Shown piece by piece: positions 1-64,000 of a stretch of DNA of 64,000 nucleotides (positions are counted from its first letter, which is position 1; every line of letters starts with the position of its first letter). Made by a program: the position numbers and the translations under genes. Location: the NCBI GenBank assembly GCA_963824885.1, contig CAWGQN010000001.1:143482-207481 (forward strand), read 5' to 3'. Under the pieces are notes generated by a model. That model saw only the letters and a list, made by a program, of their open reading frames with translations. It was not told the DNA's origin and did not search any database. The DNA is from an uncultured Actinomycetota bacterium (lineage in GTDB: Bacteria > Actinomycetota > Actinomycetes > Actinomycetales > Microbacteriaceae).

Positions 1-340
1 CGTGAGTGCATCCGGCGAGAACGCCCAACCAAAAAAGGCTGCCGATGGCAGCAAGGAACAGGGCGACCTCCGGGAAGACGATTTCTTTCGTGTCCACCCA
101 CCATCCGAAAGCGTCTCCGAGCCAATGCAGGTAGTAGGCCCACGGCCCACCAATCGGTATGGCCGCTATGACACCCGCCACAAAATAAAGGAGGGCGATG
201 CGGCGGCCGATCTTTTTCCGTGATGAGGGGACGCATAACTGTGGCTTCACGGGAGTGTCCACCGTCGTAGGCTCCTGATGCTTACCGCTCGCTACCCCGA
301 CCACTTGCCCCGGCAACGAGACATCCCCCGAGTCCGTCAT
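1..340 (-). CDS. hypothetical membrane protein (partial; 3' end runs off the window)
   Basis: Minus-strand frame is open from the ATG (revcomp of cat 338-340) to the window edge. It is absent from the ORF track because it has no stop here. The translation MTDSGDVSLPGQ...RKKIGRRIALLYFVAGVIAAIPIGGPWAYYLHWLGDAFGWW...LFLAAIGSLFWLGVLAG contains hydrophobic helices. Its ATG overlaps the upstream ORF stop as ATGA. Confidence 0.45.
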   Translation of the reverse strand, partial: MTDSGDVSLPGQVVGVASGKHQEPTTVDTPVKPQLCVPSSRKKIGRRIALLYFVAGVIAAIPIGGPWAYYLHWLGDAFGWWVDTKEIVFPEVALFLAAIGSLFWLGVLAGCTH

Positions 341-564
341 ATTCCAGAGCTTAGCGACATGCTCGAATGGCCGTCCAGGCCGGGATGCTGGTGGGGGCGT
401 CGAGTGATGCGCAGGCGGAGATAAGCGGTTGAAGAAGCAGATTGAGGAAACCTCGCGGGCATTTCGGCGCGAACTTTTTCGTTGAGCCACACCATCTCGT
501 CGGGGTGCCGTCCGCTGAGCAGCGGGAAAGAGATTTCGTAAATCGTCGTTGTCGGGGTGTACAC
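337..564 (-). CDS. hypothetical small protein (about 75 aa, GTG start assumed)
   Basis: This is the ORF 337..642 trimmed to the first GTG after the ABC ATPase stop. Its stop overlaps the next start as ATGA, which suggests translational coupling. No recognisable motif, and the composition is not very protein-like. Confidence 0.25.
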   Translation of the reverse strand: MYTPTTTIYEISFPLLSGRHPDEMVWLNEKVRAEMPARFPQSASSTAYLRLRITRRPHQHPGLDGHSSMSLSSGI

Positions 565-571
565 AGCATGG

Positions 572-1237
572 CTATTCGCGCTGACGAGGTGCGCCACCAA
601 GCGTGATTTCTCGATCACTTCGTCCGGATACGGAGGTGTCATGCGTCACGACAATGACGGATTTACCCGCGTCCGCGAGGGTTTTGGTGAGGCTCAGGAC
701 GTGGTCTCGGTTGGCACTGTCGAGCGAGCCCGTTGGTTCGTCGGCAAGGATTAGGTGGCACGGCTTGAGGATGAGGCGGGCAATCGCGAGACGCTGTTGT
801 TCTCCGCCTGAGAGCTCATACACTTTGCGATTCGCGTCAAGGTCGAGGCCGACGCGTTCCATCGCGCGTGTCCGAGTTTCTCTTTTTTCTTTGCGCGTTC
901 CCGGGGTGTAGGTTTGTGCAATCGTGAGGTTTTCGGTCACGGTTGCGTTGTCGATGAGGGCGTAGTTTTGAAAGAGGTATCCGAGGCGCAACCGCAGGAG
1001 TATGCGTGCTCGGCGGCTGCCCGGTTTGGGGGCGCGGCGGCCAAATAGTGTGATCTGCCCGCTGTCGGGCCGATCCAGCAGGCCAAGCATGTTCAGAACC
1101 GTCGTTTTGCCGCTTCCGCTGGGACCGGTAATGGCGACGATCTCGCCCGCGTGCACCGTGAGACTCAGGTTTGAGACGATTTCGTGGCCGCGGAAGCTTT
1201 TGTGGACGTTTATGAGTTCGCAAACGGTGTCAGACAT
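572..1237 (-). CDS. ABC transporter ATP-binding protein of the lactococcin-972-type cluster
   Basis: Walker A GPSGSGKTT, signature LSGGEQQRLAIAR and Walker B LILADEPTGSLD. The MSDTVCELINV start overlaps the permease stop as TAATG. Confidence 0.9.
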   Translation of the reverse strand: MSDTVCELINVHKSFRGHEIVSNLSLTVHAGEIVAITGPSGSGKTTVLNMLGLLDRPDSGQITLFGRRAPKPGSRRARILLRLRLGYLFQNYALIDNATVTENLTIAQTYTPGTRKEKRETRTRAMERVGLDLDANRKVYELSGGEQQRLAIARLILKPCHLILADEPTGSLDSANRDHVLSLTKTLADAGKSVIVVTHDTSVSGRSDREITLGGAPRQRE

Positions 1238-3465
1238 TAGAGGTCCCCTTTCAGAATGGTGAGAGTGCGCCGTCGTTCGGTGACCCACAGCACTCCAATG
1301 GCGACGACGCCCTGAACGACACCGATGGCGACAGCCGCGGTGAGCGTGGATTGCGGCCCCGTGTCAGTGTAGGAGAACGGCCGGAAACCGATCGAGACCA
1401 GCCCGACACCGAGCACGGCCTGGACCGTCCACACAAGTGCTCCCAGCCTGATGAACTCCCGGTAGCGCCGCCACGGTGACAAGCCAAACAAGCCGCGAAC
1501 GACAATCGTGCGCGAAAACCGCTCAAACGCGATCGTCAACGCTTGCGCGGTGACAATGACGAGCAATACGGCCAGAGCGCCGAGCACGATCATGGTGTTG
1601 CGCAGGCTTTCTTGGAGGTAGCCAATCTCGGAGAGCTGATATTCGTTAATGGTCGCCAAATGGCGCAGGTTGTCGTCAAGATTGAGTCTTGTGAGCAGCG
1701 GATGGAGGGCGGTGATCGTGGCCTGGGAACTCCCTTCGATCAGCGGAACCTTCAGTCCACCGTCGGGGCCACCCGTGACGGCACTGAGTCGGTCATTACC
1801 CAGACTGTTGGCCTGCGTCATGACTTGAACAATGGGATCCTCAACCGAACCACCGGACGAAGCGGCGACCTCGGGATTAAACGCAAAAATTCGCTGGTCC
1901 TGGTCCGTCCAAATGATCCGCACGGGGTGCTCGTGCCGGGTCGCGCTCACGTCGCGATGGAAACGACTCTTCTCGGCGCGGAACCCGCCCTCGCGTCGGG
2001 TTCGGTAATATTCGGTGATCTCGAGTTCTTGGGAGCGGAATTGCTCGGGCACGAGCACGATCCACGAGGATTCACTCTCATCAATCGTGATCGGCTGACC
2101 GTCCGTGCCACGGATCGGGTAGGCATTGAGGTAGGCAAGATTGACCGTCATTGATCGGTAGACGCCGGCCGGCAGATCGTCCTCAAGCATTTTCTCGGAG
2201 TATTGAACGGCGTCCACATACAAGGCCCCCCGGGCGGTGAGTGCGTCGTAGAGTACTGTCGCCTGAGTGACTTCTCGACCCCCCTTGCCGGTCTGCAGGT
2301 CGACCGAGTCGTTCCCGATGTTAACCGGAGTGAAAACACCGTACCCGCTTGTTGAGGTCCACTGTTGCAGTGCTTCGCGTTCCTTGTTGATGACACCCAC
2401 GTTGGACCAGGCGCCCGCAGCGACGACCACGAGAGCCGCCGACGTCACAACCGACAGGGCGATACCGGTTTTAAACAGCGCCCCGGTGTCACGCCGGTTT
2501 TTAAGCGCGTCCGAGACACGCATTCGTGCCACGTAGGGGATCGTCAACAAGCTCGCCGCAGCGAGCAGGCCCACGGCAACCATCTGGCCGAATGTTACCC
2601 GTGCGACGAATCCGGCGTGCGCACCGGGCACAAGGGCCGCAAGAAAAACAAGAGCGACACCCGTAGCAGCGCCGACGATCATGAGCGGGCGACCCGTGAC
2701 TGTCCACCACACTCTCGTCGCACCGTAGCCCAGCAAGCGCATCGCGCCAGCTCTCTTTGCCTCGTATAGCTGTCGATAGATAGCAAGCACCGCGGTGAAC
2801 AGAAGCCCCGCAAAAACCGCGAGGTGCAAGTAAATCGGTGTGGTATTTGTCGAAATATACAACTGTCGATTCGGTGCGTCTAAATCGGAGGCCACGATCA
2901 ACCGCCCCGCAAGGGTCGTGAACGCAGCAGCCGCAGCGTCCTTAAACGCCGCGCACCCGACCGACCCACACTCCGCATGGTATGTTCCCGACGCAGGCAT
3001 TGCATCGAACGCCGCCCGCAATGGGCGGAACGAAAAACGCTCCTCCCCTCCCAAGACACGCACAACACCAACCGCGTGTGGGTCGTTGGTAATGGACGTG
3101 ACCAAAGCATCGCCGTCTTGTGACTCCTCAGCGGTAAGGAATCTTCCAGACGAGAGGGCGGCGCCGTCGAAAACGCGAGTATCCGGCCCGGTCAACAGCA
3201 CATAGTGGGTCACGAACGCGGAGTTGTTCTGATCGACCCCAACCGCCGTCCGGAAAACATTGGTACCGGTAGCTTCGGCTGCGCTTCGGAGCGCAGACAG
3301 CACCGCATCGGGATCTGTTGCGTCGCTCGGAACGGAAAACGCCTGACCTGCATGGGCTACCGCGCCCGCCATCGCCGTGCGCTCATCGTTCATTGCGTCA
3401 ACAAAGTTCACACCAAACATTGCAGCGCATACCGCGATCACGAGTCCAAACAGGACCTGTTTCAC
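1237..3465 (-). CDS. bacteriocin-associated integral membrane protein (FtsX/DUF1430-like permease with large extracytoplasmic domains)
   Basis: About 740 aa with an N-terminal TM (VLFGLVIAVCAAMF), a central 4-TM block and a C-terminal 3-4 TM block, separated by large soluble domains. It sits between the Lcn972-like precursor and the ABC ATPase, as in lactococcin 972 loci. The GTG start at 3465 is chosen by eye and the true start is uncertain (the ORF extends to 3582). Confidence 0.8.
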   Translation of the reverse strand: MKQVLFGLVIAVCAAMFGVNFVDAMNDERTAMAGAVAHAGQAFSVPSDATDPDAVLSALRSAAEATGTNVFRTAVGVDQNNSAFVTHYVLLTGPDTRVFDGAALSSGRFLTAEESQDGDALVTSITNDPHAVGVVRVLGGEERFSFRPLRAAFDAMPASGTYHAECGSVGCAAFKDAAAAAFTTLAGRLIVASDLDAPNRQLYISTNTTPIYLHLAVFAGLLFTAVLAIYRQLYEAKRAGAMRLLGYGATRVWWTVTGRPLMIVGAATGVALVFLAALVPGAHAGFVARVTFGQMVAVGLLAAASLLTIPYVARMRVSDALKNRRDTGALFKTGIALSVVTSAALVVVAAGAWSNVGVINKEREALQQWTSTSGYGVFTPVNIGNDSVDLQTGKGGREVTQATVLYDALTARGALYVDAVQYSEKMLEDDLPAGVYRSMTVNLAYLNAYPIRGTDGQPITIDESESSWIVLVPEQFRSQELEITEYYRTRREGGFRAEKSRFHRDVSATRHEHPVRIIWTDQDQRIFAFNPEVAASSGGSVEDPIVQVMTQANSLGNDRLSAVTGGPDGGLKVPLIEGSSQATITALHPLLTRLNLDDNLRHLATINEYQLSEIGYLQESLRNTMIVLGALAVLLVIVTAQALTIAFERFSRTIVVRGLFGLSPWRRYREFIRLGALVWTVQAVLGVGLVSIGFRPFSYTDTGPQSTLTAAVAIGVVQGVVAIGVLWVTERRRTLTILKGDL

Positions 3466-3603
3466 CAGCTCACCACACCCTCGACACTCCGACGTCCCCG
3501 CACGCCGCCGACACGCAAGCGGGTCGGCGGACCCACAAAAAGAACCCGCCGACCCCGACAACCGAGGTGATAACTTCCACACCCCCGGATCGGTTGTTAG
3601 TCC

Positions 3604-3912
3604 TTATTTTGTATTCCACCATTGGGCTGCCTGCTCGCTCGCACCACACTGGAGGTCAACCTTCGCCCAATGAGTGGCCTCGGCAGGGTGCGATCTGGAG
3701 TGCGGGCCACACGTAGCCGCAGCGGAATGGTCCTTGCTTGGGTGATTGTAGTGAGACCAGGTTTTCTTGAACCACGGCGGTTCAAACGCGGTCCCATAAT
3801 TCCACTGGCCGCCACCCACGCTGACGATCGTACTTGCGAGTGCGGGAGCTGCCGCACTGATCGTCAACGCACCGACCAGGACTCCCCCCGCAAGCAGGCG
3901 CTTAACATTCAT
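3604..3912 (-). CDS. lactococcin 972 family bacteriocin precursor
   Basis: Signal peptide MNVKRLLAGGVLVGALTISAAAPALA. The mature part VGGGQWNYG...SHYNHPSKDHSAA...THWAKV matches my recollection of Lcn972 (EGTWQHGYG...SNYHHGSKTHSAT...GVWAKA). A GGAG RBS lies upstream of the ATG at 3912. Confidence 0.85.
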   Translation of the reverse strand: MNVKRLLAGGVLVGALTISAAAPALASTIVSVGGGQWNYGTAFEPPWFKKTWSHYNHPSKDHSAAATCGPHSRSHPAEATHWAKVDLQCGASEQAAQWWNTK

Positions 3913-4151
3913 GAGTGTCTCCATTCTTCTTACCGGCCAGAGTTGGCCCTTACGAGGCACAACAATGGCACGGCCCTGCATAGGCCCACAAGACTTCAAC
4001 AGAAGAATTCACCCCTACGCGAGTTACAGTTTGGTTCTACTGAGGTTTCGGTGGGTCGAGCGCGACACCGGTGGCCGTCGCAACAGCCGAGGAAGGTGCG
4101 TCCCATGGAGCCCACGAAACGATTGAGGCGGGGGCGCCACGACCCCGCTGC

Positions 4152-5027
4152 TCACCCAATAAGCTGCCCCACGAAGACGTGCGGAGTGAAGCCCGTGAGG
4201 TCACCGATCCCCTCGCCTTGGCCGACGAGTTTGATGGGAATTCCCGTCTTCTCTTGAACCGCGAGCACAAAGCCGCCCTTCGCCGAACCGTCGAGTTTTG
4301 TCAGCACGAATCCGGTGACCCCAGCGTGTTCGATAAAGGCGTGCGCTTGAGCGAGGCCGTTTTGACCGGTCGTCGCGTCGAGCACGAGCAGAACCTCGGC
4401 AATGGGCGCTTGCTTTTCGATCACCCGGCGAATCTTGGCAAGCTCGTCCATGAGACCGCTCTTGGTCTGAAGTCGCCCAGCTGTATCAATAATCGCAATA
4501 TCGATGTGCTGCGCCGTCGCGCGCTCAATCGTTTGAAACGCAACCGACGCGGGATCTTGGCCCTCGTGCTCGGGTCGCACAATGTGAGCGCCCGCCCGTT
4601 CCGCCCACGTCGCGAGCTGCTCAACCGCGGCGGCTCGAAACGTGTCAGCAGCGCCGACGACGACCGAGCGGCCGTGAGCGCGCAGAAAATGCGCAAACTT
4701 TCCAATCGTGGTTGTTTTTCCCACCCCGTTGACACCGACAATCAGAACGACCGCGGGTCGCTCGGTGAGTCGAAGCGTTGGGTCGAGTCGTGCAAAGCGT
4801 TCTTCGAGGGTCTCGCGAAGCATTCGATCGAGGTCACGAGGATCAGTCGTGCGAAACCGCGCAACCTTGGCTCGAAGATCCGCGATGATCGCGTCACTCG
4901 TGTCGGGTCCAAAGTCAGCCCCAATGAGAGCGTCTTCCAGGTTGTCCCACGTTTCGGCATCGATCATTTGCTGCTGGAAAACCCCTCGCAGCGCGCTCGC
5001 AAGTGACCACGATGTTCGTTCCGCCAT
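4152..5027 (-). CDS. ftsY: signal recognition particle receptor FtsY
   Basis: SRP GTPase NG domain motifs GVNGVGKTTTIGK, DTAGRLQ and TKLDGSAKGG. Confidence 0.95.
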   Translation of the reverse strand: MAERTSWSLASALRGVFQQQMIDAETWDNLEDALIGADFGPDTSDAIIADLRAKVARFRTTDPRDLDRMLRETLEERFARLDPTLRLTERPAVVLIVGVNGVGKTTTIGKFAHFLRAHGRSVVVGAADTFRAAAVEQLATWAERAGAHIVRPEHEGQDPASVAFQTIERATAQHIDIAIIDTAGRLQTKSGLMDELAKIRRVIEKQAPIAEVLLVLDATTGQNGLAQAHAFIEHAGVTGFVLTKLDGSAKGGFVLAVQEKTGIPIKLVGQGEGIGDLTGFTPHVFVGQLIG

Positions 5028-5051
5028 GCGACAAGAGTAGTGCCGACGGGT

Positions 5052-8000
5052 TTACCCCGCTGCCACGGCCCGAGCGGGGACGTCAACGCGCTGGCCCACG
5101 ACCGCCGACACGCCGTCGGCGCGCATTGACACCCCGTACAGTGCATCGGCAATTTCCATCGTTCGTTTTTGGTGCGTAATGACAATGAGTTGCGACGATT
5201 CCCGTAAATTCTCGAAAATAGCGAGCAAACGCCCGAGATTAGCGTCGTCGAGCGTGGCTTCGGCCTCGTCCATCACGTAAAAGGGGCTCGGTCTCGCCTT
5301 GAAAATGGAGATGAGAAGCGCGACCGCCGCGAGAGACCGTTCGCCGCCCGAGAGCAAAGACAAGCGCTCGATCCGCTTCCCCGCGGGTTTCGCGACGACC
5401 TCAATGCCCGTGGCACCGAGGTCGCTCGGGTCTGTCAAGTGGATGCTGCCGGTTCCGCCGGGAAACAAAATGGGAAAAACGCGCGCAAATTCCGCTTTCG
5501 TATCGTCAAACGCGCTCACAAAGATCGCCTGCATCTTGTGGTCAATGTCATCTATGAGAGTCAACAAGTCGCGACGCGTAGTACTGAGGTCGGCCAATTG
5601 CTCGGTCAAAAACGCGTGGCGCTGCTCGAGCGCGTCGAACTCTTCGAGCGCGAGCGGGTTGACCTGACCGAGATGCGCGAGCGTCGCTTCCGCGCGCTCG
5701 AGCCGTTCTTGCTGCCGAGCGCGCTCAAAGGGAATCCCCGGCGCGTTCTTGTCGCTATCGGACTCGTCGGCGTGATCGGGGGCGACAAGGGTGTGCGGCC
5801 CATACTCGTCGATGAGCACTTTTTCGTCGAGACCAAGATCGCTCTTAACTCGCTCGAGGAGCCCCTTGAGCGCGAGCTTCTTTTCGTAACACCGTAATTC
5901 GCGCTCGTGCAGGCTCGCGGTTATCTCACGGTGGCGCTCACGTAATTCGCCCTCGTCGTGTCGAACCGCCGAGAGTTCTCTTTCGTGGTTTGACCGCTCG
6001 GCCTCGACACGAGAAACCTCGAGGCGCGCGTGCGTGACCGACCGGTCGACCGACGCAAGCACGGCGGGAAGGCTCTGTGCGACGGCCGTCGCGGCGGCTA
6101 TTTGCCGTCGACGAATTGCGTGAACGCGCGCGGCGCGTGTGGCCGCGGCTCGCTCGCGGTCACACTGTTTCTCCAGTGACACTACGCGGGCACGCTCGGT
6201 GCGATGCCGTTCTTTTGCCGCCTCAAGCCGGAGGCGAACCTCGACCTCGCGTTCTCGAGCGGCCTCGAATTCGGCGAGCGGCACGTCGCGAGGGTCCGCG
6301 GCGAGAGTCGGTCGAGGAATCGACTGCGCCGCGTCCCGCTCGTGTTGGGCACCGTTCACCGCGGCTTCGGCCTCGACGACCCTCGCGCGCGTTGCCGACA
6401 GGGTCGCGTCGAGACGCTCGAAGTCGGCCACCGCCTCATCACACCGATTCGCAAGGCGACGCGTCGCCTCAACGTGCGCGGCGCGGCGCGCATCACCCTC
6501 GCGCACTTCGGTGACGGCCGCCCGCAATTGCTCCCTCGCGACCTCGAGGAGGCCGCGCTTTTCGGCGAGCGCAATAGTTTCTTGCTCGATGCGAGCGCAC
6601 GAGTCGTTGTGACGCGTGAGCGCCTCGTCACGCTCCCCCGCGAGTTCCAATCGGTTTGGCTTCGCGCGCGAGCCGCTTCGCACAACAACCCGGCTGATCA
6701 CATCGCCGCTTTTGGTGATGAGTGTCGCGGTGGCCCGGTCGGATTCGCTCATTGCGGCCCACGCGGTGCGCGCGGTCGCGATGTCGTCGGCGACGTGCGT
6801 GGACGCCAAAAGTGAGAGGACGCCGTCGGGTGCGGTCACGAGCGACGTGGCCCGAACGAGGCCGGGAAAATGAGGCTCGTCGCGAGATTTCACCGCAACG
6901 GCGCTCGCGACCACAATGTCGACCGCACCTAATTTGTGCCGCGCGGCATGATCGAGCGCCGCCGAAGCGTTCTCGTGCGACATGGCGAGGATTGCGTCGG
7001 CGAGGGGCCCGAGAGCCACGGCAATCGCCGTTTCATATCCCGTTTTCACGCGGGTCGTGTCGGCAACCACGCCCGTGACGCCCGCGAGATGCGCGTCCAG
7101 CATCGTGGACGATCCGCCCGATTCGTCAATCAATCGAGCCAAGGCATTCACCTTCGCGCCGAGCGCATCGCGTTCGCGTTCGCTCGCGTGCACACGATCA
7201 CGCGCTCGCTCGACCTCCGCCTCGGCGTGTCGGGCGTGCGTGTCAGCGAGCTGGTAGGCGTCGCTCGCGCGTGCCCCAAGAACATCGACATCATCGGGAG
7301 CAGAGTACGACTGGGCAGCGATGTTGGCGGCGTCGCTCCGCTCACGCGCGGCAGCCACCGCGCTCGCGTCGCGCTCGGCTTCTTCGCGCAGTGCCGTCAG
7401 ACGGTGAGTTGCGCCCTCAAGGCGCGCACTCAGAGCCGCGATGTCGTGATCGTAACGAGACGCGAGAGTGGTCTGGTTGGCAATCTCTGTGTCAATAGCC
7501 TTCAGACGATTGCGCGCCTCATCGCGCGCGTTCTGTGCGCCGCGCCACTCTCTCTCACCCTCGTCGCACAACTCGCGCGTTCTGGCGACCTCGCGATTGG
7601 CCCCATCGAGATTCTCGCGCGTCGCCGTCGAACCGCTCGGCTGCGCATCCGCCTGATTGCCGAGAAACGCGACGCTCTGATTGACGAGCGTGAACAGTGA
7701 CCGGAACCGCTCGTGCGCGTTTTCAAGGCGGAGGCTCGTGCGCCGAGCCGCGTCGACCGCATCCGTGCTGTGCGCCTCTTCGAGCCGAGCAATCGTCGTC
7801 CGGGCGCGCTCGAGCTGGTCCTCGAGTTCCCCCGATTCCGTGCGCTCGGCGTTCTCAGCGAGGGTGTGCGCGTCGAGAGCTCGGCGCGCCGTGACAATCT
7901 CGTCGGCGAGCAACCGCGCTCGGGCGTCTCGAACGATCGCCGCAATCGTTTGTGCTTCTTTCGCGGCTTCGGCCTGGCGCCCGAGAGGCGTGAGTTGGCG

Positions 8001-8597
8001 CCGCACCTCGGCCAAAAGATCGCTCAATCGAGCGAGATTCGCGTGCATCGCGTCAAGCTTTCTCACGGTCTTTTCTTTCCGCTTGCGATGCTTCGCAATT
8101 CCCGCGGCCTCTTCGATAAACCCGCGCCGTTCTTCGCTGCTCGCGTGCAAGACCGTGTCAAGCTGCCCTTGACCGACGATCACGTGCATCTCGCGGCCGA
8201 GTCCCGAATCGCTCAACAGCTCGTGAATATCGAGCAACCGACACGCGTGCGCGTTGATCGCGTACTCACTCGTGCCACTTCTAAACAGCGTGCGCCTGAT
8301 CGCCACCTCGCCGTATTCAATGGGCAAGGCACCGTCGGAATTGTCGATTGTCAGCGTCACTTCTGCGCGACCCAGCGGACCTCGTGTTGACGTTCCCGCA
8401 AAAATAACGTCGTCCATTGTGCCCCCGCGCAGCGTTTTCACGCCCTGCTCCCCCATGACCCACGCGAGCGCATCGACAACGTTGCTCTTGCCCGACCCGT
8501 TCGGGCCCACCACGCACGTTACGCCCGGTTCGAACGAAAATGTCGTCGGTTGGGCAAACGACTTGAACCCCTTGAGGGTGAGGCTTTTGAGATACAC
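5052..8597 (-). CDS. smc: chromosome segregation protein SMC
   Basis: 1181 aa with N-terminal Walker A GPNGSGKSN, long Ala/Arg/Glu-rich coiled coils, and a C-terminal LSGGERSLAAVALL signature with Walker B FYVMDEAEA. Confidence 0.97.
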   Translation of the reverse strand: MYLKSLTLKGFKSFAQPTTFSFEPGVTCVVGPNGSGKSNVVDALAWVMGEQGVKTLRGGTMDDVIFAGTSTRGPLGRAEVTLTIDNSDGALPIEYGEVAIRRTLFRSGTSEYAINAHACRLLDIHELLSDSGLGREMHVIVGQGQLDTVLHASSEERRGFIEEAAGIAKHRKRKEKTVRKLDAMHANLARLSDLLAEVRRQLTPLGRQAEAAKEAQTIAAIVRDARARLLADEIVTARRALDAHTLAENAERTESGELEDQLERARTTIARLEEAHSTDAVDAARRTSLRLENAHERFRSLFTLVNQSVAFLGNQADAQPSGSTATRENLDGANREVARTRELCDEGEREWRGAQNARDEARNRLKAIDTEIANQTTLASRYDHDIAALSARLEGATHRLTALREEAERDASAVAAARERSDAANIAAQSYSAPDDVDVLGARASDAYQLADTHARHAEAEVERARDRVHASERERDALGAKVNALARLIDESGGSSTMLDAHLAGVTGVVADTTRVKTGYETAIAVALGPLADAILAMSHENASAALDHAARHKLGAVDIVVASAVAVKSRDEPHFPGLVRATSLVTAPDGVLSLLASTHVADDIATARTAWAAMSESDRATATLITKSGDVISRVVVRSGSRAKPNRLELAGERDEALTRHNDSCARIEQETIALAEKRGLLEVAREQLRAAVTEVREGDARRAAHVEATRRLANRCDEAVADFERLDATLSATRARVVEAEAAVNGAQHERDAAQSIPRPTLAADPRDVPLAEFEAAREREVEVRLRLEAAKERHRTERARVVSLEKQCDRERAAATRAARVHAIRRRQIAAATAVAQSLPAVLASVDRSVTHARLEVSRVEAERSNHERELSAVRHDEGELRERHREITASLHERELRCYEKKLALKGLLERVKSDLGLDEKVLIDEYGPHTLVAPDHADESDSDKNAPGIPFERARQQERLERAEATLAHLGQVNPLALEEFDALEQRHAFLTEQLADLSTTRRDLLTLIDDIDHKMQAIFVSAFDDTKAEFARVFPILFPGGTGSIHLTDPSDLGATGIEVVAKPAGKRIERLSLLSGGERSLAAVALLISIFKARPSPFYVMDEAEATLDDANLGRLLAIFENLRESSQLIVITHQKRTMEIADALYGVSMRADGVSAVVGQRVDVPARAVAAG

Positions 8598-8706
8598 GCT
8601 AGTTCCCTCGTTCCCGTGAGCGAGATCTTGTGCCTACGGTACCCGACGCGCGCGAATACCGCGGGCCGGTCGACAAAACGGTCACGAGCGATTCGTGAAT
8701 CGGGCG

Positions 8707-9375
8707 TTAGTCGGCCGCAATTTTTTCCGTGAGCCGTCGCCACGCCTCAAACGCGGCGGCCATTTCGGCATGCCGCTTGCTCGAACCGTCACCCGTCGCG
8801 CTGACCGCGGAACCCACCGTGACGACAGCGTGAAAGACTCGCGCGTGGTCGGGGCCCGAGCTCGTCACCTCGTAGACGGGAACGAGACCGTCGCGCGCGG
8901 CACGCTCTTGAAGGCTGGTTTTTGGGTCCATCGCGACCTCAAAGTGTTCGGGGTTCGTAAACAATGGCGACAGCAACCGCAACACGAGATCGGTCGCGGC
9001 CTCGTGGCCCGCGTCCAAAAATACGGCCCCAATGACCGCTTCAATTGTGTCGGACAGAATCGAGGTTTTGTCTCGACCCCCCGACTGATCTTCGCCGCGA
9101 CCAAGCAAGAGATAATCGCCGAGTCGAATTCTTCTCGCGACTTGAGCCAGAGCCACACTGCTCACGAGGCTTGCCCGCCGTTTTGCGAGCACCCCCTCGG
9201 GAAGATCGGGGTACTCGCGATACAGCATGACCGTGATCGCTTGACCGAGAATCGAATCGCCCAAAAACTCAAGGCGCTCATTGTGCGGAATTCCACCGTT
9301 CTCGTACGCGAACGACCGGTGCGTGAGCGCTTGCTCCAAAAGGGACGGGTCAACGTCGATCCCGAGCGACACCAC
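8707..9375 (-). CDS. rnc: ribonuclease III
   Basis: RNase III signature ERLEFLGDSILG followed by a C-terminal dsRBD. The ORF is trimmed to a GTG (VVSLGIDVD...) downstream of rpmF, so the start is uncertain. Confidence 0.9.
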   Translation of the reverse strand: MVSLGIDVDPSLLEQALTHRSFAYENGGIPHNERLEFLGDSILGQAITVMLYREYPDLPEGVLAKRRASLVSSVALAQVARRIRLGDYLLLGRGEDQSGGRDKTSILSDTIEAVIGAVFLDAGHEAATDLVLRLLSPLFTNPEHFEVAMDPKTSLQERAARDGLVPVYEVTSSGPDHARVFHAVVTVGSAVSATGDGSSKRHAEMAAAFEAWRRLTEKIAAD

Positions 9376-9433
9376 GAGAGATTTCCGGTCCCCGGCGCAA
9401 TTCGGCGGGAGGGCCGACGCGCTCGGCTGCCGA

Positions 9434-9637
9434 CTAGACGTCGGCAACCTTTCGATCTTTGTATTCGAAGAACAGGGGCGTGCCTTGAGAGTCTTCAACG
9501 ACTTTCGCCCGGTGCGGAAGACGATAAGTCGCCTTGCCATTCTCAAGCGTTTTCACGAGCGTGGGAAGCTGAGCTTTCCATTGCGACCGGCGCGCGCGGG
9601 TGTTAGATCGGGACATTTTGCGCTTCGGAACAGCCAT
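9434..9637 (-). CDS. rpmF: 50S ribosomal protein L32
   Basis: [22 protein letters not shown] is the typical L32 N-terminus; 67 aa. Confidence 0.95.
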
Positions 9638-9671
9638 GACACTCTCGCTTTCGTGGAAAATCTAGGGAATC

Positions 9672-10220
9672 TCAGAATGACGCCGGATTGTCGTGATCAC
9701 CGAGATACGACGCCGACTGAAAACCGGTGAGTGCCGACCATCGAGGGTCAACCCGTTCACGCGGCTCACCCTGGGGCGTGTCAGCCAGACGTTCGCCGGT
9801 CTCAGGGTCGAGACCGCGACAGCCCGCGAAACACACCGGTTGAAATGGCAGTGCAAGCACAACCGCATCTCTGATGAGAGGTTCAAGATTCACGTAGTCA
9901 TCGAGAACCTCGTAGTCAGAAGGATACGCGAAAAGCTCGTGGAATTCGACTTCGACGGGAATTTCGATCTCGGCCAAACACCGCCCACACACGCCCGACG
10001 CGGTCGTATCGACGCCGCCGGTAACGAGCAGACCATCGTGAACCGATTCAATCCGCACGGCCACGTTCACGGCCGCGTCCGATTCGACGGCGACGAGTCC
10101 CTCGCCGCGCTTGTGACCCGACACACCGGCGATGCGATGCTCGCGCACCGCTCCCGGACGAAACGCCATGTCGCGCACGTCCACGCTGTACGGAGTCGCG
10201 GTGAATGAGGGCACCGCCAA
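9672..10220 (-). CDS. DUF177 (YceD-like) protein
   Basis: Conserved position immediately upstream of rpmF, acidic composition and a CGRC motif typical of YceD-family proteins. Confidence 0.8.
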   Translation of the reverse strand: MAVPSFTATPYSVDVRDMAFRPGAVREHRIAGVSGHKRGEGLVAVESDAAVNVAVRIESVHDGLLVTGGVDTTASGVCGRCLAEIEIPVEVEFHELFAYPSDYEVLDDYVNLEPLIRDAVVLALPFQPVCFAGCRGLDPETGERLADTPQGEPRERVDPRWSALTGFQSASYLGDHDNPASF

Positions 10221-10291
10221 ATTCTACGCCGTCGAGTCGAAAGTCTCTTGTGCCGCGTCGCGACCATCGACCGACCCCGCGTCGGTGCGAC

Positions 10292-10774
10292 TCACGTGCG
10301 CGTCAAGAACTCTGCGACAGCGCGGGGAACGTAGGGAGTTATATCACCGCCGAGCGCCGACACCTGCTGAACGAGCGCACTCGAAACGTGCGAGTGGGAC
10401 GGATCCGGCAACATCAATACTGTCTCAATACCCGCAAGATCGCGGTTAACCACCGCCATCGGTGTTTCGTAGGCGATATCGACCGAGGATCGTACGCCCT
10501 TCACGAGCACGGTAGCGCCGACATCGGTGCAATAGTCCACCAAAAGCCCGACGCTCCACGATGCCACCACGATTGTGCCGCTGAGTGCCGCGTCGGCGAT
10601 TGAGCGCTCAAGAAGCATTGCGCGCTGCGCGACGGGCAAGAGCGGAGTCTTGTCAGGGTTGTGAACGACGAGCACGTGAACTTCGTCGAATATCTTTGCT
10701 GATCGCCCAATAACATCGAGGTGGCCGAGCGTCACGGGGTCGAACGACCCGGGAACAACGGCGATCCTTCGCAT
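10292..10774 (-). CDS. coaD: phosphopantetheine adenylyltransferase
   Basis: [22 protein letters not shown] is the nucleotidyltransferase motif. The ORF is trimmed to this Met. Confidence 0.93.
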
Positions 10775-10826
10775 GAAACCAACAGTACCCGCACCCCACT
10801 CGGCCCACGACGGAATTCGCACATTC

Positions 10827-13055
10827 TCACGTCTTGCCGAGCGACGCACGCTCGTCGGTGTCGAGGCGCCGCGAGATCGCATGAGCGAGGGCCGGATGGT
10901 TCGTCAGGTGCGGATCGTCGTCTAAAACGCGCGCCGCGAGGTGTCGTGCTTCCTCAATGAGGTCTCCGTCCGTCGCGACGCGAAGGAGACGAAGCGAAGA
11001 AACGCCTCCCGATTGGGCGTTTCCCAAAACGTCGCCCTCGCGACGCAATTCAAGATCCTTTTGCGCGAGCGCGAATCCGTCGAGGGTTGATGCGACCGAC
11101 TCGACGCGCTCTCGAGCGACGGTTCCGTGCGCCGCCGTGGTCACAAACAACGCGAGGCCGGGAACCTCGCCGCGACCGATCCGGCCGCGCAACTGGTGAA
11201 GCTGAGAGACCCCAAAGCGGTCGGCGTCGAGCACGACCATGATGGACGCGTTGGGAACGTCGACACCGACCTCAATGACCGTCGTCGCAATGAGCACATC
11301 GATTGCACCCGCGACGAAGTCGCGCATCACCCGATCTTTTTGTTCGCTCGTCAAGCGACCGTGCACGGTTTCGATGCGGGTGTTTTTAAAAAGTGAGTGA
11401 GCGCTGAGCATGGCGTGCGTGTCCGCAACCGTGGTAAGCGGATTGCCGACGGGTGTCGACGCCCCCGGGGTGCCGCCCGTCAGCTCGGAACCCGCGGCGC
11501 TCGAATCCCGCTCGTCGCCGTCAGAATCCTCCTCGGTCGCCGAGTCAATCGCGGGGCACACGACGAACGCTTGTCGCCCCGCGGCCACCTCTTCGGACAC
11601 TCGTTGCCACACGCGTGCGCGCCACCCCGGACGCTCGGCGAGCGGAACCACGTGACTCGCGACTTCGCGCCTCCCCGCGGGGAGTTCCGAAATCGTCGAC
11701 ACGTCGAGATCACCGAACACCGTCATCGCAACGGTTCGCGGGATTGGCGTCGCAGTGAGAACGAGAACGTGGGGAGGCGTGGCGCCCTTGCGTCGAAGCG
11801 CTTCTCGCTGATCGACACCGAAGCGGTGTTGCTCATCGATCACCGCGAGCCCAAGATCAAAAAAAGTGACAGCTTCGCCGAGCAATGCGTGCGTGCCAAT
11901 GACGATGCGCGCTTGACCCGATACGACACGGAGGAGGGCTTTGCGGCGCTCGGGAACCGACATGTGACCCGTGAGAAGTTGCGGCATGAGAGCCGCCGCG
12001 AGGTCTGGACCGAGCGCGGCGACAATCGATCTCGCGTGCTGCGCCGCGAGAACCTCGGTCGGAGCGAGAAACGCCGATTGTCCCCCCGAGTCGGCGACGG
12101 CCACCATCGCTCGAAGGGCGACATAGGTTTTACCCGATCCCACTTCGCCGTGGACCAAACGGTTCATGGGTGCACGCTGTGCAAGGTCCGCCGAGATTTC
12201 GCGTCCGACACGATTCTGGTCATTCGTTAGTGAAAACGGCAGCGCGTCGTCAAATCGGTCGAGAAAACCGCCCGGCGTGGATTCGCGCGCGACCGAGCGT
12301 CGAGTCTTCGCTTCGCGACGGCGTTCGAGCAGCGCCGCCTGAAGAACGAATGCCTCGTGAAATCGCAGCGTGTCTCGCGCGTGCTTCCAGTCGGAATCCG
12401 TCGTTGGCCGGTGAACGCACTCATACGCGCGTGCGGCGCTCATGAGGTGACGATCCCGTGCGAGCCACGCCGGAACGGGGTCGTCAACGTCGCCCACGCC
12501 GTCAAGAACGAGTGCCACCGAGCGCTGCACTTGCCAACTCGCGACCGTTGCCGTCGCCGCGTAGACCGGAATCGGATGCTCGGCCCACGCGCGAATGGTC
12601 TTGTCGCTCGGCGATTCGCCGTCGCCGTCGCCGTCGCCGTCAACGGCATCAAAGAGTTCGTAGTCGGGATGCGCAAGCTGAATCCGCCCCCGATAGTGCG
12701 ATATCTTGCCCGCGAACATCCCGCGAACGCCGGGTTTCAGCGCTTCTGCGCGCCACGCTTGATTGAAGAACGTGAGGCCGAGATTTCCCCTCCCGTCAGA
12801 GATTCGCACCTCGAGAATAGAGCCTCGCTTCGCTCGCATGGGCCGCTCTCGCACGTCGAGAACCTCGGCGACAATCGTCACATTTTCATCGACCGGGAGG
12901 CGCGTCAGATCGGTCAGCTCGCCCCTGTGCGCGTATCGGCGAGGCACGTGGTTGAGCACGTCATCGACCGTGCGATGCCCGAACGCCTTCGCGAGCGCCG
13001 CCGAGGTTCGTCCCCCGAGCACCGCGGTGAGCGGGGTATCGAGCGCGGTCGTCAT
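10827..13055 (-). CDS. recG: ATP-dependent DNA helicase RecG
   Basis: Wedge domain followed by helicase motifs [19 protein letters not shown] and TATPIPRT. The start could be 13055 or 13097. Confidence 0.93.
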
Positions 13056-13114
13056 GCTCAGATCATAAGCGGACACCGCCCTGCGCCCGAACGCCACCGG
13101 CTAGTATCGAGTCG

Positions 13115-13690
13115 GTGACACGAATCATTGCGGGATTCGCCGGCTCGCTCCCGTTGCGAGTACCGCGGTCGGGAACTCGCCCCACAAGTGACCGGGTGCG
13201 CGAGGCTATTTTCTCGGGCCTTGATGCTCGCGGATTGATCGCGGGGTCCCGAGTGCTCGATCTCTTTGCCGGATCGGGCGCTCTCGGTCTCGAAGCCGCG
13301 AGTCGCGGAGCGACAACCGTGACTCTCGTTGAAAAAAATTCGTCGTCGGCATCGATTGCCCGTCACAACGCGCACACCGTTGTTTCCGCGGCCGCTCGTC
13401 AGCCGCCCACGATCGCCGTGCGCGCTCAAACCGCTCAGGCGTTTTTGGCGGCGCCATCAGACGGATTCGATCTCGTCTTTGTCGACCCACCGTACTCGTA
13501 CGATACCGACGACCTCGAAAGAGATCTTCACGCGCTCGTCGCGCACCTTTCTCGCGCTTCCCTCGTCGTGGTCGAGCGAAGCGCGCGCTCCCCCGAACCG
13601 CGATGGCCGCACGCCGTGGTGAGGGAACGAGTAAAGAAGTACGGCGACACGGCCATTTTCACGGCATCGCTCGATTCCACTAACCTCTAA
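13115..13690 (+). CDS. rsmD: 16S rRNA (guanine966-N2)-methyltransferase RsmD-like
   Basis: MTRIIAG...LRVP...TRPTSDRVREAIFS...DLFAGSGALGLEAASRG...DPPY motifs. Confidence 0.85.
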   Translation: MTRIIAGFAGSLPLRVPRSGTRPTSDRVREAIFSGLDARGLIAGSRVLDLFAGSGALGLEAASRGATTVTLVEKNSSSASIARHNAHTVVSAAARQPPTIAVRAQTAQAFLAAPSDGFDLVFVDPPYSYDTDDLERDLHALVAHLSRASLVVVERSARSPEPRWPHAVVRERVKKYGDTAIFTASLDSTNL

Positions 13691-14691
13691 CCGAATCGGC
13701 CCGTCCAACTCGAATACGGCTCCCACCCGTCACCGTGATCGTAGGGTTCGCCATCAACCGTGACACCCGAGCCCGCACGCACGACTCCCGTCGCACGGAA
13801 TCCGACCGGGAGGGTGCACTCGGCCGGAAACGTTGCCAAGAGCGCGTGATCTTCACCGCCGCGCAACGCAAGGTCTGTGTCGATTCCGCCCGACGCACCG
13901 TCGACGAGTGCGGAGTCGAAATCAATTGCCACGCGACTCGCCTTCGCGAGCCGCCCGGCATCCCGCACGAAACCGTCACTCACGTCGAGCATCGCGGTCG
14001 CTCCCGCGCGCGCGGCGACAACTCCGTTCGAGATGGGCGGGAACGGAGCCAATTGCGGTTCGGTCAGCGACGGGTATTCCCGGCGAAGCCGTGCGCACAC
14101 GCCCGCGTCGGCGTGTCCCTCGTCGTTGACCCCGCGCTCAAAAAGGAACGCGAGTGCTCGAGCCGCGTGGCCAATCGCGCCCGAGACAGCAACGATGTCC
14201 CCCTCGTGAGCGCCCGATCGTGTTATTGCCGTCGCGCCGTCAAGATCGCCAAACGCCGTGACAGCAATCGTCAGCACGGAAGAAACCGATAGATCGCCGC
14301 CGACTACGCCGCAACCCGGCGCGAGGGCGGCGCACGAGTCTCTCAATCCGTCGGCAATGCCCTCGAGGGTCGATATCGGAGTGGACGCGGGAGCTGCGAG
14401 GGCCACAACGAGGGCCGTCGGTCGTGCTCCCATCGCCGCAATATCGGCCAAATTTGACGCCGCCGACTTCCACCCGAGGTCGTGTGGCGTTGACCACGCG
14501 AGCCAAAAATCGGGACCGTGAATCATTGTGTCCGTCGTGACCACGAATCTCCCGTCGGGTGCCGAGACAATCGCGGCGTCATCACCCGGCCCGAGAATGG
14601 ACCAATTCGATTTCGGGAGCCTCGGAAAAATTCGCGCGAGTGTTTCGTCTTCGCCGAGCTCGCGCACCGTCGTTTCGCACGCACGTTCCAT
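13687..14691 (-). CDS. thiL: thiamine-monophosphate kinase
   Basis: AIR-synthase-like fold with LGEDETLARIFPRL...GPGDDAAIV...TTDTMIHGPDF. The ORF is trimmed to MERACETT, because the longer N-terminal extension overlaps the opposite-strand gene. Confidence 0.9.
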   Translation of the reverse strand: MERACETTVRELGEDETLARIFPRLPKSNWSILGPGDDAAIVSAPDGRFVVTTDTMIHGPDFWLAWSTPHDLGWKSAASNLADIAAMGARPTALVVALAAPASTPISTLEGIADGLRDSCAALAPGCGVVGGDLSVSSVLTIAVTAFGDLDGATAITRSGAHEGDIVAVSGAIGHAARALAFLFERGVNDEGHADAGVCARLRREYPSLTEPQLAPFPPISNGVVAARAGATAMLDVSDGFVRDAGRLAKASRVAIDFDSALVDGASGGIDTDLALRGGEDHALLATFPAECTLPVGFRATGVVRAGSGVTVDGEPYDHGDGWEPYSSWTGRFG

Positions 14692-14715
14692 GCCTTCAAC
14701 GGTAGCCTGATTACG

Positions 14716-15186
14716 ATGATGCGCCGCGTGCTTCCGACCCCCGTGGGAGTGTGCGTCGTTGTCGCCCTGACCGCGTGCGCACCGACCGTTCATCTCGAGC
14801 CGGCGCCCGACGCCACGAACGTCGCGTGCGCGGACATTATGGTGCGCCTTCCCGAGCGGGTTGCTGACCAGCCGCGGCGCGCGACCGACGCGCAAGCGAG
14901 CGCCGCGTGGGGCAATCCGGCAGCCGTCCTCGCGCGATGCGGAGTTCCGATCCCCGGCCCGAGCACTCTGCCGTGTGTGAGCATCAATGGAATTGATTGG
15001 ATCGAAAACGATTCCGCACGTCCGCTGATTCGATACGTGACGTTTGGCAGAAACCCCGCGACCGAGATCGCGGTCGATTCTGCACTCGTGTCGGGTACCA
15101 GTGCGCTGGTTGACCTCGCGGCGGCCGTTGATCGCGCGACACAAACGTCCCGGTGCACGTCGGTGTCGGACAGCGAAACTCGTTAG
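14716..15186 (+). CDS. DUF3515-like lipoprotein
   Basis: The MMRRVLPTPVGVCVVVALTAC lipobox-type signal is seen directly. The DUF3515 assignment is from my recollection of the conserved actinobacterial gene between thiL and gpsA and is unverified. Confidence 0.6.
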   Translation: MMRRVLPTPVGVCVVVALTACAPTVHLEPAPDATNVACADIMVRLPERVADQPRRATDAQASAAWGNPAAVLARCGVPIPGPSTLPCVSINGIDWIENDSARPLIRYVTFGRNPATEIAVDSALVSGTSALVDLAAAVDRATQTSRCTSVSDSETR

Positions 15187-16313
15187 CGTATTTTCGCGCC
15201 GACAACGCGACGGAAGAACCTCGTGACCATGTTCCCTCGAGCGGGGCGATTGAGAGCGCGTGAGTCGCGCCGTGCGTTTTCCCCGCGCGGCGCACCAGAC
15301 TCGGTGGTCACGTGCGGAGCAATGTCAATGGGATCGAGTGTCCCGGCCAACACGCGGCTCACTTGGCTGGTAATCGGCATGTCGACCCCGCGAGTGCGAG
15401 CAAGAGTCAAGATCGGCTCGATTGACGCGAGTCCCTCGGCGGTTTGGCTCATGGTCGCGACGACGTCAGTGTAGCTATACCCCTGCCCGAGCAACCGTCC
15501 CGCGGTGTTATTTCGGGAGAGGGGCGACTGGCACGTTGCGATGAGGTCGCCAAGGCCCGCGAGCCCCGCTAAAGTGTCGGGCTGTGCACCGAAGGACACC
15601 GCGAAATCGGTCATTTCTGCCAAGCCTCTCGTGATCATCGCGGCCTTGGTGTTTTCTCCGTATCCGACACCGTCGACGATTCCGATCGCGACCGCCATCA
15701 GGTTTTTGAGCACTCCCCCGAACTCGGTCCCGACGACGTCGGTGTTCACATACGAACGAAAGTACGAGTTCGTGGCGACGCGAGCGACGGATTCAGCCGT
15801 CTCGATGCTCGCCGACGAGACGACCGCGGCCGTCGGCTGTTCCTTGGCTATTTCAAGAGCGATGTTGGGCCCAGAAATGACCGCAATTCGGTGTGCGTCG
15901 ATTCCGAGCGCGTGCGAAATAACCTCGCTCATTCGAAGGCCGGTTCCCTCTTCTACCCCCTTCATGAGACTCACGACGACCGCGTCGGGCGCGAGGAGCG
16001 GAGCGATAGCGGAAAGGTTCGTTCTCAGCGTCTGACTGGGAACCGAAACGAAGACCAGTCGAGCGTGCGCGAGAACGTCGTTGAGACGGTCCGTCGCGCG
16101 AAGCGTCCGCGGAAGATTGATGCCCGGAAGATAACTGCTGTTGCGTTTTGCCTCGCTTATTTCGCGCGCAACTTCGGCGCGACGCGCCCACACGACAACG
16201 GGAGACCCGCCATCCGCGAGAACCTTGGCGAAAGTCGTTCCCCAACTTCCGGCCCCAATAACGGCGAGTGGTCGCGAGTGTGTCGTGTCAGGATTCAAGG
16301 CGTCCCGTCTCAT
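15183..16313 (-). CDS. gpsA: NAD(P)H-dependent glycerol-3-phosphate dehydrogenase
   Basis: AVIGAGSWGTTFAKVLA Rossmann motif and the GxKNxxAxxxG region (GGVLKNLMAVAIGI). Start uncertain. Confidence 0.92.
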   Translation of the reverse strand: MRRDALNPDTTHSRPLAVIGAGSWGTTFAKVLADGGSPVVVWARRAEVAREISEAKRNSSYLPGINLPRTLRATDRLNDVLAHARLVFVSVPSQTLRTNLSAIAPLLAPDAVVVSLMKGVEEGTGLRMSEVISHALGIDAHRIAVISGPNIALEIAKEQPTAAVVSSASIETAESVARVATNSYFRSYVNTDVVGTEFGGVLKNLMAVAIGIVDGVGYGENTKAAMITRGLAEMTDFAVSFGAQPDTLAGLAGLGDLIATCQSPLSRNNTAGRLLGQGYSYTDVVATMSQTAEGLASIEPILTLARTRGVDMPITSQVSRVLAGTLDPIDIAPHVTTESGAPRGENARRDSRALNRPARGNMVTRFFRRVVGAKIR

Positions 16314-17025
16314 TCTGGTTGTGGTGCGATGGATTCCATCGCTCGCGAGGCGCACTCTCGCCGCGAAGGTCTTCGAGGAGGCGCGTTATGCGCTCCATCA
16401 CGAGGGCGGTTGCCTCGTTGAGGACCGCGGTATCGAGATGTCGACCTCGAAACTCCGACAGGTCGACCGGTTCGCCAATCGCGACTCGAATGGGATGCCG
16501 GGGAAAAAGACTAATCTTCTTCGCGTAGCGGGCCATGACGCGCTGCGCGCCCCAATGAGCGACCGGGATGATGGGAATGTTGTGCTCGAGAGCCATGCGA
16601 GTAGCGCCCGTCTTTCCGCGCATTGGCCACAGGTCGGGGTCTCGAGTGAGCGAACCCTCCGGGTAGATGACGACGATCTGCCCGTTGTCCACGAGGCGCT
16701 GGGCTGCCTTGAGCGGCTGTTTTCCCCGTTCGCGAGGCTCGCGCTCGACGGGAATCTGACCGGATCGTCGCAAAAGCCATCCCACGACGGGTACGCGAAA
16801 AAGACGATCCTTCGCAAGAAAACGCGGTTCTCGACCGAGCTTCCAGAGCACGGTTCCCACAATGATGGGGTCGATCTCGCTGTGATGATTGGGCGCAATA
16901 ATGCACGACCCCACCGCGGGAAGATTCGAGGCACCGGTGATCGTATATCGGGTTCCCACGGCCATGATGGGCCGAACGAGCGAAGAAAGCACCCAAAAAA
17001 TCGACGGCCTGTTGCGTTCTGACAC
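16288..17025 (-). CDS. 1-acyl-sn-glycerol-3-phosphate acyltransferase family protein
   Basis: HX4D acyltransferase motif (APNHHSEIDP) and the PEGSLTRD block. Confidence 0.88.
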   Translation of the reverse strand: MSERNRPSIFWVLSSLVRPIMAVGTRYTITGASNLPAVGSCIIAPNHHSEIDPIIVGTVLWKLGREPRFLAKDRLFRVPVVGWLLRRSGQIPVEREPRERGKQPLKAAQRLVDNGQIVVIYPEGSLTRDPDLWPMRGKTGATRMALEHNIPIIPVAHWGAQRVMARYAKKISLFPRHPIRVAIGEPVDLSEFRGRHLDTAVLNEATALVMERITRLLEDLRGESAPRERWNPSHHNQNETGRLES

Positions 17026-17029
17026 CCGC

Positions 17030-18427
17030 CTAGTTTCCCTCGAGAACGAAATCCGCTCCCAGCAAGCGCAGCTTGTTAATGAAGTTTTCGTACCCGCGGC
17101 TAATAATTCCCACGTTGCTCACGGTCGAGGTTCCGGTTGCCGTCAGGGCCGCAATGAGGTGGCTGAACCCTCCCCGCAAATCGGGTACCTCGATGTCGGC
17201 TCCGCGCAACTGGATGGGTCCAGAAATGACCGCGGAGTGACTGAAATTTCGCTGCCCGAACCGGCACGGCATGCCCGTGAGGCACTCCTTATGAATTTGA
17301 ATCGTTGCCCCCATCTCGACGAGCGCGTCGACGAATCCAAACCGTTTCTCGTAGACGGTCTCGTGAACGATCGACACGCCGTTTGCCTTGGTGAGAGCGA
17401 CGACGAGCGGTTGCTGCCAATCGGTCATGAATCCCGGGTGTACATCGGTTTCGATAATGACCGATTTGAGTTGTCCGCCGGGGTGAAAAAACCGAATTCC
17501 CTCGTCGTGAATCTCGAACGCGCCACCCACCTTGCGGTAGACATTGAGAAAAGTCGTCATCTCTTGCTGGAGAGCGCCACCAACAAATATGTCGCCCTCT
17601 GTCGCAAGCGCCGCGGCTGCCCAGCTCGCGGCCTCGCTGCGGTCAAAAAGCGCGCGATGCGTGTAGCCGTGCAAATCGTCAACACCCTCGATCCGAATAA
17701 CTCGGTCGGTGTCAACCGAAATAATCGCACCCATTTTTTGCAAAATATTGATGAGATCCATGATCTCCGGTTCAATCGCGGCGCCTTTAAGTTCGGTGAT
17801 CCCTTCGGCTCGAACAGCGGTCAACAACACTTGCTCGGTCGCGCCGACGCTCGGATACGGCAATTGGACCTTCGCCCCTTTCAACCCGTTCGGAGCTGAA
17901 ATGCGGATTCCACTGGGTTCTTTGTCAACGATTGCTCCGAAATTACGAAGCACCTCAAGATGGAAGTCAATCGGGCGATCACCAATTCGGCAGCCACCGA
18001 GGTCGGGAATGAACGCTTCGCCAAGCCGGTGCAAAAGTGGACCGCAAAACAGAATGGGAATTCGCGACGATCCCGCGTGCGCGTCGATTTCCGCGAAATG
18101 GGCCGTTTCGACCGAACTCGGATCGAGAACGATGTCGCCCTCTCCGGGCCCATCGGTCACCGTCACACCGTGCACCTCGAGAAGGCCTCGAACGACTCGA
18201 ACATCGCTAATGTCGGGGACATCGTGAAGAAGGCTCGGCGTTTCACCGAGAATCGCGGCAACCATTGCCTTGGTGACGAGGTTCTTCGCGCCTTTAAGCT
18301 CAATGCGACCAACGAGCGGCCGCCCACCATTGATCGTGATGCGATCGGCCGTCACTGCGGCGCGCTCGTCGGCGTTTTGGGCAGATTTGCTGACTTCAAT
18401 GAGGGTATCCACGGAGTTTGTGCTCAC
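17030..18427 (-). CDS. murA: UDP-N-acetylglucosamine 1-carboxyvinyltransferase
   Basis: EPSP/MurA fold with GAKNLVTKAMVAAIL and an LGGCRIGDRPID loop containing the catalytic Cys; 465 aa. Confidence 0.95.
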   Translation of the reverse strand: MSTNSVDTLIEVSKSAQNADERAAVTADRITINGGRPLVGRIELKGAKNLVTKAMVAAILGETPSLLHDVPDISDVRVVRGLLEVHGVTVTDGPGEGDIVLDPSSVETAHFAEIDAHAGSSRIPILFCGPLLHRLGEAFIPDLGGCRIGDRPIDFHLEVLRNFGAIVDKEPSGIRISAPNGLKGAKVQLPYPSVGATEQVLLTAVRAEGITELKGAAIEPEIMDLINILQKMGAIISVDTDRVIRIEGVDDLHGYTHRALFDRSEAASWAAAALATEGDIFVGGALQQEMTTFLNVYRKVGGAFEIHDEGIRFFHPGGQLKSVIIETDVHPGFMTDWQQPLVVALTKANGVSIVHETVYEKRFGFVDALVEMGATIQIHKECLTGMPCRFGQRNFSHSAVISGPIQLRGADIEVPDLRGGFSHLIAALTATGTSTVSNVGIISRGYENFINKLRLLGADFVLEGN

Positions 18428-18433
18428 AATTGC

Positions 18434-19030
18434 CTATTTGACTTGAGTCGTTGTCGGTCGCCACGATTCTCGACGAGCCTCGAACGCGGAGATTTGCGCG
18501 GTATTGCGCAGTGTCAGGTCGATGTCGTCGAGACCTTCCAGTAGGCGCCATCTAGTGTAATCGTCAATTTCGAAATTCACCGTCAACCCCTCCAGACTCG
18601 CGGTAGTAGTAACAAGATCAACGGTGATTTCTATTCCCGGTTGCGCATCGATCACGGCCCACAGATCTTTCAGGTCTGCCTCGGAGACTTGTGCCGCAAC
18701 GAGTCCTTGTTTGCCCGCGTTGCCGCGAAAAATATCGGCAAATCGCGGACTCAGTACCGCGCGAAAGCCATAGTCACGCAAGGCCCACACCGCGTGTTCG
18801 CGCGACGATCCCGTTCCAAAATCGTTGCCCGTGACGAGGACCGAAGCGGACCGAAAATCTGCTCGATTGAGGACAAAGTCCGGATCGTGTCGCCAGTTCG
18901 CAAAGAGCGCGTCTTCGAATCCCGTCCGCGCAATTGACTTCAAATACGCGGCGGGGATGATCTGATCGGTGTCGACATTCGACCGTTTGAGCGGTGCCGC
19001 AATCCCTCGGATGATTGATACTTTTTCCAC
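18434..19030 (-). CDS. leuD: 3-isopropylmalate dehydratase small subunit
   Basis: [15 protein letters not shown]-type motif ([22 protein letters not shown]), adjacent to leuC. Confidence 0.95.
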
Positions 19031-20490
19031 TAGACGACACTCCCCTCGGTTCGGGTTTCGTCATGAAGATCCCACGGACTCGACAGGGTTCCGCGAATTG
19101 CCGTTGCGGCGGCCACGAGAGGCGAAACGAGGTGGGTACGACCGCCCTTTCCCTGCCGACCCTCGAAGTTGCGGTTGCTCGTCGACGCACAGCGTTCTCC
19201 GGGCGCAAGCTGATCGGGATTCATGCCGAGACACATCGAACACCCAGCAAATCGCCATTCGGCCCCAAAATCCGTGAAAATTTCGTCGAGTCCCTCGGAC
19301 TCCGCCTCGATTCTCACGCGTGCGGATCCGGGTACTACCATGACCCGCACGTGGTCGGCTTTTCGCTTTCCTTTAATGATCTCCGCGAACGCGCGCAAGT
19401 CTTCTATTCGACTATTGGTGCACGATCCCATGAACACCGCATCGACGCGAACATCTTTCATGCGCGTGCCCGCCGAGAGATTCATGTAGTCGAGTGCTCG
19501 CTCGGCCGCCGCGCGATCGGTCGGGTGATCAAAGCTTTCGGGGTCGGGTACTGACCCCGAAAGCGACACGCCTTGGCTCGGGTTCGTTCCCCACGTCACA
19601 AAGGGTTCGAGCTTACTGGCATCAATGACGACCTCGGAATCAAACACCGCGTCGTCGTCGGAGGGCAGCGTCTTCCAATACGCGAGCGCGTCGGCCCAAT
19701 CACTGCCCCGCGGCGCATGGGGACGACCCTCGAGGTAGGCTATCGTCGTGTCGTCAGGCGCGATGAGCCCCGCTCGAGCTCCCGCTTCGATGGACATGTT
19801 GCAGACCGTCATGCGGCCCGCCATCGACAGCGCGCGAATCGCGGATCCTCGATATTCAATGACGTATCCCTGACCACCGCCCGTCCCGATTTGTGCGATG
19901 AGCGCGAGGACAATGTCTTTCGCGGTCACTCCGTCGCGTAGTTCACCATCGACCGTGACCGCCATTGTTTTGAATGGCGCGGCCGCTAGCGTTTGTGTCG
20001 CGAGAACGTGTTCGACCTCGCTCGTGCCAATCCCGAACGCAATTGCACCGAAAGCGCCGTGCGTCGAGGTGTGCGAGTCGCCACACACGACGGTGATCCC
20101 GGGCATTGTGAGGCCCAATTGAGGTCCAACAACGTGCACGATGCCCTGCTCAATGTCGCCAAGCGGGTGCGAGCGAATTCCAAATTGTGCCGTGTTGGAT
20201 CTCAAGGCGTCGAGTTGAGCGCGACTCGTGAGATCGGCGATCGGCTGGTCAATATCGATCGTGGGAGTATTGTGGTCTTCGGTCGCAATCGACAGGTCGG
20301 GTCGGCGCACGGAACGACCTGTCACCCGCAAGCCCTCGAATGCTTGAGGACTCGTCACTTCGTGCACGAGATGAAGATCAATATAGATCAGGTCGGGGGC
20401 GCCACGTTCGCCCGGAACGACGACGTGATCGTTCCAGATTTTTTCCGCGAGTGTTAGCGGTTGCCGACTCGTCTCTCTACCGCGATTCAT
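19030..20490 (-). CDS. leuC: 3-isopropylmalate dehydratase large subunit
   Basis: Aconitase-family Fe-S motifs [26 protein letters not shown] and [13 protein letters not shown]. Confidence 0.96.
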
Positions 20491-21311
20491 GTGTTTCTTT
20501 CCGAAAAAAGGGTATCATTAGCGGCCCGGACAACGACGACGGTCACGTTGTCTCGGCCTCCCGCGGCGAGCGCGGCGTCGACAAGCGCGTCGGCAACGTG
20601 CTCAACCTCGTCGGTGCCGCGCAAAATGTGAGCAATCGCCGCATCGTCGAGTTCTTTCGTGAGGCCGTCCGAGCACATAATGAACGTTCGGGCGGTCCCG
20701 AGTGGCACGAGCCACACATCTGGCCTCACCCACTCCGCCGCTCCAATGGCGCGCGTAATCACGTTGCGGTCGGGGTGGACCTCGGCCTCGTGCGGGCTAA
20801 TGACGCCCGCTTCGACGAGTTCTTGCACCGCCGAGTGGTCAACGGTTATTTGGCTGAGTTCGGTGCCGTCCCACTCGTAGACGCGCGAGTCCCCAATGTT
20901 GAAGACCATCCACTCGTGACTCTCGCCGACACTACTCGTGGAATCGTGCGAGACACTCGCGCTCGTCGCCACGAGAGCCACTCCCGTCACGGTGGTTCCC
21001 GAGAGCGCGGGCCCGGAATCCGCATTCTCCGACAGAGCGCGCACGTCGTCATTTGCCCGACTGAGAGCCGAATTGACCGCATCGACCGTTGTTGGCTCTC
21101 CAACCGAAAAATCCCTCGAAAATACTCGAGCGACCGCTTGGCTCGCAGCATCTCCGCGTGCGTGCCCTCCCATGCCGTCTGCGACAAGAAACACGGGAGG
21201 GATCGCGACCAGGCTGTCTTCGTTGACGCGACGGACTTTGCCCACATCGGTGTGAAAACCGACAGAAAGCTGCAGCGTCCGTGCGGGCAACTCAATCGCG
21301 AACTGGGGCAT
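20487..21311 (-). CDS. PP2C-family serine/threonine phosphatase
   Basis: NEDS...[15 protein letters not shown]...CSDGL...[11 protein letters not shown] motifs. Confidence 0.85.
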
Positions 21312-21314
21312 TTC

Positions 21315-22343
21315 TCATCCTTCGCGCCGAGGCGGAAACGCGGCGGGCGGTGTCGTGGAAACCCCCCGCTTGCGATCCGCTCTCATCTTGATCAGACTCG
21401 CGACGGTTGCAACCGTCATGGTCACCATAATGACAGTCAACGAGGTCAAAGTGTCGATATCGGGAATCGAATCGACGTGGCGGCCACCGTTAATAAAAGG
21501 CAATTCATTGAGGTGAAGGGCGTGCATAACGAGTTTCACGCCAATGAACGCGAGGACAACGGCGATTCCGAACCGGAGGTATGTCAGGCTATCGAGAAGT
21601 CCTCCAAGCAAAAAATACAATTGGCGCAATCCCATCAGCGCGAAAACGTTCGCAGTGAAAACGATGAAGGGACTCTCGGTGATTCCGAAAATTGCCGGAA
21701 TCGAATCGAGCGCAAACAACATGTCTGCCGAGCCAAGCGCCGCAAAGACAATGAGCATTGGGGTGAAATACGTGCGACCGTTCGAGATCGTTCGAATCTT
21801 CATGCCGTCGAATTCGGATGAAATTCGACAACGATTGCGAATGAATCGAATGAAGCGGCTGTCGTTTTGTGCGTGCGCGCCAGGATCCGTGACCACTTGA
21901 TGCAACGCCGTGACGACGAGAAACACACCGAAAAGGTAGAAAATCCAGCTGAAGTGTGCGATCAGTTGGGCACCGAGGATGATGAAGATACCGCGCAACA
22001 CGAGGGCAATAATGATGCCGACCATTAACACGCGCTGTTGGAACAGCGACGGAACCGCAAACCTCGACATAATCACCACGAATACGAAAAGGTTGTCGAC
22101 ACTGAGGCTATATTCGGTGATCCACCCGGCCACGAATTGACCCGCGTAATCGGCGTTCGAGAAGACGAAAACGAGGATTCCAAACACGAGGGCGAGTGCA
22201 ACGTAAAACCCCGCCCAGACCGCGGATTCCCGCGTCGAGGGAACATGCGGGCGCTTGACTACCACGAGCAAATCGACAATGAGTACGAGCGCCAAGACCG
22301 CGCACGATACGACCTCAAACCAGAATGGCGTGACGAGGGCCAT
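21315..22343 (-). CDS. TerC-family integral membrane protein
   Basis: Multi-pass membrane protein with TEYSLSVDNLFVF and FALDSIPAIFG repeats typical of TerC/Alx. Confidence 0.9.
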   Translation of the reverse strand: MALVTPFWFEVVSCAVLALVLIVDLLVVVKRPHVPSTRESAVWAGFYVALALVFGILVFVFSNADYAGQFVAGWITEYSLSVDNLFVFVVIMSRFAVPSLFQQRVLMVGIIIALVLRGIFIILGAQLIAHFSWIFYLFGVFLVVTALHQVVTDPGAHAQNDSRFIRFIRNRCRISSEFDGMKIRTISNGRTYFTPMLIVFAALGSADMLFALDSIPAIFGITESPFIVFTANVFALMGLRQLYFLLGGLLDSLTYLRFGIAVVLAFIGVKLVMHALHLNELPFINGGRHVDSIPDIDTLTSLTVIMVTMTVATVASLIKMRADRKRGVSTTPPAAFPPRREG

Positions 22344-22510
22344 GGCGGCCTTTCTTGCGGGGGTGCGAGTGGCGCACCTCTCGGAACTCCAATAGGACTC
22401 GGTAGCCGCTAATCATATCCGATGAGCAACGGCAACCTCGCTCGACGATCACGGCCCGCGGTGGTTGACACGGCGACCGTTTCTCGCGACGCAACTCGAG
22501 GTCAGACAAA

Positions 22511-22556
22511 GAAAGCTGGGCGACCCAACCGCGTACGGCGGGGCGCCCAGCTTTAT
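22511..22556 (-). terminator. stem-loop downstream of the first adhesin gene
   Basis: agctgggcg (22514-22522) pairs with cgcccagct (22544-22552). On the minus strand the stem is followed by TTTCTTTG. It lies 12 nt after the stop of the 22568 gene. Confidence 0.6.
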
Positions 22557-22567
22557 CGTGTGAGTCA

Positions 22568-23914
22568 TTAGACCCGTCGTCGTCGAGCCCTCACGATCAA
22601 AATAAAACCGACCGCAGAAACGAGGGCGGCTATCGCAACGATTCCGAATATTTCCGCACCGGTCGATGCCAAGATATTCTGCGGGTCCGGGTTGGCCGGT
22701 ACCGATTGCGGCGTCGTTGTCGGTGGCACTTGCGGTGCCGCGGAAGGAGTTGGCGTTGGAGCAGGGCTCGGTGGGTTCTCCTCGGGTGTTGACGGGTTGG
22801 GGGTGTCCTTGTGCGATGGTGGGACCGGGGTTTCCTTTTCAGGGACGTCGGTACCCACCCCCGTGCCTCCGGTCGTGTTTTCGATTTCTCGCTTCACTTT
22901 TTTCTCTTGTTGATCGCCGGGAGTCGAATACGTAAACGTGTTCTCGTAGTCGATTCGAGGCTGCGATTCGGTGATCGTTGCGTTAATTGACGCGGTAATT
23001 GATTCGTAGGCGTCAATACTCTTCGGAACCTCGAACGTCACCTTTGTCTTGTCGCACGAAGCAACTTTTACCCTCCCGTCCGGCATCGCCGGGTCGTAAC
23101 CGGCGCCCAAATTCTTTTGATAATAGTGATAACTGGCGCTTGCGCAATCAAAGGCCATCCCACTGCCGCCGGGCAACTCGTCGGTGATGACGATCGGACC
23201 GGGTTGCTCGGTGTCCGTCACGGGAAGAGCCAGGCTCCACTCAATCGCCCGTTTCGAATCGGTTTCTCCCTCTTTTTTCGGCGACGCCCAGTACCCCCAT
23301 TTCATTGCGGGCCGGGTCTTATTGGGGGTGGATGGCTCCGATTGAGACGGCCCGCTCGAAGGATTACTATCTCCAATCGGCACCACGTGCCCATTGATAC
23401 TCTTCGTGACTTGTTTCTTCTCGTCGAGCGGTTGTTCCTCGACGCGACGAACAGAGAAATATCCGTCGCCGTGAACGTTCAGCGGATGGTCGGTCACGTA
23501 ATCGGTCAGAGTGAATGTTGCGGTCTTGTCATGCCACGTGCCCGTTGCAATTGCGCGACCGCCGCCGCCCTTTGGCGCCCCCGCGACTTGTTCTTTCAAG
23601 GTAATCGGAACGATGTCGGCGCTTTCCAGACCGTCCGGAAGAACGAGGGTAAACGTGTCGCCCGGTTGAGAGTGATCGGGAACCGCCCACGTGAATTTCA
23701 GTTCCGTCACCGAACCGTTGGGGCCCATTGCCGTCGTGGCTGGGAAACTCGTGATTGCCCCGTCGATTGTTGCCGCCGTGGCGGATTGAGGGCGAACGAT
23801 TGCGCCCGCCGATGCTAGAGAGACGGCTCCCACCGAAAGCGCCGCCATCAACGCCATCGACCGTTTCAAATGATCGGGACGTCGATTGTTTTTGCCCACG
23901 CCACTGTCGCGCAT
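22568..23914 (-). CDS. LAxTG-anchored MSCRAMM/collagen-binding-like surface adhesin (B1)
   Basis: RBS GAAGGAG before the MRDSG start and a signal peptide ...ALMAALSVGAVSLASAGA. The N-terminal Ig-like adhesin region has FTWAVPDHSQPGDTFTLVLP, followed by a Cna-A-like IEWSLALPV...ITDELP block and a Pro/Thr-rich stalk. The C-terminus is LASTG, then a hydrophobic helix and RARRRRV. Confidence 0.85.
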   Translation of the reverse strand: MRDSGVGKNNRRPDHLKRSMALMAALSVGAVSLASAGAIVRPQSATAATIDGAITSFPATTAMGPNGSVTELKFTWAVPDHSQPGDTFTLVLPDGLESADIVPITLKEQVAGAPKGGGGRAIATGTWHDKTATFTLTDYVTDHPLNVHGDGYFSVRRVEEQPLDEKKQVTKSINGHVVPIGDSNPSSGPSQSEPSTPNKTRPAMKWGYWASPKKEGETDSKRAIEWSLALPVTDTEQPGPIVITDELPGGSGMAFDCASASYHYYQKNLGAGYDPAMPDGRVKVASCDKTKVTFEVPKSIDAYESITASINATITESQPRIDYENTFTYSTPGDQQEKKVKREIENTTGGTGVGTDVPEKETPVPPSHKDTPNPSTPEENPPSPAPTPTPSAAPQVPPTTTPQSVPANPDPQNILASTGAEIFGIVAIAALVSAVGFILIVRARRRRV

Positions 23915-24082
23915 TGTGCTCCTTCTCATTCTGACTACCGTGTTCATCGAACGTGAACATCGTTCCGGTCGGATAGAGAAAGAGTCATCGCGGTCGTGAC
24001 GCAATAGGGCTTGTTTTCACCCTGTGCCGGTTAAAGAATCGCCCTCGAGGACCACAGTGTGACGCGCTTTAGAGGGTAAATA

Positions 24083-24122
24083 GGCCGGGCGGCACCATCA
24101 TCCCGAATGGTGCCGCCCGGCC
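24083..24122 (-). terminator. perfect 16-bp stem hairpin downstream of adhesin B2
   Basis: ggccgggcggcaccat / atggtgccgcccggcc with an 8-nt loop catcccga, 16 nt after the B2 stop. The same hairpin sequence recurs at 29871 and partly at 31035. Confidence 0.65.
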
Positions 24123-24137
24123 TCCAGCAGGAGCGCG

Positions 24138-25244
24138 TTAGACGCGGCGCCTGCGGGCCATGACCACCAGAATCAATCCGGCGGCAGCAACGAGTGCCGC
24201 GAGCCCAATGATGCCAATTACCTCAGCCCCGGTTGGTGCGAGCGCGGGAGTGGGAGGCTCGGCACTCGGAACGCCTGCGGGAACGTCGGCGGGAACGTCC
24301 GCGGGAACGACCGACGGGGTGTCGGACGACGCGGGAGTCGTTGTCTCTGGCGTCGTCGTAGCCGGCTGCTCGGGTGCGGCAGGTGGCGCGGTCGCGACCG
24401 TCGTCGGAACACGAGGAGCTTCCGGCGTCGGAGGCGCCACGGGAGTGGGCGTTGACTCAGACGGTGGCACGGGAACCGGTGTCGGTTCCGGGCACGGCTT
24501 CGCAACCGGGACGGGTACTGGTTCCGGGCACGGCTTCGCAACCGGGACCGGAGCGGGCTCGGGACGCGGCTCCGTCACGACGGGAACCGGTGCTGGTTCC
24601 GGGCACGGTTTCGCAACCGGGACGGGTGCTGGTTCCGGGCACGGCTTCGCAACCGGGGCCGGAGCGGGCTTCGGGCACGGAAAGGCCGGCCGAATCGGCG
24701 TCAGGCCCGCTCCTGAGAGTGGCGAGCCATACGTGTGCGTGCTCTCAATGAGAACCGGTGAATTTCCCGCGGTGAACTGATTCGGCGTGTACGTGACCTG
24801 CGAACCGCTATCGGTTCCTTCGCTCACGCGACACGTGGACCCGGTGGGAACACGCGTGGCTCCCGAGCCACCCGGAACGACCGGGACTCGGAGGACGCCG
24901 CCCGGCAATTCCGGGGTACACGACAATCGTGCGACGTAGCCGACGGGAAGAGTATCTGACGCCGTGCCGACAATCTGATCGCGGAATTCCACGGGCGCAA
25001 AGCTGGGACTCGACGAATCGTTGGTGACGACCGGCTTTTCGCCATTCGTGGCCGTCGACGAATTGGCTGAATGTGCGCTTGTCGCCGAATCCGCCGTCGT
25101 CTCAGCGGATGCCGACTGAACGGTTGCGAAAGCACCAATCGCTACGATTGACAAAGAGCCAATCGCAAGCGCCGCCTTCGGCATGACGGACCGTCTCGAA
25201 CGGTTGGGATTTCGATCGGTTTTTTCCACGCCGAATTTGCGCAT
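24138..25244 (-). CDS. LAxTG-anchored surface protein with one two-Cys domain and a Cys/Pro-rich repeat stalk (B2)
   Basis: RBS GGAGGA and a signal peptide ending SASA. One domain is LSCTPELPGG...GSTCRVSEG, followed by five KPCPEPAPVPVA-type repeats. The C-terminus is LAPTG, then a TM helix and ARRRRV. Confidence 0.85.
   Translation of the reverse strand: MRKFGVEKTDRNPNRSRRSVMPKAALAIGSLSIVAIGAFATVQSASAETTADSATSAHSANSSTATNGEKPVVTNDSSSPSFAPVEFRDQIVGTASDTLPVGYVARLSCTPELPGGVLRVPVVPGGSGATRVPTGSTCRVSEGTDSGSQVTYTPNQFTAGNSPVLIESTHTYGSPLSGAGLTPIRPAFPCPKPAPAPVAKPCPEPAPVPVAKPCPEPAPVPVVTEPRPEPAPVPVAKPCPEPVPVPVAKPCPEPTPVPVPPSESTPTPVAPPTPEAPRVPTTVATAPPAAPEQPATTTPETTTPASSDTPSVVPADVPADVPAGVPSAEPPTPALAPTGAEVIGIIGLAALVAAAGLILVVMARRRRV
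24484..24690. repeat. tandem 36-bp (12-codon) in-frame repeats
   Basis: The unit ggttccgggcacggcttcgcaaccgggacgggtact is repeated at 24484, 24520, 24595 and 24631, with diverged units between and after them. On the minus strand they encode KPCPEPAPVPVA. Confidence 0.9.
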
Positions 25245-25457
25245 GGGTATCCTCCACGGGTAGGGGGGTTAACGTGCTCAGGGATTTAAGCGACGTTCGG
25301 GTGATAACGAGGACGATTGTGCCAATCAATGACGCAAATGCAATGAGAACCTACCGGTGGCCTTTCGTGCCGACGAGCGCGCGAATACACCCGCGCAGAG
25401 AGCTCTCGTCCGCGCGTGGTCGCGGCGTGCCGGGACGTGACACGCGCCTCGTTCCCT

Positions 25458-25485
25458 GCGAATCCGGCGCAAAGGCCGGATTCGC
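25458..25485 (-). terminator. 11-bp stem hairpin downstream of the giant repeat gene
   Basis: gcgaatccggc / gccggattcgc with loop gcaaag, about 140 nt after the B3 stop. There is no clear U-tract, so terminator function is uncertain. Confidence 0.35.
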
Positions 25486-25624
25486 GGCACCAATTTCTGC
25501 TCGAGGCTCGAGACAGCGTGACCAAAGACACGCTTTGCATGAGCGCAAAATAATTGAAATAGGTCCCAGTTAATTTCACCCTCAAGTGGAGGATTTTTTC
25601 ACCCTCTACGCGTGATTGTTCATC

Positions 25625-28600
25625 CTAACGGGCCACGGTGGTGATGACTTTCACGCTCGTTTCCGGCAAGAAAACGAAGCTCTGGCTCGGCTCATACGAG
25701 ACGCTTGCCCCAGCCGGTGGGTTGAGCGCTTGAAGCGTGCACGTCGAACCGAGCGAAAAGAAGCCCGTGCTCAGCGCCGCGGAATTTGGCCCAAGCGCCA
25801 GTGTTTCCGACGCTACTGGACCACCGCTCGGCGCGGTGCACGTGAGACTCACGAGGGAGCTCGTTGACGGCGGCAACGGCGGCATCCCCTCGACCACGAC
25901 ATTGGTGACAAATATTTTTCGCGGCGCGTAGTAGTTCGCCACCGCTACGGTCACGGGAGAATCGCCCGCAAGAAACGTCGCGGGACTATACGAGACCGTA
26001 GCGTTTGGCGGCGGAGTCGATTCCACGACACCGCACATTGACCCACTCGTAACCTGTTGCACAACGGGCGTTCCATCGGCTGGCAACTCCACGGGGTAGG
26101 TCACTGCGGGACCGCCAGCTCCCGGCGTGCACGTCACCATCACCACGTAACCGCTTGGCGCTGGTTCGGGGGGAAATCCTTGGACAGCGGTGTGCAATTT
26201 TACCGGCGTTGTCGGAATCACCGTTGGATACGTGTTCACAATGGTCACGTGTGCGCACTGCGGACCGACCGTAAACGTCGCACCGGGTTCATACGTCACC
26301 GTCGCACCCGCGGGCGTCGGTTCATTGACGGTGCACGACGACCCCACCGCAATCCCGAGCGTCGAGACGACCGTCCCGTCCGCGGGAAGCGTCAACACCA
26401 CCGGATCAGTCGGCGTCCCCCCGGGAGGAGTACACGTCAACGTCGCACCATACGAATCAGGAACCGGAACCGGCGGCGTTCCCACGACAGACTTATGAAC
26501 ATTCACACTCACCGTCGACGGAACAAACGAGTTGAAAACCGTAACATGAGTGCCCTGCGGGCCCGCGACAAACGTCGCACCGGGATCATACGTGACCATC
26601 GCACCCGATGGCGGGTTCGGCTCGTCAATCGTGCACGACGACCCCACCGCAATCCCGAGCGTCGAGACCAAGGAACCATCAGCCGGAAGCGTCAACGCAA
26701 CTGGACCAGTCGGCGTCCCCCCGGGAGGAGTACACGTTAACGTCGCACCATACGAATCAGGAACCGGAACCGGCGGCGTTCCCACGACAGACTTATGAAC
26801 ATTCACACTCACCGTGGGCGTAACAAACGTGTTCACAATCGTTACATTCGCACCCTGCGGACCCGCGACAAACGTCGCACCGGGTTCATACGTCACCGTC
26901 GCACCCGCGGGCGGCATCGGTTCATCAACGATACAGAACGACCCCACCGCAATCCCCGGCGTCGAGACCACGGAACCATCAGCCGGAAGAGTCACGACGA
27001 CCGGTTTACCGGGAACACCCACCGGAGGAGTACACGTCAACGTCGCACCATACGATTCAGGAATCGGAACCGGCGGCGTCCCGACGACCGACTTATGGAG
27101 AGTCGCAGAAACCGTCGTGGGCGCATAAGAGTTCAGAATCGTCGCGTTCGCACCCTGTGGACCCACCGTAAACGTCGCACCGGGTTGATACGTGACGGTC
27201 GCACCCGCAGGCGGCATGGGTTCCTCAACGGTGCACGATGACCCCACCGCAATCCCCGGCGTCGAGACCACGGAACCATCAGCCGGAAGAGTCAACGCTA
27301 CCGGCTGACCAGGAACACCGAGCGGAGGAGTACACGTCAACGTCGCACCATACGATTCAGGAACCGGAACCGGCGGCGTCCCGTTAATCGCTTTATTAAT
27401 ATTCACGCTCACTGTCGGCGGCCCAAAGGTATTCGTTACCGTCACTATCGCACCGTGCGGACCAACGGTGAAGGTCGCGGAAGGGGCATACGTCACCGTC
27501 GCACCCGCGGGCGGAGAAGGCTCGTCAACCGTGCACGACGACCCCACGACAATCCCGGGTGTCGAGACGACAGTCCCATCCACCGGAAGACTCACCACCA
27601 CGGACTCGCCCGGAGTCCCACCGGGAGGAGTACACGTCACCGTCACCGCAAACGAATCGGGTACCGGAGTCGGGGGCATCCCCACGACCGCTTTGTGCGT
27701 GCCGACCGTCGCCGTCGCCGGCGCAAACGTATTCACAACCGTCACATCCGCACCCTGCGGACCCGCAACAAAAGTCGCACCGGGCTCATACGTCACGGTC
27801 GCACCCGCCGGAGGGTTCGGCTCGTCAATCGTGCACGACGACCCCACCGCAATTCCCGGCGTCGACACAACGGTCCCGTCCGCCGGAAGACTCACCACCA
27901 CCGGCTGACCAGGAATACCCACGGGAGGAGCACACGTCAACGTCACCGCATACGAATCAGGAACCGGAGTCGGGGGCGTCCCCACGACCGCCTTGTGACT
28001 GCTCACCGTGACTGTCGCGGGTCCAAAGTAGTTCTTGACAATCACATCGATTCCGTTCGTGCCCACGACAAAAGTCGCCCCGGGATCGAACGTCACAATT
28101 GCACCCGCCGGAGGGTTCGGCTCGTCAATCGTGCACGACGACCCCACGGCAATCCCCGCGGTTGACACGACTGTTCCATCTGCGGGAAGAGCCACCATGA
28201 CCGGGTCACTCGGAGTCCCGCCGGGAGGAGTACACGTCACGGTCGCCGCATACGAATCGGGTACCGGTGTCGGGGGTGTGCCCTCGACGGTTTTGTGCAT
28301 GCCTATCGTCGCCGTTGCCGGCGGAAAGGTATTTACTATCGTCACATCTGCGCCCTGCGGACCCGCATCAAAAGTCGCACCGGGCTCATACGTGACCGTC
28401 GCACCCGCCGGAGGAGAAGACTCCTCTATTGTGCACGACGAACCCACCTCAATCGAGGGCGTCGACACGACGGTCCCATCGGCCGGAAGCACGACTATCA
28501 CCGGCTCAGTCGGAATACCGATCGGAGGAGTACACGTCAACGTCGCCGCATACGAATCGGGTGCGGGAGTCGGGGGTGTCCCCACGACGGCCTTGTGGAT

Positions 28601-29740
28601 ACCGACGGTGACCGTGTCAGGTCCGAAGGAGTTGACGACCGTCGCGTCCGCACCCTGCGGTCCTACCGTAAACGTCGCACCGGGTTCATACGTCACGGTC
28701 GCGCCAACCGGAGGAGCAGGCTCGTCGAGCGTGCACGACGACCCCACCGCAATTCCCGGCGTCGAAACCACGGAACCATCCGCGGGAAGCGTCACGGCAA
28801 CGGGATCACCCGGAATCCCACCGGGGGGCGTACACGTCACAGTCGCAGCGTATGACTGAGGCGCTGGAACCGAAGGACTACCGACAATCGCTTTATGGAT
28901 ATTCACGCTCACCGTCGCCGGAACGAACGTATTCGTTACCGTGACAATGACGCCGTGCGGACCGACCGTAAAGGTTGCCCCAGGGGCATACGTCACGGTC
29001 GCATCGGCGGGAGGAGAGGGTTCGTCGGCGGTACACGACGACCCCACCGCAATTCCCTGCGTCGAGACCACGGAACCATCCGCGGGAAGAGTCAGGGCAA
29101 CGGGGTCACCTGGAACCCCACCCGGAGGAGTACACGTTAGCGTCGCACCGTACATTTCGGGCATGGGAACGGTCGGCGTTCCCACGACGACCTTATGCAC
29201 TCCCACGCTCACGGTCGTGACCACGACAATCGTCAACGAAACATCGCCGTTGATCAGATACGTTGTTGTCCCATTGGCGACGGGGTCATTGAGCGTGACG
29301 CCAAAAAAACCGGTCCCCGTGATATTGAGCGGTTGTGTCGTTACAAAGCTTGTCAACGTGCACGTCGCGGTTTGGCCAACCCACGCACAATTCGCCATCG
29401 CCGAGCCGTCGGCTGCCAAGAGATCGAACGCCTCTCCCCCGGTCGACGTCAGCTCGGTCGGCAGCGCGATGGTGAACGTGTCGCCCTCCGGAGTGTTATC
29501 CGGAACGCCCCACACAAAGTCGAGCTTGAAAGAGCTGCCGTTCGTCACCGATGGCGCCGTCGTGGACACGCTTGTGATTGCACCGGGTACGTCCGCCGCC
29601 CTCGCCGCGTGCGTTGGCACGAGTGCACCAATCGAGACAAGCGACAGTGTTGTCAACAACAACGCCGAAAGCGATGAAAGCCACCGCCTCATCCAGCCTT
29701 TTTCGACGGAAACGATCACATTACCGGCGGCGTTTTCCAT
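25625..29740 (-). CDS. giant secreted repeat protein (B3): adhesin-type N-domain plus 12 tandem two-Cys ~100-aa domains, with no C-terminal anchor
   Basis: Uninterrupted frame of 1371 codons from MENAAG (RBS GAGGGGGGA). The signal peptide is MRRWLSSLSALLLTTLSLVSIGALVPTHAARA. The N-domain FVWGVPDNTPEGDTFTIALP is homologous to B1. It is followed by 12 units of ...SYxATLTCTPPxGxPGxPVxxxLPADGxVVSTPGIAVGSSCTxxEPxPPAGATVTYEPGATF.... The protein ends ...VKVITTVAR with no LAxTG motif or TM helix. Confidence 0.9.
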   Translation of the reverse strand: MENAAGNVIVSVEKGWMRRWLSSLSALLLTTLSLVSIGALVPTHAARAADVPGAITSVSTTAPSVTNGSSFKLDFVWGVPDNTPEGDTFTIALPTELTSTGGEAFDLLAADGSAMANCAWVGQTATCTLTSFVTTQPLNITGTGFFGVTLNDPVANGTTTYLINGDVSLTIVVVTTVSVGVHKVVVGTPTVPMPEMYGATLTCTPPGGVPGDPVALTLPADGSVVSTQGIAVGSSCTADEPSPPADATVTYAPGATFTVGPHGVIVTVTNTFVPATVSVNIHKAIVGSPSVPAPQSYAATVTCTPPGGIPGDPVAVTLPADGSVVSTPGIAVGSSCTLDEPAPPVGATVTYEPGATFTVGPQGADATVVNSFGPDTVTVGIHKAVVGTPPTPAPDSYAATLTCTPPIGIPTEPVIVVLPADGTVVSTPSIEVGSSCTIEESSPPAGATVTYEPGATFDAGPQGADVTIVNTFPPATATIGMHKTVEGTPPTPVPDSYAATVTCTPPGGTPSDPVMVALPADGTVVSTAGIAVGSSCTIDEPNPPAGAIVTFDPGATFVVGTNGIDVIVKNYFGPATVTVSSHKAVVGTPPTPVPDSYAVTLTCAPPVGIPGQPVVVSLPADGTVVSTPGIAVGSSCTIDEPNPPAGATVTYEPGATFVAGPQGADVTVVNTFAPATATVGTHKAVVGMPPTPVPDSFAVTVTCTPPGGTPGESVVVSLPVDGTVVSTPGIVVGSSCTVDEPSPPAGATVTYAPSATFTVGPHGAIVTVTNTFGPPTVSVNINKAINGTPPVPVPESYGATLTCTPPLGVPGQPVALTLPADGSVVSTPGIAVGSSCTVEEPMPPAGATVTYQPGATFTVGPQGANATILNSYAPTTVSATLHKSVVGTPPVPIPESYGATLTCTPPVGVPGKPVVVTLPADGSVVSTPGIAVGSFCIVDEPMPPAGATVTYEPGATFVAGPQGANVTIVNTFVTPTVSVNVHKSVVGTPPVPVPDSYGATLTCTPPGGTPTGPVALTLPADGSLVSTLGIAVGSSCTIDEPNPPSGAMVTYDPGATFVAGPQGTHVTVFNSFVPSTVSVNVHKSVVGTPPVPVPDSYGATLTCTPPGGTPTDPVVLTLPADGTVVSTLGIAVGSSCTVNEPTPAGATVTYEPGATFTVGPQCAHVTIVNTYPTVIPTTPVKLHTAVQGFPPEPAPSGYVVMVTCTPGAGGPAVTYPVELPADGTPVVQQVTSGSMCGVVESTPPPNATVSYSPATFLAGDSPVTVAVANYYAPRKIFVTNVVVEGMPPLPPSTSSLVSLTCTAPSGGPVASETLALGPNSAALSTGFFSLGSTCTLQALNPPAGASVSYEPSQSFVFLPETSVKVITTVAR
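25628..29218. repeat. about 300-bp tandem coding repeats (12 units, the central ones nearly identical)
   Basis: Identical strings recur at exact 300-bp spacing. For example, accccaccgcaatcccgagcgtcgagac occurs at 26341 and 26641, and accccaccgcaatccccggcgtcgagaccacggaaccatcagccggaagagtca at 26941 and 27241. Confidence 0.9.
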
Positions 29741-29870
29741 TGTGTCCCCCCTCAGGACGAGGCCCTCGTACACACGTTGGACGCGGTACCTCAATCGAGA
29801 GACGACCAAACAACCAAATCGTGACGCCACGACGCAAAGAAGAATTTTACGAGCGGAGCGCTGCGCGTGA

Positions 29871-29912
29871 AAACCGGGCGGCACCATAATCCCGAATGGT
29901 GCCGCCCGGTTT
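29871..29912 (-). terminator. intrinsic terminator hairpin downstream of adhesin B4
   Basis: aaaccgggcggcaccat / atggtgccgcccggttt, a 17-bp stem with 8-nt loop aatcccga and flanking A/T tracts (TTTT after the stem on the minus strand). It lies 23 nt after the B4 stop. Confidence 0.75.
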
Positions 29913-29934
29913 GACCTTGTGCGTCAGAAACGAG

Positions 29935-30858
29935 TTATGCGTGGCGCCTTCGTCGCATCAATACGACAACGATTCCTAGGCCAACCGCAAGTGCACCCAA
30001 TGGAATCAATTGGCTGCCCGCATCACCGGACGCTGCTAGTTCAGGGGCCGCGGGAGCCTGCTCTACCGGTGCAGGTGCAGGTGCAGGTGCAGGTGCAGGT
30101 GCAGGTGCAGGTGCAGGTGCAGGCGAGGTATACGTATTTGTCACAACGACAAGCGTGTCTACGCCGAATTGCACGGTAACCGTGGGGCTCGGGGAGTATG
30201 TAACGGCGGCTCCCGCCGGCGGGCTGGTCTCGTTGACCGTGCACGATGAATCACTAAGAATTCCCGGAATCACCGTAGCAGGAGCCCCAGGAATAAGGGG
30301 CGGCACCGGAAAACTGATAGGCGCTTCCCCTGGGAGCGCGCACGACAGTGTCACCGCGTAGTCAGCAGGCGCCGGAGCCGGAGCCGTCCCCACGACAACC
30401 TTTTGTATGCCGATAGTCGTTGGCTCCCTGAAGGTGTTGGTCACAGTAACTTGAAAATCTGTGGTAGCCGTAAAGGTGGGGTGGTCAATAGTGACGGTCG
30501 CTCCCACTGGCGGATTTGGTTCGGTTGCCGTACACGACGACCCATCGACGAACCCGGGCACGGTCACCAATCCCCCTGTGGCCGAAAACACGAATGGAAC
30601 CGGCGTGCCTGGCGCGCCGCCCGGGGGAGTGCACGTCACAAGCACGGTAAAATTCGCCCCCGCAGGAGGTGGGCCGACAACTGTTTTCAACACGCCAATC
30701 GTGACGGGGGCCGCCTGCGCAAAAGCCGACTCGTGAACCCCGAGAATTCCTAACGGAACGAGCAACATGCCGGCGAGCGACAATGCGCCGAGTGACGCCA
30801 GAACTCGCCTCACGCGCGGCGCGGGCAATGCAGATTGGCCTTTACTAGTGTTTCGCAT
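29935..30858 (-). CDS. surface protein (B4) with two two-Cys domains, a (PA)9 stalk and a deviant LAASG sorting signal
   Basis: Start MRNTSKG is preceded by CCTGAGGGGGGAC, and the signal peptide ends AFAQA. The domains read ...TVLVTCTPPGG...GSSCTATEP... and ...AVTLSCALPGE...DSSCTVNETSPPAGAAVTY. The C-terminus has PAPAPAPAPAPAPAPAPAPV, then LAASG, a TM helix and RRRRHA. Confidence 0.85.
   Translation of the reverse strand: MRNTSKGQSALPAPRVRRVLASLGALSLAGMLLVPLGILGVHESAFAQAAPVTIGVLKTVVGPPPAGANFTVLVTCTPPGGAPGTPVPFVFSATGGLVTVPGFVDGSSCTATEPNPPVGATVTIDHPTFTATTDFQVTVTNTFREPTTIGIQKVVVGTAPAPAPADYAVTLSCALPGEAPISFPVPPLIPGAPATVIPGILSDSSCTVNETSPPAGAAVTYSPSPTVTVQFGVDTLVVVTNTYTSPAPAPAPAPAPAPAPAPAPVEQAPAAPELAASGDAGSQLIPLGALAVGLGIVVVLMRRRRHA
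30068..30121. repeat. perfect hexanucleotide microsatellite (GGTGCA)9
   Basis: Nine uninterrupted ggtgca units, in frame, encoding (Pro-Ala)9 on the minus strand. Confidence 0.95.
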
Positions 30859-30911
30859 CGTTCGTCCCCCCTCAGGGCAAAAAGCACTCACAATCATGTG
30901 GGCCACTCATC

Positions 30912-30939
30912 ACTTTAACATGAAAGAGCCAAAAATCAA
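30912..30939 (-). promoter_or_regulatory. candidate housekeeping-type promoter of B4 (TTGATT-N16-TAAAGT)
   Basis: On the minus strand the -35 TTGATT is at 30939-30934 and the -10 TAAAGT at 30917-30912. The same hexamer positions are conserved upstream of B5. Not experimentally supported. Confidence 0.4.
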
Positions 30940-31078
30940 CACATCCTGACACGGCACGGCAAATCGCGCGTTGACCCATTGCGTTGTTCCGTAGATTGTC
31001 AATCTACACGTCGTGGTTATGGTCGGCAACGCACCCCGAATGGTGCCGCCCGGTTTGACCTTGTACTTCACGGGCGCG

Positions 31079-32686
31079 CTATACGCGGCGCCTGCTGGTC
31101 ATGACCAACAGGACGATCCCCGTGCCGAAAAGAAACGCACCGAAAACACTGTGCGACGTGAGCGCATCACCGGCGGAGGCAAGAGCGAGTGCGGCAGGCA
31201 CGGTAGCGGGCCCTTCGAAAATGTTCGTCGCCTCAATTGTGACCGCCTGGTCAATCATGAAGTTCCCCTCGCCCGGATCACTCGTGATGACGACACCGGT
31301 ATCGAATGTGGTGTTCGAAATGATCGATTGGCTCGCGCCGTTGGTCACCGTCTCCGTCGCAAAGCAGTGGGAACCGCCGGGAAGCAAAAGGGGGTTCCCC
31401 GTCGGATCGAGCGCGGTTGCCTTTTCACCCGCACGAACGGTCAAGGTGTGGTGATAGAGCGGCAATCGTATCGTTCCTCCCGACGCTGACTCCGGCACGT
31501 CAATTTCGCACGTCACATCGAACGAGAACGAGGCTCCCTGCACCTCGGGCGAATTCGACTCGGCGCCCGACACGGTCTTTGCGACACTGACTGTGCCGGC
31601 CGAATAGTGATTGACGAAATCAATTTGGTTGCCGGTGCCCGCGATGATCGTCACCGGACCTGAGTTCGTCGGGGGAATACTCGGCCCAACCTCGCCAAAT
31701 AGCGGCGCCTCGAAAGCCGTGCACATGGAACCCACTGGCATTCCGCCGATCGGGTCGGAATGAATGATGGTGTCGACGAGCCCCGTACCTGCGATGCCGA
31801 CCGGGAAGTCCGTGAGCCCTGGAACTGGATCTCCAGTCGGTGACACGCATGTCAGAAAAAAATGAAACGTGTGGTGTGCGAAGGCTTGAGCGCCCAGCCC
31901 CGCGAGAGTCTTGGTGATGGTCATAGTAGAAAATTCATTTGTAACCGTCACGTCGGCGCCATTGGGTCCGACGATGAACGTCGCACTGGGGCTGTACGTC
32001 ACGGTCGCGCCCGCTGGTGGCGTGGTCTCATTGATCGTGCACGACGAACCAACGAAGATTCCCGGAGTTGACACGACGGTTCCGTCCGCAGGAAGTGACA
32101 CTTGGACCGCCGGAAGCGCGGTGCCCCCGGCCGGAGTGCAAATCAGCGTTGCATCGAATGTCGCCGGCACGGGCGATGTCGGTGTGGTGTTGACGAGCGC
32201 TTTTTGGGCCCTCACGGCGACTTGCGCGGGAAAGGTGTTGGTGATGTGCACGACGGCACCGTTCGACCCAACATTGAACGCGACCCCCGCGGTGATCGGA
32301 CTCCCATTCAAGTCGTACGTCACGACCGCACCCGCGGGCGGATTGGTCTCGACGATTGTGCACGATGAGTTAGCGGGGACACCACCCGGCACAAAAAAAA
32401 TCGTGCCGTCAGCGAGGACCGTCACCGATGTTACGGTCGGCGAACCACCGGGAGGAGTACACGTTAGAGTCGCCGTGTAGCTGGTTGGGGCCGGCGAGAG
32501 AGGCGTACCGCTGACTATTTTCTGTACTGCAAACGCAGGCCCCTGCGCAAAAGCCGACTCGTGAACCCCGAGAATTCCTAACGGAACGAGCAACAAGCCG
32601 GCGAGCGACAAGGCGCCGAGTGACGCCAGAAGCCGCCTAACGCGCGCCGCCCGCAAGGCAAATTGGCCTCTATTAGTGATACGCAT
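31079..32686 (-). CDS. surface protein (B5) with four two-Cys domains and a deviant LASAG sorting signal
   Basis: Start MRITNRG is preceded by CCTGAGGGGGGGAC. The signal peptide is near-identical to that of B4. Domains include TATLTCTPPGG...NSSCTIVETNPPAGAVVTY, ATLICTPAGG...GSSCTINETTPPAGATVTY, FFLTCVSP...GSMCTAFE and FDVTCEID...GSHCFATE. The C-terminus is LALASAGD, then a TM helix and SRRRV. Confidence 0.85.
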   Translation of the reverse strand: MRITNRGQFALRAARVRRLLASLGALSLAGLLLVPLGILGVHESAFAQGPAFAVQKIVSGTPLSPAPTSYTATLTCTPPGGSPTVTSVTVLADGTIFFVPGGVPANSSCTIVETNPPAGAVVTYDLNGSPITAGVAFNVGSNGAVVHITNTFPAQVAVRAQKALVNTTPTSPVPATFDATLICTPAGGTALPAVQVSLPADGTVVSTPGIFVGSSCTINETTPPAGATVTYSPSATFIVGPNGADVTVTNEFSTMTITKTLAGLGAQAFAHHTFHFFLTCVSPTGDPVPGLTDFPVGIAGTGLVDTIIHSDPIGGMPVGSMCTAFEAPLFGEVGPSIPPTNSGPVTIIAGTGNQIDFVNHYSAGTVSVAKTVSGAESNSPEVQGASFSFDVTCEIDVPESASGGTIRLPLYHHTLTVRAGEKATALDPTGNPLLLPGGSHCFATETVTNGASQSIISNTTFDTGVVITSDPGEGNFMIDQAVTIEATNIFEGPATVPAALALASAGDALTSHSVFGAFLFGTGIVLLVMTSRRRV

Positions 32687-32740
32687 CGTTCGTCCCCCCC
32701 TCAGGGCAAAAAGCACTCACAATCATGTGGGCCACTCATT

Positions 32741-32768
32741 ACGCTAACATGAACGAGCCAGAAATCAA
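32741..32768 (-). promoter_or_regulatory. candidate promoter of B5 (TTGATT-N16-TAGCGT)
   Basis: Positional homologue of the B4 element within the duplicated 5' block. Confidence 0.4.
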
Positions 32769-32824
32769 CACGTTCTGACACGGCACGACAAATCGTGAGT
32801 TGTCGCCCGCTCGCGCCTCGAAAT

Positions 32825-33667
32825 CTACGAGTCGTCCGCTGCGCGCGGTCCCACGGGTACTCCGCCGACGGAATTGCCGGTCGTTGGGTTCGCCGTCGTG
32901 GCGGCGTCGGAATTGGCCGGACACATCATCAGCCTCGAAAGCTCCGACCCCACGTTATTGGCTTCCACGAGCATGTGCGCGCACCGCTCGCACGATTTCA
33001 GGTGTTTTTCCACGCGCACGACGTCGCGTTTACCGAGTCCGTTTCGAACATACGAACCCAAATACTCGAGGGCCCAGTGACACTCCGTACCGCCCGGTGC
33101 CGACGCGAGGTGCGCTCGAATCCACGCTTGCCTCAACCCCTCGCGCGCCCGATAATTGAGCGCGGCAACCGCGTTCGGTTTGATGCCCAAGAGTGGCGCG
33201 ACCTTTTGCGGAGAGAGACTCTCCACCTCGCTGTACCACAGGGCTTGTTGCCATCGAGTGGGCAACAAGCGAAATGCGCGAATCGCGAACTCTCGATCAA
33301 TCGCAGCAGATCTCGTCTCGTCTGATAAGTGCGGATCGGGAACCTCCTCGATCGCGCCAATCGACGTGTCGTGCTTCGCGCGCGCCCACGCAATGGCCGT
33401 GTTTCTGACGGTCGTGAATAAGTACGGGCGAAATGCGAGCGTCGGACCACCACCATTTCGCATCGAGTGGAAGATTTTCGCAAACGCCTCGGAGACAAGA
33501 TCATCGGAATCAAACGACGTCGTATATGATCGTGCAACCGCGGTCGCGGCGCGCGCGTGACGGTGCCACAGCTCGCCAAATGCGCCACTGTCACCCCCGC
33601 GAGTCAGATCGATTAATTCGGTGTCACTGCGTATCACCGGAGGGCCGGTGGGCGCATCAGGGGCCAT
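32825..33667 (-). CDS. ECF-type sigma-70 family sigma factor with fused C-terminal zinc-finger anti-sigma (ZAS, zf-HC2) domain
   Basis: Region 2 reads DLVSEAFAKIF...RPYLFTTVRNTAIAW and region 4 reads LPTRWQQALWYSEVESLSPQKVAPLLGIKPNAVAALNYRAREGLRQ. These are followed by CHWALEYLG...VEKHLKSCERCAHMLVEA (H-x3-C-x2-C). No TM helix follows. RBS AAGGA. Confidence 0.85.
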   Translation of the reverse strand: MAPDAPTGPPVIRSDTELIDLTRGGDSGAFGELWHRHARAATAVARSYTTSFDSDDLVSEAFAKIFHSMRNGGGPTLAFRPYLFTTVRNTAIAWARAKHDTSIGAIEEVPDPHLSDETRSAAIDREFAIRAFRLLPTRWQQALWYSEVESLSPQKVAPLLGIKPNAVAALNYRAREGLRQAWIRAHLASAPGGTECHWALEYLGSYVRNGLGKRDVVRVEKHLKSCERCAHMLVEANNVGSELSRLMMCPANSDAATTANPTTGNSVGGVPVGPRAADDS

Positions 33668-33800
33668 TTGTGGTGGTTCCTTATTTTGTTAAAGGATCGT
33701 GTCTTCTGCGCGTCATGATGCCAGTTTGCCCACCGTTTGTCGATTGCGCACCGCCCATATTCCCGCGCGTTCCGAACAAAAATTCACCCCCGCACACGGG

Positions 33801-34625
33801 TCACGACCTCAGCGACGCTCCATGAAACACTCGATCCAACAGCGCGAAGAGTGGCGCGTCATACGTTGTCAGCCTGGCGCGCGTACTGACCTCGTTGTGA
33901 ACGCCGTCGCCACCAACCGGACCGGTGTGATTCACGTCGAAGTAACTCTGGACGCCCTCGGCCCAATACTCGCGCATTGCTGACCCGGCGTACGTATTCC
34001 TCCATCGACCAGCGGCGAGCGCCGCATTCCACGCGCTTCGCAGTTCAGGCATGAATGTCGCGTCATCGTATTGCAACGCCATTTCCATGAGCGTGTGGCC
34101 GAACTCGTGAACAAACGCGTTCTCACCGTTCAGGTTGTCCATGAGATTGGCCTCTGTTCCCACCGAAATCGGAAGGCTATCAGTCGCTCCCATTCCGCCC
34201 CAATACCTGTCATCGAGAGAAGTACCAAAAATCGCGTTCACTTCGGGAATATTGCTCATCCGCTCGCCGCGCGCCGTGATGACTACTCGAATATTGTGGC
34301 GGTTCAGCGAGGGAACCGGCCACGACGGATACGTCCATAGCAAGGTTCCCATCTCGTTCTTGGCGCGTATCAACGTCGCGTCGTCAACGCTGCGCGAACC
34401 AAGGACGGGTACGCCCCACGCGTCAATATATTTGCCGTAAAAGTTCGTGTCGAGTCGATATTTATCGGCAATATCCCGCGGTACGCCAGAAACAACGGAC
34501 TGGGCCGAGGTTTCAGACGTCGCGCTCGCGCTTATCGATGCGGGCACCGCAACCAGCGCACTCACCGAAAGAAAAGCTGTCAAGGCGAAAAGAGGTCGTC
34601 GATTTATAGCTGACATAAGAGTCAT
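33801..34625 (-). CDS. Tat-signal secreted zinc metalloprotease (HExxH ... ExxAE), paralog 1
   Basis: INRRPLFAL twin-Arg-like signal ending SASA. FVHEFGHTLME zinc motif, with Y and EYWAEGVQSYF about 40-47 residues downstream. The gluzincin / M34-like family assignment is tentative. Confidence 0.75.
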   Translation of the reverse strand: MTLMSAINRRPLFALTAFLSVSALVAVPASISASATSETSAQSVVSGVPRDIADKYRLDTNFYGKYIDAWGVPVLGSRSVDDATLIRAKNEMGTLLWTYPSWPVPSLNRHNIRVVITARGERMSNIPEVNAIFGTSLDDRYWGGMGATDSLPISVGTEANLMDNLNGENAFVHEFGHTLMEMALQYDDATFMPELRSAWNAALAAGRWRNTYAGSAMREYWAEGVQSYFDVNHTGPVGGDGVHNEVSTRARLTTYDAPLFALLDRVFHGASLRS

Positions 34626-34725
34626 CCAATCAATGCACTAGGTTCTTCGGGTCAACCGTGCAACGAGCACCCCATACTGTCTCACACATTCGAGAAAAAA
34701 GGAATACCCAATCCCCCCAAGAAGG

Positions 34726-35586
34726 TCACGTCCTCAGCGACGCTCCACGAAACACTCGATTAAGAAGCGCGAAGAGTGGCGGATCATACTCTTTCAGTCT
34801 GTCCCGCGTGTAAACGTCGTTATTAATGCCGTTTCCGCCAACCGGGCCGGGCCTACCGACGTTGAAATACGTCTGGACGCCTTCGGCCCAATACTCTTTC
34901 ATGGCCGAACCAGCGTACGTGTTATTCCATCGCCCGGTCGCATTCGCCGAATCCCACGCATTCTGCAATTCAGGAGAGAAGTTCGTATCAATGTGTGACA
35001 ACGACATGTCCATGAGGGTGTGGCCGAATTCGTGGACAAACACGTTCTCGTTGTCATAATTGTCGATAAGGTTCGCCTCTGTACCAACGGAGAGCGGAAC
35101 GCGATCCGTTGCTCCCATTCCACCCCAATACGCCTCGTCAAACGTTCTGCCACCACCCCACCGCGTGCGATCATTGAGAACCGAACCGTACTCGGCGTAT
35201 ACCTCGGGAATGTCGCTCATGTGCTCGCCTCGCGCCGCAAGTACGACTCGAACGTTGCGCCGGCTCAACTCGGGAACCGGCCACCAGGGGTACGTCCACA
35301 AGAGCGTTCCCATTTGAGTCCTGGCCCGCACGAGCGTCGCATCGTCGAGCCTGTTAGAGCCGAGAATGGGCACGCCCCACGCGTTAATGTACTTGCCATA
35401 CCAGTTCGTGTCGAGTCCGTATTTATCGGCAATTTCCTGCGGGACACGCGAAACGGAAGCCTTTTCCGAGAGCGCCGGATTCGCACTCGCGCTGAGCGCG
35501 GGGGGAACTGCGGCCAGAGCACCAACGGCACCTCCCGCGGCCAAGAAAACAAACGAGCGTCGATTCACTGTTGACATGACAGTCAT
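34726..35586 (-). CDS. Tat-signal secreted zinc metalloprotease (HExxH ... ExxAE), paralog 2
   Basis: VNRRSFVFLAAGG twin-Arg signal ending SASA, FVHEFGHTLMDM and KEYWAEGVQTYF. Colinear with paralog 1 over its full length. Confidence 0.75.
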   Translation of the reverse strand: MTVMSTVNRRSFVFLAAGGAVGALAAVPPALSASANPALSEKASVSRVPQEIADKYGLDTNWYGKYINAWGVPILGSNRLDDATLVRARTQMGTLLWTYPWWPVPELSRRNVRVVLAARGEHMSDIPEVYAEYGSVLNDRTRWGGGRTFDEAYWGGMGATDRVPLSVGTEANLIDNYDNENVFVHEFGHTLMDMSLSHIDTNFSPELQNAWDSANATGRWNNTYAGSAMKEYWAEGVQTYFNVGRPGPVGGNGINNDVYTRDRLKEYDPPLFALLNRVFRGASLRT

Positions 35587-35668
35587 CCAATCCGTGCACT
35601 AGGTTCTTCGGGTTAACCGTGCAACAAGCGCCCTTCTCTCACACCGGGGGAAGAAAAGCGGGATGATG

Positions 35669-35741
35669 TGACCCCAGCGGGATTCGAACCCGCGTTACCG
35701 CCGTGAGAGGGCGATGTCCTGGGCCGCTAAACGATGGGGCC
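35669..35741 (-). tRNA. tRNA-Glu (anticodon CUC)
   Basis: GGCCCCATCGTTTAGCGGCCCAGGACATCGCCCTCTCACGGCGGTAACGCGGGTTCGAATCCCGCTGGGGTCA folds as a cloverleaf by hand. The 7-bp acceptor stem has one G-U pair, the anticodon loop is CUCUCAC and the T-loop is TTCGAAT. CCA is not encoded. Confidence 0.92.
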
Positions 35742-35843
35742 GTGCTTGCAGCCCCACGAGTATCCCACGATCATCGGGAACAACCAAACTCGGCCATGCC
35801 GAGGGACCTTGCGCGTCCGCTCGGGCGGGTATTAGCTGACACC

Positions 35844-36482
35844 ATGCGACTAACAAAAATGCAACACGCGACCCTTATCCTCGAGGATTCCGGATCGAAA
35901 CTGATTGTCGACCCCGGAACGTTCTCGGCGCCGCTCGACGACGTCGGTCAAACGGTCGCCGTCGTGTTAACTCACGAACACGTCGATCACTGGACGCCCG
36001 AGCAATTGGGGCGCATTTCGAACGAAAATCCGTCAGTGAGAATTTTCGGACCCGCGGGCGTCGTGTCCGCCGCGGCTGGATTCGACGTGAGTGAGGTAAG
36101 CGACGGCGATACCGTCACCGCGGGACCGTTCTCGCTCAGGTTTTTCGGATCGCAACACGCCCTGATTCACTCGTCAATCCCGGTTGTCGACAATGTTGGT
36201 GTGTTGGTCAATGACGCACTCTATTATCCGGGCGATTCGTTTACGATTCCCTCGGGAGTCGACGTAGACACCCTCGCGGTTCCCTCGGGTGCACCGTGGC
36301 TAAAAATCGGCGATGTGATTGATTTCGTCCTCGCGGTTGGGCCCCGGCGCAGTTTTTCGACCCACGAAATGGTGCTGTCTGCTGCGGGAAAGCACTTGGC
36401 GAATTCCCGAATCGAGTGGGCAACGAAGCAAGGCGGTGGAGAATTTATCTCTCTCGAACCCAACGAAACGCTCGAAATCTAG
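35844..36482 (+). CDS. MBL-fold metallo-hydrolase
   Basis: MRLTKMQHATLILEDSGSKLIVDPG...VVLTHEHVDH motif (HxHxDH); 212 aa. Confidence 0.8.
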   Translation: MRLTKMQHATLILEDSGSKLIVDPGTFSAPLDDVGQTVAVVLTHEHVDHWTPEQLGRISNENPSVRIFGPAGVVSAAAGFDVSEVSDGDTVTAGPFSLRFFGSQHALIHSSIPVVDNVGVLVNDALYYPGDSFTIPSGVDVDTLAVPSGAPWLKIGDVIDFVLAVGPRRSFSTHEMVLSAAGKHLANSRIEWATKQGGGEFISLEPNETLEI

Positions 36483-36496
36483 AAGCGCACGTGTTG

Positions 36497-36568
36497 CTGG
36501 GGTACCTGGACTCGAACCAAGAACAACTGAACCAGAATCAGCCGTGTTGCCAATTACACCATACCCCA
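36497..36568 (-). tRNA. tRNA-Gln (anticodon CUG)
   Basis: TGGGGTATGGTGTAATTGGCAACACGGCTGATTCTGGTTCAGTTGTTCTTGGTTCGAGTCCAGGTACCCCAG has a cloverleaf with anticodon loop UUCUGGU and T-loop TTCGAGT. Confidence 0.92.
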
Positions 36569-36654
36569 CAGATTGCACCGAACAGCAGCACCAACCGCCT
36601 CCAATATCTTACGGTAGGTCACTCGGTGCATTCCCTCGCGGACGTGACGCTCGG

Positions 36655-37566
36655 TCAGAGGCCGATGAGATCACGGTTAATGGTGGCGGCCGCGCGCGCA
36701 CCCGATCCGGCCGCGACAATCATTTGCACGGGCCCCGGGGAAGCCGAATCGCCGGCTGCGTATACTCCGGGAACGGTCGTGCGCCCGTCGGGATCGACCG
36801 TGACAAAGCCCTCGTCGTCGATCCCGATGCCGAGTCCGGCGGCGTAATCACAACTCGTGGACCACGTGGGACGCACAAATCCGCCGCGCCGTGCGACTCG
36901 CTCGCCATCACACAATACGACGGCGGTCATCTCACCGCGCTCTCCCTCAATAGCGGCGACTGTACGGCGCTCGGTGCGAATACCGCGCCGCTCGAGAGCC
37001 GTTTCGGCGTCGACCGAAATTTCGCCGACGCCATTAGTGAATACAATCACGTCCGGACTCCACTGAGAAATCAGCCCGGCCCTTTCGACAAGATCGTCGG
37101 TTTCGCCGATGAGTGCCACGGGCACATCGCTCTTTTCGTATGCATCGCACTCAATACAACTGTGAAGACTCGTTCCGTAGAAAACGCGCACGCCCTCGAT
37201 ATCGGGCAACGTCTCGACAAGACCCGACGCGATCAAAACGGAGCGAGCGTTCACCGTGCGATTTGCCCCGCCGCGATTTTCCGATATCGAGACAGCAAAA
37301 CGGCCCGACTCCGTCGCGGCGATTGTGCTCACTCGCGCCTGCTCATATTGCGCTTCTGGATACCTCGCAAGCTCTGCCCGCCCCACCGCTCGCAATTCGA
37401 GCGGTGAGATGCCGTCGCGAGTCAAGAAACCGTGAGACCGCAACGTTGGGGCGTTCCGAGGGCGGTTGCTGTCGACCACCAGGACGGTTCGTCTCGAGCG
37501 CGCGAGATTAAGGCCCGCGGAAAGCCCGGCGGGACCAGCGCCTATGACAACGACATCAATCGTCAC
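36655..37566 (-). CDS. NAD(P)/FAD-dependent oxidoreductase (thioredoxin-reductase-like)
   Basis: [19 protein letters not shown] dinucleotide-binding motif and C-terminal GVYAAGD. Confidence 0.85.
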
Positions 37567-39086
37567 GATGAGATGTGCTCGGAAAACCGGGTGAGCCGAG
37601 CAATCGTCGACCGCTTGCCAAGAACTTGCAACGATTCGAAAAGCGGAGGTGAAATGCGGCGACCCGACACAGCGACCCGAACGACGCCGAAGGCCACTCG
37701 CGGTTTAAGACCGCGTTCGTGCACAAGGCTCGCCTCCAGCGCGGAACGGATTTGATCGTGCGTCCACTCCTCGATCCCGATGGCGTCGAGCGAGGCGATT
37801 GCCGCGGTCGCGACCTCTCCCGCCCTTTCGTTCAAACCCGCCAGCGCGTCTGCCCGGAACTCGAACTCATCGTCATCGGAAAAAAATGGCGCCACGAGCT
37901 CGGGAACCTCGCCGAGCAACGCGATTCGCTCCTGAACAAGAGGGGCCAACTCAAAAATCGTCGAGCGTTCGGCACGCGTTGGCGGATCGGCCACGATTCC
38001 GTTGGCCACGAGATACGGGATCGTGCGCTGCGCGAAATCCATGACGTCAAGGTTTCGAATATGGTCGCCGTTAATTGATTCGGCCTTGGTCAGATCGAAT
38101 CGCGCCGGGTTGGGATTGACATCGACGACATCAAACGCCGAAACGAGTTCGTCAACGCTGAACACATCGCGATCATGAGTGAGCGACCACCCTAAGAGCG
38201 CCAAATAGTTGACGAGTCCCTCGGGGATGAAACCGCGGTCGCGGTGGACAAAGACGTTGGATTCGGGTTGGCGCTTCGAGAGCTTGGTATTGCCCGCTCC
38301 GAGCACGGTGGGAAGATGCCCAAATCGAGGAACCCACTCGGCAATACCGACGTCAATCAAAGCGTGGTACAGCGCAATTTGTCTCGGAGTACTCGACAGC
38401 AGGTCGTCGCCGCGAAGAACGTGCGTCACACGCATGAGGGCGTCGTCGACGGGATTGACAAGCGTATACAGGGGATCGCCGGACGGGCGAACCACGACGA
38501 AATCGCTCGACGACCCCGATGGAAAGGTAATAGGCCCTCGCACGAGGTCGTCGAAAGATCGCTCTTCGTCGGGCACGCGCAATCGAAGGGCGGGCACGCG
38601 CCCGAGCGCTCGAAACGCGCTGCGCTGCGAATCAGTGAGGTCTCGATCAAAATTGTCATAACCGCGCTTCGGGTCGAGACCCCGCGCCCGATTTCGACTC
38701 TCGATTTCGTCTGCCGTCGAAAAACTCTCATACACGTGACCCGACGCCACGAGCGTGCCGACGACGTCACGGTAAATGTCGCTCCGTTGCGATTGGCGAT
38801 AGGGCGCGTCTGGTCCACCCACCTCAACACCCTCGTCCCAATCGAGGTGGAGCCACCTTAACGCGTCGACGAGCTGTGCGTAGCTTTCGTCGCTATCGCG
38901 AGCCGCATCGGTGTCTTCGATTCGGACGATAAACGTGCCACGGTTGTGCCGCGCATACGCCCAGTTGAACAGCGCCGTGCGGATGAGACCGACGTGCGGG
39001 GTGCCGGTGGGCGACGGGCAAAACCGCACTCGCACGTCGGGGCCGGTCGCCGTCGACACCGGATAAGACGAGACTTCGCGGCTCAT
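37563..39086 (-). CDS. gltX: glutamate--tRNA ligase
   Basis: Class I motifs [19 protein letters not shown] (HIGH-type) and KLSKR (KMSKS-type). Confidence 0.95.
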
Positions 39087-39856
39087 CAGCGTGCCACCAC
39101 CGGATTGACGAGCGTTCCAATGCCGCGAATGTCAATCGCAACCGAGTCTCCGTTGTGAATCGGGCCGATTCCAGACGGCGTACCCGTGAGAATCAGATCG
39201 CCCGGAAGAAGCGTAAAGACTCGTGACGCAAACGCAATGATTTCTGGGATGCCGTGAACCATGTCGCCCGTATTGGCGCTTTGCCGCACGGTTCCGTTCA
39301 CGCGGGTCTCGAGATCAAGGTCGCTCCACGCGAGCTCCGTTTCAATCACGGGGCCGATTGGGCAAAATGTGTCGTACCCTTTTGCGCGCGTCCACTGTCC
39401 CTCGTCGCGTTGGATGTCGCGGGCCGTGACATCGTTGGCAATCGTCAAGCCAAATATCACGTCGGCGACGTCGTCCGCGCGCACGTTGCGAGCGACGCTG
39501 CCAATCACGACCGCGAGCTCGCCCTCGTGATCAACGCGCTCGCTCTCGCGGGGCAAGACGATTTCGTCGCCGGGACCGATGATAGACGTGTTCGGTTTGA
39601 GAAAGAGAATCGGAGATTCTGGGGGGTGCTCTCCCATCTCCGCGGCATGGTCGGAAAAGTTTTTACCGACGCCGATAATCTTCGAGCGCGGAATAACGGG
39701 TGCCAAGAGCTTCACATCGTCGACGGGCACGCGCTCGGCCGTCGAATCGAAACCACCGAAAACCGGATCCCCGTTCACGACAACAAACTCGTCAGACTCT
39801 TCATCGAGAATTCCAAAGGAAATTGTAGTTTCGTGGCGAAACCGGGCAACCTTCAC
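39086..39856 (-). CDS. fumarylacetoacetate hydrolase (FAH) family protein
   Basis: [11 protein letters not shown]...ANDVTARD...[11 protein letters not shown] motifs. The ORF is trimmed to the GTG (VKVARF) that abuts the ilvE stop. Confidence 0.85.
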
Positions 39857-40974
39857 GAGTCGACCCTCATGAGCCAGCCGTGGCGATCCGGTGTGCGCCC
39901 GTATTGAATGTCGGTGAGGTCGCGGCGCAGTGCTAACGTGACGTCTCCCGACGGTGAATTTTCGTCGCCCACGACCCACTCCGTCGAACGCAATTGAGAA
40001 ATCGGCGTGATACCCGCGGCCGTGCCACACGCAAACACCTCGGTAATGTCACCCGAGGCCACACCGTCGCGCCACTCGTCGATGAGAAATGGCCGCTGCT
40101 CAACAGGGAACCCGCGATCACGCGCGAGCTGAATGACCGAATCCTTCGTGATGCCCTCGAGAATGTTCTCGGACGCGGGAGTGACGAGCGCGCCACTCTT
40201 GTAGACAAAGAAGACGTTCATGCCGCCACATTCTTCGACGTAGCGTCCCTCGGCCGCGTCGAGAAACACGACTTGATCGCTCCCGTGCTCGTGCCCGTGC
40301 GATTGAGGCAAGAGTGAGGCGGCATAGTTTCCTCCCGCCTTGACCGACCCCATGCCGCCCTTGCCCGCTCGCGAGAACTCCGTTGATAGCCAAATTGTGA
40401 CGGGCTTCACTCCGTCGGCGAAGTACGGACCCGCGGGGCTCGCAATGACGTAGTAGTCAAATTTTCTCGCCGAGCGCACCCCCAGATACGCCTCGCTCGC
40501 GAAGAGAAACGGTCGAATATAGAGACTCGTTTCTCGAGCGGACGGCACCCAGCTCGCGTCCACGGCAACCAACCGGCGGATCGACTCGATAAAATCGTCA
40601 ATCGCAAGCTCGGGCATTGCCAAGCGGCGCGCCGACAATTGGAACCGCGCTGCGTTTGCTCGGGGCCGGAAGACCCGTATCGAGCCGTCTGCGTGCCGAA
40701 ACGCTTTGAGGCCCTCAAAAATCGTTTGGGCGTAGTGGAACACCGCGGCGGCCGGATCGAGCACGACGGGCCGATACGGCTCTACCGACGCATTGTGCCA
40801 GCCCGCGTCTGTCGTCCACGAGATGCGCACGAGGTGATCGGTAAAGGACGTGCCGAACCCGGGGTTGGCAAGGATCGCTTCTCGCTCACTGTGGTCCCGT
40901 TGAAACGACGACGGGATCACGGTAAATGCGAGCGGGCACGATGATCGCTCGCGCGTCGGTGGTGTCATGCGCAA
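39853..40974 (-). CDS. ilvE: branched-chain amino acid aminotransferase
   Basis: Class IV aminotransferase features: FEGLKAF, the catalytic-Lys region KAGGNYAASL and EECGGMNVFFV. Confidence 0.93.
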   Translation of the reverse strand: MRMTPPTRERSSCPLAFTVIPSSFQRDHSEREAILANPGFGTSFTDHLVRISWTTDAGWHNASVEPYRPVVLDPAAAVFHYAQTIFEGLKAFRHADGSIRVFRPRANAARFQLSARRLAMPELAIDDFIESIRRLVAVDASWVPSARETSLYIRPFLFASEAYLGVRSARKFDYYVIASPAGPYFADGVKPVTIWLSTEFSRAGKGGMGSVKAGGNYAASLLPQSHGHEHGSDQVVFLDAAEGRYVEECGGMNVFFVYKSGALVTPASENILEGITKDSVIQLARDRGFPVEQRPFLIDEWRDGVASGDITEVFACGTAAGITPISQLRSTEWVVGDENSPSGDVTLALRRDLTDIQYGRTPDRHGWLMRVDS

Positions 40975-41022
40975 TTCCTGTCTGGAACAAAACCTGTCTC
41001 CTGGATGGTAACGCTCCGCGCG

Positions 41023-42075
41023 TCACACGTGCGAAATAATCGCGTTGCCAATCTCTCTCGTGGTTCGCGACCCGCGGTCGCCTCTCGTCGCCAGATCGGC
41101 TTTCACGGCACTCGTCACGTGATCGGCCGCATTGCTCATGCCGAGGTGATTGAGAAGGAGCGCGACCGAGAGAATCGCCGCGGTCGGGTCGGCCCGCTGT
41201 TGACCGGCAATATCGGGAGCCGAACCGTGAACGGGCTCGAACATACTGGGAAAAGCACCGTCCGGATTGATATTCGCCGACGCCGCGAGCCCGATTCCCC
41301 CGCAAATCGCGGCGGCCAAATCGGTCACGATGTCGCCGAAAAGATTGTCGGTAACAATGACGTCGAACGCGCTCGGATTCGTCACCATCGCAATTGTTGC
41401 CGCGTCAACGTGAAAATAGTCGACCTCGACGTCGGCGAACTCGCTCGCGACCGCCTCGACTGTCCGGCGCCACAGGCTTCCCGCGAAGGTGAGAACGTTT
41501 GTCTTGTGCACGAGGGTGAGTTTCTTCCTCGGTCGAGCTGCTGCGCGCGCAAATGCGAATCGAACCACGCGTTCAACGCCAAATGCCGTGTTGATCGACA
41601 CCTCGCTCGCGACTTCTGCCGATGTATCGCGGCGCAATATTCCCCCGTTACTGATGTAGGACCCCTCGGTCGCCTCTCGAATAATCACGAAGTCAATCTC
41701 ACCCGGCGCCGCGAGCGGACTCGCGACCGAGGGATACAGCACCGCGGGCCGCACGTTCGCGTACTGGTCAAACGCAAAACGCAAGCGAAGCAACAGGCCG
41801 CGCTCAATGATCCCGTCGGCGAGTCGAGGGTCGCGCGGATCGCCGCCGACCGCCCCGAGCAAAATCGCGTCGTGGGTGCGCAGTGACTCGAGATCGTCGT
41901 CGGGAAGAACGTCGCCCGTCTCCCGGTACCGGTCCGCCCCGAGGGAAAAATGGGTCATCGCAACGCGCGTGTCGTTCGCACGCGTGACCGCCTCGAGAAC
42001 CGCGAGCGCTTGATCGACGACCTCGGGACCGATTCCATCACCGGGAATGACTGCGAGATTAATCTGTCGCGACAC
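41023..42075 (-). CDS. leuB: 3-isopropylmalate dehydrogenase
   Basis: [12 protein letters not shown] and the [12 protein letters not shown] signature. Confidence 0.95.
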
Positions 42076-42087
42076 GCTGTACTCCGT

Positions 42088-43689
42088 TTAACTGTCAGAA
42101 ATATCAATCGCGCTGACGACATCCGCGCGAATTGCGGTTCGCAGCGACTCGAGCAACTCCCCCGACGCGGGTGAATCAATCGTGAGCACGGTCAGCGCCT
42201 TGCCCCCGGCTTCGTGCCGAGCGACTTGCATGCCGGCAATGTTAATATCGGCCTCGCCAAACTTCTGACCGTATACGGCAACAATCCCGGGACGATCCTC
42301 GTACACCAAAACGACGAGGTGACTCGCGAAGGGCACTTCGAGGTCATAACCGTTAATTCCGACGATCTTTTCGATCCCACTCGAGCCGGTGAGCGTTCCC
42401 GCAACGGAAATTTGCCGGCCATTTGCGAGTGACCCGCGAAGGGTGACGACACTTCGATGGTCTTCAGAAACGCGGTCAACGACGAGACGCACGTCAACGT
42501 CGCGCTGTTCGGCGACGAGTGGAGCGTTGACGTACGAGACCGTGTCGGTAACCACGTGAGCAAAGACCCCTTTGAGTGCGGCGAGCTTGAGAACGCTCAC
42601 GTCGAATTCGGCCAGCTCGCCCCGAACCTCGATGTCAAGACTCGTCAACGGACCGTCCGCGAGACCAGAAAAAACGCGACCAAGCTTCTCGGCGAGCGGA
42701 ATCGCCGGTCGAACCGACGAATCGATTATTCCGCCAGCGACGTTGACGGCGTCGGGAACCACTTCGCCCGCAAGCGCGAGTCGAACAGACCGGGCAACAG
42801 CAACACCGGCCTTTTCTTGCGCTTCGACGGTCGAGGCACCGAGGTGCGGAGTAACGATCACGTTGTCACAATCAAAGAACGGCATGTGCGCGCTCGGCTC
42901 GGTCTCGAATACGTCAATCCCCGCGCCCGCAATCGTGCCATTGCGAAGCGCGCGGTCGAGCGCGTCCTCATCGATGAGACCGCCTCGAGCGACATTAATG
43001 ACGACTGCGGAGTTCTTCATCGTCGCGAATGCGGCATCGCCAATGAGGCCCACGGTTTCAGGAGTCTTGGGCACGTGGATCGTAATGAAGTCGCTGCGCC
43101 GCAAGAGATCGTCGAACGTCACGCATTCGACACCGAGTTGAGACGCGCGCGCGGCCGTAACATACGGATCGAACGTGATAATTGCGACGTCAAACGGGTG
43201 AAGACGGGCCGCGACAAGCTGGCCAATTCGTCCGAAACCGACAATGCCGACGGTCTTGCCGTGGATTTCGGTGCCGGTAAACGCGGAGCGCCGCCACTCG
43301 CCCGCCTTGAGCGACGCGGTTGCGCGAGGAATATGCCGGGCAAGACTGAGCATGTGTCCTATTGTCAGCTCGGCGGCCGAGATGACATTCGACGTGGGCG
43401 CGTTCACGACCATGACTCCGGCCACGGTGGCCGCCTTGATGTCGACGTTGTCGAGGCCAACGCCCGCACGAGCGATAACCCGAAGTCGTGTGGCCGCGGC
43501 GATCACCTCGGCATCGATCCGCGTGGCAGACCGAATCAAGACCGCATCGACATCGGCGATCGCGGCCAGGAGTGCCGCCCTGTCGGTGCCATCGACCGCG
43601 CGAATCGTGAAGTCGGGGCCGAGTGCCTCGACGGTCGCCGGCGAGAGTTCTTCGGCAACGAGAACGACCGGTTTGTGCACGGGGTACAC
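42088..43689 (-). CDS. serA: D-3-phosphoglycerate dehydrogenase (long form with ASB/ACT domains)
   Basis: GIVGFGRIGQLVA NAD motif, 533 aa and a C-terminal ACT-like domain. Confidence 0.94.
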   Translation of the reverse strand: MYPVHKPVVLVAEELSPATVEALGPDFTIRAVDGTDRAALLAAIADVDAVLIRSATRIDAEVIAAATRLRVIARAGVGLDNVDIKAATVAGVMVVNAPTSNVISAAELTIGHMLSLARHIPRATASLKAGEWRRSAFTGTEIHGKTVGIVGFGRIGQLVAARLHPFDVAIITFDPYVTAARASQLGVECVTFDDLLRRSDFITIHVPKTPETVGLIGDAAFATMKNSAVVINVARGGLIDEDALDRALRNGTIAGAGIDVFETEPSAHMPFFDCDNVIVTPHLGASTVEAQEKAGVAVARSVRLALAGEVVPDAVNVAGGIIDSSVRPAIPLAEKLGRVFSGLADGPLTSLDIEVRGELAEFDVSVLKLAALKGVFAHVVTDTVSYVNAPLVAEQRDVDVRLVVDRVSEDHRSVVTLRGSLANGRQISVAGTLTGSSGIEKIVGINGYDLEVPFASHLVVLVYEDRPGIVAVYGQKFGEADINIAGMQVARHEAGGKALTVLTIDSPASGELLESLRTAIRADVVSAIDISDS

Positions 43690-43815
43690 CCTTCAAATTG
43701 GGGCGGTGAGGGGGGAGGTGACCCGCGACACGAGTGCGCGGGCACCTCAACTTTAGTCGAGTTCGGCGAAGCGTCTCACCGGTCTCACGCGGCACGGGTG
43801 CCGAAACAGCGGCCG

Positions 43816-44916
<1,101 letters not shown>

Positions 44917-45426
44917 CTAGGCCTTGAGGGCACGCTCGGAAACTGATCGTGGACCGCGACCCAGAGCAAGAAGGCCCGATTGGGCCAACTCGCGAATCCC
45001 AAAGGGTTCGAGAACTTGCAAGAAGGCGCGCGTCTTTTCAGAATCACCCGTGATCTCAATGATGAGGGCTTCAGACGACACATCGACCACCTTGGCACGA
45101 AAAAGCGCGGCCACCTCAAGAATGTGGGATCGGGTCGCGTTGTCGGCTCGCACCTTAACGAGCAGGTGTTCGCGGTGAACCGTGTGACGCGAGTCAAGTT
45201 CGACGACCTTAATAACGTTTATGAGCTTGTTGAGCTGTTTTGTCACTTGCTCGAGAGGCAGCTTGTCGACGTCGACAACAATCGTCATGCGCGACAGATC
45301 CGCAATTTCGCTACCTCCCACCGCGAGCGACTCAATGTTAAAGCCGCGCCGAGCAAAAAGCCCCGCCACGCGGGTCAACAGGCCGGGCTTGTCTTCAACG
45401 AGGAGACTCAGAATATGCGTTGTCAT
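44917..45426 (-). CDS. ilvN: acetolactate synthase small subunit
   Basis: HILSLLVEDKPGLLTRVAGLFARRGFNIESL ACT domain, positioned between ilvB and ilvC. Confidence 0.94.
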   Translation of the reverse strand: MTTHILSLLVEDKPGLLTRVAGLFARRGFNIESLAVGGSEIADLSRMTIVVDVDKLPLEQVTKQLNKLINVIKVVELDSRHTVHREHLLVKVRADNATRSHILEVAALFRAKVVDVSSEALIIEITGDSEKTRAFLQVLEPFGIRELAQSGLLALGRGPRSVSERALKA

Positions 45427-45429
45427 AAC

Positions 45430-47274
45430 TCACTCCCCTTCCCATTCGGGCACGTGATCAAGCGCGTGTTGCACGGCACTGTTACTGAGGCCCTGGGGGA
45501 CCATCGGCCACACCATCGAATCGCGACTCACGACAAAGTCGATGACGACGGGTCGATCATTCGTCTCGAGCGCTCGACGGATCGCAGCGTCGACGTCCTC
45601 GAGTTGTGTGACTCGAATACCGAGGGCACCGTAGGCTTCTGCAAGCGTGACAAAATCGGGAATCATTTGGGTTTCATGCCCCGTATTGAGACTCGTAAAC
45701 GAGTGCCTGCCCTCGTAGAAAAGGGTCTGCCACTGGCGAACCATTCCCAACGACGAATTGTTAATGATCGCGACCTTAATCGGGATGTTGTTGATAGTGC
45801 ACGTCGCGAGCTCTTGATTCGTCATTTGAAAACTCCCGTCGCCGTCAATCGCCCACACGACTCGGTCCGGTTCGGCAACCTTCGCTCCCATCGCGGCGGG
45901 GACCGCATAACCCATCGTGCCGGCACCGCCCGAGTTCAGCCAGGAATTGGGGCGCTCATAGCGGATGAACTGCGCGGCCCACATTTGATGTTGGCCGACG
46001 CCCGACGTAAATATTCCCTCGGGACCGGTGAGCGAACCAATTCGCGAAATGACCTCTTGCGGAGCCATGAGCCCGTCGGTCGTCGGCGAATAACCCAGCG
46101 GAAACTTCTTTTTCAACCCGTGCAAATACGTCCACCACTCGGCCACGTCAAGCGGCGCTCGGTTCGTGAGCGCGCAAAACGCATCCGTGAGTCCGAGTAG
46201 TGCTTCTTTCGCATCCGCGACAATCGGAACGTCGGCCGCGCGAATCTTCGAAATTTCCGCGGGATCGATGTCGACGTGCACGATTGTGGCGTTGGGTGCG
46301 AAATGAGCGACCTTGCCCGTGACTCGGTCGTCGAATCGAGCACCAAGCGCGACAATGAGATCGGACTCTTGCAAGCTCAGCACTGCGGGAACCGAGCCGT
46401 GCATGCCCGGCATCCCGAGGTGCAGCGGATGAGAGTCGGGAAATGCTCCGCGTGCCATGAGCGTCGTGACAACCGGAGCACCAACCGCCTCGGCGAAGAC
46501 CGCCAGTTCAGCCGACGCTCGCGCCCGAATTACACCACCCCCGACGTAGAGGACGGGTTTCGACGAACCCGCGAGAAGGCGCGCCGCTGCGAGAATCTTC
46601 GCGTTGTTCGCTTTCGCGACGGGACGATAGCCCGGGAGGTTTAGTGTCGTTGGCCACACAAACGGCGCAGAATCCTGTTGCGCGTCTTTCGTGACATCGA
46701 CCAAGACCGGACCCGGACGCCCGGTCGACGCAATGTGGTGAGCGGCCGCGAGCGTCATGGGCACATCGTCCGGCTTCGTCACGAGGATAGAGTGCTTCGT
46801 GATCGGCATGGTTATCCCGACAATGTCAGCCTCTTGAAACGCATCGGTCCCCATGAGAGTCGAAAACACTTGGCCGGTGATGACAACAATTGGCACCGAG
46901 TCCATGTAGGCATCCGCAATTGCGGTCACGAGATTGGTCGCGCCGGGACCCGACGTCGCAATCGCAACGCCCACACGCCCGCTCGCCGCGGCGTATCCCT
47001 CTGCCGCGTGCCCCGCACCCTGTTCATGACGCACGAGAACGTGGCGTATCGTCTTCGACGCCATGAGTTCGTCATAGAAGGGAATGATCGCGCCGCCCGG
47101 GAGTCCAAAAACGTCGGTCACTCCGAGAATTTCGAGCGACCGGAGAATCGCTCCCGATCCCGTCAGAACGTCGCCGGAACCCGATTCAGTCGTCGCACCC
47201 GATTCGGCGTGCGGCGGGCGGCGCCGCACGGGCGCGCGCTGCGCGTTTGCGGCGGAAGAGGATTCGCTGGGCAT
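45430..47274 (-). CDS. ilvB: acetolactate synthase large subunit
   Basis: ThDP enzyme motifs, including [17 protein letters not shown] and the GDGSFQM region. The ORF is trimmed to MPSESSS. Confidence 0.94.
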
Positions 47275-47336
47275 GGAGCTGGTCCCTTCGAGTGAGACTG
47301 GTGATTGAGGTCGATTGTCTCGCAAAGCACGTCGCG

Positions 47337-49031
47337 CTATCCCGTGATTGCACCCTCGGCGGCAGACCGAACGAGCGTGACGTATTTTGCGAGAACACCG
47401 CGCGTGTAGCGCGGTGGGGGCGGAACCCACTGCACGCGGCGAGTTGACAGCGTGGCCTCATCGACGAGTAAATCGATCACTCGAGCCGCGATGTCGACTC
47501 GAATACGATCACCGTCGCGTACGAGCCCAATGGGTCCCCCATCAACCGCCTCCGGTGCAATGTGGCCGATGCACAAGCCGGTTGTTCCGCCTGAGAATCG
47601 CCCGTCGGTCAACAGTAGTACATCGCGCCCCAATCCCGCGCCTTTAATTGCGGCGGTAATCGCGAGCATTTCGCGCATACCGGGGCCACCCTTCGGACCC
47701 TCGAAACGGATAATGACCGCATCGCCGGGTGCGATCACGCCGGCCGTCAACGCGTCCATCGCGGCTCGTTCGCCCTCGAATACGCGCGCGGGTCCTTCAA
47801 AACCGTCGGCATCGAATCCCGCGGTTTTGACGACCGCACCCTCGGGTGCCAACGATCCCGTCACGATTGTCAGACCGCCCGTTGGGTGAATGGGGTCGTC
47901 AAGGCGACGAATGACCACGCCGTCGAGAGGTTCAATCGTCATGTCGGCGAAGTTTTGAGCGACTGTTTTGCCCGTGACGGTCAGGGCGTCACCGTCGATC
48001 AAACCCTCGTCCAAGAGTGCCTTCATGACGGTCGGGACGCCGCCGTGCCGGTCGACGTCGTTCATGACGAATTTCCCAAACGGCTTGAGGTCCCCAATGT
48101 GCGGGACGCGATCACCAATGCGATTGAAATCCGCGAGAGTCAGATCAACCTCTGCCTCGCGCGCGATTGCGAGCAAATGGAGCACGACGTTCGTCGAACC
48201 ACCGAGCGCCATCGCGACCGCAATAGCGTTCTCAAACGCCGACTTCGTCAAAATATCTCTCGTGGTGATGCCCCCGTTCAAGAGCGCGACGACGGCCTCT
48301 CCGCTTCGATGCGCGAAATAATCGCGGCGGCGATCAGCAGACGGCGGCGCCGCGGATCCCGGCAAACTCATTCCCAGCGCCTCGGCGACGCTCGCCATGG
48401 TGTTGGCGGTAAACATGCCCCCGCACGCACCCTCGCCCGGAGCAAAAGCGCACTCAATTCGCTTCGCGTCGCTCTCGCTCAAGCGACCCGATTTGACGGC
48501 ACCAACGGCCTCAAACGAGTCAATGATCGTGATGTCTTTTTCCGTCCCGTCGCTCAGCGTGACCCAGCCCGGAGCAATCGACCCGGCATAAAGAAAAATC
48601 GACGCGAGATCGAGACGCGCGGCCGCCATAAGCATCCCGGGAAGGCTCTTATCGCACCCCGCGAGGAGCACAGACCCGTCAAGCCGTTCGGCTTGCATGA
48701 CCGTCTCGACCGAGTCGGCAATCACCTCACGCGACACGAGAGAAAAATGCATTCCCTCGTGACCCATCGAGATTCCATCGGAAACCGAAATCGTGCCAAA
48801 TTGCAACGGATAACCGCCGCCCGAAAATACTCCCTCTTTCGACGCGCGCGCGAGACGATCAAGCGAGAGATTGCACGGGGTGATCTCGTTCCACGAGCTC
48901 GCGATTCCAATTTGAGGTTTGTCCCAATCGGCGTCGCCCATCCCCACGGCACGAAGCATTCCGCGCGACGTCGTCGCTTCGATCCCGTCGGTGACAACGC
49001 GACTGCGCGGTTTTGAGTCAATTCCCGGCAT
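47337..49031 (-). CDS. ilvD: dihydroxy-acid dehydratase
   Basis: [23 protein letters not shown] and TDGRFSGGT motifs. The ORF is trimmed to [11 protein letters not shown]. Confidence 0.95.
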
Positions 49032-49066
49032 GAAAGCGAGTTTAGTCGCGACGTATGCGGAGTGTT

Positions 49067-49864
49067 TCACACGCGAAGGTCGGCAAGCACGTGCAACGCG
49101 CTTGCGACGAGCTCCGGCGTCGCAACTCGATACGTCGCGTTCGTCGCTCCCGGACCGCACTTCAACGACAAATCGCCGGGCCCGAGCACTGAAAATGCGT
49201 CTTCATCGGTCACGTCATCGCCGGCAAACAGGACGGCGGTCGCTCCCGTCAATTGGCGCAACCGCTTGATCGCGGTTCCCTTGGTTGTTCCGCGCACCGA
49301 AAATTCGACCACGTGTTTGCCGGACCGAATCGTGAGATCGGGAACCGCGGCGACCGCTTCTGCGCGTGATCGCGACGCCGCTTCGGTCGCGTGCTCGCTC
49401 GTAGCGACTCGCGTGTGAAGAGCAAAACCGACCGGCTTCACCTCGAGACGGACGCCCGCGTACTCGTTTGCGATGCGATCAAGCGCCGATCGAAGGGTCT
49501 CGAGCTTTGATTGCTCGTGGGCATCGAGCACGAGTCCCGTCTGACCGTCGTGATGAAACTCGACGCCGTGCGATCCAACGAGGAGCACCGCATCGGGAGC
49601 TTCCGAGACCGATGCGAGATTCGCAATCCCACGTCCCGAAACGAGCGCGACCGTCGTGAGGGGCGAATCGACAAGGCGCTTGATCGCGCTCACCGCCGAC
49701 GGGATCGGCCTCGCATCGAGCGGATCGTCCACTTCGCGCGCGAGCGTGCCATCGAAATCGAGCGCAACGAGGAGCGCGTCTGTCGCGGCAATACGTCTGA
49801 TCGCGGTTCGCAACGTCGCGCCCAGGCCCTCATCGTCGCGCTCGGTCACATCGACGTCTGTCAT
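49067..49864 (-). CDS. otsB: trehalose-phosphatase
   Basis: HAD motifs [11 protein letters not shown] and [11 protein letters not shown]; overlaps the stop of otsA. Confidence 0.88.
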
Positions 49865-51453
49865 GACGCACCAGCGACGGGATTATCGAATTCGTCGCCC
49901 GCACCTCGGCGCGCGGGATGGACACCCGACCCTTCGCCAAGAACCGAGCTTTGCACGAGGGTATCGAGAAATAGCGCTGACCACTTGGCAACATCGTTGT
50001 CAAACACTCGCTTCCGAAGGAGCCGCATTCGGCGGGATCGCTCGCGTTTCGGCATGGTAATTGCTCGCATCATTGCGTTTTTGAGGCCGGCAATGTCGTG
50101 CGGATTCACGAGCAACGCGTGACGGAGTTCGTCGGCCGCTCCAGCAAACTCGCTCAACACGAGCACGCCATTGTCGTCAAATCGCGTTGCAACGTATTCT
50201 TTCGCGACGAGATTCATCCCGTCTCGCAGTGCCGTCACCAACATCACGTCCGCGGCCAAGCACAGGGCGACCAACTCTTCGCGCGGGTAGCGATGGTGCA
50301 AATAACTGATTGCCGTGTGGCTAATCGACCCGTATTCACCGTTAATGCGCCCGACCGTCAATTCAATTTCGTCACGAAGCTGGCGGTACGCTTCGACGCG
50401 CTCGCGACTGGGACTCGCGACTTGAACGAGAGTCACGTCTTCGACCGCGAGCGAACCCTCGGCGAGCAACTCGCCGTACGCTTCAAGGCGATGACCAATA
50501 CCCTTTGTGTAGTCGAGGCGGTCGACACCCAGCATGATCGTTTCAGGATTGCCCAAGTCGTCGCGAATTTGCCGCGCTCGCGCTTGAACGCTCGGTTGTC
50601 GTGCGAGCTGATCGTAACTCAGAGAGTCAATTGAGATGGGAAATGCGCGCGCAATGACCGTTCGCACTATTTTGCCTCGACGCGACGTCGAAATGCGACT
50701 GGCCGCATTGTCGGGAGGAATATCGTCGGCGAACGGGACCTCGACGATGGGACCCTTCGTGTCGTATCCCTTGAGCCGCCGAACGGCTCGCGAAAAGTTT
50801 CCCGCGTCGGCGACGCGTTGAAAACCGATCACGTCGGCGCCGAGCAATCCGTCGATGATTTGCTCGCGCCACGGCAGTTGCGAGAAAATTCCGTACGGGG
50901 GGAACGGAATGTGGTCAAAGAAACCGATCACGAGGTCGGGCCGAAGACCCCGCAATATTCGCGGCACCAGTTGGAGCTGGTAATCCTGCACCCAAACAAC
51001 GGCTCCCGGTGCCGCGGTTCGCGCGGCGACGTCGGCGAACCGGCGGTTCACCTCGAGATAGGCTTCCCACCACTCGCGACGATAAATCGGGGGGGAAATG
51101 ACGTCGTGGTAGAGCGGCCACAGTGTTTCGTTGGAGAACCCCTCGTAGTATTCGGTGATTTCTTCCGCGCTGAGCGGGACGGGGATAATCCAAATTCCGT
51201 CGGCGTCGAACGCGGGAGCGTCGTCGTCTGGAACCCCCGTCCACCCGATCCACGCACCGTCGTTCGCTTTCATAACCGGCGCGAGCGCGGTCACGAGCCC
51301 CCCGGGGGACGACCGCCACGTCGCCAAGCGGTCCTCTTCGTCAGAAACTCGATCCACGGGGAGGCGATTCGACACGACGACGAGGCCAAAAGTGCCGTTT
51401 GCCGCACCCGCACGTGTGATGTCGTGGCTGGCGATAATTAGTCCGATCGTCAC
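49861..51453 (-). CDS. otsA: alpha,alpha-trehalose-phosphate synthase (GT20)
   Basis: VVVSNRLPV...GGLVTAL...WVQDYQL...[12 protein letters not shown] motifs. The start is uncertain: a GTG at 51453 was chosen because the full ORF would abut the divergent gene at 51520. Confidence 0.9.
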
Positions 51454-51519
51454 GGAGATGAAGTGCAACCCTCTCGAGTCGAGACTACCAGGAGCGGGGC
51501 CTGAGTAGACTGGGCACAA

Positions 51520-52386
51520 ATGATTCGCATCGGCATGAGCACTTCGTGCGTGTATCCGCTGTCAGCCGAACGGGGGTTTCGTTTTGCGAAACTCGCGGGG
51601 TTTGACGGGGTCGAAGTCATGATCACGCGCGAAGAGACGACTCAAAGTTCGACCGCGCTGCGCGCACTCTCCGCCACATACGACATGCCGATTGTGTCAA
51701 TCCACGCGCCGGTGTTACTCCTCACCCACTTTGTGTGGGGCCGAGACCCCCGAGTGAAACTCGAGCGATCTGCGGCCCTGGCTCGCGACACGGGCGCAAC
51801 GACCGTCGTTGTCCATCCTCCCTTTCGGTGGCAATCCGGCTACGCCGACGAGTTTCTCGACATTGTCCGATCAACGTCGCGCGCGTACGACGTTGAAATT
51901 GCGGTCGAAAACATGTTTCCGTGGAAAATTGGCGGGCGAAGCCTCAAGGCGTATTCGCCCGGTTGGGATCCGAGCGACATGGATTGCGACTCGGCAACGC
52001 TAGATTTTTCTCACGCGGCGCTCAGCGGCGTGAGCGGACTCGACATGGCCCGTCGTCTTGGCGACCGCCTTCGGCACGTTCATTTGTGTGACGGATCGGG
52101 TTCACTCGATGACGACCGCGTGTTCGACGAGCATTTGCTTCCCGGCTACGGGAGCCAACCGGTCGCCGAGACACTCGCTTTCCTGGCTGAGCGAGATTGG
52201 TCGGGTGACGTGATCGCAGAGATCAATACTCGCAAGGCGAAAACCGACGGTGAGCGCCTCAATCTCCTCGTCGAGACACTCAATTTTGCGCGCGCACACG
52301 CCACTCGACAGAGCCACCCGGAACTCGCGGGGCACTTCAAGCGCGCGCGAAAAGCGTGGGCCGCGCTCGTGCACGGCCATCGCTAA
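51520..52386 (+). CDS. sugar phosphate isomerase/epimerase (xylose-isomerase-like TIM barrel)
   Basis: GFDGVEV...VVHPPF...IAVENM...HVHLCDG pattern typical of AP-endonuclease-2 / TIM-barrel family members. Confidence 0.8.
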   Translation: MIRIGMSTSCVYPLSAERGFRFAKLAGFDGVEVMITREETTQSSTALRALSATYDMPIVSIHAPVLLLTHFVWGRDPRVKLERSAALARDTGATTVVVHPPFRWQSGYADEFLDIVRSTSRAYDVEIAVENMFPWKIGGRSLKAYSPGWDPSDMDCDSATLDFSHAALSGVSGLDMARRLGDRLRHVHLCDGSGSLDDDRVFDEHLLPGYGSQPVAETLAFLAERDWSGDVIAEINTRKAKTDGERLNLLVETLNFARAHATRQSHPELAGHFKRARKAWAALVHGHR

Positions 52387-52486
52387 GGGTTTGTCGCGCG
52401 GTTGCGCCGTGTCCTCACGATCAAATCAATCGCACCGCGAGAGAAAGACGTCGAGCACACGACGAGGTACCGTTGAATGGAATCCA

Positions 52487-52711
52487 ATGAAATGGGGTCC
52501 TGAAATGCGCAAGTACCTGTTTAACAAGCAAATGATCAGCGCGGTTCTCAGTGGCGTGTCGACGCTCAAGATTGCCAAGGCGGGCCCTCGAGACTGGCGG
52601 CTCGGACTCCTCGCCGTCATTTGGGGTTTGGGTGTCGCGGTCACGGTCGGGACAATAGCGATAGAAGCACGAGAAGCGAAAGACGCCGCGGCGCGTGAAG
52701 AAGAAGGCTAG
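52487..52711 (+). CDS. hypothetical small membrane protein
   Basis: 74-aa ORF with one hydrophobic helix (LGLLAVIWGLGVAVTVGTIAI). No motif; convergent with the zwf-like gene. Confidence 0.3.
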   Translation: MKWGPEMRKYLFNKQMISAVLSGVSTLKIAKAGPRDWRLGLLAVIWGLGVAVTVGTIAIEAREAKDAAAREEEG

Positions 52712-54096
52712 TCGCCGATTCGCGCCCACGCGGGCGGACCGGTCGATCCCGCGGGGTAGTCGTCGAGCGAGACTGAATCGGCTGCCCACGCACTCAGCGC
52801 GGGAGCCACGATTCTCCAGCACTGCTCGGCCGCATCGCCGCTCACCGAAAGCGAGGGGTCTGCGTTGAGCACCCCGTCAAGAACCTCGGCATAAGCGAGG
52901 AGTTGGCCCGGACCGAGGTTAACCTCCATTATCGCGCGCTCAAGGCGACGTGGATCGTCCGCGTTGTTGACATTGATCTCGAGCGTCACGTGGTCGGGCG
53001 CGAGAAAAATTCGAAGAACCGTTGGCGTGTTGGCGCCGTGCAACCCGGTTGGTAAGTGGGGTGGATCTTTAAAGGTAATGACAATTTCGCGTCGACGCTG
53101 TCCGAGCGCTTTTCCCGATCTGAGCGTGAAGGGCACGTTCGCCCATCGCCACGTGTTGATTTCGAGCGTGAGTTCGGCGAGTGTTTCGGTGCCGCGAGAC
53201 GGTTTCACGCCGGGTTCGTTCACGTACGCGGGCACCGAGTGCCCGTTCACGGTCCCGGCGGTGTAGCGCGCGCGGCGACTCGCCGAACGAGGACGCCCCT
53301 TCCACACGCGCGTTGCTCGAAGAACGAGGCCCTTCGCATCGTGCATGTCGTGAGAGTCCAGGGTCGATGGCGGCTCCATTGCCACGACCGCCATGACCTC
53401 CAAAAGGTGGTTTTGAATCATGTCGGTCAGCGCACCCGCGCGATCATAGTAATCTGCGCGGCCTTCAAGACTGAGCTCTTCGTCATACACAATGTCGACG
53501 CGCTCAATGTGTTCGCGGCTCCACACGGGCTCAAAGATGCGATTCGCGAACCGAAAGCCCACCAAATTGGCCACCATCGAGCGGCCCAGAAAATGGTCGA
53601 CACGAAATATTTGTCGCTCCGGCACGAGCGAAGCGAGCTGTCGGTTGAGCGCGCGCGCACTGCGCTCATCGGTACCAAACGGTTTCTCGAGCGCGAGAAC
53701 CGTTCCCTTGGGAAGGGTCACGTTTTCAAGAGCCTGACACGCCTTGACGGCGATGGACGGGGGCACGGCAAAGTAGAGCGCGGGTGTTCCCTCACACGCG
53801 CTGATTATTCGCTGCAGGTCGGCGCTGTTCGTGATATCCGCGTCGTGATAGTGGGTTCGCGCAACGACGTCGCGCACCGCGGTTCCCGACGCGTGAACGG
53901 TTGCAAACGCGTCACGCACCGTTGAACGCCACTTTTCGTCCGTCCACGCTTCGACGCTCGAACCGACGAGCGCAAGACGCCGATCAGGCGCAAGCGTGAG
54001 AAGCTGGCCGAGAGCGGGCAACAACAATCGCGAAGAAAGGTCACCGCTAGCTCCAAGAATCACAAGCGTGGAGACCGTGGGCGCCATGGACAACAC
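52708..54096 (-). CDS. glucose-6-phosphate dehydrogenase family protein (atypical active-site motif)
   Basis: N-terminal ILGASGDLSSRLLLPAL. The substrate motif reads RVDHFLGRS rather than the canonical RIDHYLGKE. The downstream FANRIFEPVW...DMIQNHLLEV region is conserved. Confidence 0.85.
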   Translation of the reverse strand: MLSMAPTVSTLVILGASGDLSSRLLLPALGQLLTLAPDRRLALVGSSVEAWTDEKWRSTVRDAFATVHASGTAVRDVVARTHYHDADITNSADLQRIISACEGTPALYFAVPPSIAVKACQALENVTLPKGTVLALEKPFGTDERSARALNRQLASLVPERQIFRVDHFLGRSMVANLVGFRFANRIFEPVWSREHIERVDIVYDEELSLEGRADYYDRAGALTDMIQNHLLEVMAVVAMEPPSTLDSHDMHDAKGLVLRATRVWKGRPRSASRRARYTAGTVNGHSVPAYVNEPGVKPSRGTETLAELTLEINTWRWANVPFTLRSGKALGQRRREIVITFKDPPHLPTGLHGANTPTVLRIFLAPDHVTLEINVNNADDPRRLERAIMEVNLGPGQLLAYAEVLDGVLNADPSLSVSGDAAEQCWRIVAPALSAWAADSVSLDDYPAGSTGPPAWARIGD

Positions 54097-54116
54097 AGTA
54101 GTCGCAAGGAGACGAA

Positions 54117-55913
54117 TTGAGCCTCAACATCGAACACTACGCGCTAATCAGCGACTGCCACACGGCCGCTCTCGTCGGACAAAACGGAAGTATTGACTGG
54201 CTGTGCTTGCCGCGCTACGACTCGGGTAGCATTCTCGGAGCGCTGCTCGGAAATCGAAACCACGGCAGGTGGCTTCTCGCTCCGACGGATCGCGAAGCGA
54301 CGGCCACGCGTCGCTATCGTGACAACACGTTCGTGCTCGTGACCCACTGGGTGTGTCGAGAGGGAGAAGTCGAAGTGACCGACTTCATGCCTCACGGTGA
54401 CCGGCGCGCCGACGTCGCACGACGCGTTCGTGGCATTCGCGGCACCGTGACAATGCGCCAAGACCTGAGAATGAGATTCGCGTACGCGACGGCAATTCCG
54501 TGGGTTCGCAAGGTCAAAGAAGGTGAGGGCGTCGCACTCGTTGCCGTCGCCGGACCCGATGCGCTCATCGTGCGCGGTCCGGAATTGCACGCGAGCAATC
54601 GAAGCCACGCCAACGAATTCGTCGTTTCTGCGGGGCACGTCGTCGACACGGTGATGACGTGGTATCCATCCCATCGAGACAGTCCTCGCGCGATTAATCT
54701 CGACGATCAGCTCGAGACGACGACTGGGTGGTGGAATCGCTGGGCGAAGAACGGCAGTCACGAGGGACCGTATAAGAAGGAGGTCTTGCGATCACTCTTG
54801 GTCTTGAGAGCGCTCACGCACGAAGACACCGGTGGGATTATGGCCGCGGCGACAACCTCGCTGCCAGAGATCCTCGGCGGCCACCGCAATTGGGACTATC
54901 GATACGTGTGGCTTCGCGATGCCTCGTTGACTCTCATGGTGCTTCTCGCTCACGGTTTCGAATCCGAGGCAGAAGCGTGGCGGTCGTGGCTCCTTCGCGC
55001 AATTGCGGGCGACCCGCGCGACGTGCAAATCATGTACGGCCTCGCGGGTGAACGCTATCTTCCCGAACGAGAACTCGCGAGCCTCCCCGGTTACGAGAAC
55101 TCTTCACCCGTGCGGGTGGGCAACGACGCGGCACTTCAGTTTCAGGCCGACGTCATTGGTGAGGTCATGGTCGCGCTTCACGCGGCGCGCGAAGCAGGCA
55201 TTGTCGAGGGGTCGTTTTCGTGGCCGCTCCAGCGCACTCTTGTATCGTTCGTCGCGGAAAACTGGCAGCGACCCGACAGCGGAATTTGGGAGGTTCGAGG
55301 GCCCGCTCGCGCGTTTACTCACTCTCGCGTGATGGTGTGGGCGGCACTCGATCGCGCGATCAAGGGAGTTCGAGATTTTGGTCTTCGAGGCGCGGCCGCC
55401 GATTGGGAAACGCTTCGTGATCGTGTTCGAGAAGAGATCGAAACGCGCGGCTTCAACCACGAGCGAAATTGCTACGTACAATCGTACGATTCGACGGTGG
55501 TCGATGCGGCTCTCCTTCAACTTCCCCAAGTCGGGTTTTGCGAGCCAACGGATCCGCGAATGCTCGGAACGGTCGCGGCCATCGAGAGCGACCTTATGAG
55601 AAAGGGCCTCGTGCTTCGCTACGAGACCGACCCCGAGGTCGACGGGCTACCTCGGGGCGAGAACCCGTTCGTGGCGTGTTCGTTTTGGTTGGTCGAGCAG
55701 TATGCTCGCTCGGGCAGGCTCGACGACGCGCGAGCAATGATGGACCGTCTCGTGTTGCTGTGCAACGACGTTGGTTTGCTTTCGGAAGAATACGATGTTG
55801 AGCGCGAGCGCCAAACGGGAAACGCGCCTCAAGCCCTTTCTCACCTCGCGCTCGTGCGTGCCGCAGACGCAATTACGGCGGCTCTTCTCGCTCAGCGCGA
55901 GACGCGCGTCTAG
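54117..55913 (+). CDS. glycoside hydrolase family 15 protein (glucoamylase/trehalase-like)
   Basis: IEHYALISDCHTAALVGQNGSIDWLCLPRYDS N-terminus and DYRYVWLRDAS and LSEEYD motifs typical of bacterial GH15. Confidence 0.88.
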   Translation: MSLNIEHYALISDCHTAALVGQNGSIDWLCLPRYDSGSILGALLGNRNHGRWLLAPTDREATATRRYRDNTFVLVTHWVCREGEVEVTDFMPHGDRRADVARRVRGIRGTVTMRQDLRMRFAYATAIPWVRKVKEGEGVALVAVAGPDALIVRGPELHASNRSHANEFVVSAGHVVDTVMTWYPSHRDSPRAINLDDQLETTTGWWNRWAKNGSHEGPYKKEVLRSLLVLRALTHEDTGGIMAAATTSLPEILGGHRNWDYRYVWLRDASLTLMVLLAHGFESEAEAWRSWLLRAIAGDPRDVQIMYGLAGERYLPERELASLPGYENSSPVRVGNDAALQFQADVIGEVMVALHAAREAGIVEGSFSWPLQRTLVSFVAENWQRPDSGIWEVRGPARAFTHSRVMVWAALDRAIKGVRDFGLRGAAADWETLRDRVREEIETRGFNHERNCYVQSYDSTVVDAALLQLPQVGFCEPTDPRMLGTVAAIESDLMRKGLVLRYETDPEVDGLPRGENPFVACSFWLVEQYARSGRLDDARAMMDRLVLLCNDVGLLSEEYDVERERQTGNAPQALSHLALVRAADAITAALLAQRETRV

Positions 55914-55923
55914 GCTTGGCGGC

Positions 55924-56652
55924 ATGCCACCGTCCACGCTTTCGAGTCTCAACCCTCACGATTACGATCACACGCACTCGAACGTCTCGGGCGGGTGGCT
56001 GCGCGCCTCGGTGTTTGGTGCGATGGATGGGCTCGTGACCAACATCGCGCTGATCGCTGGAATCGGAGCGGCCGGGGCGAGCGGCCCGACAATCGCCCTC
56101 ACGGGCATCGCGGGTTTGGTCGCCGGGGCCTTCTCCATGGCCCTCGGGGAATACACGTCGGTTCGCACGCAAAACGAGCAGATGGAATCGGAAATCGTTG
56201 TCGAGCGGAGTGCGCTCGCGCGTAATCCCGTGGGCGAACAGCACGAGCTCGTCAACACGTTTACCCGAATGGGCATGTCGGTATCGACCGCTCGCAACGC
56301 CGCCGCTGAAGTGCACAGCAACACGGATACCGCTCTTCGCGTGCATTTGACTCACGAGCTCGGCGTTGACCCCACCGCTCAAGCCGCGCCCCTGGTCGCC
56401 GCGGTGTCATCGTTTGTGGCGTTTTCCATCGGGGCGGCTGTTCCGCTCGTGCCGTTTCTGTTCGGAATTGACGTGTTGTGGATTGGTTTGGCGGTGGGCG
56501 CGGTCGGGCTCATCGGCGCCGGATCTCTTGCCGCGCGATTTACCAACCTGCCGTGGTGGCGCGGCGGCGCGCGACAGTTACTCTTTGGCGCAATCGCGGT
56601 GTCGGCAACGTTCGCGGTCGGGGCGCTTATTGGTGTTGCCGGAGTGCGGTAG
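55924..56652 (+). CDS. VIT1/CCC1-family iron/manganese transporter
   Basis: WLRASVFGAMDGLVTNIALIAG motif, a central acidic helix region and C-terminal TM helices. Confidence 0.85.
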   Translation: MPPSTLSSLNPHDYDHTHSNVSGGWLRASVFGAMDGLVTNIALIAGIGAAGASGPTIALTGIAGLVAGAFSMALGEYTSVRTQNEQMESEIVVERSALARNPVGEQHELVNTFTRMGMSVSTARNAAAEVHSNTDTALRVHLTHELGVDPTAQAAPLVAAVSSFVAFSIGAAVPLVPFLFGIDVLWIGLAVGAVGLIGAGSLAARFTNLPWWRGGARQLLFGAIAVSATFAVGALIGVAGVR

Positions 56653-56701
56653 AAAGGGGCTGTTGTCGGTCTTGTTGCCATCCGAACGAGCATTGGGTTG
56701 G

Positions 56702-57560
56702 ATGTATGTGACGAAATTGGGAGAACCCAATAATTCCTCGCCAATGTCGCTCATCAATCCCGCCCCTTATTCACCGGAGAGAATCGTGCCGTATGTCCTT
56801 CCTTACCAGTGGATAACGCTTGTTATTCTCGCGGTCGTAACGATTTCTCGGGCGCTCGCCCTCTCGCTCACGCGTCGCGGAGACGTGACCGTGTTCAGCG
56901 CGTTTGCGGCTTTTACGGTCGCCGTCATGTTGTCGATCCCCTTTTTTTTACGGCCCTGTGGATCAGGTGTTGGGCGGGTTCAATCTCGCAAACCTCGTCC
57001 TTCGCCTCGTGCTTTTCTTAGGGTTTTTTCTGCTGGGTGTGGCAATCAGCAGCGCCTACGGAAGTCGCGGCGCCGTAAGAGCCATTGCCGGGACGCCCGG
57101 AAAGATCGTCCTCGGGGTCGTTCTCGTTCTTATTCTCGCGATGTTTATTTTGACGATGATCGAGAACCACATAAGTTCGACCGGACTCCGTGACCAGCTT
57201 CAATTCGGAGTGAAGCCGGCACTTGTTTATCACGTGCTTGGGTGGGTGTATCCGGGCTATGTCGCAGCGGTCCTCATTGGACTGATTATCCGGGACTCGG
57301 CGGGCACAAACGGTTTAGATAGAGTCGTGAACCTTCTCCTGATGCTCGCGTTTTTAGGAATTATTCCCTTATCGGTTCTCGAAGCCGTCAAGCTCTATGT
57401 CAACGTCACGCCCCTGAGTGTCGGCCACCTCATTATGCAATATTCCGTTCTCAACATTTTGGGAATCGCTTTTCTCGTTTTGCAGTACATGGGGCGTGAA
57501 CGCACGATTCTCACGAATTCCAATGATGCTGGTGCCGAAACGGTCTCACAAGACAGCTAG
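56702..57560 (+). pseudogene. multi-pass membrane protein gene interrupted by a frameshift at a T8 run
   Basis: The first frame (MYVTKLG...WITLVILAVV...FTVAVMLSIPFF) and the +1 frame (FYGPVDQVLGGFNLANLVLRLVLFLGFFLLGVAI... to the stop at 57560) are both membrane-like. They join seamlessly if the T8 tract at 56942-56949 were T7. Confidence 0.7.
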
Positions 57561-57579
57561 CGTTCGCGGTCGGGGGCGT

Positions 57580-58590
57580 TCATTGCTGTTGCCGGAGCGC
57601 GGGAGAAACGTCGCGGGGTGGGTTTCGGGGGTCTTCCCTGATGATGTGTTGTTCAATGGGGAGGGTCGTGTTGTGCGTGATTGTGCGGACGCCGTGTGAG
57701 GAGTCGCCGCTCGGGGGAACGTGTGTGAGTCCGCGTGCGGTCAACGCTTTCGAGACGGCGAGACCGAAATACACGTTCTGGGCGAGTGACCCGACCACGG
57801 CAACGCTGTCCCCCGACTCGTGCACGCACGCCGCGGTTGTCGCGAGTTGCCGTGCAGCCTCGCTCACAATCGACTGAGCACGCGAATCTCCCGCCGCAGC
57901 GTGTTCGAACACCGTCGTCGCAAACGACGCGAGTTGCCGGATCGGCTCACCCGATTTTCCCTTCCACCGAATCAGCCCGGGCGAGTGCGCCAACATCACC
58001 CGGGACGGACCCACCAAACTCGTGCCCGGACCGCGACCATCCGCAGCGCGCAACGCACACCGCAACCCCTCTTGACCAATCCATCGACCACCCCCCTCAT
58101 CGCCCAACCACAATCCCCACCCGTCCGCACGACGAAACACCCCATCCGTGGTTACGCCAAAAGCGACCGCGCCAACCCCCGCCATCAAAACAACACCGGG
58201 CCGACCATCAAACGCACCCACGTGAGCGGCCACCGCACGATTCACCACAACAACCGGCACCCGCAACCGACGACTCAATCGGCGACCAAGCGACCGCGTC
58301 CACTCACGATCATTCGTCGCACCGAAAACCGACACCCCGACCCCGCTCGCCTGAGTACGAATCACCACCGGAAGCACATCAATCGCACGCTCAACCGCAC
58401 AAAATGCCTCCTGCTCACCACCATCGGACGCACCACAAACCACACCCGGCACGGCCCCCTCAGCAACCACCACCTCCCCCACAAACGCCCGAACCCGACA
58501 CGCCACACGCCCCAACTCCACCACAACAACCCTCAAACCCCCATCACCCAACGACGACGACCCACCAAGAACACGACACCCACTGTTCAT
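57580..58590 (-). CDS. BadF/BadG/BcrA/BcrD-type ATPase (N-acetylglucosamine-kinase-like)
   Basis: The family hallmark ADGWGLWLGDEGGGRWIGQEGLR is present. The N-terminal phosphate-1 motif appears degenerate (LGDGGLRVVVV where GxDGGGTxT is expected). Confidence 0.7.
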   Translation of the reverse strand: MNSGCRVLGGSSSLGDGGLRVVVVELGRVACRVRAFVGEVVVAEGAVPGVVCGASDGGEQEAFCAVERAIDVLPVVIRTQASGVGVSVFGATNDREWTRSLGRRLSRRLRVPVVVVNRAVAAHVGAFDGRPGVVLMAGVGAVAFGVTTDGVFRRADGWGLWLGDEGGGRWIGQEGLRCALRAADGRGPGTSLVGPSRVMLAHSPGLIRWKGKSGEPIRQLASFATTVFEHAAAGDSRAQSIVSEAARQLATTAACVHESGDSVAVVGSLAQNVYFGLAVSKALTARGLTHVPPSGDSSHGVRTITHNTTLPIEQHIIREDPRNPPRDVSPALRQQQ

Positions 58591-58999
58591 AAAACTTCCC
58601 TGTCAATTATTCACGGCCACAAACCCACTACAGACTCATATACCTTAGGCATTTATATACTTTAGATCGAGTGTCGGGTCGGCCTTCCCTAAAAATGACG
58701 GGTCCACCACGGGTGTTGACGAACGGTCGGCGCGGATTATTCGTTGTTGCGTGGTGAACTCAGCTCATGTCGAAGAAGCAGGGTACGACAAAGAAGGGAT
58801 TTCTCTGACCTTCCCCCATCATGTCTAACGGGTTATCCACGACTATCATTCAGATCGGTCACTCCGTCCGGCGGCGATAATGCTCTGCCAAGTTATCTTA
58901 ACGGGCCGAATAGTGCCATATAAAAAATAAGAGCCGTGTATGGACGCCTTAAGGGTTTTGCCCTGGACATAAGGATGCGTGCCCTGGCAACATGGATAG

Positions 59000-59770
59000 A
59001 TGCCTGCCGGAACAAAACCACCTCCAGGGCAATTAACGCGTTTGGTCGGCGCGATCATCAGGTCTCGGATGGTGCGGCAGAACACTACGCTGGTAACGCT
59101 TGCGAAAGCAGTCTCGATCTCTGCGGGCCAGCTTTCCAAGATGCTGCACGGTCGAGCGCATATTGATATTGAGCAGTTCGACACAATCTGCGCACAAATC
59201 GGACTCGACGCAAGGAGCGTGTGGATTGAGGCTAAAAATGAGATTGTCGACGATCATCATAGGAAGACAAACAGCCGAATACTTGGACAGGTCGGCGAGA
59301 GCGAAACCGATTCCAACAACGTTCACTTATATAGGGATCGCATTGACGCATCCGAGAGAGTTCGTCGGCTTCTGCTGCTGGTTCGCGAAGTAGCGGGTGG
59401 CGATTTCAATTCTGCGTATGCGTTGATTGTGTCCGCGCTTGCGGGAGGTACCACGTCACTCAGTCGCGAGGCGTGGGACGACATCCTCGACGGAAGAGAG
59501 AAAGTTGACATAAGCACAATTGCCGCGATTGCCCACGGCCTGGGGGTTACTCGTGACTACCTCTTGTTTGATGACCCCGAGGTAGTTAAGCGGGTCGAGT
59601 CCGAACTCGAGTTCGCTCGCATCGCTGACAAAGCGGGCGTGGCACGAATCTCGGCTCGAGGCCTGCTCTCCTCTGACAGTTTGCGCACGATTACGGAACT
59701 CGTCGCCTCACGGATCGACAAACAACAGCGGGAGACGGAAATAGATGGAAGAAACCCTCCTCCTCGTTGA
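59000..59770 (+). CDS. XRE-family helix-turn-helix transcriptional regulator
   Basis: LVGAIIRSRMVRQNTTLVTLAKAVSISAGQLSKMLHGRAHIDIEQFDTICAQIGLD is a canonical HTH_3 layout. A second HTH-like segment (ISTIAAIAHGLGVTRDYLLF) lies near the C-terminus. Confidence 0.8.
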   Translation: MPAGTKPPPGQLTRLVGAIIRSRMVRQNTTLVTLAKAVSISAGQLSKMLHGRAHIDIEQFDTICAQIGLDARSVWIEAKNEIVDDHHRKTNSRILGQVGESETDSNNVHLYRDRIDASERVRRLLLLVREVAGGDFNSAYALIVSALAGGTTSLSREAWDDILDGREKVDISTIAAIAHGLGVTRDYLLFDDPEVVKRVESELEFARIADKAGVARISARGLLSSDSLRTITELVASRIDKQQRETEIDGRNPPPR

Positions 59771-60230
59771 GAAAGATCGTCGCGTTGCCGACGAATTGGT
59801 GAGCCAGCTTGGGTTGCCGGCAAGTCCCTGCTTTGATGATGTCGTAACCCGCGTGACCGACGTCTACGGAAAACCATTGAGGCTTGAACCAGTCGCTGAT
59901 CGTGACCTGAGCACGCTCACTGGCCTGTGGATAGATACTCACGATGTCGGTTACGTCTTCTTTCGATCTGCGGATCCGATTGTCTACAGGTTGCATTCAA
60001 TCTTTCACGAGTTCGGCCATATTCTTTCGGAGCACGAGAATTGCGAGGCGCTACGCGCCCTCGGCGACGTGAGGCTTGAGGAGTCGAAACGTGGACGTGA
60101 ACTCCGGCGTGCTCGTTCTCGTGAACTCTTTAACGACCCATCGGAACGCATGGCTGAAGTAATTGCCTACGCGCTGTCCCGGCGAGTATTAAACTTGGTA
60201 ACGAATCAGGCAGAGGCAATTTTCGGATGA
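59745..60230 (+). CDS. ImmA/IrrE-family (M78-like) metallopeptidase domain protein
   Basis: HSIFHEFGHILSEHE HExxH motif in a ~160-aa protein. It overlaps the 3' end of the XRE gene by 26 nt, which is the typical regulator/antirepressor-protease pairing. Confidence 0.7.
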   Translation: MEETLLLVEKDRRVADELVSQLGLPASPCFDDVVTRVTDVYGKPLRLEPVADRDLSTLTGLWIDTHDVGYVFFRSADPIVYRLHSIFHEFGHILSEHENCEALRALGDVRLEESKRGRELRRARSRELFNDPSERMAEVIAYALSRRVLNLVTNQAEAIFG

Positions 60231-60254
60231 CGTCGGCCCATTTCTCCTATCGCG

Positions 60255-61409
60255 CTACGCGATGCAGTTACTTTCTCCGTCATTCGCCGTGGTCCGCGCA
60301 AGCCACGAGGCAATCGTGTCGTTGAAGCGCTGATGATCTACGTTGTACTCGCACGCGTGGTCGGCGGCAGGAAACTCGACGAGTTCGACCGTTTCAGCGT
60401 TCACTTGGCGGAATCGGCGTGACAGCCCCAGAGGAATTTCGGTGTCGCCCGCGGAATGGATCACGAGGCACGGCTTGGAAAGGCGCGGGGCTGATACCCA
60501 ATCAAGTGCGTCGAGGTTGAGGGGAACCGGTAAGCCAACAAGCTTGCTGAGAAGAGCGCTTTCCAGCGTGCGTGCGGTGAGGTTCCCCAGCACCGACGGC
60601 AATTGTGCCCGCGCGACACCCGCACAGATGATGCTGCGCCAATCCGTCGCCGGCGCAATAAGGACGAGTCCGGAGATGAGATTTCGGTAGGAGGATCGCT
60701 CGCTTAACAGCAACGCAATCCCCGCGCCCATTGACCAACCAAAGAGAATGATCGATTTCGCGCCATTATGAGCGGCGTAAGCCACCGCAGCCTCAACATC
60801 AGACCACTCGGTTTGCGCAAGGGTAGAAATCCCTTTGGCTGTAGGGGGGCCGTCGCCGTCGCCGCGAAACGAAGGCACCAGCGCGACATGACCCGCCTCT
60901 AAGGCAACCGGAATCGTGCGCAGTGCGGTCACTCGGGAGGTTCGTATCCCGTGAATGTGGATGCTCCAAATCTCGCCGCGAGAACTAGGCGGCTCGAAGA
61001 GCCACGCGGGGGCTGTTCCTCCTGCGATTCCGATGCTGACTTCGCGATGGTTCACCCCGATGTCGTGAGGAGTCGCAAAGACGTGGCCTGTCCAGCGGCC
61101 TTGTCGGGCACCGATGGATTTTCCGATTGTGCGCAGCACCGTTCGCTCAACGGTTCCAGCGTCTTTGTCCAACCGCACGATCCCACCGACACGAATGTGG
61201 GCACCCGTGCGATCAATCCACAACCCGAACTCCCCCGCACGGCTCGTTTTCGCATTGATGTCGAGAATCACGCTGTGCCCAGAAATCGCGTGGATTCGCA
61301 CAAGTTTCGGGTTCCGTTGTCCGACTACCCGGTGTGCGAGAAGTAACCCCGTGATTGGGTACAGTGCCAGGGCACAAAAGCCGGTAAGGAACGTCCGAAT
61401 TCTCATCAT
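60255..61409 (-). CDS. alpha/beta hydrolase with N-terminal membrane anchor
   Basis: N-terminal TM FLTGFCALALYPITGLLLA, nucleophile elbow FGWSMGA, and downstream D and H (AADHACE) candidates. Confidence 0.75.
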   Translation of the reverse strand: MMRIRTFLTGFCALALYPITGLLLAHRVVGQRNPKLVRIHAISGHSVILDINAKTSRAGEFGLWIDRTGAHIRVGGIVRLDKDAGTVERTVLRTIGKSIGARQGRWTGHVFATPHDIGVNHREVSIGIAGGTAPAWLFEPPSSRGEIWSIHIHGIRTSRVTALRTIPVALEAGHVALVPSFRGDGDGPPTAKGISTLAQTEWSDVEAAVAYAAHNGAKSIILFGWSMGAGIALLLSERSSYRNLISGLVLIAPATDWRSIICAGVARAQLPSVLGNLTARTLESALLSKLVGLPVPLNLDALDWVSAPRLSKPCLVIHSAGDTEIPLGLSRRFRQVNAETVELVEFPAADHACEYNVDHQRFNDTIASWLARTTANDGESNCIA

Positions 61410-61455
61410 CGCTGTTCTCCACAGGGGCTGCTGTAGCTTTTGTTGACTTTTTGGT

Positions 61456-62331
61456 TTAGGCCGCCTGGGTGGCGGCTGGTCTTATTGTCTCGTATTCGAT
61501 GGGTGTGAGTTTCCCGAGGGCGCGTTGTCGGCGCCTGCGGTGGTAGGTGGCTTCAATCCACGTGATGATCGCGAGGCGGAGGTCTTCCCGGTTCTGCCAA
61601 CGCCGGGTGTTCAGGACGTTGTTTTGCAGCAGCGAGAAAAACGATTCCATTGCGGCGTTATCAGCGCACGCACCGACCCTTCCCATCGATCCGACGAGCC
61701 CGTTGTTCTTGAGCGTGCGAACAAACGTTTTCGAACGAAATTGGGACCCCCTGTCCGAGTGGACCACTGTTCGTATCGGGTTGCGGCGTTGGATTGCCAT
61801 TCGGACGGCCCGAACAGCTAGTGATGCTTTCATCCGTGTGTCGATGGAGTACCCGACGATCCGGTTGGAGTGAACATCCTTGACCGCGCACAAATACAGT
61901 TTTCCCTCTTGCGTTGGGTGCTCCGTAATGTCGGTCAACCAAAGCTCGTTCGCTGCTGTTGCGGTGAATACTCGCTTGACTTTGTCGTCGTGCACGGGCG
62001 GACCGGGTGTGCGGTTTCTTCCGCGTTTCTTCGCGAACATGCTCCACAGCTTCTGCTGCGAACACAGGCGCCACACGCGCCGTTCCGAGACGGCGAAGCC
62101 CCGTTGGGCGAGTTCGTCAGCAATGAACCGGTAACCGAACATCGGATCATCACGGTGAACATCCACCGCCGCATTGGTCACGTGAGCGTCGTCCCACGCA
62201 CGGTCACTGACAGGGGTGCGCACCCACCGGTAATACCCCTGCTTCGAGAACTTCAAAACCCGACACGTCACCGCCACCGGCACCCTGATTCGGGCACCGG
62301 CAGCGGCAAGCTCTCTCACGAGCGGGTACAT
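61456..62331 (-). CDS. IS3-family transposase OrfB (DDE integrase core)
   Basis: WLTDITEH...VHSDRGSQFRS...ADNAAMESFF DDE motifs. Confidence 0.92.
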   Translation of the reverse strand: MYPLVRELAAAGARIRVPVAVTCRVLKFSKQGYYRWVRTPVSDRAWDDAHVTNAAVDVHRDDPMFGYRFIADELAQRGFAVSERRVWRLCSQQKLWSMFAKKRGRNRTPGPPVHDDKVKRVFTATAANELWLTDITEHPTQEGKLYLCAVKDVHSNRIVGYSIDTRMKASLAVRAVRMAIQRRNPIRTVVHSDRGSQFRSKTFVRTLKNNGLVGSMGRVGACADNAAMESFFSLLQNNVLNTRRWQNREDLRLAIITWIEATYHRRRRQRALGKLTPIEYETIRPAATQAA

Positions 62332-62648
62332 CAGTTTTTTGGTAACCCCGCCTGCGACAAATACGCGGCAGCCCGCCGAAGAACTTCGTTCTCCTGCTCA
62401 AGCAAACGCATCCGCTTCTTCATCTGACGAATCTCGGCAGCGTCAGCATCGGTAATACCCGGACGAACACCGTCCTCGATATCAGCTCGCTTCAACCACG
62501 TCGCTAACGTCGCATCGCAAATTCCGAAATCCTTCGCTACCTGCGACAACGACGCTTCTTTTCTTCGAGCAACCGCAACAACATCGCAACGAAATTCGAT
62601 CGGGTAAGGCTTAGACATGACACACATCTTTCCACCAAGAACCAACAC
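62331..62648 (-). CDS. IS3-family transposase OrfA (HTH)
   Basis: YPIEFRCDVVAVARRKEASLSQVAKDFGICDATLATWLK followed by a leucine-zipper-like MKKRMRLLEQENEVLRRAAAYL. Confidence 0.92.
   Translation of the reverse strand: MLVLGGKMCVMSKPYPIEFRCDVVAVARRKEASLSQVAKDFGICDATLATWLKRADIEDGVRPGITDADAAEIRQMKKRMRLLEQENEVLRRAAAYLSQAGLPKN
62334..62340 (-). other. programmed -1 ribosomal frameshift site (A AAA AAC)
   Basis: The minus strand reads CCAAAAAACTGATG. A -1 slip joins ...GLPKK to LMYPLVRELAAAG of OrfB, as in other IS3 members. Confidence 0.7.
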
Positions 62649-62696
62649 GGCCCTCAGAGATCAACAGTCAACAAAAGCCTCAGCAGCCCCACACGT

Positions 62697-62968
62697 CGGG
62701 CACACGCGGCTCAGATAGACTCGTGAACGTTCTCCTGATGCTCGCGTTTATGGGAATTATTCCGTTGCCGGTACTCCAGGCCCTCAAGCTTTACGTCAAC
62801 GTCACACCTCTGAGCGTCGGCCACCTCATTTTGCAATACTCCGTTCTCAACCTATTGGGAATCGCTTTTCTTCTTTTGCAGTACACGGGGCGTGAAAGCA
62901 AGAAAATTATTGAGTCCAACGACGCTAGTGATGCGGGCGCCGAAACGGTCTCTCGTGGGAGAAGGTAG
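62697..62968 (+). pseudogene. 5'-truncated copy of the 3' end of the membrane-protein gene at 56702-57560
   Basis: ...VNVLLMLAFMGIIPLPVLQALKLYVNVTPLSVGHLILQYSVLNLLGIAFLLLQYTGRE aligns colinearly with the residues encoded at 57297-57560. Only the last ~85 codons are present, and homology starts a few bp from the IS end. Confidence 0.8.
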
Positions 62969-62977
62969 ATAACCCGC

Positions 62978-63466
62978 ATGGGAATCTCCCCATACTTGAG
63001 CGCGCTGCGCGCGCTTGTGGGCCACACAATGCTTCAAATCCCCTTCGTGACCGCGCTCATTCTGAATGATGAGCGCCACGTTTTTCTTGCCCAGCATGCT
63101 CGAGACGGTCTTTGGGGAACCATAGGCGGCGCCCTCGACCCGGAAGAAAATCCAAAAGCGGGTCTCAAACGAGAAGTGTCCGAGGAAACCGGACTCGACA
63201 TCGTCGTGCACGAGGTGCTTAACGTGCACTGCGGCCCGCACACCACGACACAGTATGCGTCGGGCGACATCGCCAACGCGTTGGCCGTCGTTTACCGGTG
63301 CACTCTCGTCAGTGCGGCGCAGCTGCCGCACCTACAAGCCGATGAAATAGCAAAGGTCGCGTGGTTCTGCGCGGGGGACACTTCTGCACTCCCCCTCAAA
63401 CCCTGGATGAATGCGGTTCTTGACGATTACACTGCGCTCATACGAAGCAAAGAACGCGATAGCTAG
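62978..63466 (+). CDS. NUDIX hydrolase
   Basis: Nudix box GGALDPEENPKAGLKREVSEETGL. Confidence 0.9.
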   Translation: MGISPYLSALRALVGHTMLQIPFVTALILNDERHVFLAQHARDGLWGTIGGALDPEENPKAGLKREVSEETGLDIVVHEVLNVHCGPHTTTQYASGDIANALAVVYRCTLVSAAQLPHLQADEIAKVAWFCAGDTSALPLKPWMNAVLDDYTALIRSKERDS

Positions 63467-63577
63467 AGCATTAGGTCAACCGCGTTCCCGGTCGGGGCGC
63501 CCATTGATGATGGCGGAGTGCGGGAGAACCGTCGCGAGGTGGGTTTCACGGGTAACCAAAGCGTGGAGCAGGATAAA

Positions 63578-63602
63578 AGTCAACAATACCGAGAGCAGCC
63601 CC
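63578..63602. repeat. orphan IS3-type terminal inverted-repeat remnant
   Basis: agtcaacaataccgagagcagcccc versus the IS end agtcaacaaaagcctcagcagcccc. Two 9-nt blocks are identical at the same spacing and in the same orientation as the 62690 end. No transposase gene is adjacent. Confidence 0.6.
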
Positions 63603-63760
63603 AAACTCCGGTCGCTGTTGCGTTTAAAACCGACCGAGCGACGTTTAATCCGAACTCTATTGACATCAATTATCCGGTCCGACACATTGGGAAATGTCAC
63701 TCGATGCCTTCGGTCCTCGAGGCAAAAAACGGTGACACTATCGAAAATTGGGAGGTAATC

Positions 63761-64000
63761 ATGAAATTAAATTCAATCGTTGTCGCGACAGTCGCAACAC
63801 TCTCTCTGGTTCTCGCAAGTGCAGGGACCGCAAACGCTAAGAGTCACTCAGGGACTGCGCGTTTTGATAATGGGCACACTATCACGGCAAACATATGGAT
63901 ACAGTCGCTCTCAGACTTCAGCGGTTGCGGAGATTTTTCCTCTTCCGCGGAGATGACAGCATCCCCGAACTGGATTACAAATCGGACAAAATTCTACCAA
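63761..64000 (+). CDS. hypothetical secreted protein (partial; runs off the window)
   Basis: GGAGG RBS at 63751-63755, then an ATG at 63761. Signal peptide MKLNSIVVATVATLSLVLASAGTANA. The frame stays open to the window end. It is not in the ORF track because it has no stop. Noticeably AT-richer than the backbone. Confidence 0.6.
   Translation, partial: MKLNSIVVATVATLSLVLASAGTANAKSHSGTARFDNGHTITANIWIQSLSDFSGCGDFSSSAEMTASPNWITNRTKFYQ

Follow-up and report, generated by a model that had tools for sequence, protein, structure and literature searches.

Tandem PPEP-related zinc metallopeptidases from an actinobacterium, predicted to act on proline-rich polypeptides

Two adjacent genes, here called P1 and P2, encode M34-type gluzincins that lie outside the PPEP family proper, and the very large family to which they belong is related to the Firmicute PPEPs as a distant sister group. 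The genes were found in a window of 64,000 nucleotides from an uncultured member of the Microbacteriaceae (assembly GCA_963824885.1, contig CAWGQN010000001.1, positions 143,482 to 207,481 of the forward strand), and all positions given below count from the first nucleotide of that window. The explanation that we favor, and hold to be somewhat probable, is that P1 and P2 are PPEP-related secreted zinc endopeptidases that cut polypeptides rich in proline or hydroxyproline (Pro/Hyp) outside the cell. Catalysis by the two proteins, their Pro/Hyp specificity, their export through the Tat pathway and their physiological substrate are predicted throughout.

P1 (positions 33801-34625, minus strand) encodes 274 residues with HEFGH at residues 173-177, Tyr212, Glu219 and Glu223, and its paralog P2 (34726-35586, minus strand) encodes a 286-residue zinc metallopeptidase of the PPEP-related family with HEFGH at residues 185-189, Tyr224, Glu231 and Glu235. 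The two proteins are 63% identical and are offset by one 12-residue insertion in P2. Alignment of the P2 HEFGH motif (codons at 35020-35034, minus strand) to HETAH of PPEP-1 predicts that its two histidines bind zinc and that its glutamate is catalytic. The first glutamate of the P2 EYWAE motif (codons at 34882-34896, minus strand) is the putative third zinc ligand, corresponding to Glu185 in PPEP-1 and to Glu735 in lethal factor. The corresponding codons of P1, placed by motif position and by the P1/P2 alignment, lie at 34095-34109 for HEFGH and 33957-33971 for EYWAE (both minus strand). In both paralogs the tyrosine stands exactly seven residues before the first glutamate of EYWAEG, and the second histidine stands 42 residues before that same glutamate. 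Across a 57-sequence family alignment both histidines, the catalytic glutamate and the E, Y, A and E of EYWAE are invariant, and the catalytic-site tyrosine is at least 90% conserved. Since HEFGH, EYWAE and the tyrosine are conserved across the family, a chance occurrence of HExxH is excluded; in the AlphaFold model, moreover, the P2 motif lies within a predicted helix spanning residues 181-198.

The N-termini carry NRRPLFAL in P1 and NRRSFVFL in P2, after which come a hydrophobic region and SASA. The signal peptide of P2 covers approximately residues 1-35, and close actinobacterial homologs keep the arginine pair, as they do the hydrophobic region and an AxA site. P2 scores 11.4 bits with the Pfam TAT_signal model, whose cutoff is 22.7, and P1 is not matched by it, and among the NCBIfam Tat models only a weak formate_TAT match was obtained. 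Because these scores are sub-threshold, "Tat-type" is used here as a motif-level label only, and the twin arginines would be consistent with export of both proteins by the Tat route. The database-annotated start of P2 differs from the ORF start. A preliminary description of this DNA had reported the RR-type signals, HEFGH and the tyrosine seven residues ahead of EYWAEG, and all of them are present in both paralogs at the coordinates it gave; its claim of a tandem duplication likewise stands, the pair consisting of two minus-strand paralogs.

A single-sequence search of the PDB with P2 returned noise only and no PPEP, and a family profile was therefore required. When compared with the PDB, this profile matched lethal factor at E 0.0023 and PPEP-3 at E 0.072, the HExxH, the Tyr and the ExxAE all being in register. 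Comparison with a 28-sequence alignment of the PPEP family by hhalign gave a probability of 95.2% (E 2.6e-8) over 161 columns, covering residues 83-280 of P2 and 50-220 of PPEP-1. Foldseek searches with the AlphaFold (AF2) model, which has a pLDDT of 86.9, gave as their best 28 matches exclusively PPEP-3, PPEP-2 or PPEP-1 (E 1e-5 to 4e-3; TM 0.54-0.66 normalised to the target), with lethal factor next; identity to the PPEPs in the structural alignments was 12-16%. The lethal-factor- or PPEP-type M34 layout that had been proposed from the motifs is thus confirmed by three independent tests, namely the family profile, hhalign and Foldseek. Structure prediction and family classification, which had been suggested as checks, returned an M34-type fold through Foldseek and hhalign, with the Pfam ATLF model (PF07737) remaining sub-threshold at 21.1 bits for P2 against a gathering score of 27.4 and giving no match for P1. 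None of the NCBIfam models matched either protein. A minority of family members do exceed the ATLF threshold, as in the case of P0159 (33.8 bits against the cutoff of 27.4).

The published definition of the PPEP family is a BLAST E value of at most 1e-25 to PPEP-1 or PPEP-2, within the Firmicutes (PMC8610288). P1 and P2 fall outside this definition and share with the PPEPs a profile-level homology that extends over the whole catalytic domain; of the features of the M34 type, they possess the HExxH helix, the Tyr with ExxAE and the fold, with an ATLF score below gathering. A search of 5.8 billion proteins with PPEP-1 returned ATLF-annotated Firmicute-type proteins only, and the P1/P2 family was absent from its results. 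In the PPEPs, an S-loop bearing Trp103 (PPEP-1) or Tyr113 (PPEP-3) closes over the P1/P1' prolines of the substrate, and a diverting loop forces a double-kinked conformation on the Pro-rich chain. The hhalign alignment sets Trp154 of P2 (Trp142 of P1) opposite Trp103 of PPEP-1, a placement within a loop in which two alignments disagree, and, compared with PPEP-1, P1 and P2 have a shorter aligned segment ahead of HExxH. Conservation of the S-loop Trp position does not extend to the wider family, and it is there that P2 carries its insertion, TRWGGGRTFDEA (residues 141-152; positions 35131-35166, minus strand), in which an R-x-W-G-G motif is repeated. The insertion sits in the loop ahead of the edge strand, that is, in the S-loop-equivalent region, and the AlphaFold model has low pLDDT at residues 141-150.

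Relatives of the pair number at least 518 in GTDB species representatives, and the family comprises at least 6,000 clusters at 50% identity (6,011 with E <= 1e-3), found mostly in Bacteroidota, Planctomycetota and Verrucomicrobiota. All of its members are now labelled "hypothetical protein" and are without a Pfam or NCBIfam model; a cluster look-up returned no family name, and a literature search on the family, on bacterial VHL-peptidase fusions and on HRGP-degrading PUL proteases found no description. A metagenome scan for close relatives found none. Two database entries are not independent evidence because they are identical to what was already in hand: L001 is the window itself (100% identity), and P0002 is P1 with a later start.

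The gene neighborhoods and fused domains of relatives suggest Pro/Hyp-rich proteins as the family targets. A set of Pro/Hyp partners was defined as DPP-IV/S9B, GH127, DUF6055 (Svx-like), Xaa-Pro aminopeptidase, HypD and P5C dehydrogenase, and at least one of these was present in 23 of 82 loci and at least two in 15 of 82, as raw counts taken without a background set. A DPP-IV-like gene occurs in 11 loci, in seven of which it lies directly upstream on the same strand, and DUF6055 genes share loci with P1/P2 relatives in 8 of the 82. The HypD (hydroxyproline dehydratase) neighbor exceeds its cutoff of 1100 with a score of 1256 bits, and the P5C dehydrogenase neighbor exceeds its cutoff of 613.6 with 757.6 bits. 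The GH127 neighbor has aceric acid hydrolase as its closest NCBIfam model, below cutoff, and GH127 covers non-HRGP activities as well. Cleavage of extensin by Svx, and its specificity for hydroxyproline-rich plant glycoproteins, have been established experimentally (PMC13164431), and the need for endopeptidases that open hydroxyproline-rich proteins has been raised as an open question in the HypD literature (PMC6219649).

Fusions were surveyed among 81 long family members, where VHL-beta domains occur in 21, a list enriched by a query profile that itself held VHL columns, and cyclophilin PPIase domains in four. The fused VHL-like consensus, compared through a profile built from family members, keeps Trp88, Tyr98, Ser111 (as Thr), His115 and Trp117 of human VHL, residues that form the hydroxyproline pocket; a phmmer comparison of P0073 with the PDB gave no match. 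Ricin-lectin fusions were observed in Catellatospora and Dactylosporangium members, a Catellatospora family gene adjoins a GH53 gene, and in Actinoplanes the family gene is the last in an operon with LacI, an ABC sugar transporter and GH43. These operon and fusion links to Pro/Hyp functions recur in several phyla, so that the earlier guess of Pro-rich substrates receives independent support from the neighborhoods and domain fusions of distant relatives. The Pro/Hyp-linked loci come mainly from relatives whose identity to P1 and P2 is only 31-38%, and the function may have shifted over that distance; among the actinobacterial homologs, at 50-56% identity, most are solitary genes with uninformative neighbors. 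A lectin or VHL module is missing from P1 and P2 themselves, and the window has near them neither a glycosidase nor a peptide transporter nor a gene of Pro/Hyp catabolism.

We hypothesize that P1 and P2 are independently transcribed and are secreted as zinc endopeptidases of approximately 25 kDa once the signal peptide is removed. By homology, and in P2 numbering, the zinc would be held by His185, His189 and Glu231, with Glu186 serving as the general base and Tyr224 stabilising the oxyanion. An extended substrate would lie against the edge strand (approximately residues 165-169), beneath the loop in which the 12-residue insertion sets the paralogs apart. For the family as a whole, the substrates would be extended Pro/Hyp-rich and often glycosylated polypeptides, likely examples being extensins or arabinogalactan proteins from plants, or collagen-like material, and cleavage would feed the catabolism of Pro/Hyp peptides. 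In the Microbacteriaceae-like host, the most likely role would be extracellular cutting of Pro-rich segments.

The local genomic setting offers a second class of candidate substrates. The proteases, an ECF sigma gene and five genes for surface proteins share one orientation and make up a single accessory block with housekeeping genes on its flanks. The surface-protein genes B1-B5 (22568-32716, minus strand) encode Big_8 or DUF5979 domains. B1 (22568-24004) ends in LASTG and has the Pro/Thr stalk PSPAPTPTPS; B2 (24138-25244) has LAPTG and repeats of KPCPEPAPVPVA; B3 (25625-29887), the largest adhesin, has no sorting signal; B4 (29935-30906) has LAASG and a (PA)9 run; and B5 (31079-32716) has LASAG. 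In B1, B2, B4 and B5 the sorting motif, non-canonical in the case of LAASG and LASAG, is followed by a hydrophobic membrane segment and RRRR. Downstream of the proteases, at distances of 1.1-13 kb, are the Pro-rich sortase substrates, and the Pro-rich segments attributed to B1, B2 and B4 in the preliminary description were all found. The ECF sigma gene (32825-33667, minus strand) separates the proteases from the adhesin genes and encodes a fused zf-HC2 domain of the anti-sigma type, with no membrane segment.

Upstream of P2, a conserved block of approximately 50 nt (35587-35636, minus strand) with the layout TTGCAC-N17-TAGTGC-N9-ATG abuts the start codon, and a second copy precedes P1 (34626-34675, minus strand). 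The block contains the palindrome GGTTAACC and is nearly invariant between the P1 copy, the P2 copy and the ortholog on contig L084 of a related MAG; it is probably a sigma-70-like promoter whose mRNA is leaderless or nearly so, an operator, or both. An individual upstream block precedes every protease and adhesin gene, the adhesin genes end in terminators of their own, and no motif is shared, an arrangement that indicates separate transcription units for the protease and adhesin genes. Directly upstream of P2, at the boundary with a gltX-tRNA core block, lies tRNA-Glu(CUC) (35668-35741, minus strand), after which comes a terminator-like hairpin (35659-35676). A mobile island at this tRNA is unsupported because a search for att-type repeats gave chance 12-mers only and no integrase was found. 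The GltX protein is approximately 70-72% identical to those of Leifsonia, Subtercola and Agreia.

Do the proteases act on their neighbors? The preliminary description proposed, as a possibility, that P1 and P2 are PPEP-like proteases that cut the Pro-rich stalks of the adjoining sortase-anchored proteins; in such a model, secretion of the enzymes would shed the adhesins and detach the cell. The PPEPs are indeed the closest solved structures and profile-level homologs, the family-wide evidence favors Pro-rich substrates, and the genes share one block; moreover, B1 and B2 contain Pro-Pro sites (PVPPS, NPPS, VPPT, APPT, EPPT) just above the sorting signal, the same position as the PPEP-1 sites, and the differing cleft loops of the paralogs could fit different stalk sequences. 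However, the adjacency of protease and adhesin is known from this one genome only: a sortase substrate or B1-B5 homolog stands beside the family gene in none of 80 other loci, eight of them actinobacterial, and the family resides mostly in diderm phyla that do not have sortase-anchored adhesins. The related MAG keeps a unit of MBL, protease and sigma (81% identical), on a contig that ends inside the sigma gene before any adhesin. In C. difficile a c-di-GMP riboswitch couples PPEP-1 to its substrates, and endogenous substrates are encoded beside the PPEP-1 gene and the PPEP-2 gene, which is not the case for PPEP-3 and PPEP-4. Here, an Rfam search over 22-37 kb of the window at a permissive threshold matched the two tRNAs only and no riboswitch, and inspection by eye found no ECF-type promoter motif common to the sigma, protease and adhesin upstream regions. 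Pro-Pro sites are absent from the stalk of B4, and a Pro-rich stalk is missing altogether in B5. The proposed pairing of protease and neighboring substrate is thus unsupported, given its absence from the other loci, the separate transcription units, the intervening sigma gene and the missing riboswitch; we regard adhesin release as unlikely, and exogenous Pro-rich proteins are slightly favored over the neighboring stalks as targets of P1 and P2.

A different objection is that P1 and P2 may be generic secreted metalloproteases with no proline preference, used for example in broad nutritional or competitive proteolysis, in which case the local adhesins and the distant Pro/Hyp contexts alike would be uninformative. 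This would accord with the solitary actinobacterial homologs and their unrelated neighbors, with the inclusion in the M34-type fold of lethal factor, which is not Pro-specific, and with the lack of conservation, in the wider family, of the residue that pairs with the S-loop Trp of the PPEPs. We nevertheless judge it unlikely, as the Pro/Hyp associations recur in several phyla and the best structural and profile matches are PPEPs rather than lethal factor. It would be highly improbable, in turn, that the proteases serve the adjacent ECF sigma pathway, for instance through breakdown of an extracytoplasmic component, be it an anti-sigma or a sensor. Adjacency of protease and sigma is the sole feature conserved in the related MAG, but homologs of the sigma gene are absent from the other family loci and the protease upstream motifs are sigma-70-like rather than ECF-like; the idea of an anti-sigma protease was dropped because the sigma protein, which carries its own zf-HC2, has no membrane or extracytoplasmic segment for a secreted protease to reach.

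The favored explanation, extracellular cleavage of Pro/Hyp-rich polypeptides, can also be joined with adhesin release in a combined reading to which we give little credence. Its family part would make these proteins, across Bacteroidota, Planctomycetota, Verrucomicrobiota and Actinomycetota, the missing endopeptidases that open Hyp/Pro-rich glycoproteins such as extensins, arabinogalactan proteins and perhaps collagen, often with VHL-beta as a hydroxyproline reader. In its lineage part, the duplicated genes would have been recruited, in a step independent of the PPEPs of Firmicutes, to serve as a release switch acting on the cell's own adhesin stalks, with the loop-differing paralogs matched to different stalks. 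The neighborhoods and fusions yield a testable prediction, namely that the family endopeptidases give bacteria access to hydroxyproline-rich glycoproteins. The pair also offers a clean test for PPEP-style adhesin shedding outside the Firmicutes and, should shedding be absent, would still provide a useful annotation and family definition.

Among known systems, MtfA (peptidase M90, PF06167) is a lethal-factor-like zincin with weak sequence similarity around HExxH. The PF06167 match is sub-threshold (17.2 bits against a cutoff of 26.2), with 5 of 81 family members matching; MtfA differs in being cytoplasmic and is absent from the structural matches. Svx/DUF6055, a Pectobacterium virulence factor, is likewise a secreted bacterial metallopeptidase, but of unrelated fold and family, and is a co-occurring partner rather than a homolog. 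Lethal factor shares HExxH and, approximately 40 residues later, Tyr-x6-E-F/Y-F/W-A-E in register, whereas P1 and P2 are single-domain secreted proteins with no toxin delivery domains. The closest comparison is with the PPEPs, namely PPEP-1 (Zmp1) of C. difficile, PPEP-2 of Paenibacillus alvei and PPEP-3 of Geobacillus (MEROPS M34, EC 3.4.24.89). Like P1 and P2, they are small secreted single-domain zinc peptidases with an N-terminal alpha/beta subdomain containing the edge strand and HExxH helix, a TDxPE motif ahead of the S-loop region, and a C-terminal helical subdomain with Tyr, seven residues and ExxAE. In contrast, P1 and P2 are approximately 45 residues longer, end in a different C-terminal tail (GPxGGDGVHN...YD), have a shorter or different S-loop region in which the Trp equivalent is not family-conserved, carry an RR-type rather than a Sec signal, and come from a locus that has no c-di-GMP riboswitch; cleavage at Pro-Pro would be putative for them, and their family is spread hugely beyond the Firmicutes. 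The PPEPs have been regarded as a small, Firmicute-restricted group with unique specificity, and they are shown here to have a very large, unannotated sister family of thousands of clusters.

P1 and P2, the paired paralogous genes for candidate secreted zinc peptidases, occupy 33801-34625 and 34726-35586 of the minus strand and encode proteins of 274 and 286 residues that are 63% identical. Both open reading frames and their motif layout were found exactly where the preliminary description had placed them, with HEFGH at residues 173-177 of P1 and 185-189 of P2, Tyr212 and Tyr224, and EYWAEG at 219-224 and 231-236, such that the spacing from Tyr to EYWAEG is exactly 7 residues in each. In a 57-sequence family alignment, both His and the Glu of HExxH, the E, Y, A and E of EYWAE, and Pro127, Gly156 and Glu170 are invariant, and the catalytic-motif Tyr is at least 90% conserved (numbering in this alignment and in the structural model is that of full-length P2 minus one). 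Because these motif positions are fixed across 57 homologs, the HExxH of P1 and P2 represents a conserved active site and not a chance match. The N-termini of both proteins read M-T-x-M-S-x-x-N-R-R, followed by a hydrophobic stretch and SASA, and Tat export is plausible judging from sequence.

Pfam provides only sub-threshold matches of P2 to ATLF (21.1 bits against a cutoff of 27.4) and to M90 and none to P1, and NCBIfam matches neither protein. A family profile searched against the PDB matched lethal factor (E 0.0023) and PPEP-3 (E 0.072), a Pro-Pro endopeptidase (PPEP), and aligned HExxH, Tyr and ExxAE with their counterparts. A PPEP reference alignment was built by checking the PPEP-1 sequence against the PDB, collecting homologs and aligning 28 sequences; comparison with the family alignment by hhalign gave 95.2% probability (E 2.6e-8) over 161 columns, pairing P2 residues 83-280 with PPEP-1 residues 50-220. 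The AlphaFold2 model derived from the family alignment has a pLDDT of 86.9, with low values only at the signal peptide and at a P2 insertion, and the top 28 Foldseek matches in the PDB are exclusively PPEP-3, PPEP-2 and PPEP-1 (E 1e-5 to 4e-3; 12-16% identity), followed by lethal factor and Certhrax. The profile matches, hhalign and Foldseek therefore bear out the earlier assignment to the M34-type gluzincins, and the PPEPs are the nearest characterised relatives of P1 and P2. The P2 insertion, TRWGGGRTFDEA, spans 12 residues (141-152; window 35131-35166, minus strand) within the loop aligned to the PPEP S-loop; it duplicates an adjoining R-x-W-G-G motif, is absent from P1 and is the sole large difference between the paralogs.

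The chief value of these observations lies at the family level, in a very large unannotated peptidase family. All 79 of the 79 word-index matches are labelled 'hypothetical' or named after other domains, and a scan of GTDB species representatives yielded at least 518 relatives, mainly in Bacteroidota, Planctomycetota and Verrucomicrobiota, plus Sorangium and a few actinomycetes. An exhaustive HMM search recovered 6,011 clusters at 50% identity (E <= 1e-3), or 1,466 at E <= 1e-30, and some members carry 2-5 catalytic copies per polypeptide (e.g. P0157 and P0158, with up to 4-5). Beyond their own lineage, P1 and P2 are closest to proteins of 50-60% identity from Micromonospora, Actinoplanes, Salinispora, Streptomyces, Lentzea and Saccharothrix, together with unnamed metagenomic proteins.

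What might such a family cleave? Open reading frames were called in 82 loci, the neighbours of the family genes were clustered, and recurrent families were checked with Pfam and NCBIfam. A DPP-IV-type S9B peptidase occurs in 14 of the 82 loci (its cluster covers 11 loci, in 7 of which it is the co-oriented gene immediately upstream), a member of the GH127 beta-L-arabinofuranosidase family, which also has other specificities, in 12, a weakly Svx-like DUF6055 metallopeptidase in 8, an M24B Xaa-Pro aminopeptidase or dipeptidase in 7, and the trans-4-hydroxy-L-proline dehydratase HypD (1256 bits, cutoff 1100) and P5C dehydrogenase (757.6 bits, cutoff 613.6) in 4 each. Counting these six as proline- or hydroxyproline (Hyp)-related partners and leaving out GH27 (4 of 82) and SusC (9 of 82), at least one is present in 23 of the 82 loci and at least two in 15, as raw counts; the family proteins in the informative neighbourhoods are mostly 31-38% identical to P1/P2. 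Partner-bearing loci include those of Planctomycetota, Verrucomicrobiota and Armatimonadota. Several Pro/Hyp and glycan partners accompany the family gene in Bacteroidota loci L010, L037, L042, L059, L075, L083 and others, where HypD, P5C dehydrogenase, Xaa-Pro aminopeptidase, DPP-IV, GH127, GH27, DUF6055 and SusC are combined, a gene content that suggests utilisation of hydroxyproline-rich glycoproteins. Svx cleaves extensins (PMC13164431), HypBA1-type GH127 enzymes take beta-L-arabinofuranose off Hyp-linked glycans (PMC10850190), and according to the HypD literature the proteases that open access to glycoprotein Hyp are still to be identified (PMC6219649). Among actinomycetes, the homolog of Actinoplanes sp. 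NBC_00393 (locus L085, 1236-7780) closes an apparent LacI/ABC sugar transporter/GH43 operon, starting 18 nt past the GH43 gene and preceding two CBM6 proteins, and a ricin-fused Catellatospora homolog adjoins a GH53 gene.

The domain fusions agree with this picture. A von Hippel-Lindau (VHL)-type beta domain is present in 21 of 81 long family members (best E 1.6e-27), a cyclophilin PPIase in 4 and ricin lectins in 2; the query profile itself included VHL columns, which inflates the share of VHL fusions in the top-150 list. The fused domain profile matches human VHL at E 4e-19, and its consensus retains Trp88, Tyr98, Ser111 (as Thr), His115 and Trp117, which are known from VHL-HIF structures to form the hydroxyproline pocket. 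Many family representatives (P0157-P0303) are multi-domain, with PKD and Sel1 fusions beside VHL-beta, cyclophilin and ricin. Taken together, the neighbourhoods and fusions predict a family specificity for proline- or hydroxyproline-rich glycoproteins.

Upstream of P2 lie minus-strand genes for tRNA-Glu (35668-35741), which is followed by a terminator-like hairpin, and tRNA-Gln (36496-36568), with a divergent plus-strand MBL-fold hydrolase gene (ORF 35703-36482) wedged between them, whose true start is probably later because the mechanical ORF start overlaps tRNA-Glu. Farther upstream are genes for a flavoprotein reductase, gltX, an Rv2993c-like hydrolase and a class IV aminotransferase, then a leuB-type dehydrogenase (Iso_dh) and serA. 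GltX is ~70-72% identical to those of Leifsonia, Subtercola and Agreia, which marks the organism as a divergent Microbacteriaceae-like actinobacterium. Downstream of P1, a minus-strand ECF sigma gene (32825-33667) encodes a protein without a membrane segment, in which regions 2 and 4 are fused to a zf-HC2 domain of the anti-sigma type at the C-terminus; the sigma factor is 81% identical in a related MAG (GCA_023264945.1), where it likewise follows the protease gene and the MBL-protease arrangement recurs. The five genes for surface proteins that follow, B5 to B1, run from 32716 to 22568 and encode DUF5979 and Big_8 domains. Four of the proteins end in LASTG, LAPTG, LAASG or LASAG, with a hydrophobic segment and then RRRR behind each motif, of which the latter two are non-canonical because they lack Thr; the largest, B3 (25625-29887, minus; 1,420 aa), has Big_8 and at least 11 DUF5979 repeats and no sorting signal. 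Past B1, the next genes encode TerC, a PP2C phosphatase and a leuC-type member of the aconitase family, and the remainder of the window holds housekeeping genes. No integrase or att-type tRNA repeat was found in the accessory block.

The same ~50-nt block, TTGCAC-N17-TAGTGC-N9-ATG with an internal GGTTAACC palindrome, directly precedes the start codons of P2 (35587-35636) and P1 (34626-34675) and recurs at about 1437-1486 of the related-MAG locus (L084). It is almost invariant in all three, although the coding DNA of the single MAG ortholog is only ~77% identical, and it may act as a sigma-70-like promoter for an mRNA that is leaderless or nearly so, as an operator through the palindrome, or as both. 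Because that MAG holds a single protease, the P1/P2 duplication is lineage-specific. A different upstream block is common to B3, B4 and B5, as is their Shine-Dalgarno context, CCTGAGGGGGG, and B4 and B5 have near-identical 5' regions and signal peptides. A G+C-rich hairpin, GGGCGGCACCATTCGGG...GGTGCCGCCC, follows B5 (31035-31053; a degenerate copy lacking the second arm), B4 (29874-29909) and B2 (24085-24120). No riboswitch or other Rfam element was detected in the region.

The preliminary description had proposed that P1 and P2 shed the neighbouring sortase-anchored adhesins by cutting their stalks. The Pro-rich stalks it listed are all present, several Pro-Pro sites lie just above the anchor in B1 and B2, the surface proteins are the only other theme of the accessory block, the family seems to favour Pro-rich substrates, and the loop that covers the cleft is not the same in P1 and P2. 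However, the B4 stalk has no Pro-Pro site and B5 has no Pro-rich stalk, and the separate upstream blocks and hairpins indicate that proteases and adhesins are separately transcribed, with no common regulatory motif found. Moreover, the adjacency is seen in one genome: homologs of B1-B5, the sigma factor and the MBL gene are absent from all other 80 loci, none of which has a sortase-type protein adjoining the family gene (one lies ~7 kb off in Salinispora), the pairing is missing from eight actinobacterial loci, and the related-MAG contig carries the MBL gene, one protease and the sigma gene and stops before any adhesin position. The proposed pair thus held up in its fold and family and gained no comparative support from the other 80 loci in its substrate, and local adhesin shedding appears unlikely.

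How, then, do P1 and P2 relate to the PPEPs? Published membership in the PPEP family is based on BLAST <= 1e-25 and a Firmicute-only distribution (PMC8610288), and P1 and P2 fall outside it. The equivalence in P1/P2 of the PPEP S-loop Trp is not robust. P1 and P2 are best placed in a separate M34-type sister family, as yet unnamed, that is related to the PPEPs and is not PPEP sensu stricto.
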